Part shown: piece after piece, positions 1 to 64,000 of the stretch
How the letters are laid out: every line of letters begins with the position of its first letter
Position numbering within the stretch: the stretch's first letter is position 1
From: an uncultured Chitinophagaceae bacterium
Lineage (GTDB): Bacteria; Bacteroidota; Bacteroidia; Chitinophagales; Chitinophagaceae
NCBI GenBank assembly: GCA_963790435.1
Contig: CAWBOI010000006.1
Coordinates: 97,758-161,757, forward strand
DNA length: 64,000 nt
Direction: 5' to 3'
Made by a program: the position numbers and the translations under genes
Notes under the pieces: model-generated
Told to the model about the DNA's origin: nothing
Database searches by the model: none
What the model saw: only the letters and a program-made list of their open reading frames with translations

Positions 1-709
1 TACATTGGCAATGGCAAAAAGAATCAAAACCGCGGGCATGAAGTTTTTGCTGGATTTTCATTACAGCGATTACTGGGCTGATCCGGGAAAACAATACAAG
101 CCATCTGCCTGGAAAGAAGCAGATTTTACTCAATTAAAAGATTCTGTTTTCGGTTTTACGCAAAAAGTAATGCTGGCACTACAGTCGCAAAATACATTGC
201 CTGATATGGTACAGGTGGGCAACGAAATTAATCATGGAATTGTATGGCCCGAAGGAAGCATTCAGCATCCTGATAGTTTGGCTGCCTTGCTGTACGCAGG
301 CATTCGCGGCGTGAAAGCGGTGGCTCCCAAAACACCCATCATGCTGCATGTGGCGCTGGGTGGCCAGTATGAAGAAGCCGATGCTTTTTATACAAAAATG
401 AGCAACCGCAATGTGCCGTTTGATGTGATTGGTTTGTCGTACTATCCGAAGTGGCATGGAACATTGGCTGATCTGCGTTTTACCACCAATTATCTCACTA
501 AAAAGTTTAATAAAGATGTTGTAGTGGTTGAATATTCTCAATTGAAAAAAGAAGTAAACGATATTGCTTTTAACGTTGCGAATGGAAGAGGTAGCGGCAC
601 ATTTATCTGGGAACCATTGAGCACTTGGGAAAAAGTATTTGATGACAACGGAAAAGCCAATGAACTGTTGAATGTATATGATGAAATCAGCAAGCTGTAT
701 TTGAAGTAA
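1..709 (+). CDS. Glycoside hydrolase family 53 (endo-1,4-beta-galactanase), 5'-truncated by the window edge
   Basis: GH53 motifs LLDFHYSDYWADPGKQ, VQVGNE (acid/base), FDVIGLSYYP and VVVVEY; the frame is open to the window start. Confidence 0.9.
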   Translation, partial: TLAMAKRIKTAGMKFLLDFHYSDYWADPGKQYKPSAWKEADFTQLKDSVFGFTQKVMLALQSQNTLPDMVQVGNEINHGIVWPEGSIQHPDSLAALLYAGIRGVKAVAPKTPIMLHVALGGQYEEADAFYTKMSNRNVPFDVIGLSYYPKWHGTLADLRFTTNYLTKKFNKDVVVVEYSQLKKEVNDIAFNVANGRGSGTFIWEPLSTWEKVFDDNGKANELLNVYDEISKLYLK

Positions 710-892
710 AAAAAGCGGTAAAACCAAACATCAGGTTATACCCGCAAAGCCATCAGCCATTATGTCTTCGTTTGTTGCGAAGAACATATTTTGCTGATGC
801 ATTTTTGTTTTTGCCTATAAATCTTTCCTCAATCATCTTCTTTTAAAATATTTTTACCTCGTTTTCAGTTTATAATGCGAGAATTGTTTTGA

Positions 893-3869
893 ATGAAGTA
901 TTGTGTACTCATAATTAGCTGCTGCCTTTGTTGTTTGTTTTCTTTCGCTCAACCCGGAACTACGGTAGAGTTGAAGAAGCCAAAAAAGTATGAAGACCGC
1001 ACGCTGGCTTCTGAAAAAAGCGATCAAAAGAAGTTTGGTTTTGGCAAGCGTTTGTACCAGGACATGGTTACGCATTACAACTATTATTTCAATGCAAATA
1101 ATCATTTGAACGATATTGTTACAAATGCAAAAGCCGTGCATGCCGACGACTACGGCAAACTGCTTTCTTTTTACAATTACGATTTAAACACAACTGCGGC
1201 AAGCAGAGGTGAGATTGATTCGGTTATCTATCATTGCACGGCGGGCGTATTGCTTCACGACCTGCGAAATGATTGGATTGACGACTTGTATTTTATATTA
1301 GGCAAAGCTTATTATTACCGCAAAAATTTCGACTCTGCGCTGAATGCGTTTCAATTCATCAATTATGCCTGGGCGCCAAAGGATGAAGGCTACGACATTC
1401 CCATCGGTAGCAACGAAAGCGGAAATAACGGTGTATTTAGTGTTGCCAGCAAAGAGAAAACCGATGTGCTTCACAAAACAGTAATGACGCAGCCGGTGCG
1501 CAATGCCAATTTTTTATGGATGGCACGAACCAACATTGAAACGGGAAACGATAGTCGTGCAGCAGGCTTGTTGCAAGTTTTACAGCACGATCCGAACTTT
1601 CCGAAACGCTTGCAAAGTCGGGTTGAACGAGACGCTGGCTTATTTATATTACAATCAAAAAAGGTGGGACAGTGCTGCCTTTCATTTGAATGCGGCATTG
1701 GGCAATGCAACCAACCGCTTTGAAGCTGCCAGATGGGAATATTTGATTGCGCAGATGTATGCGTTAAGTGGTGATAAAAAAAGTGCTGCTGATTATTTTG
1801 AAAAGAGCGCCAACCACACTCCTGACCCTATTATGGAAGTGAATGCGTACTTAAGCTCCATTACCATTAACAATGACAGCACAGGAAATACTACACAGGA
1901 AAAGCTGAGCAGCCTTTTAAGAATGGCAAAGCGTGATAAGTATATTCAGTACAGAGATGTGATTTATTATGCGGCTGCCCAGGTGCAAATGCAATTGAAC
2001 GATACGGCTGCCGCAAAGCACATGCTGCGGCAAAGCATTAAAAGCAGCATGGGCAATGAGCAGCAAAAAAGCTTATCGTTTATGATGCTTGCCGATATTT
2101 CTTACGAAGGAAAAAAATGGGTGGAAGCGCATCGTTTTTACGATAGCACACGTGCCTCTTACATTACCGATTCGGCACAATTGGTTCGGTTCACTACAAG
2201 GCAGCCGGTGCTGTTTAAAATTGCCACTTATTTAATAAATGTTGACAAACAAGACAGCCTGCAAAAAGTAGCCCTGATGCCCGAAGCGCAACGCATGGCT
2301 TATTTGAAAAAAGCCTTGCGGCAAATACGCCGTGCGCAAGGTTTGAGCGAAGAATCGCTCAGCTATGGCAGTAACAATCTTAACCCTTCACAAGACTTGC
2401 AGGCACAGGCGCAACTCTTTCAAAATCCGTCTTCTTCAACCGATTGGTATTTCAATAACAGCAGTTTAAAAAGCAGTGGTGCAAATGAGTTCAAACAACG
2501 TTGGGGCAACCGACCGAATGTTGACAACTGGCGCAGGCAGTCGTCAGTTGATGCCGCTGTGCTTTCTCAGCAACAGATGAGTAATGATGTAGATGCAGTA
2601 GCAACGCCTAATGGAGTAAACGCCAATGGCAGCAAGCAAACCGGGCCCCCTCCGGTTCCGCAATCGGTGGAAGACTTGGAAGCTGGGTTACCGCTAACAC
2701 CCGCTAAAGTGGTTATCTCTAACAATACCATTGCCGAAAATTATTTTAAAAGTGGTGTGTTGTTTCAGGAAAGTTTACAGAATTATCCTGCGGCAATTGA
2801 GATGTATCAAAATATGAAACGGGCAGAAGACAGCAGCCAATATCGCGAGCCTTCTTTGTTGAATTTATACTACTGCTACACAAAGCTGAACGATAGGTTA
2901 CGCGCCGATTCTGTATTGGCTTTATTAGGGAAAGAATATCCCAACGGCAAGTCGTTGGCAGCTATGAAAAAAGGCAATAAAAAAATATCGGAGCGTAGCG
3001 AAAAGAACCCTGCAACGCGTGCTTACGATAGCATTTATAATGCTTTTATTGAAGGAAATTTTACGGAAGCCAAAAAACAAAAAGCCATTGCCGACAGCTT
3101 GTATGGCAACAGTTACTGGACGCCGCAACTTTTGTACATCGAATCTATCTACTATGTGTCGGAACACAACGACAGTGCGGCTTTGCGCGAGTTGCAAAAT
3201 ATTGAAATGCAGTTTACCAAATCGCCGTTAGCAGAGAAAGCGGCTACGATGATTGATGTTTTGCGGCGAAGAAAAGAAATCGAAAATTATCTTACCAAAC
3301 TGCAGGTTACCCGAAATGAAGACAGCGGCACTTCACCCATTATCAACTTAAATTCAACCGAAATAACGGCTAACAAACCAGTGCGTGTACACACCGATTC
3401 GATTGTTTCCAAACCACCTCCGGTTGCAAAAGCGCCGGTGATAAAAACCGATACAACAAGTGCCAAACCAACAGTTGCCAAAGCATTCAAATATAATCCT
3501 GCCGATCCGCAGTTTATTGTGTTGCTGTTAGATAAAGTTGCGCCGGTTTTTGCCAACGAAGCGAAGAATGCATTTAACCGTTACGACAAGCAAACATTTT
3601 ATAACATGCCGCAACTGAATGCGAACAATGTGAAGCTGGACGACCGTTATAACCTGGTGCTGATTGGTCCGTTTACAGATGCGGTGGGTGCATTGGATTA
3701 TATTGATAAAGTAAAACCCATCACTGCCGGAAAAATATTGCCGTGGCTAACGCCGGATAAATTTAGCTTCATTATGATTAGTAAGGCGAATTTAGATTTA
3801 TTGAACGAAAACAAGGATTTGGAAGGCTATAAAGCGATTCTAAAAAAAGCACTGCCCACAAAGTTTTGA
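893..3869 (+). CDS. sprE: SprE/PorW-like T9SS/gliding TPR protein, split by a +1 frameshift at about 1618-1619
   Basis: N-terminal signal, MVTHYNYYFNA motif, multiple TPR-like helices and a C-terminal SPOR-like region. ORFs 893-1723 and 1503-3869 join as ...RLQS/GLNETLAYLYY if one base is removed from caaagtcgggttg. Confidence 0.72.
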
Positions 3870-3872
3870 TAT

Positions 3873-3932
3873 GGTGAATAGTGAATGGTGAGTGTAAGGC
3901 GATTACTCACTTCTCACCATTCACTACTCACC
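3873..3932. repeat. Heptamer-based intergenic palindrome (REP-like)
   Basis: ggtgaatagtgaatggtgag ... ctcaccattcactactcacc, 19 of 20 positions complementary. Confidence 0.8.
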
Positions 3933-3990
3933 TCTTGGCTTGGAGTTTGTTTTTACAGGAATATTGTTTAACCTATAAAAACAAACGATT

Positions 3991-4209
3991 ATGCCTGGAA
4001 AAGAAACAGAAGGCTTTAGCACCAACGAGCCTGCAGCTAATAAAGCTTCCAAACAAAATTCTGAAAAGAATACATTGCCTAACGAAGATGTAGATCCGAA
4101 ATACGAACCGGAAGTTGAAAAAGCTTACCATAAAAATGTAGGGTCGAACAAAAGCGGAAATGATACGCGCCGCAATCACGACAGCAACACACGACAAGTA
4201 GGAAGCTGA
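3991..4209 (+). CDS. Small hydrophilic hypothetical protein (72 aa)
   Basis: ATG after an A-rich leader, highly charged/polar sequence, followed directly by a strong terminator. Confidence 0.65.
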   Translation: MPGKETEGFSTNEPAANKASKQNSEKNTLPNEDVDPKYEPEVEKAYHKNVGSNKSGNDTRRNHDSNTRQVGS

Positions 4210-4223
4210 TAATTTTTTAGGCA

Positions 4224-4266
4224 AAACCAAAAGGCTGATGAATATACTTCATCAGCCTTTTGGTTT
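4224..4266. terminator. Intrinsic terminator hairpin
   Basis: aaaccaaaaggctgatgaa-tatac-ttcatcagccttttggttt, perfect 19-bp stem. Confidence 0.85.
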
Positions 4267-4367
4267 CATTGCAATGATTGTTTATTGTTTATATTTGGTA
4301 TGAAAATTTTGCAGTTTTACTCATACAATCGAATTGTTTTTTAATTCATAAACCTTCCTGTTTTTTT

Positions 4368-5138
4368 ATGAAAAAACAAATTTCTTTTTTACTCATTTTC
4401 TCTTGCCTTGCGGCATTCCAAACAACCTATTCGCAAGGAATCAGCATTGGTGCAAAAGGTGGCATCAGCATACCCAATTTAAGTGCGCCGGGAAAGGATG
4501 CAACACCGTTGAACACGGGCTACAAATCGCGTCTCGGTCCCGATGCTGGCCTGTTTGCAGAGTTTCATTTGTCAGATGTTTTTTCAATAGAACCGATGTT
4601 GGAATATTCCTCACAAGGTGGTAAAAAAAATGGCGTACAAGCATTTCCTACGCCTTCGTTAGCGGCTGTTTATTTTCGGGCACGAAACCAAACGCCGCCT
4701 ACTTACTTGTACGGAAATTTCAATAACGAAGTAAAACTCTCCTATCTCATGCTTCCGGTGCTGGCAAAATTTGGAGTTCGGCTGGGTTATTCTCCGTTTC
4801 GCATTTATGCTGATGTGGGTCCGTTTGCTTCGCTGCTACTGGATGCAAAAGACAAAACAAGAGGAAATAGCCAGGTGTACTTAGACGCAAATGGAACGCA
4901 GCCATTACCGGTTGGTTCTTTCTCCTTTAACAGCGATTCAAGTGTTATCAATAGTTTGAACAAATTCAACGCAGGCGTGGAAGGTCATTTGGGTGTGTCT
5001 TTCACTATGAACAGAAGCACTGTGTTTGTGGAAGGTGGCGGCAATTATGGTTTTTTAAATATTGAAAAAGACAAAGCCGATGGCAAAAACAACACGGGTG
5101 CAGCCGTTATAATGGCTGGCTTCAGCTATCGGTTTTGA
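4368..5138 (+). CDS. Porin-family outer-membrane beta-barrel protein
   Basis: Signal peptide MKKQISFLLIFSCL, GISIGAKGG start, alternating beta-strands, terminal aromatic (FSYRF); start moved to ATG 4368. Confidence 0.8.
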   Translation: MKKQISFLLIFSCLAAFQTTYSQGISIGAKGGISIPNLSAPGKDATPLNTGYKSRLGPDAGLFAEFHLSDVFSIEPMLEYSSQGGKKNGVQAFPTPSLAAVYFRARNQTPPTYLYGNFNNEVKLSYLMLPVLAKFGVRLGYSPFRIYADVGPFASLLLDAKDKTRGNSQVYLDANGTQPLPVGSFSFNSDSSVINSLNKFNAGVEGHLGVSFTMNRSTVFVEGGGNYGFLNIEKDKADGKNNTGAAVIMAGFSYRF

Positions 5139-5169
5139 TAAAGAAGGAAGTTTGTTTTTGCCCTAAAAA

Positions 5170-5925
5170 TTATCGTTCAAAAATAAGAGAGAAAGTAAGC
5201 ATTCTCGATTGAAGCTGGTTCAGCACATTGGAATATTTAAGGTTGGCATCGCGTTCATGAACATTGGTTAACCCGTTGCTTACTTTAATTTCAGGAGCAA
5301 TGGTTACCACCGGGAAATAAAAATTAAAACCCAACCCCGCTTCATATCCAAGATACGATTTTCTAAGCTTCACAAGGTTTTCAGCATCGAGTGCGCCAGC
5401 GTTGCTTGCCACATCAACATCATACTTAAAACCGCCCAACATATACACCCGAAAATTGCCAATGCGGTCGGAATTAAACTTCATTTGCAATGGAAAAGAA
5501 ACAATGGTTGATGGAATGGTTTTCTTTTGAACCGCGGGCTCAATAGGCGATGGATATTTGATAACATAAGTTAAATATTTTGAGCCGCCCAAAATGAGTT
5601 CGGGATGAAAGCGAAGTTCAAAACGCTTGTTCAGTCTTGCAGTTGCCAGCAAGCCCAAAACAATGCCGCCACTCGCGCCTGGCTCAACGCTTAACACACT
5701 ATCGTTTTGTAGAAAGAGAGGATGTTTTTCAGGATGCAGATACGAATGATTATAGCCCAACGATAAGCCAAAATAATAGGGCACATTGTCGCGCTCTTCC
5801 CGGTAAATTTGTTTTTCCTGTGCTTTCGTTTGTATAACCAACGTTATAAACAACAACACGATTACAAACGGCTTTCCCACTTTATCAACTGTCAGCTTTT
5901 TTGTTTTACTTATATTTTGGAACAA
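5170..5925 (-). CDS. porT: T9SS outer-membrane beta-barrel PorT/SprT
   Basis: FNSDRIGNFRVYMLGG and APEIKVSNGL motifs typical of PorT; position downstream of ubiE; exact start uncertain. Confidence 0.8.
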   Translation of the reverse strand: MFQNISKTKKLTVDKVGKPFVIVLLFITLVIQTKAQEKQIYREERDNVPYYFGLSLGYNHSYLHPEKHPLFLQNDSVLSVEPGASGGIVLGLLATARLNKRFELRFHPELILGGSKYLTYVIKYPSPIEPAVQKKTIPSTIVSFPLQMKFNSDRIGNFRVYMLGGFKYDVDVASNAGALDAENLVKLRKSYLGYEAGLGFNFYFPVVTIAPEIKVSNGLTNVHERDANLKYSNVLNQLQSRMLTFSLIFER

Positions 5926-6030
5926 AACATTAATTTAAAAGTAAAAATGGGCATTTAAAATTGTTTTCTTTTAAACGGTTTTAGGATAGGTTTATTTTAC
6001 GATGAATGAGAGATGAGCAAAGCAGCGCAA

Positions 6031-6585
6031 TCATTTGTGAAACCCAATGCGATTTCTTCCTTCCCATTTTCTTTGCGATGCGTTTTCATCCAACAGGTTT
6101 TCTATGGCATCATAAATTTGTGAAAGCTGTGCATCATGCTCGCCCATTCTTTGTTTTAACTGAAGCAGTTGTTCTGTGAGGTCGGATTGATACAAAATCA
6201 TTCTTCTGATTTCTACAAACGCCCGCATGATGGCAATGTTCATATTGATAGCTCTATCTGAATTGAGAACTCCGCTTAACATAGCAACGCCTTGTTCGGT
6301 AAAAGCGTAGGGCAAAGCCACATTTGGTCGTTTGCTGGAGTATGTCATCACAATTTGTGATGACATAGAATGCTGTACTGCTTCAATTTGAAACCTAATG
6401 TTTTCAAACTCTTCTCTCGTAAGTTGAAACATGAAATCACTTGGAAACCGTTTACTGTTTCGCTTTACCGACTGATTAAGTACTCTGGCTTCCACTTCAT
6501 AAAGAGCCGCTAAATCGAAATCGAGCATTACTCTTTCGCCTCTGATTTCATAAATGCGGTTTTGAATGCTTTGAATAATATTCAT
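6031..6585 (-). CDS. ORF6N domain DNA-binding protein
   Basis: IYEIRGERVMLDFDLAALYEVE, VKRNSKRFPSDFMFQL and PYAFTEQGVAMLS are hallmark ORF6N motifs. Confidence 0.9.
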   Translation of the reverse strand: MNIIQSIQNRIYEIRGERVMLDFDLAALYEVEARVLNQSVKRNSKRFPSDFMFQLTREEFENIRFQIEAVQHSMSSQIVMTYSSKRPNVALPYAFTEQGVAMLSGVLNSDRAINMNIAIMRAFVEIRRMILYQSDLTEQLLQLKQRMGEHDAQLSQIYDAIENLLDENASQRKWEGRNRIGFHK

Positions 6586-6650
6586 AAATGAAGGTTTTAC
6601 AAAGCGAATATATCTTCTCTAATTACTTTTTCAAAAGATATAATGCACAT

Positions 6651-7394
6651 TTATTTGCTGCCTTCATACCGGCAACAAATGCCCAGGCTCAAGGCTTTGT
6701 AAGAAACATTCTGATAACCAACGTTGGCAAGAATAGAAGTGAATTGTTCTCTTTCGGGAAACACTTTCGCCGAATGGTTGAGGTAGTTATAAGCGTCTTT
6801 GTTTTTGGCAAAAAAACGTCCTGCACCGGGCACAATTATGTTGTTATAAAAATTGCAAAAGGCTTTGAATAATCTATTCTTCGGTTGAGAAAATTCAAGC
6901 ACAGCCAGCTTTCCACCAGGTTTTAAAACGCGAAGCATTTCAATTAAGCCTTTTTCCAAATGCTCAAAATTTCTCACACCAAATGCAACAGTGATGGCAT
7001 CGAAATAATCATTTGCAAAGGGAAGATTTTCACTATCAGCATTCGCTAATTGAATGCTGTTCTGCAATTTGTTTTTGGCCACTTTTTCTCTGCCCAGTTC
7101 TAACATTCCTTCCGAAATGTCAACACCGATAATTTGTTTGGGTTGTAATAGTTTATAGGTTAACAAAGCAACATCGCCTGTACCAGTAGCTACGTCCAAT
7201 ACTATTTGCGGATGAATGTTTTGTAAAGAAAGAATCATTTTTTTTCGCCACCAAACGTCCACACCGGCAGTTAAAAAACGATTGAGGAAATCGTAGCGGA
7301 ATGCAATGTTGTCAAACATTGTAGCCACCTGCTGCTTTTTGGTAAGCCGGCTGTTTTGAAACGGCACAATATCATCGTGGGCAAATTGCGACAT
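6651..7394 (-). CDS. ubiE: Demethylmenaquinone methyltransferase UbiE/MenG
   Basis: VATMFDNIAFRYDFLN, VLDVATGTGD SAM motif, FGVRN, RVLKPGG. Confidence 0.95.
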   Translation of the reverse strand: MSQFAHDDIVPFQNSRLTKKQQVATMFDNIAFRYDFLNRFLTAGVDVWWRKKMILSLQNIHPQIVLDVATGTGDVALLTYKLLQPKQIIGVDISEGMLELGREKVAKNKLQNSIQLANADSENLPFANDYFDAITVAFGVRNFEHLEKGLIEMLRVLKPGGKLAVLEFSQPKNRLFKAFCNFYNNIIVPGAGRFFAKNKDAYNYLNHSAKVFPEREQFTSILANVGYQNVSYKALSLGICCRYEGSK

Positions 7395-7433
7395 AAGTGG
7401 CGCGAAGATAACGGGTAAACAAAAAGCCGTTTG

Positions 7434-8105
7434 TTAACCTTCAATAGCTCTGTTTAAAAACTGTAAAAACGGCTGCAAAGCGACTAACGATTCGGTTATT
7501 GTTTTTACCACATTTTTATCGGTGAGTTCTTCATCTTTCAAAGTCTTCATCGCAATAAAACTTTTGAGTTTCAGATATTCAATGGCTTTGTTCGTATCAT
7601 CATATCCTTTGGGCGGACGGCTTAACATCAATTCTTTGTCTTTATCTAAATCGCCATATATTTTTTCGAATGCTTTTTTATGAATAATGTTTGAAAACTC
7701 ATAAAAAGAATAATCAATTTCCTGCCTTATTTTTTTCACCACATCAGCTTCCGGCATCCACACACCGCCACCAATAATACTGTTATTGCCCGGCTCGATA
7801 TGAATGTAATAACCTGCATACAGGCTCTTCTTTCCACCACGCCCGAAGCCTGCTGCCAAGTTTGTTTTGTAAGGCGTTTTGTCTTTGCTAAACCGGATGT
7901 CGCGGTTGATGCGAAACACCGTTTCTTTTGCATTCAGCGAAGCCAAATCTTCATCTTTTTTACTGTGAATCTTCAACACTTCATCAATCAAATGAATGAA
8001 ATCTGTGCGTGCAGCTTCATAGCTTTTCCGGTTCGCATCAAACCATTCTTTGGCGTTGTTCTTCTTTAAATTTTTTAAAAATGTAAGTGTGGATAGTTGA
8101 AGCAT
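7434..8105 (-). CDS. DUF2461 family protein (TIGR02453-like)
   Basis: LKKNNAKEWF, FRINRDIRFSKDKTPYKT, GYYIHIEPG; start set at MLQLSTL. Confidence 0.88.
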   Translation of the reverse strand: MLQLSTLTFLKNLKKNNAKEWFDANRKSYEAARTDFIHLIDEVLKIHSKKDEDLASLNAKETVFRINRDIRFSKDKTPYKTNLAAGFGRGGKKSLYAGYYIHIEPGNNSIIGGGVWMPEADVVKKIRQEIDYSFYEFSNIIHKKAFEKIYGDLDKDKELMLSRPPKGYDDTNKAIEYLKLKSFIAMKTLKDEELTDKNVVKTITESLVALQPFLQFLNRAIEG

Positions 8106-8215
8106 AGTGTTTGTTTTGAGCTGCAAGCTACAAGCCGTTAGCTACAAGGAAGAAAGGCGTGACAGAAAAATATTTAATACGCAACACCTTATTACTTGCA
8201 GCTAACACCTGCAGC

Positions 8216-9118
8216 TTACTTTGTTAATTGCCTGAACACTTCTTCTAAATTGTTTTCTTCCGACTGCAGAGACACAATATTGAAGTTGTGTTGCAAAGCC
8301 AGTTCTAACAATTGTCTTCTTGTACTGGCGTCGTCGTTTGTTTGTAATGAAAAAGAAGAATCGCTTGTTTTATGTACAGCAACCACTGATGATAAATTTT
8401 GCAATAACAAATCGTCAACAGGCTTGTCAAACGCAACAGCAACGGATTTGCCCTTTTTGGTTTTGCCTAAATTTTGTATCGTATCATCAGCCACCAATTG
8501 TCCTTTATTAATAATGATGATGCGGCTGCAGATTGCCTGTACTTCACTTAAAATATGTGATGAAAACAAAACCGTTTTATTCTTTGCCTCTTCTTTAATT
8601 ACGTTGCGGATTTCGATAATTTGATTGGGATCAAGACCACTGGTTGGCTCATCTAAAATTAATACTTCAGGCTGATGAATAAGCGCTGCCGCGAGTCCTA
8701 CACGTTGTTTGTAACCTTTCGATAATTGTCCGGTTTTTTTTTTGCTTTCGGTAGTTAAACCCGTTAGTTCAATCACGTGATTGATGTTTTGTTTTGCCTC
8801 TTTTATCTGATGAACACCGGCAATGAATTGCAGGTATTCCCGCACATACATATCGTAATACAAAGGGTTGGCTTCCGGTAAATAACCAATCTTTTTCTTT
8901 ACAGCAATTGGATCATCCGCTACATCAATACCACACACCAATGCACTGCCGCCATCGGGTTGCAAATAGCCCGTAATCATTTTCATGGTGGTGCTTTTGC
9001 CTGCGCCATTCGGCCCTAAAAAACCAACAATTTCGCCTTTGTTTATGGCAAAAGAAATGTTGTTCACTGCTTTTTGTTCACCGTAAATTTTAACGAGATT
9101 AGATACCTGTAACGACAT
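8216..9118 (-). CDS. gldA: Gliding motility ABC transporter ATP-binding protein GldA
   Basis: Walker A GPNGAGKS, LSKGYKQRVGLA, DEPTSGLDPNQIIEIR; GldA-like length. Confidence 0.85.
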   Translation of the reverse strand: MSLQVSNLVKIYGEQKAVNNISFAINKGEIVGFLGPNGAGKSTTMKMITGYLQPDGGSALVCGIDVADDPIAVKKKIGYLPEANPLYYDMYVREYLQFIAGVHQIKEAKQNINHVIELTGLTTESKKKTGQLSKGYKQRVGLAAALIHQPEVLILDEPTSGLDPNQIIEIRNVIKEEAKNKTVLFSSHILSEVQAICSRIIIINKGQLVADDTIQNLGKTKKGKSVAVAFDKPVDDLLLQNLSSVVAVHKTSDSSFSLQTNDDASTRRQLLELALQHNFNIVSLQSEENNLEEVFRQLTK

Positions 9119-9139
9119 GTTTTAATTAGCTATAATATT

Positions 9140-9147
9140 CAAAGATA
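9140..9147 (-). promoter_or_regulatory. Bacteroidota sigma70 -7 element (gldA)
   Basis: TATCTTTG on the minus strand, about 22 nt upstream of the ATG; matches TAnnTTTG. Confidence 0.65.
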
Positions 9148-9288
9148 CCGTCGGGAACGTGTGGAGATGCGAAAAAATATTTTTAGAAATTGGATAAGCG
9201 AAAGGTTTGTTTTTGTGCAAAAACAAAACGATTATGAAATTGATTGATTACTGCTTTGATACATGTAACCGCAACACGATTCTCAATT

Positions 9289-11046
9289 TTATTCTTCGTT
9301 TTTCTTTCTTCTTTTCTCGTTACTGTTTTGCGTATAAACTGCTTTTGCTTTTGTTATCAAATCAAGAAATTCTTTTTCTGAAATACTGCTTTTGTCATAG
9401 CTGTTGCGGGCAAGGCTTTCAACTGTATTCCAGTTATAATTCATAGCAAATTTTGAATGCTTCAGCAAGCTTCCAAACATGCAAACGGCAGTAGCAAAAC
9501 GAAGATTGTTTTGTGCAGAATCGAAAGGAATACAGGCTGAAGCCGCAGTAAATTCCTTTACTTGTTCAACGCCATTTTGCGACAACCAATAATGCATTTG
9601 CAAAGTGGCTAATGATTGCTGATTGCTGATTGTTGTTGGTTCAATTTGAAACAAGAGTAAAGTGCTTTGCCCGCTGCCAATATCGCCACCCTCTGATAGT
9701 ATTGTATCGCCTGATGCATCTTTGCGGTTGTCGTAGCCAATCAGCCGGTAGCGCTTTACGCTTGCTTCATTAAAAAGAATCTTCAACCAGGCATTGTTAG
9801 CAACCGCATACAGGTTTTTTGCAAACTCTGTAACCATTGTTTTTTGCGCTTCCTGCATATTGTCAAGATAAGCAAAATTGCCGTTGCCGGTTTTAGCAAG
9901 CATTTCCAAACGACTGTCTTTGTAATTGCCCATTCCAGTGCCGAGGCAGGTTAAATAAATCCCTTTCTGTTTGTGAAAGTTCACAATGGCTTCCAATTCT
10001 TTATCTGAGGTCTGACCAATATTAAAATCACCATCAGTTGCCAGTATCACACGATTGTTGCTTTTGGAATCGGCAATTTTTTCAGCCAGTTCGTAAGCTG
10101 TTTGAATAGCCTGCGAACCTGGCGTATCACCATCAGCGTGCAAGCCATCAATCACATGAATAATTTTTTCTTTTTCAGCGCCCGATGTGGGCTGCAATGC
10201 AATGCCAACAAAGCCTCCGTAAGTAACAATGCCAACTGTGTCCTGCGCTCTTAAATTGTTTACTAAGTATGTAAAGGCAGCCTGCACAAGCGGCAAACGA
10301 TTGTCTTTATCCATCGAGCCGGATACATCAATCAGGAAAATAAATTTTGCTGGTGGAACGTTTTTAAAATCGAGTTTGGGAGCATGAATATTTATAAATA
10401 ACAACTGGCTGCTATCGTTCCAGGGACAGGTGGTTAAGCTCGTTTCAAACCGAAACTCTTTAGGGGTTGCATCCGTATTTGTTTTATTAAGATTGAAATA
10501 ATTCAACATCTCTTCAATGCGCACACCATCGGCAGGCACTGTGGTTTTCATGTTTAAAAACCTGCGGATATTGCTGTACGATGCGCTGTTGATGTTGAGC
10601 GCAATGCTTGTTTCGGGTGCCGTTGCCGAACTGACAAAATCATTTTCAGCAAGCGATGTATAAGTTTCATCGCCATAAAAAACAGTGGTTGCCGGTTTGT
10701 TGTTGGAAATGCTTTTGGTTAATGAAAACAAACCTTTACCGGCTTGATTATTGCGGCTTTGCACCGGCTGTAAAACAAGAGTTTGAAATGTGTTGACCGT
10801 TACCCATTGCGTTAAGGTATCATAACCCTCAAGCATAACAGTGATGGAATCTTGCTTTACAGAAAGAGGAATGCCAAAGCCGCCCGATGAGCCACTGTTA
10901 AACTGTGCATTGCCTTTTGATTTCAGCTTGATTTTTGCAAACGCAATAGCATTGCCCTGCGTATCTTTAATTTCGCCCCGAAAAAAATATTGGCTGAAAA
11001 GAGACGTAGATAACAGGCAAAACAATATGAAAAGAATGCTTTTCAA
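9289..11046 (-). CDS. VWA domain protein (YfbK-like, DUF3520) with an N-terminal carboxypeptidase-regulatory-like domain
   Basis: MIDAS motif DVSGS, VRIEEMLNYF, VILATDGDFNIG, YRLIGYDNR; TTG start at 11046 gives the signal peptide MKSILFILFCLL. Confidence 0.85.
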   Translation of the reverse strand: MKSILFILFCLLSTSLFSQYFFRGEIKDTQGNAIAFAKIKLKSKGNAQFNSGSSGGFGIPLSVKQDSITVMLEGYDTLTQWVTVNTFQTLVLQPVQSRNNQAGKGLFSLTKSISNNKPATTVFYGDETYTSLAENDFVSSATAPETSIALNINSASYSNIRRFLNMKTTVPADGVRIEEMLNYFNLNKTNTDATPKEFRFETSLTTCPWNDSSQLLFINIHAPKLDFKNVPPAKFIFLIDVSGSMDKDNRLPLVQAAFTYLVNNLRAQDTVGIVTYGGFVGIALQPTSGAEKEKIIHVIDGLHADGDTPGSQAIQTAYELAEKIADSKSNNRVILATDGDFNIGQTSDKELEAIVNFHKQKGIYLTCLGTGMGNYKDSRLEMLAKTGNGNFAYLDNMQEAQKTMVTEFAKNLYAVANNAWLKILFNEASVKRYRLIGYDNRKDASGDTILSEGGDIGSGQSTLLLFQIEPTTISNQQSLATLQMHYWLSQNGVEQVKEFTAASACIPFDSAQNNLRFATAVCMFGSLLKHSKFAMNYNWNTVESLARNSYDKSSISEKEFLDLITKAKAVYTQNSNEKRRKKNEE

Positions 11047-11230
11047 AAAGCATATTTTGGCACAAAGTAAAATATTCTGCACATGCAACAAAAACAGTTA
11101 TGCACGTTATGTAAGTAAACTCTGTTTGTTATTGAATGAGTTGTAAAACTTGCTGTTTATCATCCTCATTTTGGTTGAAGCGGCAATTCATATACTTTTA
11201 CCTTTTTTTAAATTTCGATATTCTGTTTTC

Positions 11231-12700
11231 ATGATTTTAATTGTTGATGATAAACGTGAAAATATTCTCTCTTTAAAAAAAATTCTTGAGATTAACGATT
11301 TTAAGGTTGATACCGCTTTATCGGGCGAAGAAGCTTTATTAAAAATTCTGAAGAATCATTATTTTCTTATCATTTTAGACGTACAAATGCCTGGCATGGA
11401 TGGCTTTGAAGTGGCTGAAGCCATTAGCGGAACCAGCCGTACCAAAGACATTCCTATCATTTTTTTATCAGCCGTAAATGTTGAAAAAAAGTTCATTACC
11501 AAAGGGTATGCTTCCGGTGCTATAGATTACATCACCAAGCCATTCGATCCTGACATTCTTATTTTAAAAGTAAAAACGTTTTACCGGCTTTACACGCAAA
11601 CGCAGGCTTTAAATGCTACGCAAAATTCGTTGCGCGAAGAAATAGAAGTGCGCAAAGGCGTGCAACTGCAACTGAAAGAAAGAAACCGCGAACTGCAATC
11701 TATTTTGGAAAGCATTCCGCAAATTGCGTTTACTGCAAAGCCCGATGGAAATATTGAATTTGTAAACGAACATTGGTACGATTATTCAGCCGATGGTACT
11801 GAATTTCCAAAACTTCCTGATGGTCAGATGAATGCCCGGGCACAATGGCAAAAAGCCATCAGTGATGGTAACGATGTGGAATTAGAGCTGAACATTTGCA
11901 AGCGCAATACCGATGCTTCGCGCTGGCATTTGCTGCGTGCCATTCCTATTAAAGAAGGCGAGACTATTACGAAATGGGTGGGAACGTTCACTGATATTGA
12001 AGAGCAAAAAAAAGCACTCGATAAAAAAGATGAGTTCATCAGCATTGCCAGCCATGAATTGAAAACGCCGCTCACCAGCATTAAAGCTTATGTGCATTTG
12101 CTGCATTCTGCCATAAATGATGAATCGAAAGAGCAGGCAAAAATGTTTATCAACCGAACCGAAAAGCAAATTGATAAGTTGTATTTGCTCATTGCCGATT
12201 TGCTCGATATTTCTAAAATTGAAAGTGGCAAACTAAAGTTTAATAAGCAATGGTTTAATTTTAAAACCTTGTTGAATAGTGCTATTGAATCAACAAAACA
12301 AACCTATCCGCGCAGTAAAATATTGATAAAAGGAAACCCTGATGTAAATGTGTTTGGGGATGACATGCGCATCGAACAAGTGCTCATTAATTATTTAAGC
12401 AACGCAGTAAAATATTCACCCGAAAATGATAATGTGGAAGTAGATATTGATACATCGCGTAAAGAAAGAATAAAGGTTTTGGTTCGTGATTTTGGAATTG
12501 GTATTGCGTCCGACAACCAGCGTGATATTTTTAAAAAGTTTTACCGTGCCGAAGCTTCTTCTAACCGCTTCCAGGGCTTGGGCATTGGCTTGTACATTTG
12601 CTCTGAAATCGTCAAACGGCACAATGGCGATTTTGGCGTGGAAAGCAAGCTGGGCGAGGGCTCTACGTTTTATTTCGACATCCCGTTGCAATCAGATTGA
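11231..12700 (+). CDS. Hybrid sensor kinase REC-PAS-HisKA-HATPase
   Basis: LIVDD...ILDVQMP receiver, PAS (FVNEHWYDYS), H-box ASHELKTPL, N/G boxes; start at ATG 11231. Confidence 0.92.
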   Translation: MILIVDDKRENILSLKKILEINDFKVDTALSGEEALLKILKNHYFLIILDVQMPGMDGFEVAEAISGTSRTKDIPIIFLSAVNVEKKFITKGYASGAIDYITKPFDPDILILKVKTFYRLYTQTQALNATQNSLREEIEVRKGVQLQLKERNRELQSILESIPQIAFTAKPDGNIEFVNEHWYDYSADGTEFPKLPDGQMNARAQWQKAISDGNDVELELNICKRNTDASRWHLLRAIPIKEGETITKWVGTFTDIEEQKKALDKKDEFISIASHELKTPLTSIKAYVHLLHSAINDESKEQAKMFINRTEKQIDKLYLLIADLLDISKIESGKLKFNKQWFNFKTLLNSAIESTKQTYPRSKILIKGNPDVNVFGDDMRIEQVLINYLSNAVKYSPENDNVEVDIDTSRKERIKVLVRDFGIGIASDNQRDIFKKFYRAEASSNRFQGLGIGLYICSEIVKRHNGDFGVESKLGEGSTFYFDIPLQSD

Positions 12701-12780
12701 AGAGTTTGTTTTTGCCCGAATTTTTCAACTAACGAAACAACATTTGCGTTTGCAAATTTTGTTTTTCATATCAATGATCT

Positions 12781-15700
12781 ATGCCAAATAAAATGAAACG
12801 AAACTTGCAAAGAGGGTTTGGTCTTTCTTTGTTGGTTCTCATCATCAGTTCAGTTGCTTCGTACATTAGCATTCAAAAGTTAAGCAATCAGGCAGAGTGG
12901 GTAAACCATACCAATGTCGTCATTCAAAAAGCTGAAAAAGCATTTTCTTTATTAAAAGATGCCGAATCGGGACAGCGTGGGTATTTGCTTACAGGCAGCA
13001 CTATTTTTCTAATGCCGTTTACAAATGCCAAAAATGAAGATTTTTGGAGTAATTGATACGCTCACCACTTTAACCAAGGACAACGATAAACAACAAATTA
13101 ATTGCAGGCAACTGAGCCTGTTGTTCCAACGCCGCTTTAGTAAGCTGGAGCAACTTATTCATCAGCAGGAAACTGGTGTTATCATACAAGGTTCGCAGTT
13201 GATGGAAGGTCAGCAAACTATGGACAGTACCCGTGAAATCGTTTCCACTGTTGAATCTGAAGAAAAAAGGTTACTGGCAATACGTTCCCAAAGCTTTACT
13301 TTTTTTTCTTGGCTCACGCCTTTCATTCTTGTTATCACCGCACTTTCTGCGCTTTTAATTACTATTTTTTTTTACCGTAAGGTTTTAGGCGATTATGAAA
13401 TTCGTTTGGCATTGCAGCGGTCATTGGAAAAGAATGAAAAAGAAACAGTAGCCCGCATTGAGATGATTGAAAACATTGCAGCACAGGTGTCGGCAGGCGA
13501 TTATAAAGTTCGCATCAGCGATGTTGAAAAAGACAGCCTTGGCAAGCTGGGCGCTTCGCTGAATAAAATGGCGGCTGGTTTGGAAACATCGTTTGAAGAC
13601 TTAAAAAAACGCGAATGGATGAAGAATGGTTTGGCATTGGTAAACGAGCAAATGATAGGTGAAAAAGAAATCAATACGCTCTCAAAAAATGTAATTAACA
13701 GCTTAGCCAATTATACATCAAGTATTGCAGCAGCCATATATGTTTGCGAAAACAGCATGTTTCAATTGACGGCCAGCCTGGGCCTCGACGATAAACTAAA
13801 AAAATCTTTCAATAATGGTGAAGGTTTGGTAGGTAAATGTGCTGATGAAAAAAAGATGCTTCATCTCAGCAACCTGCCACAAAATGATATTGTTGTAAGC
13901 TATGCAACCGGCAATATAAAACCAGAAAATCTGGTACTTTTTGCTGCAATTTGGGAGAATGATGTAAAAGCCATTGTTGAATTAGCTTCCATTGAGCCTT
14001 ATTCAAATGAAGCCATTGAATTTTTTGAAACAATTGCTTCCAACATCGGCTTATCAATTGAAAGTGCAAAACAAAATGCAAAGCTGCAACTGTTGTTGAG
14101 CGAAACACAGGCTCAATCCGAAGAATTGCAGATGCAGCAACATGAGCTGGAGCATTTGAATGCCGATTTGGAAACGCAGGCGCAAAAGCTACAAGTATCG
14201 GAAGAAGAGCTGAAAGTGCAGCAGGAAGAGTTGCTGCAAGCCAACCAGGAACTGGAAGAACGCAGCTCGATGCTGGAAGAAAAAAACCAAATGATTGTTG
14301 AGCGAAATTTAGAAATACAAAAAAAAGCCGAAGAACTCGAAACCACTACCAAATACAAAAGCGAGTTTCTCGCCAATATGTCGCATGAGCTTCGCACACC
14401 GCTCAATTCCATTTTGTTATTGTCAAGATTGCTCGCAGAAAACAACGAAAAAAATCTTACCAAGGAACAGGAAGAATTTGCAAGAGTGATTCAAAATTCA
14501 GGCAATGGATTGCTCACTTTAATTGATGAGATTTTGGATTTATCCAAAATTGAAGCCGGCAAAATGAAGGTTGAATTCAGAGATGTGAATGTGGCTGAAG
14601 TAAGCAACAATCTCACTTCATTGTTTGCGCCTTTGGCAAAAGAGAAAGGACTTTCCTTCACCATTCACGCTGATGAAGATGTGCCGCAAAGTATTGTTAC
14701 CGATTCATTGCGGCTTGAACAAATTTTGAAGAATTTGTTATCGAATGCCATCAAATTTACATCGAGGGGAAGTGTATCTATGCAAGTAAAAAAATATGGG
14801 CAAAACCAAATTCAGTTCTCTGTAATGGATACGGGTATTGGCATTGCCGACGACAAGCAACACTTAGTGTTTGAAGCGTTTCAGCAGGCAGATGGCTCAA
14901 CACGGCGCAAGTATGGCGGCACAGGTTTAGGCTTGTCAATCAGCCGCGAGTTAGCCAAATTATTAGGGGGTGAAATTACATTGCAGAGTGAAGTAAAAAA
15001 GGGAAGCGCATTTTCACTTGTAATACCTGTTAATGCAAAAGTTCAACCCATCGCTGAAGAAACAACGGTTCCTCCTTCTCTCGCACAATTAAAGCCTTTT
15101 CAGCCTGCTGTTAAGGAAGAAAAGATAGCTCCTTCCAACGATTCGCAAACCGTGTTTGATGACAGAGATAACATTAAGCCAGGTGATAAAGTGATATTGA
15201 TTGTGGAAGATGATACGACGTTTGCACAAACGCTTCTTTCATTTGCTCATTCCAACAATTATAAAGGGCTAATTGCATCGCGTGGCGACCACGGTGTGCA
15301 GTTGGCTTTGCAATATTTGCCAACAGCTATTTTGCTTGATATAAGGCTGCCGGTTAAAGACGGCTGGCAAGTGATGGATGAACTAAAAACAAATGCGGCT
15401 ACAAGGCATATTCCGGTGCACATGATGTCGTCAATGCAGGCAAAGGACGAAAGCTTAGAGCGTGGCGCTATTGATTTTATTGATAAACCAATGGCACTTG
15501 ACAAACTGCCGGAAGTGTTTAATAAAATTGAAGAGGCATTGCAACAAGGTCCGAAGAAAATTTTGATTGTTGAAGAAAATGAAAAACATGCGCAGGCATT
15601 GTGCTATTTTTTGGAATCATACAACATCAATGTGAAAGGAACACAGGAAATAACTGAAGCAGCAACCATTTTAAAAGATGGAAGTGCGGATTGTGTTGTA

Positions 15701-16358
15701 TTGGAAATGAAAGTATTTGCCGACAATGGTTATGGCGCATTGGAGAACATAAAAAATACGGATGGTTTAGAGCAATTGCCCATTATTATTTTTACTGGTA
15801 AAAGTCTTATCAAAAGGAGAAGAGGCACGCATTAAACAAGTGGCAGATTCCATCGTTGTAAAAACAGCCAATTCCTACAAACGAATTTTGGATGAGATAG
15901 ATGTATTTCTTCAGATTGTTGAAGAAAACGATCCTAACAAAACCAAAAAAACCACACGCCGGTTAAGCGCTTTGGAACCGGTATTGCAAAATAAAACAGT
16001 GCTGATTGCTGATGATGATGTACGCAACATTTACTCTCTTACCAAAGCCTTAGAAGCGCATAAAATGACTGTTATTTCGGCAACGGATGGTAAGGATGCG
16101 CTGGAACAATTAAAGCAAAACCCAAAAGTAAATTTGATTTTGATGGATATGATGATGCCCGAAATGGACGGCTACGAAGCCACACAAACCATCCGCAAAA
16201 TGCCGCAATACCGAAACCTTCCTATTCTTGCTGTTACGGCAAAAGCGATGTATGGCGACAGGGAAAAGTGCATCCAGGCAGGTGCTTCGGATTATATTTC
16301 AAAACCCATTGATGTTGATCAGTTGATTTCATTATTGCGTGTTTGGTTGTATCAATAA
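12781..16358 (+). CDS. CHASE3-HAMP-GAF-HisKA-HATPase-REC-REC-REC hybrid kinase with two +1 frameshifts (about 13030-13034 and about 15809)
   Basis: CHASE3 DAESGQRGYLLTG, H-box MSHELRTPL, GGTGLGL and three receiver domains. The three ORFs join as NAK/MKIFG and FTGKSL/SKGEEARIKQVADS. Confidence 0.85.
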
Positions 16359-16361
16359 ACA

Positions 16362-16458
16362 TTTGAACCACAAAGACTCAAAGTAAAAAAGTTGCACAAA
16401 GATTCTTATTTTATATCCTTCGTGAACCTTTATGTTCTCTGTGCCTTTGTGGTTCAAA
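16362..16458. repeat. REP-like inverted repeat element
   Basis: tttgaaccacaaag ... ctttgtggttcaaa, perfect 14-bp terminal arms around a degenerate cacaaag-type core. Confidence 0.75.
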
Positions 16459-16542
16459 GGTTTGTTTTTGCACCAATTTTCATTGCTTCAATCACAAATC
16501 ATAAATCTAAAATCATCAATCATAAATCAGTACCGCCGTTCC

Positions 16543-16550
16543 TAACTTTG
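16543..16550 (+). promoter_or_regulatory. Bacteroidota -7 element (dusB)
   Basis: TAACTTTG 5 nt before the ATG, implying a very short or nearly leaderless mRNA. Confidence 0.6.
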
Positions 16551-16555
16551 CTTTA

Positions 16556-17551
16556 ATGAACATTGGAAATATACTACTGCCCGATTTCCCATTGCTTTTG
16601 GCGCCAATGGAAGATGTAAGCGATCCGCCGTTTCGTGCTGTGTGCAAAGCGGCTGGCGCCGATTTGATGTACACTGAATTTATCAGCAGTGAAGGTTTGA
16701 TTCGGAATGCCATCAAAAGCAAGCAAAAGCTGGATATTTATGAAGAAGAACGACCCGTTGGCATTCAAATTTTTGGTGGTGATGAAGAAGCGATGGCCAT
16801 GAGCGCACGCATTGTAGATGCCGTGAATCCCGATTTAGTAGATATTAATTTTGGCTGTCCTGTAAAAAAAGTAGTGTGCAAAGGAGCAGGCGCAGCCGTG
16901 TTGAAAGATGTAGATTTAATGGTGCGATTGACGAAAGCGGTTGTACAAAGCACGGGCAAGCCTGTTACCGTAAAAACGCGTTTGGGTTGGGATGAAGATT
17001 CAAAAAACATTGAAGAAGTTGCACTTCGCTTACAGGATGTGGGCATACAGGCACTTTCCATTCATGGCAGAACGCGCTCTCAGATGTACAAAGGTGAAGC
17101 GGACTGGCGTTTGATTGCAGCGGTAAAAAACAATCCTGCCATTCACATTCCTATCTTTGGTAATGGCGATATTGATAGCCCGCAAAAAGCGTTAGAATAC
17201 AAAAACAAATATGGTGTTGATGGCATTATGATTGGTCGTGCTGCCATTGGTTATCCCTGGATTTTTAATGAAATCAAACAGTACCTGCAAACTGGCGAAA
17301 CGCTTGCTCCGCCTACGATTCAGCAACGCATTGAAGTGATCAAACAACATCTTTATAAATCGGTTGGCTGGAAAGGTGAAGTGCTGGGTGTATTAGAAAT
17401 GCGACCGCATTATTCCAACTATTTAAAAGGCTATCCCAACATTAAAGAGTTCAGGCAAAAGCTCGTTCAGTTGTCATCAGTGCATCACATTATTGAAGTA
17501 TTGGAAGAAATTGAACAGCATTATTCAGTTAACGAAATGGTGGAAGTATAA
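16556..17551 (+). CDS. dusB: tRNA dihydrouridine synthase DusB
   Basis: LAPMEDV, DINFGCPVKKV, HGRTRSQMY, GNGDI, IGRAAIG. Confidence 0.95.
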   Translation: MNIGNILLPDFPLLLAPMEDVSDPPFRAVCKAAGADLMYTEFISSEGLIRNAIKSKQKLDIYEEERPVGIQIFGGDEEAMAMSARIVDAVNPDLVDINFGCPVKKVVCKGAGAAVLKDVDLMVRLTKAVVQSTGKPVTVKTRLGWDEDSKNIEEVALRLQDVGIQALSIHGRTRSQMYKGEADWRLIAAVKNNPAIHIPIFGNGDIDSPQKALEYKNKYGVDGIMIGRAAIGYPWIFNEIKQYLQTGETLAPPTIQQRIEVIKQHLYKSVGWKGEVLGVLEMRPHYSNYLKGYPNIKEFRQKLVQLSSVHHIIEVLEEIEQHYSVNEMVEV

Positions 17552-17651
17552 GGTTTGTTTTTGTCCCTTTTTTAAAAGAAAGCAAACAGAATTTTTTGCT
17601 GAAAAAAGCCTCATCTTCTTTAACAGTGACAAACCAACAACAGCACTATTT

Positions 17652-19223
17652 ATGAAGAGATATATCGTTTACAAAAGCCATCTTTTTTATCACTTATTAC
17701 TTGTTGTTTTTTGTGCTATAACTCATTCTTCCATTGCTCAAAATCAACAAGCAACTTATCAGCCGCCACGATTTACTGATACCAATCGTCTTCAAAAAAT
17801 TGAAGCTACGTTCGCAGTTGCAGATAGTATTTTTAAAGCTTATTCAGTAAAGAATCATTTTCCTGCCACTGCTTTTGGGTTGGTGGTGGATGGTAAACTG
17901 GTTCATTCGAATGCGTTTGGTTTTACCGATATTTCAAAGAGAACAAAAGCAACACCTGCCTCCCTTTTTCGCATTGCTTCTATGACCAAAAGCTTCACTG
18001 CAATGGCAATCATAAAGCTGCGCGATGAAGGCAAGTTATCACTTGACGACCCGGCTTATAAATACATCCCCGAAATGAAATCGCTGCACTACTTAACCAG
18101 CGATGCGCCACCCATCACTATTCGTCATTTGCTCTCTCATGCAACTGGTTTTCCTGAAGACAATCCCTGGGGCGACAGGCAGTTGGAAGACAGTGATGAA
18201 CAGCTTATGGCTTTAATAAAAAATGGTGTTTCTTTTTCCAACGTTCCCGGCGTGGCTTATGAATACAGCAATCTTGCTTTTGCCTTGCTTGGGCACATTG
18301 TTACCCACGTTTCGGGCAAGCCGTATCAGCAATACATAACTGAAAATATATTGCAGCCTTTGGGCATGACGCACACGCAATGGGAATATACAAAAGTTCC
18401 ACCTGAGCAATTGGCACATGGCTATCGCTGGTTGAACAACCAATGGATTGAACAACCGTTGTTGCATGATGGCTCTTATGGGGCAATGGGCGGTTTGATT
18501 ACTTCAATAGAAGATTTTAGTAAGTACATTGCCTTGCATCAATCAGCCACACCACCAACGAACGGCGAAGAAACGGGACCCGTAAAAAGAAGTTCGCTAC
18601 GCGAGATGCAGCAGCCCTGGAACATCAACACTTTATCGCCCCGTTATCAATTTCCTAATGGTAGAGAATGTGCCACCATTTCGGCGTATTGCTATGGCTT
18701 GCGTTGGATGAAGGATTGCGATAACAAAACTTATGTCGGGCACAGTGGCGGCTTACCTGGCTTTGGCAGCGAATGGAAAATTATGCCTGAATACGGCATT
18801 GGCATTGTGTCGTTTGCCAATCTTACTTATGCTCCGATGGGTGTTGTGAATTTACAAGTGTTAGATACGATTATAAAGCTTGCACAATTGCAGCCGGGGC
18901 AATTACCTCCATCACAAGTTTTACAGCAGCGAAGAGATGCATTGATAAAGTTGTTGCCTTCATGGAAAGGAGCGCAGCAAAGCAGCTTGTTTGCTCAGAA
19001 TTTTTTTATGGATTACCCGATGGATTCGTTGCAAAAAGAAGCGGCAACCATTTTTGGAAATGCAGGAAAAATAATAAAGATTGGTGATGTGGCACCCTTA
19101 AACCAACTGCGTGGAAGCTTTGTTGTTGAAGGAGAGAAGAAGAATATTCAAATCAACTTTACTCTAACGCCCGAAAACCCACCGAAGATTCAGGAGTATC
19201 ACATCAAGCAAATAGAGAAATGA
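17652..19223 (+). CDS. Serine hydrolase (class C beta-lactamase/PBP-like family)
   Basis: SxxK (SMTK), YxN (YSN), HSG motif and a signal peptide; start set at ATG 17652. Confidence 0.88.
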   Translation: MKRYIVYKSHLFYHLLLVVFCAITHSSIAQNQQATYQPPRFTDTNRLQKIEATFAVADSIFKAYSVKNHFPATAFGLVVDGKLVHSNAFGFTDISKRTKATPASLFRIASMTKSFTAMAIIKLRDEGKLSLDDPAYKYIPEMKSLHYLTSDAPPITIRHLLSHATGFPEDNPWGDRQLEDSDEQLMALIKNGVSFSNVPGVAYEYSNLAFALLGHIVTHVSGKPYQQYITENILQPLGMTHTQWEYTKVPPEQLAHGYRWLNNQWIEQPLLHDGSYGAMGGLITSIEDFSKYIALHQSATPPTNGEETGPVKRSSLREMQQPWNINTLSPRYQFPNGRECATISAYCYGLRWMKDCDNKTYVGHSGGLPGFGSEWKIMPEYGIGIVSFANLTYAPMGVVNLQVLDTIIKLAQLQPGQLPPSQVLQQRRDALIKLLPSWKGAQQSSLFAQNFFMDYPMDSLQKEAATIFGNAGKIIKIGDVAPLNQLRGSFVVEGEKKNIQINFTLTPENPPKIQEYHIKQIEK

Positions 19224-19259
19224 GTTTGTGTTTGATGGTAACTGCTAACTTTTTATAAT

Positions 19260-19292
19260 AGACCTATAAGGTTTTTAAAACCTTATAGGTCT
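19260..19292. repeat. REP-like palindrome
   Basis: agacctataaggtttt-t-aaaaccttataggtct. Confidence 0.8.
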
Positions 19293-19323
19293 TGTCTGTT
19301 TACGAAGTGAATAATTGTTGTAA

Positions 19324-19361
19324 AAACAAAAGCCTCCCGACATGTCGGGAGGCTTTTGTTT
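19324..19361. terminator. Bidirectional intrinsic terminator after nusG
   Basis: aaacaaaagcctcccgac-at-gtcgggaggcttttgttt. Confidence 0.88.
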
Positions 19362-19383
19362 CGTAAGATCAGATAATTTTTAT

Positions 19384-19986
19384 TTAATTGAGTTTTTCAA
19401 CCTGCATGTAATTCAGTTCAACAGGAGTGGAGCGACCAAAGATTTTTACGGATACTTTCAGTTTCTTTTTTTCATCGTTAATTTCTTCAATCACACCATT
19501 GAAATCGTTAAAGGGTCCTTCAATGATTTTGATGGTTTCTCCAATAATGAAAGGCTCACTTAAGGTTGCGCCTTGGTCGTTCATTTCATCCACTTTTCCA
19601 AGCATCCTGATCACTTCAGTTCTGCGAAGCGGAATGATATTGCCTTTGCTTCCGGTGCCATCGGTTAAGAAGTGCATTACGTTGGTTAAGTTGCTGATGT
19701 ACTGAATCATATCATCATTCAACTTTCCGCTCGCCACTTCCAGAAACAGATACCCAGGGTAGTTGTTTCTTTCGCGCATTACTTTTTTACCGTTCAGTAC
19801 TTTATATACTTTTTCCTGAGGTAAAAAAACCTGCTTTACAATGTTGCTCCAGCCATTGCGGGCGATGTCCTTATCCAAATATTCTTTTACTTTTCTTTCT
19901 TTGCCACTTACCACACGCAAGGCATACCACTTGGTGTCGGCTTCCTGTGGTTGCACTTGTGCATCTTGTTCTATCACGTTTTCCAT
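19384..19986 (-). CDS. nusG: Transcription termination/antitermination factor NusG
   Basis: WYALRVVSGKE, YPGYLF, KOW GETIKIIEGPF, IFGRSTPVEL. Confidence 0.97.
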   Translation of the reverse strand: MENVIEQDAQVQPQEADTKWYALRVVSGKERKVKEYLDKDIARNGWSNIVKQVFLPQEKVYKVLNGKKVMRERNNYPGYLFLEVASGKLNDDMIQYISNLTNVMHFLTDGTGSKGNIIPLRRTEVIRMLGKVDEMNDQGATLSEPFIIGETIKIIEGPFNDFNGVIEEINDEKKKLKVSVKIFGRSTPVELNYMQVEKLN

Positions 19987-19992
19987 ATTCTT

Positions 19993-20190
19993 TTACTTTT
20001 GAAACAAAGAATAAATAAACTTCAGCAGCCAACCGCTTGCTAAGTCCATCACCCCTACAACGGCAGTGATTAATATTGTGGCAACCAAAACAATAACGGT
20101 TGATTGTTGCAATTCATTCCATGTGGGCCAGGTTACTTTCTCAACCAGTTCGTGATACGATTCTTTAAAATAAAGAGAGATTTTATTCAC
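19993..20190 (-). CDS. secE: Preprotein translocase SecE
   Basis: ELVEKVTWP motif plus one TM helix, located between tRNA-Trp and nusG. Confidence 0.95.
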   Translation of the reverse strand: MNKISLYFKESYHELVEKVTWPTWNELQQSTVIVLVATILITAVVGVMDLASGWLLKFIYSLFQK

Positions 20191-20234
20191 TTCGTTCGAT
20201 TAACAATTAACAATAAGTCAATTTACAATAGCTG

Positions 20235-20306
20235 CACGGGTACTAGGATTCGAACCCAGATCGAAGGTTTTGGAGACCTCTATACTAACCGTTGTACGAT
20301 ACCCGT
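20235..20306 (-). tRNA. tRNA-Trp(CCA)
   Basis: ACGGGTA/TACCCGT acceptor stem, anticodon loop CT-CCA-AA, T loop TTCGAAT. Confidence 0.95.
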
Positions 20307-20371
20307 GTAAGAAAATCAGCTAATCAACCATTTGCTGATTAGCTGATTGTATAAAGATAAGAACTTCTTTC

Positions 20372-21559
20372 TTATTTCAGAATTTCAGTTACCTGACCAG
20401 CACCTACTGTACGACCACCTTCGCGAATAGCGAATTTCAAACCTTTTTCCATGGCTATTGGCTGAATTAGTTTTACAGTTAAGCTGATGTTATCACCAGG
20501 CATTACCATTTCTGTTCCTGCTGGCAATTCAACTTCACCGGTAACGTCGGTTGTACGGAAGTAGAACTGAGGACGGTATTTATTGAAGAATGGAGTATGA
20601 CGGCCACCTTCTTCTTTGCTCAACACATACACTTCGCATTTGAATTCAGTATGCGGTGTGATAGATTTTGGTTTTACGATAACCATACCGCGGCGGATAT
20701 CTTTCTTTTCAATACCACGCAATAACAAACCTGCGTTATCACCAGCCTGACCTTCGTCCAATAATTTTTTGAACATTTCAACGCCGGTTACTACCGAGTT
20801 CAATGGTGTTGGAATCAAGCCTACAATTTCAACCGCTTCACCTACTTTCACAATACCACGCTCGATACGACCTGTTGCAACAGTACCACGACCCGTGATA
20901 GAAAATACGTCTTCCACACTCATCAGGAATGGTTGATCAATCGGACGGGGAGGTAATGGAATGTAAGAATCCACAGCATCCATCAAATCTTCAACGGCTT
21001 TTACCCATTTTGCTTCACCGGCTAATGCACCGGTAGCAGAACCCTGGATGATGGGTGTGTTATCACCGTCAAAGCCATTTTTAGAAAGAATTTCGCGGAT
21101 TTCCATTTCTACAAGTTCTATCAATTCAGGATCATCCACAAGATCAACTTTATTCATAAACACTACCATGCGTGGAACGCCTACCTGGCGTGCCAACAGG
21201 ATGTGTTCGCGTGTTTGCGGCATTGGACCATCAGTAGCAGCTACTACAAGGATGGCACCATCCATTTGCGCAGCACCGGTAATCATGTTTTTCACATAAT
21301 CGGCATGACCCGGGCAGTCAACGTGCGCATAGTGGCGGTTTACAGTTTCATATTCAACGTGTGCAGTATTGATGGTAATGCCACGTTCCTTTTCTTCAGG
21401 AGCGGCATCAATTTCATCATACTTTCTTGCCTGAGCCATACCCTTGCTTGCAAGAATGGTGGTGATGGCGGCTGTTAATGTTGTTTTACCGTGGTCTACG
21501 TGACCAATAGTTCCAACATTTACGTGAGGTTTTTCCCTCTTAAAGGTCTCTTTAGACAT
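20372..21559 (-). CDS. tuf: Elongation factor Tu
   Basis: [37 protein letters not shown]. Confidence 0.99.
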
Positions 21560-21721
21560 TGTATCGGTTTTTTATGTTGTGTATTTATTAATTAAATAAG
21601 GTCTGCAAGTAACTGAATTGCTTGCAAACAATACCATAATATTTGTAATTGAAAATTGATAATGGTTAATTGATAAGAATCCAATCATCACAATTAAAAA
21701 GTAACCATCAACAATAAAAAG

Positions 21722-21793
<72 letters not shown>

Positions 21794-21878
21794 TTGCCAA
21801 ACAGATGATAACTGACCGTTGTAAACTGACAGAAAAAATGCCTGTCATGCGTCATCTGTTTTCTGTCATCTCAAAGAG

Positions 21879-21951
21879 AGCGGAAGACGAGAATCGAACC
21901 CGCAACCTATAGCTTGGAAGGCTATCGCTCTACCAGTTGAGCTACTTCCGC
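21879..21951 (-). tRNA. tRNA-Gly(TCC)
   Basis: GCGGAAG/CTTCCGC stem, anticodon loop CT-TCC-AA. Confidence 0.95.
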
Positions 21952-22010
21952 ATTTTTTGTGAATAGAACAATGTTAATTGTCAATCGAAAATAACCATTA
22001 GCAATAATTG

Positions 22011-22093
<83 letters not shown>

Positions 22094-22178
22094 AAATCAT
22101 TTTTGATTTATGAATTCGGAATTATGACTGATGTACAATAAAAGTCATAATTCCCAAATCAGCAATTACAAATCTACG

Positions 22179-22251
22179 AGCCACTTGTCGGAATCGAACC
22201 AACGACCTACTGATTACAAATCAGTTGCTCTACCAGCTGAGCTAAAGTGGC
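22179..22251 (-). tRNA. tRNA-Thr(TGT)
   Basis: GCCACTT/AAGTGGC stem, anticodon loop TT-TGT-AA. Confidence 0.95.
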
Positions 22252-22282
22252 AAACAAAGAACTGCCCGTTTTTTCGGGATTG

Positions 22283-22290
22283 CAAAGGTA
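22283..22290 (-). promoter_or_regulatory. -7 element of the tRNA-tuf operon
   Basis: TACCTTTG about 30 nt upstream of tRNA-Thr(TGT). Confidence 0.7.
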
Positions 22291-22367
22291 GAAGAAAACT
22301 TTATCTGGCAAAATATTGTACTCTTTTTTCTGAGGTTTTCATAAAAGAAATTACTGGCAGCACCAAC

Positions 22368-23747
22368 TTACCTTTTCAAAATAACTTTATCTTCTTTCCA
22401 TTCTATTTGTAAGTTCTTCTTACTGTTTGGAAATGGCTGAATAAAATCAACACTATAATTTTTAGAAAGATAAAACAACTCACCTCTCGACAAAATGACA
22501 ACACTTCGCATCGAATCTTTTTTAATGATCTTAACAGCACTTTCAAAGCCGTTGCGAAATATAAATGCGCCTCTGTATTCACCAGGAAGATGAGTGCAAA
22601 AAATTGTATCGGCACTGCCTGTCTGATACAAGGCTGAAATGGTTGCTTCGCTTACTTTACTGCTTCTCCTAAAATTGTCATAGCTCAATCGCAATGCAAT
22701 GATTTCTGCAATGAAAAGAAGATAGGCAAGCCATAGTTTTCTTTCAAAAACAAAGGCAATAATTTGCATGAAAAAAATAGCCAAAAACAAAGAAGGGAAA
22801 TATAAAAACCGTTCTGATTCAGTATCGTGCGTATCAATGCCAAGAGGAATGACCGGCACTAACGATAACAAAAAACAGACGCCGCTAACAACAATAACTG
22901 CATTTATTTTTTTACGAAAGAAAAAAAGCAACAATACAATTACGGCAAAAACAAAGGCAACTGTAAACACAAACAGTAGAGACGACTGCATGGGAGCAAC
23001 AACAGAACGCGCAACGAGCGCCGCCGCATTTTTGCACCAGCGGAGAAAGTTAAAATCAGTCATTCGTGCCGAGCCATAAGGCGTACCAATGATGTCGTTG
23101 GTAAACCAATATCTTCCCCCAAAATAAAGTGCAAAAACAAACCCGAAACCAGCGGCATAAAGATAGGAAGTTCGTTTGTTTTTGTTTGTTTTTGCCCAAA
23201 CTAAAACAACGATTATTAATGGCAATATCCACGCTTCTTCATAACTGAACAAAGCAAGCGCAAAGCAAAGTAATGAGCAGAGATACGACCAAACGGTTGT
23301 CTCTTTTCTTACAAAAAAAAGAATGCTTAGCAAAGAAAACAGTGTGCACAAAATAGCACCTCTGCCAACAATCCAAAATATGGCTTCACTATGAAAAGGA
23401 TAAAATAGAAAAATAAGGCTGGAAAGTAATGCCAGCTTGCCTGATAGCGCATTGTTGTTCCGTAAACGGAAGATGTTTTTTGCCAGAAAATATACGCACA
23501 GCACAGAAGCAAAATGGAGCACGAAACTGGTAATGTGAAAGCCGGTTGCATTCAATTTCCAAATGGAATAATCAAGATACAAAACGGCATCGGAAAGAGG
23601 CCGATAGGAATGTAGAATATGAGCAGGTTGCAAAGAAAAAAGCAGACTGTCCCAGTCATCACTTAAAAAATAAAGCTGCTCTGGCGGGTACAAAAAAACG
23701 AACAGGCCAAACGCCATTACTAAATACAAAGCATGTTTCCTGTTCAT
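22368..23747 (-). CDS. Multi-pass membrane protein, probable GT-C fold glycosyltransferase (GT39/ArnT/TMTC-like)
   Basis: About 10-11 TM segments, first-loop acidic motif SDDW followed by YRPLS, ERFLYFP motif, soluble C-terminal tail. Confidence 0.6.
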   Translation of the reverse strand: MNRKHALYLVMAFGLFVFLYPPEQLYFLSDDWDSLLFSLQPAHILHSYRPLSDAVLYLDYSIWKLNATGFHITSFVLHFASVLCVYFLAKNIFRLRNNNALSGKLALLSSLIFLFYPFHSEAIFWIVGRGAILCTLFSLLSILFFVRKETTVWSYLCSLLCFALALFSYEEAWILPLIIVVLVWAKTNKNKRTSYLYAAGFGFVFALYFGGRYWFTNDIIGTPYGSARMTDFNFLRWCKNAAALVARSVVAPMQSSLLFVFTVAFVFAVIVLLLFFFRKKINAVIVVSGVCFLLSLVPVIPLGIDTHDTESERFLYFPSLFLAIFFMQIIAFVFERKLWLAYLLFIAEIIALRLSYDNFRRSSKVSEATISALYQTGSADTIFCTHLPGEYRGAFIFRNGFESAVKIIKKDSMRSVVILSRGELFYLSKNYSVDFIQPFPNSKKNLQIEWKEDKVILKR

Positions 23748-23823
23748 ACATCGTCAAAGATATTGGAGAGCAAGTTTTTTGCATAAAAACAAAAAAGCCC
23801 CGTCGTAACGAGGCTTGTATTAT

Positions 23824-24126
23824 TTAAGCGGAAGCTAATTTTTCTTTTTTTCTTTTGATCTGGTTGATGGCAGAATACAAAGCGCTGTCGAACGATTCTT
23901 CAAACGACTTTGATGAAGCTTTTACAAACAATTTTTGGCGCGGCACGTGCACCCGAATTTCCACAATTTTATCTTTTAAATTATGTACCAAATTGTCTAA
24001 CTTCAAAAACACATCCACCTTGATAATCCGGTCGTGAAAGTTTTCTAACTTTTGAGTTTTGTCCATAACATAACTCAGCAGTTTGGAATCGGCATTGAAG
24101 TGAACCGACTGACAATTTACATTCAT
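23824..24126 (-). CDS. raiA: Ribosome hibernation factor RaiA/HPF
   Basis: SVHFNADSKL, KIVEIRVHVP, SFEESFDSA; xerC-raiA synteny. Confidence 0.88.
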   Translation of the reverse strand: MNVNCQSVHFNADSKLLSYVMDKTQKLENFHDRIIKVDVFLKLDNLVHNLKDKIVEIRVHVPRQKLFVKASSKSFEESFDSALYSAINQIKRKKEKLASA

Positions 24127-24306
24127 AATGATTGATTTTTATTGTGAGAAAATAGGAAGAATATTGGTTGAATGATGTAGTTTATGAAGGACAAGTTAGT
24201 GAATGGTTTGAATAAAAAATTGACAAAACAAAATTTTAATTTCTTTTTTATGTTGTGTGCATAAAAAAAAAGTTTAAGGCGCAGAAAATCACACTTCCAT
24301 TGCTGC

Positions 24307-25203
24307 CTAAGCTTTTGGATGCGCCTGCTTGTACACTTCTTTTAATTTTTCGATGGTGAGATGCGTGTAAACCTGCGTTGAAGCCAAACTCGAATGACCT
24401 AATAATTCTTTTACGGAATTCAGCTCAGCACCGTTGTTCATCAGGTGCGTAGCAAATGTGTGTCGTAAAATGTGCGGGCTCCGCTTCTCAATACTTGTGG
24501 TTGCACCCAAATATTTTTTTACAAAATTATACACCATTTTGGGGTATAAAGGTTTGCCTTTGCTATTGGTAAAAACAACATCCGTGTGGTTGGCAACAGG
24601 CTTTTGTGCAATGTAATTTTTAATAGAACTAAGTAGTTCATTCGATACCGGAATGAGGCGTTCTTTGTTCCCTTTGCCCAGCACTTTTATTTGGCTGTAA
24701 CTCCAATCAATGTTGCTTTCTTTCAGGTTGATTAATTCGCTCAAACGTATTCCGGTTGAATAAAAAAGAAGCAAAACCAAACGTTGTGTTCGTCCATCAT
24801 GGTCATCAGGAAATTCGATGTTTTGAAACAGTTTCTGCATGTCTTTTTCATCAACAAACTGTGGCAACCGCTTACTGATTTTGGGCGAAACAATGCTCTG
24901 CATTGGCGATTGTACAATAACGCCCTGCTTCAGTAAGTATTTAAAAAAAGATTGTAAGGCAGAAATTTTGCGGTTGATGCTTTTGTTGGTTAAGCCTTCT
25001 TCACTTTTAATATTGGCAAGCCAGGAACGTACCAAAGGCGTTGTGATTTCGGCGGGCAAAGGAGCGTCAAATTCTCTTTCTAAGTAATCGAAAAACTGGA
25101 ACAAATCGGTGTTATATGAAGCCAATGTATAGCCTGAATACTTTTTTTCAAACTGAAGAAACTGCAAAAAACGTTGCGCTTCTGCATTGTGTGGTGTGGG
25201 CAT
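24307..25203 (-). CDS. xerC: XerC-like chromosomal tyrosine recombinase
   Basis: STGIRLSEL, GKGNKER, PHILRHTFATHL, LLGHSSLASTQVYTH; conserved rpsU-xerC-raiA context; start set at MPTPHN. Confidence 0.85.
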   Translation of the reverse strand: MPTPHNAEAQRFLQFLQFEKKYSGYTLASYNTDLFQFFDYLEREFDAPLPAEITTPLVRSWLANIKSEEGLTNKSINRKISALQSFFKYLLKQGVIVQSPMQSIVSPKISKRLPQFVDEKDMQKLFQNIEFPDDHDGRTQRLVLLLFYSTGIRLSELINLKESNIDWSYSQIKVLGKGNKERLIPVSNELLSSIKNYIAQKPVANHTDVVFTNSKGKPLYPKMVYNFVKKYLGATTSIEKRSPHILRHTFATHLMNNGAELNSVKELLGHSSLASTQVYTHLTIEKLKEVYKQAHPKA

Positions 25204-25239
25204 AAAAAATAGTCGTAAAGCTACTGCCTTACGACTATT
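25204..25239 (-). terminator. Hairpin after rpsU
   Basis: aatagtcgtaa...ttacgactatt followed on the minus strand by a T tract. Confidence 0.65.
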
Positions 25240-25261
25240 ATACAACGGCTATTCTAAAAAA

Positions 25262-25459
25262 TTATTTCTCTATTTTGCCACTCGCCAGGTTTTGCTTATA
25301 GATTGCTTTCAGTACTTCGGTACGGCGTTTTACAGAAGGTTTTGTAAAGCTTTGACGCTCTCTTAACTGCAACAGCGCTTTGCTTTTTTCAAACTTCTTC
25401 TTATATTTTTTCAGCGCTTTGTCAATGTTTTCGCAATCTTTTGAATCAATGATCAGCAT
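25262..25459 (-). CDS. rpsU: 30S ribosomal protein S21
   Basis: ENIDKALKKYKKKFEK, LRERQSFTKPSVKRR. Confidence 0.95.
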   Translation of the reverse strand: MLIIDSKDCENIDKALKKYKKKFEKSKALLQLRERQSFTKPSVKRRTEVLKAIYKQNLASGKIEK

Positions 25460-25700
25460 AGTATTTATATACCCCCTTAGGTAAATTTTAGGGCGCGAAG
25501 ATAAAGGAATGGAATTGAATAATGAAAAGGGAAGATTGAATATTTTTATAAAAACAATTTGAAGTTTGTTTTTGCCCGATTTTTATTGTTGAAGTTGAAT
25601 CACTTGGAAGTTAACTACTTCTTTCCCAACTTCCGATCTTTCAGTCTTCCTGACTTTCCGAACTTCTCCATTTATATTTACAGCCTAACAGCATTGCAAT

Positions 25701-27732
25701 ATGAATAAACGTGTCGTTTTATTTTTTTTATCTGTCATCTGTCATCTCACTTCTGTCATCGCACAAGATGCCTGGACAATCAAAGCTACCAACATCAATC
25801 CTTCGGCTTATTTTGGTGAAACCGTTGCCAATGGCATGATTGGCATTGTGTCATCGCCCGATCCGTTTAAAGTGAAAGATGTGGTGCTGAACGGAGCGTT
25901 TGATTTGTATGGAAGAGGAAGAGTAAGCAACATCTTAAAAACATTCAACTTCCTGAATATGTATCTCGATGTTGACGGCCAGCGCATCGAAAGTTTTAAG
26001 CAGGTGCAGAACGTTCAGCAAACGCTGGATATGAAACACGCTAACCTTACCACAACGTTTGATTATGGCGATAAAGCCTACTGTTTCTTATACTTATTAT
26101 TCGTTGCGGCATTTGCCTTATACTGCTTTGGTTGATGTAACTATTAAGGCAAAAACAAACATCCAGATTGTTCCTGCTTCGGTGATGGAAGCACCTGATA
26201 TGCTGAAAGATGTAGAGAATTATTTTAACCAGATTGATCGTCCGCATGTAACCATTTCGTTGTTGACATCAACCGCTAAAAGTCCTACCGGCAAGCTGTT
26301 GATGGCAGCTTCCAATAGTTTTTTGTTTGATGAGCCGCATGGCAGCGAGCCATCTGTCATTCATGAGATGTGGGACAACAACATGCACCTTTTAAAATTC
26401 AAGAAAAACCTGAAGGCTGGTGAAACGTATCACTTTGCTATAGTGGGTTCTGCCATTACTTCTGCGCATGACGATGACCCGTTAAACGAAGCCGAACGCT
26501 TAACCATTTTTGCTACTTTGGAAGGCACAAAACGCTTGCTTCAATTTCATAACAGAGCATGGGATTCTCTTTGGAAAAGCGACATTATTATTGATGGCGA
26601 TGATGCCACACAACGCCAGGTGCACAGTATGATTTATCATTTGTATTCGTTTGCCAGAAGCGGCACTGCATATAGCTTATCGCCGATGGGTCTGAGTGGT
26701 TTGGGATATAATGGTCATGCGTTTTGGGATACCGAATTGTGGATGTATCCATCACTGTTGCTATTGCAGCCCGATATTGCAAAATCGTTATTGGAATATC
26801 GTTACCAACGGTTGGAAGCTGCAAAACACAATGCCTTTTCGCACGGTTACAAAGGAGCTATGTTTCCCTGGGAAAGCGCAGCCAGTGGTAATGAAGAAAC
26901 GCCTGTGTGGGCATTGAGCGGACCGTTTGAACATCATATTTCTGCTGACATTGCCATTGCTGCCTGGAACTATTATTCTGTTACGCAGGATAAGACCTGG
27001 CTTCGCGAAAGAGGCTATCCTTTGCTGAAAGAAACGGCTGATTTTTGGGCAAGTCGTGTTGAAAGAAATAGCCTTGGGCATTACGATATAAAGAATGTGG
27101 TGGCAGCCGATGAATGGGCGGAGAACGTTGACAACAACGCATTTACCAATGCCGCTGCCAGAGCCAATTTGAAGTATGCTACCGATGCTGCAAAACTATT
27201 AGGCATAACACCCGATGCCGACTGGATGAATGTTTATAACAACATCCCGATTTTAAAATTTGGGGACGGCGTAACCAAAGAACATGAGGCTTATAATGGT
27301 GAAAAAATAAAGCAGGCAGATGTAAACTTATTAGCCTATCCCTTGCATGAAACAACGGGCGTAACTGCTATTAAACGCGATTTGGATTATTACGAACCAC
27401 GTGTAGGTGAAGGTCCTGCTATGACACATGCCATCTTCTCTATTTTATATTCAAGACTGGGAATGCCCGATAGCGCTTATCGGGCTTTTAAAGTTGGTTT
27501 TGAACCTAATCAACGCCCGCCTTTTGGTGTAATTGCAGAAACCGCAACCGGCAACAATCCTTACTTTTCAACCGGTGCCGGCGGCATGATACAAGCGATG
27601 CTAAACGGCTTTGGCGGATTGGAAATTACACCGGCCGGAATTATTCAGTTAAAAACAAAATTGCCATCGCAGTGGAAGTCGCTAACGCTTACGGGTATTG
27701 GTGTTGGCAGGAAAACGTATGTTGTGAAATAG
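25701..27732 (+). CDS. Glycoside hydrolase family 65 protein, split by a +1 frameshift at about 26079
   Basis: YNGHAFWDTELW, VVAADEW and KIKQADVNL motifs. The ORFs join as GDKA/TVSYTYYSLRHLP if one base is removed. Confidence 0.85.
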
Positions 27733-27794
27733 GTTTGTTTTTAATTTTTTATTCTTATTGAAGTAAGGCTGTTTTAAAGAAAGTATGTTATTTG

Positions 27795-28692
27795 TTGGAA
27801 TGATATTTATCAGCAAAAACAAAAATCAACTTATACGACAACAGAAAGTAAGCTATATCACCTTAACACAATTACACTTCATGTAACAACATCTGGCAAT
27901 CCTGCATCGCCTGCCATCCTTTTCCTGCATGGCTTTCCTTCATTTTGGTATAGCTGGCAACAACAAATTGAATTCTTGGAGCAGAATTTTTATGTAATTG
28001 TTCCTGATCAAAGAGGTTATAATCTGAGCCAGAAGCCGCAACAGGTAAAGGATTACAAGCTTTCCGTTTTAGTGGAAGACATGGTGCAACTATTGGCGAT
28101 GTTGCAAGCAAAAGATATCATTGTAGTGGGGCACGACTGGGGTGGCATTGTAGCCTGGGCGTTGTTAAAGCAACATCCCAACTTAGTAAAGAAGGCAATC
28201 ATTATCAACGCACCTTATTTGCCTGCTTACACTAAATTCACGTTCAGGCAACTGTTCAAAAGCTGGTATGTGTACTTCTTTCAATTGCCCCGCCTGCCGG
28301 AATGGATGATGCGCAGAAAGCGGTTTGACATGCTGAAAAAAACATTGCTGAAAACTTCCCTGCGCGGCACATTTTCAGAGGAAGACTTGCTGCGTTACGA
28401 AGAAGCCTGGTCGCAAAAGGGAAGTCTTATAGCAATGATCAACTGGTATCGTGCGTTGGCGAGATATGCAAGCGATGCCAAAACCATTTTTGGTGCAAAA
28501 ACAAAAATTGAAACGCCGGTGTTGTTATTATGGGGAATGAAAGATGCGTTTTTAGAACCGGAGAGTGGGCTGTGTCCAAAAGCGCATTGCTCTCATTTTA
28601 TAACCAAACAATACGAAGATGCAACGCATTGGCTGCCGATGGAAATGAGTGAAAAAGTGAATAGAGACATCCTGACTTTCATCAATGAATAA
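27795..28692 (+). CDS. Alpha/beta hydrolase (epoxide hydrolase-like); N-terminus extends upstream of the ORF-track start
   Basis: In-frame upstream ILFLHGFPSFWYSW, PDQRGYNLS, nucleophile GHDWGG, catalytic His in ATHWL; no canonical in-frame start found. Confidence 0.8.
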
Positions 28693-28752
28693 AATGCGTT
28701 TTCTTTTTTGTTTTTGCACGAAGATCTTAGCGTTACCTGTTACCTCATCCTC

Positions 28753-29628
28753 TCAATTGCCACCTGTAAATCGTTTGTTCTCTAACTCATTCTGAATGTT
28801 TGGCGGCAACGCAGAAAGTAAATCACAATTGCATTTGCTTTCAATGTCTTTTACAGTCGTAACATAATTCATCCAGTTGGGTACAATGCTGTTATCGTTG
28901 GGCGTATCAATGGCTATCACGGTGGTATTGTTATCCATTCTTGCCAAATCGTTATTGCCATCAGAAATAATCACGGCTACTTTCCAAATGTGTGCAGGTA
29001 CGGCAATTCGTCCATACCCAATGCTGGTTCTGTATCCGCGGCTACCCGTGCCGCCCACACCATAATTGCCCATCACCACATACACTTCATTGCCGGCATT
29101 CACTTTGTCGCGGCAATACCGTTCAAAGTGTTCCCAGGTTTGCTGGTTGTTGCGCGGCGCCTGTGGTACAATGTTGTCCATTAAAAACGTAGCTGAATTG
29201 GCTTCCTGTGTGGCGGTTCTGTCTCCCGAAGGGCAGTTATGACCTTTATCAAAACCTGAACCTTTGTAATTGTTGGGCGATACTTCGTACCAGCCGAACG
29301 GCAGGCTTTCATCTGGTCTGAAATCATTCAAACGGTCAACGCTTCCCAGGTCGGATGCGCCGATGTGCCAGCTTACCCAGTTGGGTATGGCTTTGGTGCT
29401 GTTGTAACTTTCGATGTAATATGTATGATCAATTAAATAATTATCGGGCTGGCTGCTGCTGTGTTGTGCGCCGGTTGGGTTGCCCAGCAGCAAATTGCCA
29501 TTGTCGGATGCAACACCGGGTTTGTTTCGTAACGAATCGTTTTTGTTATTACAGAATTTAATAAAGAAGATAACAATGATGATAACAATGATCAATGTGA
29601 GAATGGCATTGTTGTTTCTCCGGTTCAT
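28753..29628 (-). CDS. DNA/RNA non-specific endonuclease (NucA-like), membrane-anchored
   Basis: DKGHNCPSGDR, NSATFLMDNIVPQ, WEHFE, VPAHIWKV; N-terminal TM segment. Confidence 0.9.
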   Translation of the reverse strand: MNRRNNNAILTLIIVIIIVIFFIKFCNNKNDSLRNKPGVASDNGNLLLGNPTGAQHSSSQPDNYLIDHTYYIESYNSTKAIPNWVSWHIGASDLGSVDRLNDFRPDESLPFGWYEVSPNNYKGSGFDKGHNCPSGDRTATQEANSATFLMDNIVPQAPRNNQQTWEHFERYCRDKVNAGNEVYVVMGNYGVGGTGSRGYRTSIGYGRIAVPAHIWKVAVIISDGNNDLARMDNNTTVIAIDTPNDNSIVPNWMNYVTTVKDIESKCNCDLLSALPPNIQNELENKRFTGGN

Positions 29629-29683
29629 AAGCGATAAGCATTACTAACAAACAAAGCTATTGAAAAGATGGGTTGATGATTAT

Positions 29684-29777
29684 GTCATTCCGCACAAAGC
29701 TCCCGCTATTTCGATAAATGCTGGAGTTCGTGTTGAGGACATCCCGACGAGTCGGGACAAGTCTTGCGGAATAATGA
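29684..29777. repeat. REP-like composite hairpin (GTCATTCCGC family)
   Basis: gtcattccgca ... tgcggaataatga outer arms with an inner tcccgacgagtcggga hairpin. Confidence 0.6.
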
Positions 29778-29876
29778 AGAGATATACCTGTTATTATCAA
29801 AAAATAACACAGCCTCTAATCAAATCAATGCAAAAACAAATCAATGCTTTTGTACATTCGCGCCTTTCTCTTATTT

Positions 29877-32357
29877 ATGATAAAACTCATGAGATATTCA
29901 ATTGCCTTTGTATTTATGATGTTTGTTTTTGCCGCTTTTTCTCAATCTACCGACAACAGCAAAAGCAACAACGACTGGAAAAAAATCTATCGCGCCAGCG
30001 CCACCAAAATCAACGATTTGGTGGATACGAAACTCGAAGTAAAATTCGATTACGACAAGCAATGGATGTATGGCAAAGAATGGGTTACGCTGCATCCGCA
30101 CTTCTATCCAACCGATACTTTAATGCTCGATGCCAAAAGCATGGCAATTAACAAAGTTGCATTGGTAAAGGCTGGCAAGATGATGCCTTTGCAATACAAA
30201 TACGATAGCAGCCAGTTGTTCATCACTTTGGATAAGATGTACAAGCGCAACGAAAACTATGTGATTTACATTGATTATATCTCGCGCCCCAACACCGTGA
30301 AAGCCGCTGGCAGCGCGGCAATCACCGACAACAAAGGTTTGTATTTTATCAACCCGAAAGGAGAGGACAAAAACAAACCCACACAAATCTGGACACAAGG
30401 TGAAACCGAAGCTAACTCGGCATGGTTCCCAACGATTGATAAACCCAATCAAAAAACCACCGAACAAATTACCATGACCGTTCCTGCGAAATACGTTACC
30501 TTATCCAATGGTTTATTAATCAGCCAAAAGAAAAATGCCGATGGCACAAGAACCGATACCTGGAAAATGGCGCTGCCGCATTCGCCTTATTTGTTCTTTA
30601 TGGGCGTTGGCGATTATGCCATTATCAAAGACAGTTACAAAGGCAAGGAAGTGAGTTATTATGTGGAGAAAGAATACGCGCCGGTTGCCCGTAAAATATT
30701 TGGTTATACACCCGAAATGATTGCTTTTTATTCGCGCATTACAGGTGTTGATTTTCCCTGGGCAAAGTATGCACAAATAACGGGAAGAGATTATGTAAGT
30801 GGTGCAATGGAAAACACTACTTCAACTTTACACAGCGATGCTGCACAGCAGGATGCGCGTGAATTGAAAGATGGCAACAGCTGGGAAGAAATAGTTGCGC
30901 ACGAATTGTTTCACCAATGGTTTGGCGATTACGTTACCACCGAAAGCTGGAGCAACATCACGGTGAACGAATCGTTTGCCGATTACAGCGAAACACTTTG
31001 GAACGAATACAAAAGGGGCAAGGATGAAGGCGATGCAAAAATTAACGCCGACATGCGCAGATACATAAGCAGTCCTGGCGATTTTACAAAACCGTTGGTG
31101 CGTTTTTATTATGCCGATAAAGAAGATGTTTTCGATAATGTAAGCTATCCAAAAGGCGGCACCATTTTGCACATGCTTCGAAATTATGTTGGCGATAGTG
31201 CTTTCTTTAAATCGTTAAATTTATATCTCAATACCAACAAGTTCAGCAATGGCGAAGCGCAGCAATTACGCCTTGCTTTTGAACAAATAACCGGGCAGGA
31301 TTTAAATTGGTTTTGGAACGAATGGTATTATGGTGCGGGTCATCCGAAACTGGCCATTACTTATGGTTATGATGAGGCTACAAAAGCAGCAACAGTGCAA
31401 ATTAAACAAACGCAAAACGGACAAATTTTTACGTTGCCATTTACCATTGATGTGTACCAGGGCGGAACGAAAAAAAGATATAAAGTTTGGATGAAAGACA
31501 CTACTGCATCGTTTTCATTTCCTGTAAATGGCAAGCCTGACTTGATCAACTTTGATGGCGATAAAACTTTGCTTTGCGAGAAAACGGAAAACAAAACCGG
31601 GGCTGAATATGCGTTTCAATATAAGAACGCAGGCTTGTATCGCGATAGAAGAGAAGCCATTGCCTATGCGTTGAACAACCCAACTGCAGAAGGTTCGTTT
31701 GCTTTTACAAAAATGGCTTTGGGTGATAAATCGCCTCATTTACGTGAAATGATTTTGAATGGTATTAAACTGAACAACGATTCGGTAAAAAAAGTAATGG
31801 AGTCTTTGTTGGTAAACATTGCAAAAAATGATTCAGACAACACTGCTAAAGCAAGAGCCCTACAATTATTGGGCGATTATAAAAACGATAATTACAAAGC
31901 TTTATTTGCTTCAGCAGTTCACGATTCTTCTTATACCGTTGCAGGTGCTGCTTTGCTCTCTTTGGCAAAAGTTGATAGCGCAGCCGCCGTTACTGAAGTG
32001 AGTAAAATCGCTTCTCAACCTGCTAAGCGCACACTTCGTGATGCTATCGTGCAACTGTCTGATGAAAGCAATTTCAACAGCATTGCCACGCAGTATGATG
32101 CAATGCCTTTAAGCCAGGAGAAGTTCACACTTACAGCTTCATTCATTCAGTTTTTGAACAAGGTAAACAACACAGAAAGCTTTAAAAAGGGTGTTGATAT
32201 GATCCTTGCTTTCCGTGATAAAATACCGGAATCGCAGCGGTCATTTACCGACCCTTACTTTGCTTCTATGTTGAATGGTTTAGCACAAAAGAAAACGGCT
32301 GAAAATCAAAAAGAAAAAGCCGATTACATTCAATCGAAATTGGCAGCGAAGCAATAA
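29877..32357 (+). CDS. M1 family aminopeptidase with a C-terminal HEAT-like region
   Basis: GAMEN, HELFHQW...E zinc motif, YPKGG; signal peptide; start could be 29877 or 29889. Confidence 0.92.
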   Translation: MIKLMRYSIAFVFMMFVFAAFSQSTDNSKSNNDWKKIYRASATKINDLVDTKLEVKFDYDKQWMYGKEWVTLHPHFYPTDTLMLDAKSMAINKVALVKAGKMMPLQYKYDSSQLFITLDKMYKRNENYVIYIDYISRPNTVKAAGSAAITDNKGLYFINPKGEDKNKPTQIWTQGETEANSAWFPTIDKPNQKTTEQITMTVPAKYVTLSNGLLISQKKNADGTRTDTWKMALPHSPYLFFMGVGDYAIIKDSYKGKEVSYYVEKEYAPVARKIFGYTPEMIAFYSRITGVDFPWAKYAQITGRDYVSGAMENTTSTLHSDAAQQDARELKDGNSWEEIVAHELFHQWFGDYVTTESWSNITVNESFADYSETLWNEYKRGKDEGDAKINADMRRYISSPGDFTKPLVRFYYADKEDVFDNVSYPKGGTILHMLRNYVGDSAFFKSLNLYLNTNKFSNGEAQQLRLAFEQITGQDLNWFWNEWYYGAGHPKLAITYGYDEATKAATVQIKQTQNGQIFTLPFTIDVYQGGTKKRYKVWMKDTTASFSFPVNGKPDLINFDGDKTLLCEKTENKTGAEYAFQYKNAGLYRDRREAIAYALNNPTAEGSFAFTKMALGDKSPHLREMILNGIKLNNDSVKKVMESLLVNIAKNDSDNTAKARALQLLGDYKNDNYKALFASAVHDSSYTVAGAALLSLAKVDSAAAVTEVSKIASQPAKRTLRDAIVQLSDESNFNSIATQYDAMPLSQEKFTLTASFIQFLNKVNNTESFKKGVDMILAFRDKIPESQRSFTDPYFASMLNGLAQKKTAENQKEKADYIQSKLAAKQ

Positions 32358-32690
32358 AAAAGAAACTTTGTTGTTTCATGTCCGGTTTGGTTTTGCACCA
32401 TTTTTTGAAAGGTTTGGTTTTGCTTATTTTTTCAACAATAAACTTTCTTTTATGGATTATTTGTTGCCCAAATCAAAAGGAATTAAAATAAAGTTCATTC
32501 AGGAGTTTCGTTCATTCGATTTCATTCCTTATTCCATTGCTTTGCTCATGCTGACCGGTATTCCGTACATGATGGTGCTGTTTATACAGGTTACAAAGCA
32601 CGCTCAATAAGCAAACGGTTTGTTATGAATGGCTGAAATTTTAATAGTATTGCAGCCCAAAATTATTCGTCAGAGCCTCAACACATTTTC

Positions 32691-34199
32691 ATGCAAAACA
32701 AAATACAGTCTGCACTTATATCAGTGTTTTATAAAGATGGATTGGAACCTATTATCAAAGAACTGAACCGTTTGGGAATCACCATTTATTCAACCGGTGG
32801 CACGCAAAAGTTTATTGAAGATGTAGGCGTTTCCTGCGTGCCTGTTGAAAGTTTAACATCGTATCCATCCATTTTGGGCGGAAGAGTTAAAACGCTTCAT
32901 CCATCAGTGTTTGGTGGTATTCTGGGCAGGAGAGAAGTGGACCAGGATATTGAAGAAATGAAGCAATACAACATTCCCGAAATTGATTTGGTGATTGTTG
33001 ATTTGTATCCATTTGAAGAAACGCTTCGCAATACAACTGATGAAAAAACGATCATTGAAAAGATTGATATTGGCGGTCCTTCCATGATTCGCGCCGCAGC
33101 GAAAAACTTCAGCCACTTAACCGTAATTGCTGCCAAAGAAGATTATAAATCATTAGAAGAATTGCTGCAAAATGGAAACGGCGTGACCACATTGGAACAG
33201 CGCAAAGCTTTTGCTGCAAAGGCTTTTGAAGTGGTAATGAATTATGATATTGCCATCTCGGATTATTTCAACAGGCCCAAACAGGAAAGTGCAAAGCAGC
33301 CGCTTCGGTATGGTGAGAATCCGCATCAAAAAGCAGTGTTTCTTGGTAATTTAAAAGATGTATTTGAGCAACTAAATGGCAAAGAACTATCCTACAACAA
33401 CCTGGTTGATGTGGATGCCGCCATTCAATTGATACAGGAGTTTCCTCAGCAAAACCAAACTTATACGTTTGCCATCATTAAGCACACAAATGTGTGCGGC
33501 ATTGCACAACGAAGCAGCGTAAAACAAAGCTGGGACGCAGCTTTGGCGGGCGATAATGAAAGTGCATTTGGCGGTGTGTTGGTTTGTAATGGAACCATTA
33601 ATAAAGCCACTGCAGAAGCCATCAACGAAATCTTTTTTGAAGTGCTGATTGCGCCTCAGTTTGAAGAAGATGCACTTATCGTTTTGCGCAGCAAAAAGAA
33701 CCGTATTTTATTACAACTTCACGAGCTTCCACACCTGAAACGCGAGCAATATAAATCGTTACTCAACGGTATGTTGTTGCAGGATATTGACGAAGGCAAT
33801 TACGCCGAATGGAAAGAAGTGGGCGGCAGAGAAACAACCATTGAAGAGAAAGAAGATCTGACGTTTGCAAACCTTGTTTGTAAACATTTAAAAAGCAATG
33901 CCATTGCATTGGTGAAGAACAAACAATTAGTTGGCAAAGGTTGCGGCCAAACCAGCCGAATTGATTCGTTGCGCCAAAGCATTGACAAAGCGAAACAGTT
34001 CAAATTTGATTTGAATAACGCAGTACTCGCTTCCGATGCGTTCTTCCCATTTAACGATTGTGTACAAATGGCACATGCAGCAGGCATTTCAGCGTTTATA
34101 CAACCCGGTGGTTCAGTACGCGATAAAGACAGCATTGAGTATTGCGTTCAGAACAATTTAGCCATGATAATGACAGGCTTGCGGCATTTTAAACATTGA
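32691..34199 (+). CDS. purH: Bifunctional AICAR transformylase/IMP cyclohydrolase
   Basis: STGGT, GRVKTLHP, IDIGGP, RYGENPHQ, SDAFFPF. Confidence 0.97.
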   Translation: MQNKIQSALISVFYKDGLEPIIKELNRLGITIYSTGGTQKFIEDVGVSCVPVESLTSYPSILGGRVKTLHPSVFGGILGRREVDQDIEEMKQYNIPEIDLVIVDLYPFEETLRNTTDEKTIIEKIDIGGPSMIRAAAKNFSHLTVIAAKEDYKSLEELLQNGNGVTTLEQRKAFAAKAFEVVMNYDIAISDYFNRPKQESAKQPLRYGENPHQKAVFLGNLKDVFEQLNGKELSYNNLVDVDAAIQLIQEFPQQNQTYTFAIIKHTNVCGIAQRSSVKQSWDAALAGDNESAFGGVLVCNGTINKATAEAINEIFFEVLIAPQFEEDALIVLRSKKNRILLQLHELPHLKREQYKSLLNGMLLQDIDEGNYAEWKEVGGRETTIEEKEDLTFANLVCKHLKSNAIALVKNKQLVGKGCGQTSRIDSLRQSIDKAKQFKFDLNNAVLASDAFFPFNDCVQMAHAAGISAFIQPGGSVRDKDSIEYCVQNNLAMIMTGLRHFKH

Positions 34200-34227
34200 A
34201 GATGTGTGTCCAATACCTCTTCAATGT

Positions 34228-35730
34228 TTAATTCAAAGAAGGTTTTGGTGGCTCTAACTGGCGTTTCCATTTTGAGGCTTCATCAGTGTTGCCCATTGTT
34301 GTATAGTTTCGTATCAACGCGTTGATATAATCTTTTCTTCTGTCTTCAGAAGGGTTTAAATTATAAGCCTCTTTAAAATCGGCAACGGCGTTTTGCCAGT
34401 CTTTAAGCTTTTCATACACAAGCCCTCTTCCGAAATAAGCTTCTGCCTGGTCGGGCTTCATTTCAATGGTTTTGCTCCAGTCGGCAAGTGAGGCGGCATA
34501 CACTGGTCCGTTTCTGCTTTCATCGCTGTTTCGCGAAGCGAAGTACGATCTGGCTCTGGAATAATAAGCAAGCGTTAAATTGTTGGATGAATCCCAATCT
34601 TTATTGTTGTCAATGGCTTTGCTAAAATCTTCAATAGCAGATTTCTGATCGTTTATTTTATCATTGCAATAGCCTCTTTCATAATAAGCGCCCGAATAAT
34701 CGGGTTTCGATTCAATGGCTTTTGTGTAACATTCTATTGCTTTGTCTGTGTTGCCTTTTCCAACATGATACCAACCTCTCTCGAACCAACTTTGCGGTGA
34801 GTTTAAAGAGGGGTCCGATAAGACTTTTGTTTTTACAATCGCCACTTCATCATCACTTAACTGAAGACCAGTTTGCAGTTGCAGCAATGCCAGGTTGGAT
34901 AAGTTAGATAAAGGATATTCACCCTTTAAAAATTCGCGCAAATCCTTTTCATATTCAATCACGGCTTCGGTATGATTTTTTAATCGAGCGATTTTATCAT
35001 CGAGAATTTTAGCTACCACATCTTCCGGAACGCTCATGTTTTTTCCGCGCAGCGTTAAACCTTTGCATAATATATCAAACGCCAGTCCCTGCGGATCGGA
35101 AAAAGGTAAAAAAGCGGCATCTATTTCAGAAGAAAATCTCACGTCGGGCAAGCCTTCAATGAGAATGGGTGTTAAGGGTTCAGGCAAGTTTTCAAAACGA
35201 ATGGCAATGCAGCCAATATCGAATGCTTTCAAAAAACTTTTTTGCGAAAGATCGCTATCCAAAGCAGTATAAAAGCCGGTTGAAAATTTAACGGCGGCAT
35301 TATCGCTGATTTCTTTTCTCGTGCCAATAACGATGGGAATAAATTGCGAAATAGCTTTTGCCTGTTCCTCAGAGTAACAGGCGTTAATCACTACACATTT
35401 TACACTATCACTTGCCGATTTAAACAACAACGCCAAAGCAGTGGGAGGTACTGTTTTTGAATTGCCCTTTTCATCTTCGAAACATATCTCTCCCGTTTCT
35501 TCGCCATGTGCTGAGAAGTGAACAATGTGCGGCTTGTACTGTAAAATGGTTTGCAATACATCATCCGGCTTTACCGCCTGGTAATCTTTTATTTCAAACG
35601 AAGAATTGGTGACGAGCCGGTTTCTGATTTGTTGCAGTTCAGCGCCTAAACGTAACCTGGCTTCATTGGTTGGTTCAGAAGCTAAAAACAAAATGCGTAC
35701 TGTGGGTTTGTCTAATGCAGTGGTTTCCAT
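34228..35730 (-). CDS. CHAT (caspase-like) domain protein with C-terminal TPR repeats
   Basis: ILFLASEP, catalytic His in VHFSAHG and Cys in VINACYS; TPR repeats such as WFERGWYH, AYYERG and AYFGRG. Confidence 0.88.
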   Translation of the reverse strand: METTALDKPTVRILFLASEPTNEARLRLGAELQQIRNRLVTNSSFEIKDYQAVKPDDVLQTILQYKPHIVHFSAHGEETGEICFEDEKGNSKTVPPTALALLFKSASDSVKCVVINACYSEEQAKAISQFIPIVIGTRKEISDNAAVKFSTGFYTALDSDLSQKSFLKAFDIGCIAIRFENLPEPLTPILIEGLPDVRFSSEIDAAFLPFSDPQGLAFDILCKGLTLRGKNMSVPEDVVAKILDDKIARLKNHTEAVIEYEKDLREFLKGEYPLSNLSNLALLQLQTGLQLSDDEVAIVKTKVLSDPSLNSPQSWFERGWYHVGKGNTDKAIECYTKAIESKPDYSGAYYERGYCNDKINDQKSAIEDFSKAIDNNKDWDSSNNLTLAYYSRARSYFASRNSDESRNGPVYAASLADWSKTIEMKPDQAEAYFGRGLVYEKLKDWQNAVADFKEAYNLNPSEDRRKDYINALIRNYTTMGNTDEASKWKRQLEPPKPSLN

Positions 35731-35859
35731 CTAAGATTGTTTATGAAAACTAAAAGTATAAATAACTTTTGAGATTCAAGGAACAAGAATCAAGTAGCAA
35801 GGAACAAGAGAAGTGAGTTGATAAATTAAGGCAAAAACAAAAGATAGTTTTACAAGAGA

Positions 35860-37251
35860 TTAATAGGCGTTGGTTTCGCCTTTGAAGATGTTAATCCCCG
35901 TCATGAAAACAAGTTTAATGTCAAGCATCAGGCTCCAGTTTTCCATATACCAAATGTCGTGTTCAACGCGCTTTTCCATCAGTGATGGATCAGAGGTTTC
36001 GCCACGATAACCGTTCACCTGCGCCCAGCCTGTAATGCCAGGTTTTAAAAACTGGCGCACCATGTATTGATTGATGATGGCGCTGTACTTTTCCGTATGC
36101 AGCAACATGTGAGGGCGCGGGCCGCAAATGCTCATATCACCTTTAAATACATTGAAAAACTGTGGCAGCTCATCAATGCTGGTCTTGCGTAAAAAAGCAC
36201 CAATGCGGGTAACACGATTGTCGTGTTTGGTAGCCTGCAAAGCATTACTTCCCCTGTTTACGGTCATGCTTCTAAATTTATAGCACCAAAACGGTTTGTT
36301 GTTTTTGCCGGAACGTTCCTGCTTAAAAAATACGGGTCCTTTGGAAGACAACTTAATAAGAATTCCCAGCAAAGGTGTGAGCCAGGAAAGCAAAAAAAGA
36401 ATAACTGCCGAGCTTACCGCCAAATCGAAAAGGCGCTTTTTAAAGCTGTTGTGAGCTTCTATTAACGGCTCGGCGCGAAGACTGATTACCGGCATGTGGC
36501 TGAAAAATTCTACATGATGATAATCTAATGACTCAATATTTTTTTCGGTTACAAAGCGAACGCGCACACACCTGTTTTCTGCTATCTGCGTTAACTCCTC
36601 AACCTGTTTGTTTTCAGTTGGTAAAACGGTAGAATAAATTTCCGACACTTTGTTTTCAACAACAAAGTCAACATAATCTTTTACATTATCAATCAGGCTT
36701 CCATTGTTGTTTACAATTATTTTGCTGTCGGCTCCAATAATTTCGGTAAGATTGTAAAACGATTTATTGTTATTAAAATATTCAGCCAGTTTAACGGCTT
36801 CGTTATTGTTGCCTACAATGGCAATTTTCTTTTGCGGCATTACTTTTTTAAACATAAACTCTGTGGCATACGTTAACAAAAAACGGCTGCCTATCAACAA
36901 CACACTAATTGAGCAAAAGATTGCTACAATAAACTTTTCGTTGAAGTTGGATGAATCAAAGAAATAATACAAAGCTGTAAAAAAAACAACGTGTGCCAAC
37001 AAGGTTCGCCACGTAAAGCGAAGCGTTAATTCAGTTTGAGATAATGTGACTTTAGTGTACAATGAAAAGAGGCTTGAAAACAGTAACCAGGATGCATTGA
37101 AGATAAGCAATGCGATAAATGTAAACCAATTGTTTGCGTAGTGCAGTTGCAATGGAGTTAATAAATTGACAATAAGAAAAGGAATATTGTTGGCGATAAA
37201 ATCGCTTAACAATAGCAATAAGCGGAGTAAGTAAAATTGTTTGCTTCCCAT
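35860..37251 (-). CDS. wcaJ: Undecaprenyl-phosphate glucose phosphotransferase (WcaJ-like)
   Basis: N-terminal TMs, [35 protein letters not shown]. Confidence 0.9.
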
Positions 37252-37295
37252 ATCAAACCATCGGTTTCAGTTGCAGCAATTGGTTGAAAGAGATG

Positions 37296-37303
37296 CAAAT
37301 ATA
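37296..37303 (-). promoter_or_regulatory. -7 element (wcaJ-like gene)
   Basis: TATATTTG about 45 nt upstream of the ATG. Confidence 0.6.
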
Positions 37304-37493
37304 AGAATATGATTTGGTTGTTAAAATAATTCCTTAATTCACTATCTGTTGTAAAATAAGCTTTTATGAAAAAAGAATTGGTTGGCAATCTGTTCAAATC
37401 TTCCGAAAACAGATTGCCCTATTTTTTATTCGGAAGTACAACTGAATAAAAAATAGGGCAAAAACAAACTTTGTAAACGCAGCGAAAAGCCTT

Positions 37494-38612
37494 TTATTTC
37501 ACCGGCATCATGCCTAAAAATACAGGCTGGTCAATATCAATTTTAAAACCTGCATCGGTAAGCAAACCATAATTTTTATTGATGACATACGCCTGCACCA
37601 CATTGCTGTCTCTGCAAGCTACCAGCAGGAAACGTCCTGTAGGGTCAATCATAAAATTACGGGGATGCGCGCCCACGGGTTGATGGCCAACCATTACCAA
37701 TTTACCATCAGGTCCGGGTTTGAAAATAGTGATGTCGTTGGCTTTGCCGCGATTAGAAGTGTATAAAAATTTGCCATCCGGCGTTAGATGAATATCGGCG
37801 CTGCCTCTTTCATTTTTATCACCCGCATCGGTTGAAACAATGCTTTGCAATTCGGTTAATTTTCCGCCATTATAAGAATAAACGACTACTATTCCCGACA
37901 GTTCGTTCAATAAATACATAAACTTACCATTTGGGCTAAAAGCAAGATGTCGCGGACCGGAACCATCAGGCAATTCAATGTATGCAGGGTCGGTTGCCGT
38001 AAGTGGTGATGCCGTGTTATTCGCATCGAAGCTGTACTGATACAATTTATCGTTGCCCAAATCCGGTGCAAAAACAAACTTATCGTCGGGTGAAAAAAAG
38101 GCACTGTGCGGATGCGGTTGTTCCTGCCTTGTAACATTCACGCCATAACCTTCATGTGCAAGCGTTTGAACAGAAGGTTTCAGCGAACCATCCTCACCTG
38201 TTGGAAACACATTTATACTGCCACCGCTGTAATTAGCGGTTACTACATATTTGCCTGACGCATCTACCGAAATATAAGCCGGATCATCACCGCCGGGCTG
38301 CGAATTAATCAGGTGCAACTCGCCTTTTTGCTTATCGAAACTAAACGCACTGGCTCCGCTTTTATCTTTGTTCTCACTTACTGCATACACATATTTTTGA
38401 TTTTTTGAAATAGCAAGAAATGAAGGATTGGCCGCCGCAATTTTACTCACCGGCGTTACCTCAGCTTTGTTGGGATTGAACTTATAAACATAAATGCCTT
38501 CGCTTTTACTGGGCGCATTGGTGTACGTTCCCACCAACAAATAAAAAATAGGATTTTGTGCAAATAACGAAATGGTGAAGCATAATAAAACAATGGTAAG
38601 AAGGTAACGCAT
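37494..38612 (-). CDS. Lactonase family protein (6-phosphogluconolactonase/Pgl-like beta-propeller)
   Basis: VGTYT, NPSFL, PHPHS, APDLGND, GSGPRH, HPRNF; signal peptide. Confidence 0.9.
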   Translation of the reverse strand: MRYLLTIVLLCFTISLFAQNPIFYLLVGTYTNAPSKSEGIYVYKFNPNKAEVTPVSKIAAANPSFLAISKNQKYVYAVSENKDKSGASAFSFDKQKGELHLINSQPGGDDPAYISVDASGKYVVTANYSGGSINVFPTGEDGSLKPSVQTLAHEGYGVNVTRQEQPHPHSAFFSPDDKFVFAPDLGNDKLYQYSFDANNTASPLTATDPAYIELPDGSGPRHLAFSPNGKFMYLLNELSGIVVVYSYNGGKLTELQSIVSTDAGDKNERGSADIHLTPDGKFLYTSNRGKANDITIFKPGPDGKLVMVGHQPVGAHPRNFMIDPTGRFLLVACRDSNVVQAYVINKNYGLLTDAGFKIDIDQPVFLGMMPVK

Positions 38613-38802
38613 GTGTAACAACAATTAAGAAAGCAAATATAAAACTTGCACGACAAGCTGCATGGAGGATTGAATATTTAAGATTTAATATTGAATAAGA
38701 TTAAAGAGATAGGCTGTGGTTACGTTCTCATCCACATATTATTTTGGATTTGCGGAGCACAAACTGATAGCTGAAAGAAGAGATAAAAAATGCACAAAAA
38801 CA

Positions 38803-38832
38803 AAAGAGAGTTCAACTTGTTGAACTCTCTTT
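38803..38832 (-). terminator. Terminator after the RRM gene
   Basis: aaagagagttcaa-cttg-ttgaactctcttt with a T-rich tail on the minus strand. Confidence 0.75.
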
Positions 38833-38857
38833 AAAAATTATTGATTGAAGTGGAAAA

Positions 38858-39202
38858 TTACCATCTTCCGCCACCACCGCCGCTGCCGGCGTTGTTGAAG
38901 CGACGGTTTCCACCGCCACCAGAACCGCCACGGTCACCACCACCGCCGCCAGTTCTTTCTTCGCGGGGTTTAGCTACAGTAACGCGGATGTTTCTGCCTT
39001 CAACAGAAGCGCCATCCAATTCAGCAATGGCTTTCTGTGCAGCAGCATCGTCGGCCATTTCAACGAAACCGAAACCACGGCTGCGCTGTGTCATTTTGTC
39101 CATAATTACTCTGGCTGAAGTTACTTCGCCATACTCTTCAAAAAAACCTCTTAAGTCATCATCCTGTACGTTGAAGCTTAAGTTTGAAACATAAATGTTC
39201 AT
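38858..39202 (-). CDS. RRM RNA-binding protein with a Gly-rich tail
   Basis: RNP2 IYVSNL, RNP1 RGFGFVEM, GGGG-rich C-terminus. Confidence 0.95.
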   Translation of the reverse strand: MNIYVSNLSFNVQDDDLRGFFEEYGEVTSARVIMDKMTQRSRGFGFVEMADDAAAQKAIAELDGASVEGRNIRVTVAKPREERTGGGGGDRGGSGGGGNRRFNNAGSGGGGGRW

Positions 39203-39332
39203 TCTAAAAAAATTGTTTTGTAAAAAATGCTTGAGGCAACAGGTGTAAAGATTGGCTTATTAACTTTTAGCAAGAATATGCGTGGACGAAAATAACAACT
39301 TACGATATACTGAAGAACTCAAATTAACGGTG

Positions 39333-39340
39333 CAAACATA
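39333..39340 (-). promoter_or_regulatory. -7 element (RRM gene)
   Basis: TATGTTTG about 130 nt upstream of the ATG. Confidence 0.6.
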
Positions 39341-39528
39341 CTAATTTACTTTGAATTAATTTATTTCGTGAATAATAATTCTGTGTTAACTGATGTTTTA
39401 TTTCGGTGAAACGAAAGGTTTGGTTTTGCATCAATTTTATTTTTTATTTCAGATGGATTTTATTATGCGCAATGCACATTTGTTTTGAACGTTTATATTT
39501 ACTCTATTGAGGACGCTGAAACGATAGA

Positions 39529-42500
39529 ATGCCGCGCTGCTTACACACCATACTGCTGTTTTTGATTTTGCATTTTGCACTCGTTTCGGCTGCCCAAAAG
39601 AGCAACTTGCGCAGCAAAAAAATAAGTGCAAAAACAAATCTTGTTTTGGATAGCTTAAGCATAGTTCCCAATACTTTTTTTATTCGGGATATTGACACTT
39701 CTTTTTATTCGGTTGATTACATCAATGCTATTATTCACTGGAAAAAACCGCCCGGAAAAGATAGTGTAGATGTGGTATATCGCGTGTTTCCATCGCGGCT
39801 GAATGCGCCCATTCATCGCTTTACTTACGATAGCATCCGCAATAATTTTATGGCTGAAAGAAAAACCCTTTCTTCATCATCCAATAACGCTGCTTTATTC
39901 AATTTTGGCAAGCTGAGTTACAACGGAAGTTTTGGAAGAAGCTTAAGTGTTGGCAATACGCAGGATGCGGTTTTTAATTCGCAACTGAATTTGCAAATCA
40001 ATGGTATTATTGGCGACAGCATTGAGATTGCTGCCGCGATAACTGATAACAACATTCCTATTCAACCCGATGGCACAACACAGCAATTGAATGAGTTTGA
40101 TAAGATTTTACTACAATTCAAAAAACGGAACTGGGAAGTTGATTTGGGTGATATTGACCTGCGAAGAAACAATGCTTACTTCCTTAAGTTCTATCAACGT
40201 TTGCAGGGCATTTCCTATCAACAGAGTTTCAACATCAATAAAAAACTTACGGATAATTTAATAGTAAGTGGCGCCATTGAAAAAGGAAAATTTGCCCGCA
40301 ATATTTTGGCGGTTCAGGAAGGTAATCAGGGGCCGTATCGCCTGCAGGGAAACAATAATGAATTGTATTTTGTGGTGCTTGCCGGAACGGAAAAAGTGTT
40401 TATTGACGGCGTACAAATGCAGCGTGGCGAAGATGCAGATTACATCATTAATTACAACACCGCTGAAGTAACGTTTATGCCGCGCCAAATGATAACAAAA
40501 GACCGGCGCGTGCAGGTAGAATTTCAATACGCCGACCGTAACTTTTTGAATTCAATGTTGTATGGCAGCAATACCATTGCGGGCAAAAAGTTTACAGTGA
40601 ATGTTTCGGCATATAGTAATGTAGATGCAAAAAATTCGCCCATCAATCAAACGTTAACTATTAATCAAAAGCAATTCCTTGCCAACCTTGGTGATAGCAT
40701 TCAGAATGCCTACTATCCGGTTGCCGGCTTGGACAGTTTTTCAGCAACAAAAATTCTGTATAAAAAAATAGATACGCTGGTAAATGGTGTTCACGATTCG
40801 GTGTATGTGTATTCAACCAACAGTGATAGTGTGAAGTACAATTTATCTTTTGCAGAAGTCGGAAATAACAAAGGCAATTATGTGTTGGCAGCATCAGCAG
40901 CGAATGGAAAAGTGTATCAATGGGTAGCTCCGCAAAACGGTGTTCCGCAAGGTTTTTACGAGGCGGCTGCTTTTTTGGTAACGCCCAAATCTCAACAAGT
41001 TATTAGTGTGAATGGCGAATACAGATTAGCTGAAAACACAATCATTTCTGCAGAAGTGGCTTCGAGTAAAACTGATGTCAATACATTTTCCGAAAAGGAT
41101 AAAAGCGGTGATGTTGGTTTTGCAGCAAAACTAAATTTGGTGCAAAAACAAACCTGGAAAACGGGGGCAGGAAAGGCTTTGTTTTTTGTTGGTAATGCGG
41201 GTTATGAAAGAGTTGATAAAAACTTTCGTCCGGTGGAACGGTTGCGCTCCGTTGAGTTTACACGAGATTGGGGTTTGCCCCTTATTACCAATTATGCAAC
41301 CGAGCAATTGCCTTCCCTTAACCTGCAACTAAATGATGATAAAAACAACAGCATTCAATACAATTTTGGTTCGTATCTGCGAAGCGATGGTTACAAAGGT
41401 TATCGAAATATCATCACACATTCGCAAAACATAAAAGGCTTTCAGGTAAATGATGTGTTCAATATTACCAACATCAACTTGCCATTGGATAAAGGTTATT
41501 ATTTGCGTCCTTCGGTGGATGTAAGTAAGACGTTATATAAGATGAATCAGTATGTGGTTGGTGCATCGTATTCTCTTGAACACAATGAAATAAAAAACAG
41601 GACAGCCGATACGATAACGCCCGAATCGTTTGCCTTTAAAACCTGGAGCGCATACATCAAAAGCAATCCATCGAAAAGAAACAAATGGTCGTTCACTTAT
41701 TTTACCCGAAGCAATCAATTGCCTGAAGGCAAGTTGCTGGCGCAAACCGACAGAAGCCACAATTATTCTTTTCAAACAGAACTGTTGCAAAACCAGCATC
41801 ACCAGTTTCGTTTGACGGCAACGTACCGGCAATTGCTGGTAAGCGATTCCAAAATCATTTCCGAAACATCGAATAACAGTTTGTTGGGCAGAGCCGAGTA
41901 TGCCATCAATGAATGGAATGGATTGGTAAACGGAAATCTGGTGTATGAAATTGGTTCGGGACAAGAGCAAAAGCGCGATTATTCTTACATTGAAGTGGCT
42001 GCGGGTTTGGGACAATATACATGGATTGATTATAACAAAGATGGCATTGCGCAACTCAACGAATTTGTGCTGGCGCAGTTTCAGGATCAGGCAAAATACA
42101 TCCGCATTTATACGCCTACCAATCAATACATCAAAGCCGATTACAACCAGTTGACTTATAGTTTTTCAATCAATCCAAAAGCTATTTCATCAAAAATTAA
42201 AAACAAGCATTTTAAAAATTTTATCACGCGTTGGGTTTGGCAGTCGTCGTTACAAATGGGGCAAAAACAAACGGCAAGTAATCATCCGTTGTATAATCCG
42301 TTTGCAAAAAGCTTCAATGATAGTTCTCTGCTTTCCTTCAATTCAATCATCAGCAACACGCTCGCTTTTAACAGAAGCAGTCCGGTTTGGGGCGCCGATG
42401 TTACACAGCTTTCTAACTACAACAAAGCCTTGCTGACGTATGGTTTTCAAAGCCGCCGTTTGCACCAATGGAATGCCAAAGCGCATATAAACATTGCGAA

Positions 42501-42984
42501 AGTTTATACTATCGAAGTGGCGCAAAGCATTGGCAACAATAGTTTGCTAACGCCTGCTTTTTCTAACCAGAATTATTTTATTCATCTCTATTCTTTTCAA
42601 CCCAAATTGTCGTACACGGCAGGAACAAAATTCCGTGTACAGGCAAGCTATGCGCTTCAGCAACAAAACAATCAACTGCAGTATGGAGGCGAAGTTGCCA
42701 ATAGCAATGCGTTTAGTATAGAAAGTCGTTACAATGCCGTTAGCAATGGGAGTGTAAACGCAAAGCTTACTATTGATAACATTACTTACACAGGTGCACA
42801 AAACACAACCACCAGTTATATTATGTTGGGTGGATTGTTACCGGGTAAAAATTATTTATGGAACATTTCCTTTACCAAACGGCTTATTAATAATATTGAA
42901 ATCAACTTTGAATATGAAGGCAGAAAGCCCGGCGATTCGCACACCATCAACACCGGTAGGGCAAGCGTGCGTGCATTGTTGTAA
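39529..42984 (+). CDS. Large (1151 aa) Bacteroidota outer-membrane protein of unknown function
   Basis: Signal peptide, extensive amphipathic beta-strands, no recognised catalytic motif. Confidence 0.75.
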   Translation: MPRCLHTILLFLILHFALVSAAQKSNLRSKKISAKTNLVLDSLSIVPNTFFIRDIDTSFYSVDYINAIIHWKKPPGKDSVDVVYRVFPSRLNAPIHRFTYDSIRNNFMAERKTLSSSSNNAALFNFGKLSYNGSFGRSLSVGNTQDAVFNSQLNLQINGIIGDSIEIAAAITDNNIPIQPDGTTQQLNEFDKILLQFKKRNWEVDLGDIDLRRNNAYFLKFYQRLQGISYQQSFNINKKLTDNLIVSGAIEKGKFARNILAVQEGNQGPYRLQGNNNELYFVVLAGTEKVFIDGVQMQRGEDADYIINYNTAEVTFMPRQMITKDRRVQVEFQYADRNFLNSMLYGSNTIAGKKFTVNVSAYSNVDAKNSPINQTLTINQKQFLANLGDSIQNAYYPVAGLDSFSATKILYKKIDTLVNGVHDSVYVYSTNSDSVKYNLSFAEVGNNKGNYVLAASAANGKVYQWVAPQNGVPQGFYEAAAFLVTPKSQQVISVNGEYRLAENTIISAEVASSKTDVNTFSEKDKSGDVGFAAKLNLVQKQTWKTGAGKALFFVGNAGYERVDKNFRPVERLRSVEFTRDWGLPLITNYATEQLPSLNLQLNDDKNNSIQYNFGSYLRSDGYKGYRNIITHSQNIKGFQVNDVFNITNINLPLDKGYYLRPSVDVSKTLYKMNQYVVGASYSLEHNEIKNRTADTITPESFAFKTWSAYIKSNPSKRNKWSFTYFTRSNQLPEGKLLAQTDRSHNYSFQTELLQNQHHQFRLTATYRQLLVSDSKIISETSNNSLLGRAEYAINEWNGLVNGNLVYEIGSGQEQKRDYSYIEVAAGLGQYTWIDYNKDGIAQLNEFVLAQFQDQAKYIRIYTPTNQYIKADYNQLTYSFSINPKAISSKIKNKHFKNFITRWVWQSSLQMGQKQTASNHPLYNPFAKSFNDSSLLSFNSIISNTLAFNRSSPVWGADVTQLSNYNKALLTYGFQSRRLHQWNAKAHINIAKVYTIEVAQSIGNNSLLTPAFSNQNYFIHLYSFQPKLSYTAGTKFRVQASYALQQQNNQLQYGGEVANSNAFSIESRYNAVSNGSVNAKLTIDNITYTGAQNTTTSYIMLGGLLPGKNYLWNISFTKRLINNIEINFEYEGRKPGDSHTINTGRASVRALL

Positions 42985-43225
42985 TCTTATATGAAGGCAA
43001 ACAAAATAAAAAAATCCAATGAAGATAGACGGACGACTTATTAAAACTTCTCCGTGTCCATGCCTATTTTGATAACATAAAGGTAACATCACCCTTTTCT
43101 GTGATTGAAGTGTGGACAAACATTCTACAACTTCCACATCTTTCTCAAACAGCTTTTTTTTAATAGTGATCAGTCTATCAACGACTAAGGTTAACGGCAC
43201 AGTTTTTCAATCAATCTCAATTCCT

Positions 43226-43636
43226 ATGGCAAACACCGATTTTTTTGGTAAAGAACAAGCAGAAGCATCGAAAGAAAAAGAGGTTGTGATTCCTGTAATT
43301 GAAGAAACAATTACGATTGGAAAAACGATAAAAGAAAATGCAATACTGACGGTAACCAAAGAAGTAAGAGAAGAAGATGAAACAGTGGATGTGAGTTTGT
43401 TAAGTGATGATTATACCATTGAGCATGTTTCTGTAAACAGGTATGAAGATGAGGCGCCAAAAGTAAGACACGAAGGCAACACGATGATTGTGCCCGTAAT
43501 AAAAGAAGTGCTGGTAAAACGGTTGCTTGTGGTTGAAGAAATAAGAATTACAAAACGTAGCGTGGAACGCAACGAACAGCATCAGGTAAGATTGCGCAAG
43601 GAAACAGTAAAGGTAGAACGGACGGAAACAAAATAG
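43226..43636 (+). CDS. YsnF/AvaK (DUF2382) domain protein
   Basis: IPVIEETITIGK, VPVIKEVLVKRLLVVEEIRI, VRLRKETV; start at ATG 43226. Confidence 0.85.
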   Translation: MANTDFFGKEQAEASKEKEVVIPVIEETITIGKTIKENAILTVTKEVREEDETVDVSLLSDDYTIEHVSVNRYEDEAPKVRHEGNTMIVPVIKEVLVKRLLVVEEIRITKRSVERNEQHQVRLRKETVKVERTETK

Positions 43637-43686
43637 CGCAAAAACAAATGTGGATTTGATAACCAAATATAAAATCAATTACAACT

Positions 43687-44619
43687 ATGAAACAAACAGT
43701 AGTCGGCTTTTTTAGTAAGTCCAGTGAGGCTCAAGAAGCCGTAAATCAGTTAGTAAATCGTGGCTTCGATAGAAGCGAAGTAGATTTATCAATCGGTAGC
43801 AGTTCTGATGTTACCAACCCCCAAAATTTCAACCTTGACGCCCATGATAAAGATGAACATGAAAGCGGCGTAACCCGTTTTTTCAAAAACCTGTTTGGCA
43901 GCGATGACGATACCGATACAAACGTAAATCGTTATAGCACTGCAGCTCGTGGCAAATCTATTGTTACAGTACATGCCGCTTCAAGCGATGATGCTGAAAG
44001 AGCAGCCGATATTTTAGATCAATACGGCGCCGTTAACGTTGATGAAGATGCAGATGAGTACAACACATACAACACAACTACCGGTGCAGCGCCTGTTGGT
44101 GCGTTTAATGAAACTGCCGGTGCATCTGCCGGTACAACTGACTCTGATGTAACCACTACCGGAATTTACGACAAAAACAAAACCACCGGAATCAGCGACA
44201 GTGATGACATCACAGGGAAAAAATCCATCCCCGTAATTGAAGAAGAATTGCAGGTTGGTAAACGCACAGTTGAAACAGGTGGCGTTCGGTTAAAAAGCCG
44301 CATTGTAGAAAAACCAGTAGAAGAAAATTTGCGCCTGCGTGAAGAACGTGTGTATGTAAACAGAAACACCGTAAACAGAGCCGCAACCGATGCCGACTTT
44401 GATTCATTTAAGGAAGGTGAAATAGAATTGAGAGAACATGCTGAAGTGCCGGTAGTAAACAAAGAAGCACGCATTGTAGAAGAAGTAAGTTTGGGTAAAG
44501 AAACCAACGAGCGCAACGAAACCATCCGTGATACCGTTCGCAAAACAGAAGTAGATGTTGAAAACATTGAAGGTTTAAACAAAGGAACAAAAACAGATAG
44601 CGATTGGAAAGACAGATAA
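43687..44619 (+). CDS. General-stress N-terminal domain plus YsnF/AvaK (DUF2382) domain protein
   Basis: TVVGFF...AVNQL N-terminus; IPVIEEELQVGKRTVETGGV and AEVPVVNKEARIVEEV. Confidence 0.88.
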   Translation: MKQTVVGFFSKSSEAQEAVNQLVNRGFDRSEVDLSIGSSSDVTNPQNFNLDAHDKDEHESGVTRFFKNLFGSDDDTDTNVNRYSTAARGKSIVTVHAASSDDAERAADILDQYGAVNVDEDADEYNTYNTTTGAAPVGAFNETAGASAGTTDSDVTTTGIYDKNKTTGISDSDDITGKKSIPVIEEELQVGKRTVETGGVRLKSRIVEKPVEENLRLREERVYVNRNTVNRAATDADFDSFKEGEIELREHAEVPVVNKEARIVEEVSLGKETNERNETIRDTVRKTEVDVENIEGLNKGTKTDSDWKDR

Positions 44620-44633
44620 GACAGGAAATAAGT

Positions 44634-44665
44634 AAGAGGACTATTGGATAAATAGTCCTCTTTTT
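44634..44665 (+). terminator. Hairpin with T tract
   Basis: aagaggactatt-ggata-aatagtcctctt-ttt. Confidence 0.7.
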
Positions 44666-44701
44666 CTTTTATTCAATTTATTCATAAACACAAGCATTCT
44701 T

Positions 44702-45352
44702 ATGGCAGATCTTGATGTGCAACCAAAGAAAAAAAGCAACTCGTGGCTTTGGTTGCTTTTGTTATTAATTCTTATTCTTTTAATTGTCTTTTTTATGCGT
44801 GGCTGTAACAAAAACGGAACGGCTACCAATACGGCTGATACTACAACTTCAAGAAAAGATACAGGTGCTGCAGTGGCTACAACAACGCCTGCAACAACTA
44901 CAACGCCCGACTGGTCAGACGTTGATAGAAATGCTCCGTCTGTTGCTTATGGTGAAATCACCAATAAAAACATTACAGTAAGAGGCAATGACAATTATGG
45001 CATTTATAGTTTGGGTGAAAACATTTTGTTTGATGAAGGCAAAAGCACCATTCGTAAAGATGCTGAACAAAATTTAAAAGAAGTGGTGGCTTCTATTAAC
45101 AAACGCTTCAATGGCGGTAACCTGCGTGTGTATGGATATACAGATTCTATTGGCTCGAAAGAATCAAATAAAGAACTGGCACAACAACGTGCCGAAGCGG
45201 TGAAGACATGGCTGGCAACCAATGGTGGTTTTGATTCAACCAAAATTTCAATCAATGCCATTGGTGACAATGCACCTGTAGCTACCAATACAACAGAGAA
45301 AGGACGACAACAAAACAGAAGGGTTGAGATTGTTGCCCGCAAAGCAAAATGA
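44702..45352 (+). CDS. OmpA/MotB-like peptidoglycan-binding protein with an N-terminal membrane anchor
   Basis: ILFDEGKS, GYTDSIG, LAQQRAEAV, NRRVEI. Confidence 0.9.
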   Translation: MADLDVQPKKKSNSWLWLLLLLILILLIVFFMRGCNKNGTATNTADTTTSRKDTGAAVATTTPATTTTPDWSDVDRNAPSVAYGEITNKNITVRGNDNYGIYSLGENILFDEGKSTIRKDAEQNLKEVVASINKRFNGGNLRVYGYTDSIGSKESNKELAQQRAEAVKTWLATNGGFDSTKISINAIGDNAPVATNTTEKGRQQNRRVEIVARKAK

Positions 45353-45399
45353 TGAGTTTATTTATCACATAAGATTAATTTGATTCAAAAACAAAATCT

Positions 45400-46284
45400 A
45401 TGACAAACGATATTACAAAAGGTAACCGACTGCAATCTTTAAAGGGCAGCGATTACGAAATTGTTCCCAACGAACCTGACATTCGTGGCTGGGATGTAAG
45501 AGACGAAACCACGCGGCAGATTGGCAAAGTGGAAGATTTAATTTTTGATCCGCAAGCCCGTAAAGTGCGTTACATGGTGGTAAAAGTTGATAAGGCTTAT
45601 GATAAACAATCCAACCGCGATGTGTTAGTTCCTATTGGTTTGGCAAGGCTGGAAAATACGGATGAAGACGCATTTTTACCCCGCATTACAACAGAACAGT
45701 TAGCCGCTTTACCACAGTACAATGGAACGGTTACTACAGAAATGGAAAATACCATTCGCAATGTTTTGGCAGGCGCTGGCGGTGCTGTTTTGATGAACGA
45801 AGCCGCCAACAATGCGGATGAATTTTACAGCCACGATCATTTTAATGAAGCCAATTTATACGGCAAAAACAAAGAAGGTGAAACTATCATTCCGGTGATT
45901 GAGGAAAATATAAATATTGGAAAAGAAACTGTGGAAACTGGTGGCGCATATATACGTTCCAGAATTGTTGAGCAACCCGTTGAACAAACCATTCAGTTAC
46001 AGGAAGAACATGTGCAGGTAGAAAGAACGCCGGTTGACAAGCCAGTTGGCAACACCGATTTTGATGCGTTTAAAGAAGGCGTGATTGAATTAAAAGAATA
46101 TGCTGAAGTGCCGGTTGTAGCGAAAGAAGCACGCGTGGTAGAAGAAGTTGTGATTGGTAAAGAAGTAGCCGAACGCACTGAAACTATTAAGGATACTGTT
46201 CGCAAAACAGAAGTGGAAGTTGAAAATGTAACACCTCAAAATAATACATCTTCAATAAAAAATGATGCAAAAACAAACTTGTAA
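45400..46284 (+). CDS. PRC-barrel plus DUF2382 domain protein
   Basis: DIRGWDV, IGKVEDLIFD, VLVPIG (PRC barrel); IPVIEENINIGK and AEVPVVAKEARVVEEV. Confidence 0.88.
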   Translation: MTNDITKGNRLQSLKGSDYEIVPNEPDIRGWDVRDETTRQIGKVEDLIFDPQARKVRYMVVKVDKAYDKQSNRDVLVPIGLARLENTDEDAFLPRITTEQLAALPQYNGTVTTEMENTIRNVLAGAGGAVLMNEAANNADEFYSHDHFNEANLYGKNKEGETIIPVIEENINIGKETVETGGAYIRSRIVEQPVEQTIQLQEEHVQVERTPVDKPVGNTDFDAFKEGVIELKEYAEVPVVAKEARVVEEVVIGKEVAERTETIKDTVRKTEVEVENVTPQNNTSSIKNDAKTNL

Positions 46285-46306
46285 AGAAGAAGATGGTTTT
46301 TGCATG

Positions 46307-46344
46307 AAAACAAAAGCAGCAACGTACGTTGCTGCTTTTGTTTT
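46307..46344. terminator. Bidirectional terminator
   Basis: aaaacaaaagcagcaacg-ta-cgttgctgcttttgtttt between convergent genes. Confidence 0.88.
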
Positions 46345-46359
46345 TGTATGAATAAAAAA

Positions 46360-47142
46360 CTATGTAATCATTCTGTCCAGATGCGTGTAGCCGCCATCAA
46401 CAAAAATAATTTGCCCCGTGGTGTGTGAAGAACAATCGCTTAGCAAAAAAACAACGGTGTCCGCAATCTCTTTCGGTTGTGTAAAACGATTGCCCAATGG
46501 TATGTGCGATGTGATGTGATGCAAGGTTTCTTCTGCATTGGTTTGGGCTTCAATCCAGGCAGCATATTGCGGTGTATCTACTTCGGCTGGCAACACTGCA
46601 TTTACACGAATTTGGTAAGGCAATAACTCAACCGCCCATTCGCGCGTCAACGCATTCACGCCACCTTTTGCAGCTGCATAACCCGATGTGTTTCCCTGCC
46701 CGGTTACCGATACTTTAGAACCAATGTTTACAATGCTTCCCTTCGTTTTAATAAGATAAGGTAATGCATAATGAGCCATCGTAAAATACTGAACGAGGTT
46801 AGTGCGCAACGATTGCTCAAAGCCTTTTACAGAGCCGGTTTGAAGCCCGATTTTATCATTGGTTCCGGCATTGTTCACCAGGCCATCAATGCGGTTGTAT
46901 TGTTTGATAACGGCATCAATTAAGTGCCTGCAACTTTCTTCTTCCGTAAGCTCAACAACAAGTGACAATGCGGTTTGTTTTTGCCCGATTATTTCATTTG
47001 CCAGCGCACTGCTTTTCTCTTTATTTCTATCGGCAATTACTACAATGCCACCTTCCCTTGCTATCAACCTGCAAGTTGCTTCTCCAATGCCACTCGCGCC
47101 ACCGGTTACAATATATACTTTGTTCTGCAGATGTAAGTTCAT
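46360..47142 (-). CDS. SDR oxidoreductase, L-fucose dehydrogenase-like
   Basis: TGGASGIG, NNAG, YAAAK; translationally coupled (4-nt overlap) to the mutarotase gene. Confidence 0.8.
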   Translation of the reverse strand: MNLHLQNKVYIVTGGASGIGEATCRLIAREGGIVVIADRNKEKSSALANEIIGQKQTALSLVVELTEEESCRHLIDAVIKQYNRIDGLVNNAGTNDKIGLQTGSVKGFEQSLRTNLVQYFTMAHYALPYLIKTKGSIVNIGSKVSVTGQGNTSGYAAAKGGVNALTREWAVELLPYQIRVNAVLPAEVDTPQYAAWIEAQTNAEETLHHITSHIPLGNRFTQPKEIADTVVFLLSDCSSHTTGQIIFVDGGYTHLDRMIT

Positions 47143-47489
47143 ACCTCCGTTTTTGACAGTTCAAAAATAGGCTTCATCAGCACCCATTTTTCTTCTCCTT
47201 TTGCCCAGGGCAAGGCTTGCTGGTATTTCCACATCAGCGTCTCCCATTGTTGCACATTTTCATCAGCAGCATCCATTTCGCTTTTTGTTTTTACATCAAA
47301 ACTTTCGTTCACTTTCATTACCATAAACAAGCGGTTGCCGGTGCGGTAAATGTTCATGCTTTCAATGCCTGCATTTGTGATGCTGTCAACAATTTCTTTC
47401 GGCACATGCTGATGATGTTCTTCATATTCTGCTATGAGTTGTTCATCATCTTTTAAATCGAGTGCAAAACAAAACGTGCGCATGTCCAT
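47139..47489 (-). CDS. L-rhamnose/L-fucose mutarotase family protein
   Basis: ALDLKDD, EYEEHH, IYRTGNRLFM, WETLMWKYQ. Confidence 0.85.
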   Translation of the reverse strand: MDMRTFCFALDLKDDEQLIAEYEEHHQHVPKEIVDSITNAGIESMNIYRTGNRLFMVMKVNESFDVKTKSEMDAADENVQQWETLMWKYQQALPWAKGEEKWVLMKPIFELSKTEV

Positions 47490-47602
47490 TTGTTTTTATG
47501 TTGATTAATAGAATAGTCCGAAAGTTAGAAAGTCCGTAAGTCCGAAAGTAAATGCTTGAGGCTTGTTCCTTGTTCCTTGAACCTTGTTTCTTATCTCTAT
47601 CC

Positions 47603-48259
47603 CTATAATCGTTCTAAATGCAAAGCACTAAAGTTTTGAAGGGATGATAATTTCAAATCGGCGGCGCCCCAGCGCTCTTCTTTGTATTGCTTATAATCGG
47701 GCACTACAACGCATTTCATTCGTGCGGCTTTAGCAGCAATCATTCCATAAAACGAATCTTCGAAAGCAACACAATGAGAGGGTTGTGATCCTAAAGTTTC
47801 TGCACAGTTTAAATATACCTGCGGATGCGGTTTCGGATACGGCAAATCGTGCCCAGATGCCGTACCATTTACATATTCTTTAATGCCACTTCTTTCCATC
47901 ACTAACTGAATGAGTGAATCGGGTGAAGAAGAAGCAATGCCAATCTTAAAACGGAGCGAATAAAACAAATTGAATACATGTGTTACACCCGGCATCATGT
48001 TGAAATTTTCATCAATCAATTCCAACGCACGGTTTATGATTTTATCTTCAGCAACCGGTTCTTCTTTTTTATCAATGTTGAAATGGTCAAACCACCAATG
48101 TACATATTCGCGAACCCGCAAACCCGTGGTGATAATGTGCTGCTCCGGCGAAAGGCGAAACCCATAGTGTTTAAATACATCATTGGCAGCCATTCCCCAT
48201 ATGGGTTCGCTATCAATGAGCAAACCATCCATGTCAAAAATTACTGTGTTCAGTTTCAT
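47603..48259 (-). CDS. HAD-family phosphatase (HxpB-like)
   Basis: FDMDGLLIDSE, KPHPQVY, AFEDS. Confidence 0.88.
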   Translation of the reverse strand: MKLNTVIFDMDGLLIDSEPIWGMAANDVFKHYGFRLSPEQHIITTGLRVREYVHWWFDHFNIDKKEEPVAEDKIINRALELIDENFNMMPGVTHVFNLFYSLRFKIGIASSSPDSLIQLVMERSGIKEYVNGTASGHDLPYPKPHPQVYLNCAETLGSQPSHCVAFEDSFYGMIAAKAARMKCVVVPDYKQYKEERWGAADLKLSSLQNFSALHLERL

Positions 48260-48276
48260 GCCATCAAAAAGAAGTG

Positions 48277-48284
48277 CAAAGATA
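48277..48284 (-). promoter_or_regulatory. -7 element (HAD gene)
   Basis: TATCTTTG about 18 nt upstream of the ATG. Confidence 0.6.
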
Positions 48285-48316
48285 ATCTGACTATGAGCTT
48301 ATATAAAGCGTTTACA

Positions 48317-48361
48317 AAAACAAAAAGCTGTCTTGTAGGAAACAAGACAGCTTTTTGTTTT
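48317..48361. terminator. Intrinsic terminator after the SIMPL gene
   Basis: aaaacaaaaagctgtcttgt-aggaa-acaagacagctttttgtttt. Confidence 0.85.
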
Positions 48362-48375
48362 ATCGAAATAATTTA

Positions 48376-49110
48376 TTACAGCAAAGCAAACACAACATTT
48401 GCTTCGTATTCAATTTTCATCTTTTTAAAATCAACGTTCATCGCAGGTTCGTTATCATCAGCATTTGCGATTTTGGCCATTGCAAACAAAGGACGTGGGG
48501 GATTATCGCCCAGTTCATTCGGCTCAGTAATGGTAACGGCATCACCTACTTTTTCATTTATAGCAGACGCTAACGCAATGGCTTTTTCGCGTGCTGCTTT
48601 GATGGCTTCCTGTTTCATTTTTAAAGACAACTCTTCACGCTTGCTGTAATCGGTTTTGGCAATGTAAAAGTTCTGCGTGGCTTCATCATCCAGTTTGTTC
48701 ACTAATTCATCCATTCTTTTCAGGCTGGCCACTTTTACCCAATAAGTAATGCCGGCTTTCAAATCGGGGTTTTGCTTTTTGTTTTTCTTGTATTGATAGA
48801 TGGTTCCATCATAACCCTGGTAGCTTTGTACAACAACATCCGTATCGTTCAAGCCCAAACTTTTGCAAGCCGATAGAAAATTGTTTTTTATGGTTTCAAT
48901 ATCCACTTTGCCAGCCCCTTTTTTATCGTATTCCCGGAGGGTAACGGCTATATAAATTTGGTCGGGCACAATTTCAATTTTTGCATTACCCGTGGCTGTA
49001 ATGGTTCGTTGCATAGGAACATTGTTTTGTGCCTTCGAAGAAAGAAAGAAAAGACTGGCTGCAATAAAGAGAAATGCAAATTTGCCCATTGTTTGTTTTG
49101 TTGTTTTCAT
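48376..49110 (-). CDS. SIMPL (DUF541) periplasmic protein
   Basis: ITATGNAKIEIVPD, AIKAAREKAIALA; signal peptide. Confidence 0.85.
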   Translation of the reverse strand: MKTTKQTMGKFAFLFIAASLFFLSSKAQNNVPMQRTITATGNAKIEIVPDQIYIAVTLREYDKKGAGKVDIETIKNNFLSACKSLGLNDTDVVVQSYQGYDGTIYQYKKNKKQNPDLKAGITYWVKVASLKRMDELVNKLDDEATQNFYIAKTDYSKREELSLKMKQEAIKAAREKAIALASAINEKVGDAVTITEPNELGDNPPRPLFAMAKIANADDNEPAMNVDFKKMKIEYEANVVFALL

Positions 49111-49299
49111 ACTGTTCGTTTTTATTGAAGGATAAAATGCAAATCAGAATGCGATTACACAACAATGTTAGTGATAAACGATTGTCTTAACACATTATTT
49201 GCAGGAAATGGATTTTGCTGCTTTTGTTTTTGCCGATATTTTAGTTTGTTGCACAAATGATTTATCAATTTGATTGCTTATTTTCTTTTTATTTTGAGT

Positions 49300-50061
49300 A
49301 TGAAATGGTTTGCAGAAAAGGGTTCTATTGTTCGTAAAATCTGGGGTAGCGGCGATACCATCCTGTTTATTTTTGCAGGTTCGGCTGCTGAGTTTGCATT
49401 AAACAAAGCAGTTGACTGGCTCTACTTTACCGGCAGGCTTCCTGCCGATCCGTTAGGTCGTTTATTTTCAACGGTTACTTATGCACGACTGATTGTTTTT
49501 TCGGAAGAAGAAAAAGCGAATGCTGTGATTGATAAGATGGCGTTTATTCACGCAAAAGTAGAAGAGAACCGTGGTTCAAAAATACCCGATTGGGCTTACC
49601 GCGATGTGTTGTTTATGCTGATAGATTATTCCATTCGTGCATATGAAGTGTTGGTAAGAAAATTATCTTATGAAGAAAAAGGCGAAGTGTTCCTAACCTT
49701 CAACAAAGTGGGCTTGCGTATGGGTTTGAAAGATTTGCCCAACACATTTGCTGAATGGTTACTGGCGCGTGAACAACACTTAAATGAAGACACTGTTTAC
49801 AGCCAGTACACCGCAGATTTATTCCGCCAATATAAAAAACACCTTGGCGCCTTTCGCTATTTTTTATTAAGAGAAGGACAGAAGTTAGTCGTGCCAAAAA
49901 GAATAAACAAACTGCTTAGGTTGAGTAACGTTTCGCTGCTCATTCCGGTTGTTTTCGTTTACAAATTGTTTCGTGCTGTGAAGTTAGATTGGTTTTTAAA
50001 AAGCCTTATTTTACCTAACGAATACAAGAAGCAAATTAAAGAGTTAGACGTAGTTTCATAA
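49300..50061 (+). CDS. MpaB/DUF2236 oxygenase-like protein
   Basis: SIVRKIWG, FAGSAAEFALNKAVDWL, IHAKVE, YRDVLFMLIDY; start at ATG 49300. Confidence 0.75.
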   Translation: MKWFAEKGSIVRKIWGSGDTILFIFAGSAAEFALNKAVDWLYFTGRLPADPLGRLFSTVTYARLIVFSEEEKANAVIDKMAFIHAKVEENRGSKIPDWAYRDVLFMLIDYSIRAYEVLVRKLSYEEKGEVFLTFNKVGLRMGLKDLPNTFAEWLLAREQHLNEDTVYSQYTADLFRQYKKHLGAFRYFLLREGQKLVVPKRINKLLRLSNVSLLIPVVFVYKLFRAVKLDWFLKSLILPNEYKKQIKELDVVS

Positions 50062-50085
50062 TTGTTTTCTTATTGGCTTCTACAA

Positions 50086-50178
50086 CTTGTATCTTGTTCC
50101 TTGCCTCTTGTTTCCTGTAACTTGTATCTTCTTTCTTGTCTCTTACTCCTTGTTTCTTGAACCTTGTAACTTGTATCT
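50086..50178. repeat. Degenerate tandem heptamer array (CTTGNNN)
   Basis: cttgtat cttgttc cttgcct cttgttt cctgtaa cttgtat ... about 13 units; same family at 47555-47597 and, inverted, at 35776-35812. Confidence 0.75.
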
Positions 50179-50182
50179 TTTT

Positions 50183-51331
50183 ATGCTTTCTATTCAGTCA
50201 AAATTGCCCGATGTTGGCACTTCTATTTTCACTGTAATGAGCCGTTTGGCACAGGAACACAATGCGGTGAACATGGGCCAGGGCTTTCCCGATTTTCCAA
50301 TGTCGCCAACATTGATAAATGCAGTTTGCAAAGCAATGAACGAAGGATATAACCAGTATGCGCACGCCAACGGGTTGCCCTTTTTACGCGAAGAAGTTTG
50401 CGCCCAAATCAAACGGTTATACAACGCAGATGTAAACTGGGAAACAGAGATCACCATTGTGCCTGGCGCTTCGTATGCCATTGCCATTGCACTGGCTTGC
50501 TTACTGCACCATGGCGATGAAGTACTTGTGATTGAACCGGCTTATGATAGTTATGTTCCCAACATTGTTGCCAATGGCGGCGTGCCGGTTTTTGTTTCGC
50601 TGCAATATCCCGATTATACAATTGATTGGGATGAAGTGAAGAAAAAAATTACGGCAAAAACTGGAGCTATTATCATCAATACACCACACAACCCAACGGG
50701 AAGTGTTTTGGAAGAAGAGGATATACAACAACTGATTAATATCACACAAAACACAAACATTGTTTTGATCAGTGATGAAGTGTATGAACACCTGATTTAC
50801 GATGGTAAACAACACCAAAGTATTGTAAAGTTTCCGGAGCTAAGGGAGCGCAGCTTTGCCTGTTTTTCGTTTGGCAAAACCTACCATTGTACGGGTTGGA
50901 AAATCGGCTATTGCATTGCCGGTGAAATGTTGATGAAAGAGTTTCGAAAGCTGCATCAGTTTACTGCTTTCAGCACAAATACGCCGATGCAGGTTGGCCT
51001 TGCAACTGTGCTGCAAAGCGAACCATCTTCCTCTTTATTAAGCCATTTCATGCAGCAAAAACGCGATTATTTTCGAAAGTTGATGAGCGATACATCTTTT
51101 GCTCCTTTGCCTTGTTTCGGCAGCTTTTTTCAGTGTTACAGCTATGAAAATTTCAGTGATAAAAATGATAAAGAAATGGCGATTGATCTGGTGAAAGAAC
51201 AAGGCGTTGCAACCATTCCGTTATCGGCTTTTTACCAAGATGCAACCGACAATAAAGTGTTGCGGTTTTGTTTTGCCAAGAAAGAAAGCACTTTAGAGGA
51301 AGCAGCTCACCGACTGCATCGCTTGCAATAA
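50183..51331 (+). CDS. Methionine aminotransferase YbdL-like (class I/II PLP)
   Basis: VNMGQGFPDF, NTPHNPTG, SDEVYEH, SFGKTYHCTGWKIGY, RFCFAK. Confidence 0.88.
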   Translation: MLSIQSKLPDVGTSIFTVMSRLAQEHNAVNMGQGFPDFPMSPTLINAVCKAMNEGYNQYAHANGLPFLREEVCAQIKRLYNADVNWETEITIVPGASYAIAIALACLLHHGDEVLVIEPAYDSYVPNIVANGGVPVFVSLQYPDYTIDWDEVKKKITAKTGAIIINTPHNPTGSVLEEEDIQQLINITQNTNIVLISDEVYEHLIYDGKQHQSIVKFPELRERSFACFSFGKTYHCTGWKIGYCIAGEMLMKEFRKLHQFTAFSTNTPMQVGLATVLQSEPSSSLLSHFMQQKRDYFRKLMSDTSFAPLPCFGSFFQCYSYENFSDKNDKEMAIDLVKEQGVATIPLSAFYQDATDNKVLRFCFAKKESTLEEAAHRLHRLQ

Positions 51332-51477
51332 AGTGTACAGATTTTGTTGCGCCCTGTTATTGTAATAACAGCTTCTTGTTAAAAGCATTTTCATAAAGCA
51401 TCTATCACACCTGAATTTCGTATCTACCAAAATTGCTTTGTTTATAAAAATGCTTTCGTACCTTGAAACACATAACT

Positions 51478-51993
51478 ATGAAACATCTTTTCTTTATCCT
51501 TTTTATTTTTTTATTCTTTTTTGGCAAGGCCCAGAAGCTGACAAGAATGGTTGATAGCTACTCCGGCGATAGCACCGTCAGTACAGGTTTTGATACATTG
51601 AGCTTAGGAAAATTAAATGAAAGCCACCCGATGCCTGACCGCGTAGTAGGCGTGAAAACAGTGCATAAAAAGCAAAGCCAGTACTGGCTGTTCTTTTATT
51701 TTTCAACATCCGACATTACGCAGCATCCGGTGAACATCAGCAAAAAGAACTTTGCTTATTTCGTAAAACCAAACAACGAATATTTGCGCATTCCATACAC
51801 CGGAAAACCAACCACGTATTCGGGTAAAGACAATGCCGGATTCTTTCTCAACATAACTAACTATTTGGATCGCCTGCAGACTGCCAAAATCAAATTCATT
51901 CGTTTTGAAACGTCGCAACTGTATCACGAAATTATTCTTCCCGAAAACAAATCGAAGGCAATTGCCAATATTGTGAATATGCTTGTTGAGTGA
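51478..51993 (+). CDS. Hypothetical secreted protein
   Basis: Signal peptide MKHLFFILFIFLFFFGKAQ; no recognised domain. Confidence 0.7.
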   Translation: MKHLFFILFIFLFFFGKAQKLTRMVDSYSGDSTVSTGFDTLSLGKLNESHPMPDRVVGVKTVHKKQSQYWLFFYFSTSDITQHPVNISKKNFAYFVKPNNEYLRIPYTGKPTTYSGKDNAGFFLNITNYLDRLQTAKIKFIRFETSQLYHEIILPENKSKAIANIVNMLVE

Positions 51994-52003
51994 AGTTGAT
52001 GTC

Positions 52004-52039
52004 GTCATTCCGCCCCACAGTACTGTGGAAGTGGAATGA
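52004..52039. repeat. REP-like hairpin (GTCATTCCGC family)
   Basis: gtcattccgc-cccacagtactgtgg-aagtggaatga. Confidence 0.6.
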
Positions 52040-52107
52040 AGGCACCCAAATTTCAAAACATATTACTAACAAACGCACCGGTTAAATTCATTGGTTTGGT
52101 TTTGCCC

Positions 52108-52115
52108 TAATTTTG
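52108..52115 (+). promoter_or_regulatory. -7 element (ypdA-like gene)
   Basis: TAATTTTG 5 nt before the ATG. Confidence 0.55.
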
Positions 52116-52120
52116 TAAGT

Positions 52121-53104
52121 ATGAACAAATACGATGTGTTGATTATTGGCGGCGGTCCCATTGGTTTGGCATGTGGCATTGCAGCAAAGAAAAACGGCTT
52201 GCGTTACATCATCATTGAAAAAGGGGCGCTGGTAAACAGCTTATTCAATTACCCCCTTTTCATGACTTTTTTTTCAACGTCGGAACGTTTGGAAATTGGC
52301 GGCGTGCCGTTTATGAGTTTGAGCGCAAAGCCCGGCAGGCAGGAAGCCATCGAATATTATCGGAGAGTAAAACAATTTTATGATGTAAACATTCATCTGT
52401 TTGAAGAAGTAAAATCGGTTGAGAAAAAAGAAGAGAACCAGTTTGTTGTTACGACTTCAAAAGGAAAATACGAAGCAGAAAATGTAGTGATTTCAACCGG
52501 CTTTTACGATGTACCTGTGATGATGAACATACCCGGCGAAGACCTGCCAAAAGTGAAGCATTATTACAAAGAGCCACATTTTTACGCGTTTCAAAGAGTG
52601 TTAGTCGTAGGCGCAAATAACAGCGCCGTGGATGCCGCTTTGGAAACCTGGCGGCGCGGCGCAGAAGTAACCATGGTGATACGCGGTGGTGAGATTGGAA
52701 AAGTAAAGTACTGGATAAAACCCGACATCGAAAACCGCATTAAAGAAGGCAGCATCAGGGCTTATTTTCATAGCTCGCTGGTAGAGATACGAGAAGGTGA
52801 AGTGGACATAGAAACGCCCGGTGGTTTGGTAACCACTGATAACGATTGGGTGCTGGCAATGACAGGCTACAAACCCAATTTTAAAATGCTTCGCGGTTTT
52901 GGCGTTGCCCTCGCCGATAACGAAAAACAATGTCCCACTTACAACCCCGAAACGATGGAAACCAATGTGCCGGGCATTTACCTTGCCGGCGTAGTGTGCG
53001 GAGGTATGGACACGCACATTTGGTTTATTGAAAATTCGCGCGAACATGCTGATAGAATAGCCAAAGCCATTGTTGAAAAAAGGAAGGAAATGGTTTTAGG
53101 GTAA
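52121..53104 (+). CDS. YpdA-family putative bacillithiol disulfide reductase
   Basis: GGGPIG, YPLFMTFFST, EAIEYYRR, HYYKEPH, FIENSREH. Confidence 0.85.
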   Translation: MNKYDVLIIGGGPIGLACGIAAKKNGLRYIIIEKGALVNSLFNYPLFMTFFSTSERLEIGGVPFMSLSAKPGRQEAIEYYRRVKQFYDVNIHLFEEVKSVEKKEENQFVVTTSKGKYEAENVVISTGFYDVPVMMNIPGEDLPKVKHYYKEPHFYAFQRVLVVGANNSAVDAALETWRRGAEVTMVIRGGEIGKVKYWIKPDIENRIKEGSIRAYFHSSLVEIREGEVDIETPGGLVTTDNDWVLAMTGYKPNFKMLRGFGVALADNEKQCPTYNPETMETNVPGIYLAGVVCGGMDTHIWFIENSREHADRIAKAIVEKRKEMVLG

Positions 53105-53162
53105 AAACAAAAGAAGCTTTCATTTAACGCTTCTTTATCAGCGGAAGCGAGCGAGTAAAATT

Positions 53163-53170
53163 TACATTTG
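53163..53170 (+). promoter_or_regulatory. -7 element
   Basis: TACATTTG 7 nt before ATG 53178. Confidence 0.55.
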
Positions 53171-53177
53171 TGAGACT

Positions 53178-54206
53178 ATGAAACGCGTTGTTTTCTTCTT
53201 GTGTGGTTGCTTATTGGTTTCTGCCCTTTCTGCTCAGTCGCTTACCGGTATTTGGCGTGGTTATTTTTACTCAGGCATTGGCATGTTTCGCCAGCAGTAT
53301 AAGTACGAAGTACAATTCAATCAGTTAAAAAACAAAGCGCTTCATGGTGTTACGTATTCTTACAACACCACTTCCTTTTATGGCAAAGCGGGTTTGCGCG
53401 GCATCTTTCAAAATGCCGCCAATTCAGTAATCATGAAAGAAGATACCTTGCTGGAAGTGCGTGGCAATGCAGGACAAACCTGCCTGATGACCTGCTATCT
53501 CGATTACAGCAAAGACGGCAAAACAGAAATATTGCAAGGCTCGTTTATCTCTGTTGGAACTACCACTGGCACCGATTGCGGCAGCGGTTCTGTGTATTTG
53601 GAAAGAGTTGAAAATTCTGATTTTACCAAAGAAGATTTTTTATTGAAAAAACCAGCCGAACCTAAAATTGCGGCAAAACCAAAAGCACCATCAACCACAC
53701 CACCGGTAGCGAAAACATTGCCACCGCATCACATTCACAGAGATACAGCTGTTGTATTTAAAAAGAAAGGGGACACAGCTTTGTTGCATCCGTTGAATGA
53801 TACATTGGTAAAGAAAATAGCGGCTCCGCCAGCGCCCCTTCCTCCGGCTTTAAAGCAACGGAAAAACGATTTGGTAAGAACCATTGTTACCACTTCGCCC
53901 GACATCAAAATTGACTTGTACGACAACGGCGAAATTGACGGCGATACCATTACCGTATATCACAACAACGAGGTGATGGCGTATAAAAGAGGGTTGAGCG
54001 ATAAAGCCATTACTTTACATGTAACTGCAACGCCACAGAATAACATTCACGAGTTTGTGATGTTTGCCGATAATATGGGTAAAATTCCACCGAATACGGC
54101 GTTGATGGTGATTACCACAGGCGGCAAACGCTATGAGCTTTCGCTGGTGTCAACGAAAGAAAAAAATGCAAAAGTGATTGTGGAATATCAACCCGAAAAA
54201 TTATAG
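53178..54206 (+). CDS. Hypothetical secreted two-domain protein with a Pro/Lys-rich linker
   Basis: Signal peptide, QSLTGIWRGYF N-domain, PAEPKIAAKPKAP linker, YDNGEIDGD C-domain. Confidence 0.75.
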   Translation: MKRVVFFLCGCLLVSALSAQSLTGIWRGYFYSGIGMFRQQYKYEVQFNQLKNKALHGVTYSYNTTSFYGKAGLRGIFQNAANSVIMKEDTLLEVRGNAGQTCLMTCYLDYSKDGKTEILQGSFISVGTTTGTDCGSGSVYLERVENSDFTKEDFLLKKPAEPKIAAKPKAPSTTPPVAKTLPPHHIHRDTAVVFKKKGDTALLHPLNDTLVKKIAAPPAPLPPALKQRKNDLVRTIVTTSPDIKIDLYDNGEIDGDTITVYHNNEVMAYKRGLSDKAITLHVTATPQNNIHEFVMFADNMGKIPPNTALMVITTGGKRYELSLVSTKEKNAKVIVEYQPEKL

Positions 54207-54210
54207 ATTA

Positions 54211-54930
54211 TCAATGCAACCGGATGCCCAGTTGAAGGGTTGTATCAAACAGGTTGATTGTATCTGTTCTTGGTACTCTCCATTTGTTCTCTAAAAACAA
54301 AGTGTAATAACCACCTGTTGTAAGGCTTTTGTTGGTGAACTTGGCAAGCGTGTCTTTGCTTCCACTTTTAATAGCGTAAAAGTTATACGTTCCCACTTTC
54401 GAGCCAATAAATGAGTTGATAGAATCGCTGCTAATGTCATTGCTAATGCTTCTGTTTTTCCATAGCGTTTTGTGGTTCGTGCTATCAGAGTACGAGTAAA
54501 TATCAACGGCGGGTGCATCGGGTGAAAAGTTAAAGAATCGCAGGTACAATGTATCTGTTGCTGTGCCCAGATTGTCTTTTATAAAAATGGTCTTTATGGC
54601 ACGTAAAGTATCAATTAAAAAAAGAGAGTAATAGTTGTTTGCAGTTGTTGTAAGGCTTGTATCAACCAACATCTGTCCTGATGTGGTTTGTGCTATCAAT
54701 GTTGTGCTTACCGATGTTGACTGATTGTACAACGTATAATTTCCAAAAGGCAAGCTGGTAGCGGTGTTGGTGCCGTTTATAAATACATTTATTTTAGGTG
54801 CATCGGGCGACAAAGCCCACACGCTGATAAGGGCTGCCGGTTGCGAATCATTGGTTCCTTTATCCACTTTGCAACCATTCATCAACAATAAAAAACAACA
54901 GAAAAAAATAAAGAAAAACCTGTTCATCAT
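54211..54930 (-). CDS. DUF4397 domain lipoprotein
   Basis: Lipobox-like LMNGC, SPDAP motif twice, YSLFLIDT; start set at MMNRFFF. Confidence 0.78.
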   Translation of the reverse strand: MMNRFFFIFFCCFLLLMNGCKVDKGTNDSQPAALISVWALSPDAPKINVFINGTNTATSLPFGNYTLYNQSTSVSTTLIAQTTSGQMLVDTSLTTTANNYYSLFLIDTLRAIKTIFIKDNLGTATDTLYLRFFNFSPDAPAVDIYSYSDSTNHKTLWKNRSISNDISSDSINSFIGSKVGTYNFYAIKSGSKDTLAKFTNKSLTTGGYYTLFLENKWRVPRTDTINLFDTTLQLGIRLH

Positions 54931-55086
54931 AATACTAAGTTTGCGTATGGTTGTTGGTTGCATCCAAGCTATTTTTTTAACAAAAACAAACCACTTGTAT
55001 CTTTTCAGAAGCAAAATAAAGTGAGTTTTGTTTTGCACTATTTTCAAACAACACAACGTGTTTGCTACCATTAAATTGTAACGTTT

Positions 55087-56517
55087 ATGCCGCACGAAGC
55101 TATATCGGCTTTTGATATTTTAAAAATCGGAGTTGGGCCATCGAGTTCACACACCTTAGGTCCGTGGCGTGCAGCGTTGCTGTTTGTTGACGAAATAAAA
55201 AAGAAGCACAACATTCAAGGGCTTACTTCATTACAAGTGTTGTTGTATGGCTCTTTGGCGAAAACAGGTAAAGGTCATGGAACTGATATTGCGGTGCAGA
55301 TGGGCTTGTTGGGCGAAGACCCCGTAACCATCGACGTTTCACTCATTTTTACCAAAATAAAAAACATAGAAGAGACAGAAAATATTTGTGTGGATGGTAA
55401 TAAAGGGCTTCATTTTTCACCGGCACAAGACATCGTTTTTTTGATGGATGAAGTATTGCCGTTTCATCCCAACGGCCTTTCGTTTTTGGCTTCTTTTGAA
55501 GGAGGTGAGAATATCAGTGAAACCTATTATTCTGTGGGTGGTGGTTTTGTGGTGAAAGAAGGCAGAAATGCTTCTGCTACGCAAACCATACCCGACCTGC
55601 CGTTTCCCATCAACACTTCTGCCGACTTGCTATTTTGGTGCATGAAAACCGGCTTGCCCATTTCGGGTATTGTGCTGGAAAACGAAAATGCCTGGCGACC
55701 TGAAAGCGAGACGCGGCAAGGCTTACAGGCTGTTTGGAATGTGATGAAGCATTGCATATATCGTGGCTGTCATACCAATGGTGAATTGCCTGGCGGTTTG
55801 CATGTGCGGCGGCGTTCCTTCGATTTGAACAAACGCCTCACCGCAGGTAAACACTATGATAGTATTGATGAATGGATGAATGTGATAAAACAAAGTGCCA
55901 ATAATTTTCATGAAGTGCTCGATTGGATCAGTTGTTTTGCTTTGGCTGTGAACGAAGAGAATGCTTCATTTGGCAGGGTGGTAACGGCACCTACCAATGG
56001 CGCAGCGGGCGTAATTCCTGCGGTGCTGATGTATTTTATTTTGTTCTGCAATGGCAACACCGATGCGCAGATTGAACGGTTTTTATTAACAGCTTCTGAA
56101 GTGGGAAGCATTTTTAAAAAAGGAGCTACAATATCGGCTGCGATGGGTGGCTGCCAGGCGGAAATTGGTGTGTCGTCTTCCATGGCTGCGGCGGCTTTAA
56201 CAGAAGCCTTGGGCGGCACACAACGCCAGGCATTGATGGCAGCGGAAATTGCAATGGAGCATCATTTGGGAATGACCTGCGATCCCGTTGGCGGTTTGGT
56301 GCAAGTGCCCTGCATCGAGCGCAACACGATGGGAGCCATCAAAGCGATTACCGCTTCGCAACTGGCTTTGCAAAGCATGCCCGATTATGCAAAGGTGTCG
56401 TTGGATGCAGTGGTAAACACCATGTGGGCAACTGCTGTTGATATGAATGTGAAGTATAAAGAAACGGCGGAAGGCGGTTTGGCAATTCAACTGCCGTTGG
56501 GTATGAAGGAATGTTGA
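55087..56517 (+). CDS. sdaA: L-serine ammonia-lyase (Fe-S, single chain)
   Basis: [56 protein letters not shown]. Confidence 0.95.
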
Positions 56518-56619
56518 GTGTGCGCATTGAACATACATTCAAATTGATATTTTACCAAATGGTTAAATTGTTTTCATTGTAAAAATTTATCAAAACAAAA
56601 CCATCCATACAACCAAAGA

Positions 56620-57951
56620 ATGAATGCACCTCGCAAACCAAAACAACTGAAACCCTTACAACTCATTGCTGTTATTTTTCTTACCGTTTCCGGTGGTCCG
56701 TATGGATTAGAACCGTTGCTGGTGTATGCGAACCAACATGCGGCTTTGCTGCTATTATTGGTAACGCCTTTGTTGTGGGATGTACCTGCTATACTCACCG
56801 TGCTGGAATTAAATAGCATGATGCCTGTTGAAGGTGGTTATTATCAGTGGGTGAAACGTGGGCTGGGCTTGCGCTGGGCATTTTATGAAGGCTGGTGGAC
56901 GTGGTTGTACACCTTTGCCGATCTTGCCATTTATCCGGTGTTGTTTTCGGAATATATTCTTTACTTTTTTCCAGGTGCAGAAGCATACAAAATTCCAATC
57001 GGCTTGCTGGTCATCTGGAGCAGCGCATTGCTTAACATCATCGGCATTGTGCCGGTTGGCAAAGTAGCAACGGTGCTAAGCGGGATTGTAATTGTACCTT
57101 TTTTAATCTTGATTGGAACTGCCATAATCTCTTCACATTTTTCTTTTCATCTGCCCAAACCTTCGTTACACGGTATGAGCTTTTCAGCAGTTGGTATCTC
57201 TCTTTACGCCATCATCTGGAACTTTATTGGATGGGACAATGCGACTACTTATGCCGGTGAAGTAGAGAAGCCGGTGCGTTCTTATATCATTACCAACTTC
57301 GTTGTTTTTGCCCTTGTTTTGTGCATGTATTTGCTTACTGTTTTCACGGTGCAGCAACTACCAATAAAGCCTGAAGTGCTAGAGCAGCAAGGCTTTCCAG
57401 CGGCAGGTGAACTATTGGGCGGTTATTGGTTGGGCGCTTTGCTGTCGGTTGGTGGTTTGGCAAGTGCACTGGGTTTGTTTTCATCGGTTTTATTGTCGGT
57501 TTCGCGTGTGCCCAAAGTAATGGCAGATGATAAATTGCTTCCCAAACAACTCGATGCCATGCATCCAAAATTCGGAACGCCATACGTTTCCATTTTGATT
57601 TGCGCTGTTGTGGTAAGTCTGATGATGGTATGGTCGCTGGAAGAATTGTTTGTAATAGATGTGATGATTTATGGCGCAGGTTTGTTTGTTGAATTTGTTA
57701 CTTTAATTGCTCTGCGAAAGAAGGAACCCAATGCGCATCGCCCTTTTAAAATTCCGGTAAAAACAAACGGCTTGTACGTGATGCTTTTTATTCCTTTGGC
57801 AATTTATAGCATTGCAATTATGGGTTCTTTGTCGAAAGAAAACGCTGGTTTTGCCAGGCCGGTTTTATTTGCTGTTTGTGCTTTGCTTTCGGCAGAAATA
57901 GTTTGGCAAATCATACGTTTGCGGAAGAAAAACAAAAGGGTTGCACCATGA
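56620..57951 (+). CDS. APC family amino acid/polyamine permease
   Basis: VSGGPYGLE, EGGYYQWV, WNFIGWD, about 12 TMs. Confidence 0.88.
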   Translation: MNAPRKPKQLKPLQLIAVIFLTVSGGPYGLEPLLVYANQHAALLLLLVTPLLWDVPAILTVLELNSMMPVEGGYYQWVKRGLGLRWAFYEGWWTWLYTFADLAIYPVLFSEYILYFFPGAEAYKIPIGLLVIWSSALLNIIGIVPVGKVATVLSGIVIVPFLILIGTAIISSHFSFHLPKPSLHGMSFSAVGISLYAIIWNFIGWDNATTYAGEVEKPVRSYIITNFVVFALVLCMYLLTVFTVQQLPIKPEVLEQQGFPAAGELLGGYWLGALLSVGGLASALGLFSSVLLSVSRVPKVMADDKLLPKQLDAMHPKFGTPYVSILICAVVVSLMMVWSLEELFVIDVMIYGAGLFVEFVTLIALRKKEPNAHRPFKIPVKTNGLYVMLFIPLAIYSIAIMGSLSKENAGFARPVLFAVCALLSAEIVWQIIRLRKKNKRVAP

Positions 57952-59255
57952 CATTTTCAAAGCTATTGGCGCAAAGCCTTATCTGGCGTGGGTTCTACTT
58001 CATCACTTTGTTTGGTGTGAATGTGATGTTGTCCCGAACCTTACAAGCATCGGGCAGCGGCATTTTATTTTATTTCGTTAACACTTTTTTTATTGTGCAG
58101 TTGGTAGCAAGTGTATGTTTGGAAAACGGACTCACCTTTTTTTCTGCAAGTAGTAAAATTGCATCCTCAAAATTGTTTTGGCTTTGCATATTATGGACGG
58201 CCATTATTGTTGTTCTTCAACTCGTTGTTTTCTGTTTTGCAAATGGCGCTTTTATTGATAAAACCAAAGCCCTATATGCGTTTTGTTACATCACCGGCTC
58301 ACTGCTCATCACATACAGTTCAAACCTGTTTTATGCAGATAAAAACTTTGTTGTACCGAATGTAATTTTATCTCTCTTCAATTTGATGTTTGTTGTTTTT
58401 CTTTTGTTTCCAAATCAAATTTTTGGTGAGGAAAAGTTATCTCGTATTTCCACTTTTTATTTTGCCCTTTTTTTGCTGCAAGGCGTAAGCATTGCAGCCG
58501 CTTATCTGGTTCAAAACCAATGCTGGCGCGAGTTTGCACTACCTCATAAAAATGAGGTCAAACAATTTTTTCGTTATTCAATCACCGTTCTCCTCTTTAA
58601 TGTTCTTTTGTTTTTTGTATATCGTGTAGATTATTATTTTGTGAGATACAGTCCTGTTTGCACCACAGCCGATCTGGGCAATTATATACAAGCCTCAAAG
58701 CTGGGACAGATGTTGCTGGTGGTGCCGCAAATCATTGGCAGCGCAGTGTATCCGCAGGTGTCTTCGGGCAAAGAAATAAGAAGTGTAAGCCGCATTATTT
58801 TGTTGCTGATAAAGCTCATCGCAGTTTTATTCTTCGTTTTGTTTTGCCTTATTTTTTTCATTGGCAAATGGCTCTTTCCTTTTTTACTGGGCAATACATT
58901 TCAGCAAGTGCAAACTCCTTTTTTATTGCTGTTGCCAGGTATTTATAGTCTGGCAATTATATCTTTTGTTTCTAATTTTTTTTCAGGACAAGGCAATGTG
59001 AAAATCAGCGTGCGCGCGGCTTTCATCGCTTTGCTGGTTGTTGTGATTGGTGATTTTGTTTTTGTGCAAAAATGGGGAATCGTAGCGGCTGCTATGGTAA
59101 GCTCGGTAGGCTATTGCATAATGTTTACTCCTTATTGGTTCCATTTTAAAAGAACAGCTAATGTATCGTTCCGGGATTTTTTTAAATTGAACAGCGAAGA
59201 TATTTCGTTAGTGAAAGAAGTGTTTCGAAAAGAAAAAAGAGCATCAACCAAATAA
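57948..59255 (+). CDS. Polysaccharide flippase (Wzx/MOP family)
   Basis: About 12 TMs, YRVDYYFV and LGNYIQASKLGQ; ATG overlaps the APC stop codon (ATGA). Confidence 0.75.
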   Translation: MTFSKLLAQSLIWRGFYFITLFGVNVMLSRTLQASGSGILFYFVNTFFIVQLVASVCLENGLTFFSASSKIASSKLFWLCILWTAIIVVLQLVVFCFANGAFIDKTKALYAFCYITGSLLITYSSNLFYADKNFVVPNVILSLFNLMFVVFLLFPNQIFGEEKLSRISTFYFALFLLQGVSIAAAYLVQNQCWREFALPHKNEVKQFFRYSITVLLFNVLLFFVYRVDYYFVRYSPVCTTADLGNYIQASKLGQMLLVVPQIIGSAVYPQVSSGKEIRSVSRIILLLIKLIAVLFFVLFCLIFFIGKWLFPFLLGNTFQQVQTPFLLLLPGIYSLAIISFVSNFFSGQGNVKISVRAAFIALLVVVIGDFVFVQKWGIVAAAMVSSVGYCIMFTPYWFHFKRTANVSFRDFFKLNSEDISLVKEVFRKEKRASTK

Positions 59256-59315
59256 ACCAATGGCATTGCCATCATTTTTGTTTCAACCATAAATTCTTAT
59301 TCCACATGCTACCAT

Positions 59316-59714
59316 TCATAACGCATCTGCACCGGCTTCCGCAACTTTTTGATCCTGATTCACCAATCCGCCGCTCACGCCAACCGCACCAATAATGTTT
59401 TTCTGAGAATCTTTCAGCAACACACCACCGGGAAAAGAAATCAAGCCACCGTTGGATATTTCAATGCCATACAATGGCTCGCCCGGCTGGGAAAGCTTGC
59501 CTAAATCGCCGCTGTTCATATCAAAAAAGTTGGCGGTTTTCGCTTTTTTTATGGCAATGTCTATCGAGCCTAACCATGCTCCATCCATGCGTACAAAGGC
59601 AACCAAATTGCCACCTCTGTCAACTACTGCAATGTTCATTTGCACTTTACTATCTCTTGCTTTTTCTTTAGCAGCCGCTATTACTTTCTCAGCTTGTTCC
59701 AGTGTGAGGTTCAT
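59316..59714 (-). CDS. GlcG/HbpS heme-binding protein
   Basis: [39 protein letters not shown]. Confidence 0.9.
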
Positions 59715-59916
59715 AAAAAATGAATTTAAAATAAAGGTAAAACCAAAATAGTTCCGTTGTATTGATTTCTATTATCTGCGGTTTGAATGAAAGCAAACCG
59801 GCTCGTTGTTTTTGAAGCAAACATTTTTACTGCGTTCAATTCTTTTTGCAATCATCTTTGTTGTTTGCTTTACATTCTGCCATTCAAGAACATTCATTGA
59901 AATATTCAAACCGTTT

Positions 59917-61140
59917 ATGAACGAACATACATCCTTTACCAGCATGAGTTCTGTGGCTATTCATGCTGTGCAGGCATTGTCTGCTGAACACGCGCATTTG
60001 ACTCCCATCTTTGCCACTTCTACTTTTACTTTCGACAGTGCTGAGCAGGGCATGAACCGCTTTGCCGGAACTGAACAAGGTTATATATACTCCCGGTTTG
60101 GCAACCCAACCATCACCGCAGCAGAAGAAGTAATTGCCAGTTTGGAAGCGTTTCAAATCAACACCAAAAATGGTGAACCACTGCAATTAAAAGCCTTGCT
60201 ACATGCCAGTGGGCAATCGGCTATGGCAACGATGTTTCTCTCATTATTATCTGCAGGCGATACTGTGCTTTCTCACTATTCCTTATACGGTGGCACGCAT
60301 GAATTTTTGTTTCAGTTTCTACCAAAATACAATGTGGCTGCAGTGCTTGCCGATTTAAGAGATTTAGCTGTGGTAGAAGACATAATACGCCAAACACCAT
60401 CGTTGAAGGTGATTCATTTAGAAACACCGGCGAACCCGATGATGCAGTGCTTCGATATTGAAGCGATTTGCACAATAGCAAAAAGACATAATCTCCTTGT
60501 AACGGTTGACAACACGTTTGCAACACCTTACCTGCAACAACCTTTTAAATGGGGAGCCGATTTTGTTTTTCATTCAACCACCAAATTTCTCAATGGTCAT
60601 GGTACATCCATAGGTGGCGTGTTGGTTGGCAAAGACATTTCTTTTATGAAAACAAAAGCGTATAACACCTATAAGTTGTTGGGCGGAACCAGCAGTCCGT
60701 TTGATGCTTACCTGTTGCTGCAAGGCATGAAAACACTGGAAATAAGAATGGAAGCGCATTGCCGCAATGCAATGCGGGTAGCCCACTTTTTAGATGCACA
60801 TCCTGCGATTGCCAAAGTGAATTATACAGGTTTACCCAATCATCCTGATGCTGAAGTTGTACAAAAACAAATGCGGCTACCGGGTGCAGTGTTAAGTTTT
60901 GAATTAAAAGAAGGTTTTGAAGGCGGCAAACGTTTTATTGACCAACTTACGATGTGCGTGCGGGCAGTATCTCTTGGTACTGTTGATACTCTCATTTCTC
61001 ATCCGGCTTCCATGTCGCACTCCGGTATGAAATGCGAAGACCGTTATAAAGCAGGCATTACCGATGGATTAATACGCATGAGTGTGGGCATTGAAAATGT
61101 GAACGATATTTTGAATGATTTGAACAATGCATTGAAGTAA
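59917..61140 (+). CDS. PLP-dependent trans-sulfuration enzyme (methionine gamma-lyase/cystathionine lyase family)
   Basis: YSRFGNPT, SLYGGT, ETPANP, VDNTFATP, HSTTKFLNGH, SLGTVDTL; start at ATG 59917. Confidence 0.9.
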   Translation: MNEHTSFTSMSSVAIHAVQALSAEHAHLTPIFATSTFTFDSAEQGMNRFAGTEQGYIYSRFGNPTITAAEEVIASLEAFQINTKNGEPLQLKALLHASGQSAMATMFLSLLSAGDTVLSHYSLYGGTHEFLFQFLPKYNVAAVLADLRDLAVVEDIIRQTPSLKVIHLETPANPMMQCFDIEAICTIAKRHNLLVTVDNTFATPYLQQPFKWGADFVFHSTTKFLNGHGTSIGGVLVGKDISFMKTKAYNTYKLLGGTSSPFDAYLLLQGMKTLEIRMEAHCRNAMRVAHFLDAHPAIAKVNYTGLPNHPDAEVVQKQMRLPGAVLSFELKEGFEGGKRFIDQLTMCVRAVSLGTVDTLISHPASMSHSGMKCEDRYKAGITDGLIRMSVGIENVNDILNDLNNALK

Positions 61141-61390
61141 GTGTGTGATGAAGTCATTTTTGTTTTTGCCCATATTTATCTTTACTATCCACAGATACAA
61201 CGACCAAACAACAGTAATAAGGAAGGGGACAGTGAAAACGAAAACCTACTGCTTAACAAAGTTGTGAAAATACAAACCTACTAAAAGATAGACGCTCCCG
61301 ATGCAAAGTTTAAGTGATACAATTCGGCACTGCTCCATAAAGTTTTGCGTGTAGGGAAGCTCAGAAGGAGAGATTTGAAGTTTTTGAACC

Positions 61391-61585
61391 AACGGCGAAG
61401 GGCTTTGTGCAGGTGGGGAATTAGCATTCCGTATGCTCGTAACCGAAGTACAATTTATAGATAAATGTTCATTGTTTATTCTATTGCCGAATGTTGCTCG
61501 TCACGCTGGAACTGAAGCCGATGCCTGCACTTAGCTGAAGTAACAATGTCGTGCCCCACTTGCACAAAGCCCCATGTTGTAGGCA
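61391..61585 (-). mobile_element. attC-like long imperfect palindrome downstream of the cassette gene
   Basis: Minus strand: TGCCTAC-AAC-ATG-GGGCTTTGTGCAAGTGGGG ... CCCCACCTGCACAAAGCCC-TTCGCC-GTT; 19-bp arms (61400-61418 and 61554-61572) with one mismatch. Confidence 0.7.
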
Positions 61586-61597
61586 GGTCTATGTCTG

Positions 61598-61957
61598 TCA
61601 GCAACTCCAAAATCTTTTTCGTTTAAAGTCAATTTCAGATGGTCCGTCAGAACAGCCGCCAATTTCTTTTGCGTTCTTGTCCTTGATGCTGTGTCCAATA
61701 ATCCACTTGCCTGTCTTTGTGTGCTTCATTATAACTCCTTCGTCAAGAATGTCACCCTTTTTGCCCGTCAAGTTAGCCTTGCCATTATGAACAACTTTTA
61801 TACTGTCACCCTTGATAATTACTGTACAAGTTGCACCTAAAGATTTTCCGTTCCATTCTGCAAATGCAATAGAGTAGGTGTATATACCGTCCCTTGGCTT
61901 TTGTGCAAGTGTCAATGTACAAATAAAAAGTAAGCAGGCAGTTAGAAATATTTTCAT
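61598..61957 (-). CDS. Small secreted hypothetical protein (119 aa), putative cassette cargo
   Basis: Sec signal peptide MKIFLTACLLFICTLTLA-Q; stop codon 12 nt from the attC-like element. Confidence 0.8.
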   Translation of the reverse strand: MKIFLTACLLFICTLTLAQKPRDGIYTYSIAFAEWNGKSLGATCTVIIKGDSIKVVHNGKANLTGKKGDILDEGVIMKHTKTGKWIIGHSIKDKNAKEIGGCSDGPSEIDFKRKRFWSC

Positions 61958-62070
61958 TTGGTCTTGTATATATATCAATTGTCTGTGTCAACTAAGAAAA
62001 AGGTTGAGAGCAATTGGTAAGTTTCACCTGTCCTGCCATCAATTTAAAACTGTTAAAACCAATTGCCTAC

Positions 62071-62181
62071 AACTCAAATATATACGAAGGTTTTATTTTT
62101 TTCTAGAATTATCAGGAAAATATTTTTCTGTTGATTGTCATTCCTTTATCTCATTTTCCCGCATTTCGTATATTTATTGTT
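62071..62181 (-). mobile_element. Second, degenerate attC-like palindrome upstream of the cassette gene
   Basis: Minus strand: AAC-AAT-AAATATACGAA ... TTCGTATATATTT-GA-GTT-GTAGGCA; arms at 62076-62088 and 62165-62175 with a 2-nt bulge. Confidence 0.5.
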
Positions 62182-62246
62182 TTGATTCGTAAATACAACT
62201 TTCCATAAAATCATTTCTTCAAATTTGCACAAAACCAAACCGCAAC

Positions 62247-62285
62247 AAAAAAGTTCCGAACAATAGAGTCATTCGGAACTTTTTT
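62247..62285 (-). terminator. dnaJ terminator
   Basis: aaaaaagttccgaa ... ttcggaactttttt. Confidence 0.85.
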
Positions 62286-62302
62286 TATTCGATTCTTACA
62301 AT

Positions 62303-63451
62303 TTAAGTAAACACTTCCTTCACCCTTTCAAAAAAGCTCTTTTCGCTTTTGCCCGGCTGCGGTTTAAAATTGGGGCTGTTGTTTAGTTTCTCCAACATGG
62401 TTTTTTCTTCCGAGGTCAGGTTTTGCGGCGTCCATACATTCACATGAATCAACTGGTCGCCACGCTGATAACCCTGCACTTCAGGGAAGCCTTTGCCTTT
62501 CAGCCGGAATATCTTTCCGCTCTGCGTTCCGGGCGGTATTTTTATTTTAGCGCGACCATCAATCGTAGGTACTTCTGTGTTGGTTCCAAAAGTGGCTTCC
62601 GGAAAAGTAATGTGGAGTTCGTAGGCTACATTTAAGCCATCACGGTGCAATTCTTTGTGCGCTTCTTCTTCAATCAGAATCAACAAATCGCCAGGCGCAC
62701 CGCCACGTTCACCGGCATTGCCTTTTCCGCTCATGCTCAGCTGCATGCCTTCCTGCACACCGGCGGGAATGTCAATGCTGATGGTTTCTTCGTTGTACAC
62801 CCTGCCTTCACCTTTGCAATTGTTGCATTTTGCCGTAACCGTTGAGCCTTCGCCGTTGCAGGTAGGGCAGGTGCTTACGGTTTGCATTTGCCCTAAAAAT
62901 GTATTCGACACTTTCCTTACCTGGCCACTGCCATGACAGGTAGAACAGGTTTGAATGCTGCTGTTGTCTTTGGCTCCGCTGCCGTTACAAACATTGCAAG
63001 GCACATATTTTTTTACCTTGATGTTTTTGGTAACTCCCTTCGCCATCTCTTCATAGTTCAGCTTTATTTTTACGCGAAGATTGCTGCCGCGCGAACCTCG
63101 GCCACGGCTGGCTCTGCCACCGCCGAACATACTGCCAAACATGCCTTCGCCAAAGATGTCGCCAAACTGACTGAAGATGTCTTCCATGTTCATGCCGCCA
63201 CCAAAGCCGCCACCACCCATACCAGGCGCAAACGCCTGGTGACCAAAGCGGTCGTACTTTGCTTTTTTGTCTCCATCGCTCAACACTTCGTAAGCTTCGG
63301 CAGCTTCTTTGAATTTTTCTTCGGCGCTTTTATCACCCGGGTTTCTGTCGGGATGATATTGCATCGCCACCTTGCGATACGCTTTTTTAATTTCATCGCC
63401 GGAAGCCGATTTGCTCACGCCCAGAACTTCGTAATAATCTCGTTTTGTCAT
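62303..63451 (-). CDS. dnaJ: Chaperone DnaJ
   Basis: J domain with HPD, G/F-rich region, four CxxCxGxG repeats. Confidence 0.98.
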
Positions 63452-63452
63452 G

Positions 63453-63605
63453 CCCTAATCCGCCTAAGGCGGAAAGTTTTAAAATGTACGCCCCAGCTCC
63501 TAAAGGGGAGCCAGAAAGCTTTGATTAAATTTATTGTCTTTTTAATTAAACAGTTTTTAAAACACTTACGTTGTCCCCAACTTCCACTTTAGGCGGACCA
63601 GGGCC
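63453..63605. repeat. Degenerate REP-like units between grpE and dnaJ
   Basis: tccgcc-taa-ggcgga palindrome, ctcctaaaggggag and ctttaggcgga related units. Confidence 0.5.
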
Positions 63606-63616
63606 TTGTCTTCTCC

Positions 63617-64000
63617 TTACTTCCCAACCACCACTTTTGCAAAGCGGATAAGTTTATCGTTTAACGAATATCCTTTTTGCACTTCGTCCAGCACTTTTCC
63701 TACCTGATCTTTTGTAGGTGAAGGAATTTCAGCAATGGCTTCATGCTTCTCAACATCAAAGTCCTGCTGCTTGCTTTCCATCCCTTTCAAACCCTTTGCT
63801 GATAAGGCGTTGCGCAGTTTGTTAAATATTAAAAGAATGCCTTCTTTTATTTGCTCAACATCATTGCTTTGTTTCATTTGCTTTTCTGCACGGTCGCAAT
63901 CATCCAACACATCCAGCAGCGAAACGATAATGTCTTTACCTGCTGTTTGAATCAGTTCCATCCGCTCTTTTGCATTGCGGCGTTTGTAGTTTTCAAACTC
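63617..64000 (-). CDS. grpE: Nucleotide exchange factor GrpE, 5'-truncated by the window edge
   Basis: EFENYKRR, FDVEKHEAI, QKGYSLNDKLIRFAKVVV; upstream of dnaJ. Confidence 0.95.
   Translation of the reverse strand, partial: EFENYKRRNAKERMELIQTAGKDIIVSLLDVLDDCDRAEKQMKQSNDVEQIKEGILLIFNKLRNALSAKGLKGMESKQQDFDVEKHEAIAEIPSPTKDQVGKVLDEVQKGYSLNDKLIRFAKVVVGK

Follow-up and report, generated by a model that had tools for sequence, protein, structure and literature searches.

Integrons are best known from Proteobacteria, and the classical attC sites of their cassettes are 57-141 nt long. Each cassette enters as a circle that is opened within the R' box, so that the 5' end of an integrated cassette derives from its own R' box (Nivina et al. 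2016, PMC5027507), and the extended attC consensus is given as RYYYAAC/GTTRRRY (PMC5027507). Bacteroidota are among the groups listed with integrons (PMC8618304), and the IntegronFinder 2.0 survey recorded in Bacteroidetes isolated integrases and one complete integron only (PMC9024848). Single attC sites without an integrase (SALIN), and the route by which cassettes enter genomic attG sites with the target 5'-GWT-3', have been described by Loot et al. (bioRxiv 10.1101/2022.09.11.507474). The element downstream of dnaJ that is analysed here, in a window comprising the whole 64-kb stretch (64,000 nt) of DNA from an uncultured Chitinophagaceae bacterium, fits this already described kind, namely a single attC without integrase at a genomic G↓TT (the arrow marks the crossover).

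The segment 61393-62072 is very probably an integron-type cassette that integrated as a circle, through a G↓TT crossover of the tyrosine-recombinase type, at a chromosomal G↓TT downstream of dnaJ (Table 1). This reading follows from the boundaries of the unit, from a pairing rule and its covariation, from arrays formed by the homologues, and from the exact replacement of the unit in a near-identical strain; the same evidence bears out the initial annotation, which had proposed a G↓TT-bounded cassette of some 680 bp at this position.

Table 1. Features of the cassette and its flanks, in window coordinates
Feature	Position	Strand	Remarks
Whole integrated cassette	61393..62072	-	starts TTGTAGGCA, ends at the G of the hybrid R' box; 680 bases
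5' junction G↓TTGTAGGCA, the 10-mer GTTGTAGGCA	62073-62064	-	reverse complement of 61585-61576 at every position
Cassette-borne half of the R' box (the 5' junction)	62064..62073	-	G62073 contributed by the resident site
Leader	61958..62063	-	115 nt to the start codon if counted from 62072
Cassette gene ORF	61957-61598	-	119 aa, signal-peptide-like hydrophobic N-terminus
R'' box TGCCTACAAC (inverse core)	61585-61576	-	12 nt past the stop; final triplet AAC at 61578-61576
5' unpaired spacer ATG	61575-61573	-
L'' arm GGGCTTTGTGCAAGTGGGG	61572-61554	-	19 nt
Variable terminal structure (attC loop)	61419..61553	-	135 nt
L' arm CCCCACCTGCACAAAGCCC	61418-61400	-	19 nt
3' spacer TTCGCC	61399-61394	-
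Hybrid R' box G↓TTGGTT	61393-61387	-	crossover between 61393 and 61392
TATATTTG promoter-like box	62082-62075	-	resident flank, 1 nt upstream of the junction
dnaJ terminator hairpin	62238..62294	-	resident flank, outside the cassette; inverted repeat I1; conserved in L181

The opening 10-mer, the ORF, the R'' box shortly past its stop codon and the closing G↓TT had all been placed correctly in the initial annotation, while the leader, estimated there at about 105 nt, measures 115 nt. The palindrome of about 195 nt with 19-bp arms that it reported is also present, though with one mismatch: the arms are complementary at 18 of 19 positions, the exception being an A.C on the gene strand, which is a G.T on the opposite strand. 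The site as a whole is 195 nt long and has the layout and hairpin architecture of an attC, with a 10-bp R, spacers of 3 and 6 nt, a 19-bp L stem and a 135-nt loop. The arm pattern is unique in the 64-kb window, where 0.03 matches would be expected by chance, and a hairpin scan of the window returned one strong site only, with a score of 18 (shuffled sequences gave 0-4 hits each at a threshold of 11). The site carries the AAC and GTT triplets, the crossover falling after the G of the latter, and departs from the extended consensus RYYYAAC/GTTRRRY, having CTACAAC together with GTTGTAG in the circle or GTTGGTT in the integrated form; the earlier statements that it is longer than a classical attC and deviates from this consensus are thus correct. 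Bulged extrahelical bases near L'' are absent from the window site, which shows one A.C mismatch only. Folding with DNA parameters gave about equal values for the two strands (-32.1 and -35.6 kcal/mol), and thus no energetic strand bias of the attC with these parameters. The leader has no conserved RNA fold.

Homologous cassettes occur in five other contexts (L003/L004, L007, L087, L154 and L013), in which BLAST and alignment show similarity running from GTTG... to ...CAAC between unrelated flanks. In the six-copy alignment the first conserved column falls at 62073, the G of GTTG, and downstream of the gene the similarity ends directly after ...CAAC; the two 10-mers therefore mark the exact limits of the conserved block. 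Within this block the leader is 73-85% identical in L003, L007, L087 and L154, and more distant in L013. A scan of metagenomes with an 18-nt leader pattern gave 120 hits, among which L087 and L154 were the only real relatives and the others chance. Taken alone, the 10-nt inverted pair is at chance level, since 20 inverted pairs of at least 9 nt lie within the same 1.4 kb; it becomes significant because one copy stands at an independently defined homology boundary and the other abuts the palindrome.

Complementarity between the 5' end and R'' is what would be expected of a circular cassette opened between the G and the TT of its own R' box. In the window, L087 and L154 the pair consists of GTTGTAGGCA and TGCCTACAAC, complementary at 10 of 10 positions, with the R'' box TGCCTACAAC being identical in L087 and L154 and at the same distance from the stop codon. 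The pair in L013, GTTGGTTGCA and TGCAACCAAC, is likewise complementary at 10 of 10 positions and differs by three compensatory changes at the same positions (-116 nt and +22 nt after the stop). L019 carries a 9-mer pair, GTTGGCTGC and GCAGCCAAC (9/9 complementary), and two other, unrelated genes in L154 also follow the pairing rule, with GTTAGGCGC and GCGCCTAAC for one and GTTATGTGCA and TGCACATAAC for the other. The initial annotation had asked whether GTT/AAC complementarity with the gene boundary recurs in other copies, and it does so in L087, L154, L013 and L019.

The attC bodies that follow the same gene, leader and R'' box are unrelated to one another (195 nt in the window, about 65 nt in L087, about 130 nt in L154, and a further one in L013). 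This variety is unexpected, because in the textbook crossover at R' gene and body would stay together; fast structural drift or an exchange at R'' are possible explanations.

Arrays are formed by the homologues L154, L087 and L034, the window itself holding a single site. The metagenome contig L154 (1804 nt) contains at least four consecutive cassettes with hairpin sites between them, one of which has the canonical boxes GCCTAAC and GTTAGGC. The site of its cassette 4, TGCACATAAC ATG GGGTTTTGTGCC...GCCACAAAGCCC TAATCC G↓TT, has the layout and the arm sequence of the window site. Three sites are present in L087, and site B (GGTTTGCAGCAAGTGGGG...CCCCACCTGCTGCAAGCC GTAAAAC G↓TTGTAGGCA) is 76% identical over 76 columns (BLAST) to window positions 61401-61475, a stretch that includes the L' arm (61400-61418) besides the loop; its arms show a compensatory change from TGC/GCA to CAGC/GCTG and keep the same A.C mismatch. 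L034 (isolate Chryseolinea sp. T2) has three AAC...GTT hairpins of 76-85 nt upstream of the gene, each with a single A.C mismatch, as is also found in L087 site B, cassette 2 of L154 and L180. The last of these, a phage contig, carries a copy of the same attC family with canonical boxes GCCTAAC and GTTAGGC, and its ORF orientation is reversed relative to the attC. The layout AAC-AT(G/C)-GGG(Y)TTTGTGC is common to the window, L154 cassette 4 and L180. Diverged copies of the window attC were also found in runs X1, X2, X4, X5 and X7, in differing contexts and each framed by ...AAC and GTT.... Since array neighbours and the phage copy have canonical boxes, the separate, non-canonical cassette system postulated in the initial annotation is unneeded.

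The palindrome could in principle be read as a structured non-coding RNA, or as a large plus-strand terminator convergent with the cassette gene, and RNA of the plus strand does pair at all 19 arm positions (one of them G-U) and folds better than shuffled sequences (z -3.6). Contigs of run X7, which is labelled 'RNA?', cover diverged copies of the site; however, this run may hold DNA or read-through transcripts, and only diverged attC copies are found there, with the gene absent. The loop is poorly conserved among the copies, and the AAC/GTT frame, the covariation with the 5' end and the replacement of the palindrome together with the gene (see below) are left unexplained by such an RNA, which is therefore a highly improbable alternative. 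The Rfam Flavo-1-like RNA suggested in the initial annotation is not supported, as cmscan over 58000-64000 at E-values up to 1 returned two chance snoRNA hits elsewhere and no Rfam match at the palindrome.

The 119-aa product of the cassette gene has 377 homologues at E <= 0.001, in Bacteroidota, of which the closest 120 are 68-88% identical to it; those bearing names come mainly from Chitinophagaceae MAGs and isolates. In a scan with one genome per species the gene was present in only 55 loci, spread over Chitinophagales, Cytophagales and Flavobacteriales. In the alignment of homologues a signal peptide is visible and three cysteines are conserved. No family for the protein was found in Pfam or NCBIfam, and its AlphaFold (AF2) model, a confident all-beta structure with a pLDDT of 85, had no significant match in a fold comparison against the PDB. 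The genomic neighbourhood differs in nearly every genome carrying a homologue, and this changing neighbourhood, together with high conservation and patchy distribution, makes the gene look traded. Annotated plasmid and phage collections gave no match. The cassette gene would encode a widely traded, highly conserved secreted protein without a recognised fold relative.

The most direct evidence of mobility came from public contigs aligned to the window, in which the unit is polymorphic among strains. A contig of run X1 (7631 nt, depth 11.8) covers window positions 57400-61394 and 62070-64000; over these flanks of about 5.9 kb it differs at 55 bases and by 4 small indels, which corresponds to a strain about 99% identical. 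In place of 61395-62069 it contains 1171 other bases, and the match to X3 is interrupted at the same two positions. Exact searches with the 119-aa protein, the HbpS-like protein and DnaJ did not recover the X1 contig, and a contig reached through P0242 stops 24 nt past MetC. The alternative segment starts G↓TTGGCTGTAA (also read G↓TTGGCTGTAATTAG...) and ends ...TTTAAC G↓TT (...AATGCTTTAAC G↓TT). The breaks lie 2-3 nt inside the predicted crossovers because a few bases are common to both cassettes at each end. For the alternative cassette, with its start GTTGGCTGTAA, the pairing rule predicts an R'' box of about TTACAGCCAAC, its complement, and one or two ORFs are predicted. Run X1 also yielded a 196-nt contig of lower depth that is identical to part of the cassette gene (61630-61825), and in X2 one contig spans the 5' junction of the window allele (62035-62185) and another the attC and gene end (61451-61601). 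An empty allele was not seen in runs X1-X6. The contigs of X1-X3 thus indicate that near-identical strains carry one or other of two cassettes at this site, each of them with an attC of its own, and the two natural alleles offer a concrete pair for testing excision and insertion.

These alleles also bear on the idea of an invertible, phase-variable segment, in which the 10-bp repeats at 62073-62064 and 61585-61576 would be invertase sites and the gene would flip relative to a promoter at the TATATTTG box. The ends of the conserved block do coincide with perfect inverted repeats, a promoter-like box is present immediately beyond it, and the ORF of L180 is oppositely oriented relative to its attC. 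However, the strain polymorphism takes in the palindrome and ends at 61394 rather than at 61576, the inverted form appears in no contig, there is no invertase nearby and the array context alone explains the repeats; inversion is accordingly given hardly any weight.

It is likewise very unlikely that an ordinary, lineage-specific gene happens to lie beside an unrelated palindromic repeat of the MITE or REP type, with the 10-nt pair being coincidental. Such repeats would account for a dispersed palindrome family with diverged copies in X1, X2, X4, X5, X7, L087, L154 and L180, for different palindromes after the same gene elsewhere, and for a 10-mer pair that by itself is at chance level. They would not be expected to be framed always by ...AAC and GTT... 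boxes, as these copies are, or to be replaced together with the gene, as in X1; moreover, the arms have no target-site duplication around them (flanks ..GGCGAA and CAT..), the 5' end covaries with R'', and the context of the gene differs in nearly every genome.

The closest relatives of the locus, as judged by MetC, are L181 and L184 (same 90% cluster), which share the gene order of the window: SDH, permease, polysaccharide-synthesis protein, HbpS-like protein and MetC, followed by DnaJ and GrpE on the opposite strand. Two other relatives, L182 (Ilyomonas limi) and L183, have a different gene order here. In L181 and L184 the MetC-DnaJ spacer is 283-284 nt long and the cassette is absent, so that the expectation of the initial annotation that this interval would lack the gene in relatives is borne out; the clean empty site for which it proposed to look was not recovered, because the spacer is unalignable with window 61173-62207 and the loss of homology over this region lets these genomes prove only the absence of the cassette. 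In L185 unrelated genes (HTH_3 and a 131-aa ORF) occupy the same spacer, of which about 61173-61250 is shared with the window. The MetC-DnaJ spacer is a variable spot.

The target of the integration would have read ...TATATTTGAG↓TTGGTTC (GAG↓TTGG), in agreement with the 5'-GWT-3' of genomic attG sites, and the empty site presumably ...TATATTTGAG↓TTGGTTCAAAAAC.... The TATATTTG box next to it, which matches the -7 box of Bacteroidota promoters (consensus TAnnTTTG), is kept in both the window and the X1 alleles and, judging from its sequence, may drive transcription of the cassette. In L013 and L180 similar CGTATATTT motifs precede the junction by 3-5 nt. X1 and X5 both contain an unrelated contig that repeats, with 3 mismatches, a 33-nt core (62062-62094) lying across the junction. 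A second, AT-rich attC was considered upstream at 62060-62200 and rejected, as this region has no significant fold (z -0.24).

One explanation of this flank is that the locus is the remnant of a degraded integron, in which an attI/Pc platform that later lost its integrase gene would once have occupied the AT-rich 135 nt upstream of the cassette (62074-62207), making the junction a dedicated docking site and not a random attG insertion. The absence of a counterpart of 61173-62207 from L181 and L184, the presence of two different cassettes at the same junction in near-identical strains, the recurrence of the 33-nt junction core in the unrelated X1/X5 contig and the CGTATATTT-like motifs preceding the junction in L013 and L180 are all in its favour. 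On the other hand, no integrase pseudogene is present, tblastn giving XerC only in the window; 62060-62200 has neither a significant fold nor similarity elsewhere beyond short motifs; and since L185, with its unrelated genes, has about 61173-61250 in common with the window, the spacer may be a simple variable hotspot. A degraded integron is thus doubtful.

A broader proposal, which we regard as rather unlikely, is that the dnaJ junction is a minimal docking platform without an integrase and that attC bodies are exchangeable at R''. The platform may consist of a promoter box, the G↓TT and a left-flank motif also seen at other solo junctions, one of them in a phage, and such platforms may serve in Bacteroidota for the repeated uptake and exchange of single cassettes in trans. 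The end of the conserved unit at the AAC of R'', followed by unrelated bodies, suggests that attC bodies are exchangeable there, for example by rare top-strand crossovers. If true, such exchange would be relevant to how cassettes obtain their attC sites, a question still unsolved.

The window encodes a single tyrosine recombinase (24307-25245, minus strand), which scores 302 and 265 bits as XerC and XerD, respectively, and fails the integron-integrase model with 115 bits against a cutoff of 265; the initial annotation was right in finding only a XerC-type recombinase and no integron integrase in the window. The tblastn search of the 64-kb window for an integron integrase returned XerC only, and none was found by tblastn within 4 kb of the gene in 59 related loci. 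A complete integron, with an integrase carrying the IntI-specific extra domain next to an attI, is not present in the window. A recombinase does lie next to the array of L087, beside an IS91 transposase, but it was rejected as an integron integrase (156 bits against the cutoff of 265). In the related loci no other recombinase lies closer to the gene than 4 kb.

The anatomy of the element suggests a dependence on an integron integrase. An enzyme encoded elsewhere, either in this genome or in a past donor, would have carried out the reaction. In the free circle the R'' box TGCCTACAAC would pair with the R' box GTTGTAGGCA, closing the attC; inward of R there would follow a short unpaired spacer, the 19-bp L stem with one mismatch and the 135-nt terminal loop. 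The attC presumably folds as single-stranded DNA, and the site may still be active.

In comparison with classical attC sites such as attC-aadA7 and the Vibrio VCRs (PMC5027507), the window site has the same AAC/GTT-closed R box, unpaired spacer, L stem and variable terminal structure, the 5' end of the cassette likewise derives from its own R', and its homologues lie in arrays of co-oriented small ORFs. It differs in its 7-mers (CTACAAC and GTTGTAG), in having an A.C mismatch instead of bulged extrahelical bases, in its length of 195 nt with a 135-nt loop and an asymmetric spacer (3 versus 6 nt), and in lacking an energetic strand bias with DNA parameters. L154, L087 and L034 are cassette clusters of a known kind and have the same gene or attC family as the window, which itself yielded a single strong site in the hairpin scan. 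Chitinophagaceae and Cytophagales thus carry real cassette arrays with a long-attC family of their own, and single cassettes settle outside integrons, beside housekeeping genes and in a phage contig.

The attG/SALIN route of cassette spread has so far reportedly been shown mainly by experiments in E. coli. Like a SALIN, the element analysed here comprises one cassette with one attC in 64 kb, with the integrase and other att sites absent nearby; its probable target 5'-G↓TT-3' fits GWT, and a promoter-like box immediately precedes the cassette, which is replaceable or excisable at the insertion point. Unlike the described cases, its host is a member of the Chitinophagaceae, in an under-sampled phylum, its turnover was seen as a natural strain polymorphism rather than in a conjugation assay, and a motif recurs in its left flank, perhaps a sign of preferred docking. 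The turnover of this solo site between strains about 99% identical lends support from natural populations to the attG/SALIN route. What is less ordinary here is the Bacteroidota host, the long attC, the differing attC bodies behind the same gene and the occurrence of the attC family in a phage contig.

In L185, a close relative, the spacer between the MetC and DnaJ genes (6228-7529) is occupied by a gene for an HTH_3 regulator and by a 131-aa ORF in place of a cassette. The product of this ORF had no Pfam match; judging from its hydrophobic stretches, it may be a membrane protein. A short stretch is common to the L185 spacer and positions 61173-61250 of the window. The MetC-DnaJ spacer is a hotspot that receives more than one kind of insertion.

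The 33-nt core that spans the 5' junction of the cassette (window 62062-62094) recurs with three mismatches in another contig of the sequencing runs X1 and X5, where the sequences on both sides are unrelated. In the Chitinophagaceae MAG locus L013, which encodes a homologue of the cassette gene, the cassette region lies between two direct copies of a sequence of about 90 nt that includes a terminator-like hairpin (3706-3815 and 4522-4635); a target duplication may have accompanied cassette insertion at this locus.

Hairpins framed by AAC and GTT also occur elsewhere in the window. One is an intergenic palindrome (16352-16472) whose 16-bp arms, TTTGAACCACAAAGAC and GCCTTTGTGGTTCAAA, enclose a loop of about 75 nt; this palindrome has no sequence relation to the attC of the cassette (61393-62072). 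Another (49464-49658) pairs 11 of its 12 arm positions; it is located within an ORF (49270-50061) and is probably a chance match of the hairpin scan.

The cassette array of L087 is adjoined by a pair comprising an IS91-family transposase and a 308-aa tyrosine recombinase (2571-4639), the latter not being an integron integrase according to the NCBIfam model. A recombinase 49% identical to the 308-aa protein is encoded at L005 (216-1430), about 2.5 kb from the cassette gene.

The attC family of the window is also present in L180 (1625-2352), a phage-like IMG/VR viral contig (IMGVR_UViG_3300042691_019112) with a ThyX gene nearby. The unit adjoining this attC, bounded by GTTAGGCG and CGCCTAAC, contains an ORF for a Rv2179c-like 3'-5' exoribonuclease, oriented antisense to the attC top strand, and looks like a solo cassette within a phage genome.

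A motif made up of TATATTTGG or TATATTCGG and then GCTGAC is present in the loops of several attC sites.

Positions of the attC-loop motif
Locus	Positions
L154 (cassette array)	100-125, 860-880, 1470-1490
L087 (cassette array)	1395-1410, 1725-1745
Window	61455-61475

This motif is similar to a Bacteroidota -7 promoter box directed at the next cassette, which suggests that the attC sites may carry embedded promoters.

Follow-up and report, generated by a model that had tools for sequence, protein, structure and literature searches.

The closest described counterparts of the locus analyzed here are the attC sites of integron cassettes, such as the attC of aadA7 and the Vibrio cholerae VCRs; the attI site and Pc promoter of classical integrons; attC clusters and single attC sites without an integron integrase, termed CALIN and SALIN, respectively (bioRxiv 10.1101/2022.02.28.482270; Loot et al., bioRxiv 10.1101/2022.09.11.507474); and the attG sites described by Loot et al. 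(bioRxiv 10.1101/2022.09.11.507474), which are genomic GWT sites of IntI1-3. Genome surveys find integrons nearly absent from Bacteroidota, and the IntegronFinder 2.0 survey reports one complete integron in Bacteroidetes, in Salinibacter ruber (bioRxiv 10.1101/2022.02.28.482270). The papers found on integrons and attC sites in Chitinophagaceae deal with beta-lactamases or the hosts of resistance genes, and to judge from titles and abstracts they contain no description of the arrays reported below. The whole stretch of DNA analyzed here (the window, 64 kb) and its relatives show canonical cassette logic in Chitinophagaceae, with G|TT junctions, cassette starts complementary to their own R'', and covarying attC stems; this integron-like system is real.

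Our subject is an AT-rich element in the spacer between dnaJ and a neighboring cassette gene. Like known attC sites, it is an imperfect palindrome bounded by AAC and GTT, has its G|TT crossover in common with the next cassette, is one site followed by various cassettes, combines conserved ends with a variable center, and in other contexts appears to lie directly after a gene. It differs from them in being very AT-rich (26% GC), in having a stem of only 9 + 2 bp without predicted stability, in matching RYYYAAC/GTTRRRY no further than the triplets, in following no cassette gene here, and in carrying an AT-rich tail of about 15-20 nt between the stem region and R'. As in CALIN and SALIN, one clear attC and an apparently worn one occupy a housekeeping intergenic spacer, with no integrase found in the 64-kb window. 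Unlike in those, the host belongs to the Bacteroidota and the cassette content is polymorphic between co-occurring strains, and therefore the site probably is, or recently was, active in trans. With attI and Pc the element shares a fixed place at the head of an array, a variable adjacent cassette, and a promoter-like element reading into the cassettes, but it has no adjacent intI, its ends are related to those of an array attC, and its geometry is that of an AAC...GTT palindrome. The attG sites likewise lie between chromosomal genes, away from any integron platform, and cross over at GTT; they are unstructured, nonmodular native DNA that recombines in double-stranded form, whereas the element is a portable 130-nt module with attC-like ends.

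The AT-rich palindrome in the dnaJ-metY region

The element lies in the 345-nt spacer (30% GC) between dnaJ and a small gene, in the following arrangement.

59806-61140, plus strand: metY-like gene, followed by a 460-nt spacer before the small gene
61957-61598, minus strand: small gene for P0001, a 119-aa secreted protein without a Pfam or NCBIfam family
62247-62285, minus strand: dnaJ terminator, a perfect 14-bp stem (AAAAAAGTTCCGAA, 11 nt, TTCGGAACTTTTTT) outside the palindrome element
63451-62303, minus strand: dnaJ, with grpE beyond it at the window edge

The DnaJ encoded in the window is 88-90% identical to DnaJ of Ilyomonas MAGs. Among 80 GTDB relatives, homology ends at the dnaJ stop codon and nothing is shared downstream of it, and neither the small ORF (P0001) or a homologue of it nor metY was found within 6 kb of dnaJ. 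An empty site was found neither in the dnaJ-downstream regions of these relatives nor in the contigs of metagenome runs X1 to X4. The original prediction had called for a comparison of orthologous dnaJ-downstream regions; the 80 relatives supplied the comparison but not the uninterrupted version that was sought. A search of Rfam gave no real match in window positions 58000-64000.

On the plus strand, the palindrome reads AAC (62071-62073), TC, AAATATATACGAA (62076-62088), 76 nt, TTCGTATATTT (62165-62175), ATT, and GTT (62179-62181). Its arms pair over 9 exact bp (62080-62088 with 62165-62173), followed by a 2-nt bulge (62078-62079) and two more pairs. When the sequence was re-read, the letters, the arms, the 2-nt bulge, and the AAC/GTT ends were all as originally predicted, and the distance to the dnaJ terminator, given there as about 65 nt, was measured as 66 nt. 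In attC terms, the parts of the palindrome are as follows.

62088 to 62076, minus strand: L'-like arm TTCGTATATATTT, within the AT-rich tail AAAACCTTCGTATATATTTGA
62165-62177, minus strand: L''-like arm AAATATACGAA, which pairs with 62076-62088
62179-62188, minus strand: R''-like end GAATCAAAAC, which includes the plus-strand GTT at 62179-62181

The 9-bp AT stem closes a 76-nt loop. Folding both strands as single-stranded DNA, the check proposed with the idea of hairpin recognition, gave structures no better than those of shuffled sequences: z-scores ran from -0.4 to -0.55 (-0.51, -0.55, and -0.42), with minimum free energies of -6.2 to -8.2 kcal/mol, and the shuffles were equally stable. For comparison, the GC-rich attC at 61385-61590 folded at -32 kcal/mol with a z-score of -2.7. 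Shuffled controls, which the original prediction had named in its refuting condition, gave a divided answer. The arms taken without an anchor match chance, an exact inverted repeat of at least 9 bp being present in 43% of dinucleotide shuffles of the 345-nt spacer, but the anchored geometry is rare. We defined the latter as AAC at the junction, the start of a stem of 9 bp or more no further than a few bases away, and a GTT just past the second arm; it was passed by 0.5% of 3000 shuffles, a statistic that was defined after the element had been seen and is indicative only. Apart from the element, of the 151 AAC sites in the window's intergenic DNA, only the real attC and a terminator-like hairpin at 19247 passed, the anchored geometry amounting to 1 of about 145 other intergenic AAC sites. 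The search for further copies of the arms, confined to the 64-kb window, returned no other TATATACG-armed palindromes.

The R'' of the element reads TCAAAAC. It has the AAC/GTT triplets only, without the ATTGC box, and the element lacks both the extended R box of the GC-rich attC family described below (ATTGCnnnnAAC / GTTnnnnGCAAT) and the GC-rich L stem of that family. Nor does it follow the rule by which a cassette start complements the R'' of its own attC, since the 5' boundary GTTGTATTTAC and the R'' GAATCAAAAC agree at 6/9 positions. This failed complementarity is compatible with a relic, whose original cassette may be lost. We also considered a 126-nt cassette without an ORF, lying between G|TT points at 62199 and 62073. 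Such a cassette is possible, but its R'' fails to complement its start. The palindrome arms, invariant in every variant seen, leave no covariation to score.

The cassette junction and the cassettes exchanged there

Three features define the cassette next to the element.

62071-62073, minus strand: G|TT crossover triplet (AAC on the plus strand), the junction of fixed flank and variable cassette, located by the start of homology and by metagenome divergence
61394-62073, minus strand: cassette A, with a leader (62072-61958), the ORF (61957-61598), and its own GC-rich attC (61586-61391)
61391-61393, minus strand: downstream G|TT crossover, the R' of the cassette A attC; the X1 contig rejoins the window at 61394

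DNA homology to three other loci (L084, L081, and L082) has a sharp start at 62073, where the minus strand reads GTTGTAGGCAATTGG, and ends at ~61577-61594, the DNA upstream of 62073 being unrelated, and metagenome contigs diverge from the window at 62063-62071 into cassettes designated B to E. The AAC at 62071-62073 is a true cassette boundary, and with the homology break at 62073 in three loci and the divergence of the contigs, the claim that the palindrome and the cassette boundary have this AAC in common holds.

At other loci (L088, L135, L137, L103, L089, L120, and L085), the small gene is found within arrays in which short genes of one orientation alternate with repeats of 95-240 nt. Each repeat is built like an attC, with R'' (..ATTGCnnnnAAC), 2-4 nt, L'' (GGGCTTTgyGC..), a variable center, L' (..GCrCAAAGCCC), 5-7 nt, and R' (G|TTnnnnGCAAY). 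Every cassette of L103 starts with 10 nt that are exactly reverse-complementary to the R'' in its own 3' attC; judged from the sequences, this 10-nt complementarity is the mark that recombination at G|TT leaves. Compensatory changes are seen in 14 of the 23 stem pairs when 14 sites are aligned over their ends only. Half-profiles built for nhmmer from 15 attCs of this GC-rich family matched the minus strand of the window at 61388-61432 and at 61544-61586 (E about 1e-6 to 4e-7), the sole such site in the 64 kb, and 61391-61586 (minus strand) is a full member of the family. The same half-profiles gave no match at the AT-rich element. A covariance model of a mini-attC (R1, ends only) missed even the true attC, with its central region of ~120 nt, and says nothing on the AT-rich element. 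The GC-rich attC family, which makes up large arrays in metagenome contigs of Chitinophagaceae, was also seen at L123, and L135 has 13-15 sites in 12 kb.

Cassette A begins with the 10 nt GTTGTAGGCA (62073 to 62064), which reverse-complement TGCCTACAAC (61585 to 61576), the R'' of the GC-rich attC, without a mismatch. That attC is therefore cassette A's own, and the two palindromes are therefore not interchangeable. The suggestion that either element could be the cassette's own site has to be given up in favor of the GC-rich attC at 61391-61585, with R'' complementarity at 10/10 positions.

The gene in cassette A encodes a small secreted protein with a signal peptide, three conserved cysteines, and a C-terminal FWSC. 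Its close homologues number 377, and among the matches listed most are 67-88% identical; the named ones are nearly all labelled as Chitinophagaceae or its genera, with one labelled Verrucomicrobia. The homologues are cassette-borne in many unrelated contexts, L083 among them: in L081 the gene stands beside transposases and a SIR2 gene, and in L084 (2470-5271) the P0001 cassette stands by itself, with a Shedu-type SduA_C gene on one side and a DUF6364/PIN toxin-antitoxin pair on the other. In the latter locus the cassette is followed by another, different palindrome, which is imperfect and has a 3-nt bulge (ATAACTACGCCG-TTGGTA ... TACCAA-CAG-CGGCGTAGCTAT). That the conserved unit is merely a gene with a structured 5' leader was an idea dropped once the arrays of attC repeats were seen. 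The leader of cassette A is conserved and 115 nt long, and the stretch at 62003-62073 (minus strand) starts with GTTGTAGGCAATTGGT and has an inverted copy, ACCAATTGCTCTCAAC, 39 nt later. This copy resembles the R'' box (ATTGCnnnnAAC) and may be the trace of a fused mini-cassette or an RNA hairpin.

We aligned Logan contigs of public metagenome runs to the region. A contig from X1 (7631 nt, depth 11.8), from a co-occurring sister strain, matches 60700-61394 and 62070-62700 at ~99% identity, with 61395-62069 replaced by 1171 other bases. On the cassette strand, the insert starts GTTG|GCTGTAATTAGACATGGAC and ends ..CTTCTGCAATGCTTTAAC|GTTG; it is a different cassette (B) with its own attC between the two G|TT points of cassette A. 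Both of these ends are also seen in X4. The window's own form is present in X2 and, at lower depth, also in X1. Across the runs, five or more different cassettes adjoin this one flank. The flank continues as GTTG|GCTGTAATTAG in X1 and X4; in X6 it is exact over 62071-62164 and then reads GTT|AGCCACAATTAT (at greater length, GTT|AGCCACAATTATTATGACAG); in X7 it is followed by GTTGTAGGCA|GTGTATG (GTTGTAGGCA|GTGTATGTGCAAT), and in X8 by GTTGT|GCGCTACC (at greater length, GTTGT|GCGCTACCTTATGC). The cassette starts in X1/X4 and X6 fit the R' consensus of the arrays, GTTRnnnG(C/T)AAY, and those in X7 and X8 match its first bases only. At the dnaJ-metY locus itself, cassettes A and B alone are proven; for C, D, and E, a further copy of the element elsewhere is a possible location.

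Whatever the cassette order of an ancestral array, form A or form B, or both, must have involved a further recombination at the element after its formation, unless the alleles were moved by homologous exchange. The polymorphism shows that cassette turnover between co-occurring strains is live or recent at a locus without a nearby integrase, and it supports the DNA to the right of the AAC acting as a fixed recipient or partner site for variable cassettes. As a separate observation, the X7 contig reads GTTGTAGGCA GTGTATGTGCAAT CCTACAATG after the junction, diverging at 62063, and has a complementary R''-like box almost directly after the start; it looks as if the cassette A gene were deleted or the cassette empty.

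A recurring module and its likeness to an AT-rich array attC

The element is part of a longer module, whose parts are listed here.

62069-62202, minus strand: whole conserved module, probably an attC-like relic or docking site, recurring in X8 and X9
62074-62098, minus strand: conserved 3' end, invariant in X1, X6, and X8, containing the AT-rich tail AAAACCTTCGTATATATTTGA with the arm TTCGTATATATTT
62099-62144, minus strand: variable center, holding all eight listed substitutions of X8 and X9 and both X1 substitutions within the element
62082 to 62075, minus strand: TATATTTG, a match to the -7 box TAnnTTTG, ending 2 nt before the crossover and facing the cassette

The module (134 nt) recurs at about 93% identity in X8, on a 322-nt contig, and in X9, both soil metagenomes from other studies. 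On both sides of it, the X8 and X9 DNA is unlike the window, even at an 80% threshold. Neither end of the module (62069-62098 and 62145-62202) differs from the window in X8 or X9, the palindrome arms lie inside these conserved ends, and we estimate the chance that 8 random positions would span 46 or fewer of the 134 nt at about 0.003. On the cassette strand, the X8 and X9 sequence before the module reads GAT GAT ATT GAA GGA TTA CTA AAA AAG TAA AG|TTGTATTTACG. An ORF may end here, and attCs usually sit at just such a place; with nine codons visible, this is only a hint. A separate 304-nt contig from X1 has a 33-nt near copy (3 mismatches) of 62062-62094 in another context.

The ends of the module also resemble those of an attC in an array. 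L095 is an AT-rich cassette array with a P0001 homologue, and two of its junctions are preceded by tails resembling that of the element: AAAACTTTCGCATATTTCTGA|GTTGTAGC and GAAACTTTCTTATATTTTTAA|GTTAGTG, compared with AAAACCTTCGTATATATTTGA|GTTGTAGG in the window. The best local alignment of the element's tail and R' with the first attC of L095 (attC #1) has 24/28 identities, a score reached by 0/300 shuffles. At the other end, AGTTGTATTTACG (62200 to 62188) agrees with AGTTCTATTTACG of the same attC at 12/13 positions, and GAATCAAAACAAT agrees with GATTCAAAACATT at 11/13, a match of at least 11/13 being found in 1% of shuffles; these 5' motifs are ordered differently in the element and in attC #1. 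The L095 site folds well (z -2.4). A look-up of the small protein of L095 for longer contigs returned nothing.

TAnnTTTG is the -7 promoter consensus of Bacteroidota and has a frequency of 0.0009 per nt per strand in the intergenic DNA of the window. By its sequence and position, TATATTTG is a putative promoter, which may have a Pc-like role.

Candidate roles of the element

Taken together, these data make it fairly probable, in our judgment, that the element is a worn attC of the AT-rich subfamily, left by an earlier cassette, that now gives the array a fixed docking site and has a promoter-like -7 box ending 2 nt short of the crossover. The original prediction of a recipient site, either attI-like or a previous attC, gains support from the five or more cassettes at the same flank, from the module in another context, and from ends like those of an array attC, and a previous attC is the best reading of it. 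The gene of the earlier cassette would be gone, and the element would be the first unit after the dnaJ terminator, in a two-unit array of the CALIN/SALIN type without a nearby integrase. Cassettes would be joined at its 3' G|TT (62073|62072), the element staying and the next cassette changing. A recombinase encoded elsewhere in the genome may act in trans, as integron integrases do, the element pairing with the folded attC of a cassette and strands being exchanged at G|TT. The 9 + 2-bp palindrome would be a decayed L''/L' stem, and the TAnnTTTG box would transcribe whichever cassette adjoins. Several observations speak against a worn attC, namely, the hairpin at shuffle level, the lack of the family R box beyond the AAC/GTT triplets, the 6/9 complementarity at the 5' boundary, the half-profiles that do not match the element, the other order of its 5' motifs in L095 attC #1, the proof of no more than cassettes A and B at this locus, the invariant arms, and the lack of a cassette gene before the element in the window. 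The weak fold, the missing R box, and the invariant arms also count against a functional hairpin, and structure-based recognition of a single-stranded hairpin by its extrahelical bases, as in the original prediction, would be tentative.

More tentatively, this portable attC-like module with its own promoter box could be a landing pad, the functional equivalent of attI and Pc without an integrase, that exchanges cassettes of an undescribed Bacteroidota integron lineage in natural Chitinophagaceae populations with a recombinase supplied in trans. If the AT-rich element really is a partner site with a promoter, it would be a testable substrate for finding the recombinase of the system, would let one ask how degenerate a working attC can be, and would help to explain the exchange and expression of isolated cassettes outside integron platforms.

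We regard it as improbable that the element is instead an attI-like site, double stranded and integrase specific, which would be a primary site with a built-in promoter, parted from its recombinase gene, and in which the palindrome would be irrelevant. The place of the element as first unit of the array and the variable adjacent cassette are as expected at attI, a stretch of about 21 nt left of the crossover has been conserved across three contexts, the -7-like box faces the cassettes, and a weak hairpin fits a double-stranded site. However, in L095 tails of the same kind occur within array attCs placed after ORFs, the module in X8 and X9 seems to come after an ORF end, and no recombinase gene is adjacent. 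Pfam found no integron integrase in the window among 21 of the 22 ORFs of 250-480 aa and the 132-aa ORF adjoining the site, a scan that left out the ORFs at 46360-47142 and 49270-50061. Over ~10 kb on the metY side, all ORFs belong to nonrecombinase Pfam families, except one 342-aa ORF without a Pfam match, and the dnaJ side holds dnaJ with its terminator and then grpE at the window edge. The sole tyrosine recombinase found in the window (24307-25245) scored 302 bits as XerC and 115 bits with the integron-integrase model, whose cutoff is 265; it is the housekeeping xerC, 37 kb from the element.

The surroundings of xerC (20234-25245, minus strand) have a housekeeping gene order, with xerC, hpf, a 459-aa ORF without a Pfam family, tRNA-Thr/Tyr/Gly/Thr, tuf, and tRNA-Trp. 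In L085 (2571-4639, minus strand), an IS91-family transposase gene overlaps the end of a gene for a 308-aa tyrosine recombinase, whose best NCBIfam matches are XerA and integron-integrase-like, below cutoff; the pair is inserted in the cassette array just past the P0001 homologue. This recombinase was rejected as the array integrase given its pairing with the IS91 transposase.

We likewise doubt that the element is ordinary intergenic DNA used once as an attG-type site, requiring little more than GTT, with a palindrome that is a chance AT-rich repeat. Integron integrases do use GWT sites without attC or attI structure, and isolated cassettes (SALINs) are common (bioRxiv 10.1101/2022.09.11.507474); the unanchored statistics and the fold energies are at chance level, and the 80 GTDB relatives share nothing downstream of dnaJ. 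Against this reading stand the recurrence of the flank outside this context as a 134-nt module at 93% identity, the ends that match an array attC, at least one further cassette (B) at exactly the same junction of this locus, and the rarity of the anchored geometry. A pure chance repeat had been our first reading of the palindrome and was abandoned given the anchored control, the polymorphism of the junction, and the recurrence of the module in two other runs (X8 and X9). That the element has no part in recombination and serves the dnaJ 3' region as a regulatory sequence or small RNA, cassettes having landed beside it by accident, is very unlikely: the conserved ends with a variable center, the place directly past a terminator, and the promoter-like box would suit it, but there is neither an Rfam family match nor a fold signal, in X8 and X9 the module occurs without a tie to dnaJ, and its boundary is the cassette crossover.

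Two minor observations concern the metY side of cassette A. Near the end of metY, GTTGTATCTGTGG..ATAAATAT (61172-61201) resembles the 5' end of the element, GTTGTATTTACG..ATAAATAT (62170-62199), at 21/30 positions, with a local alignment p of about 0.05. Two copies of a 19-nt direct repeat (GTGAAAACGAAAACCTACT / GTGAAAATACAAACCTACT), 32 nt apart, lie in the region 61232-61282, where the X1 strain carries small indels.
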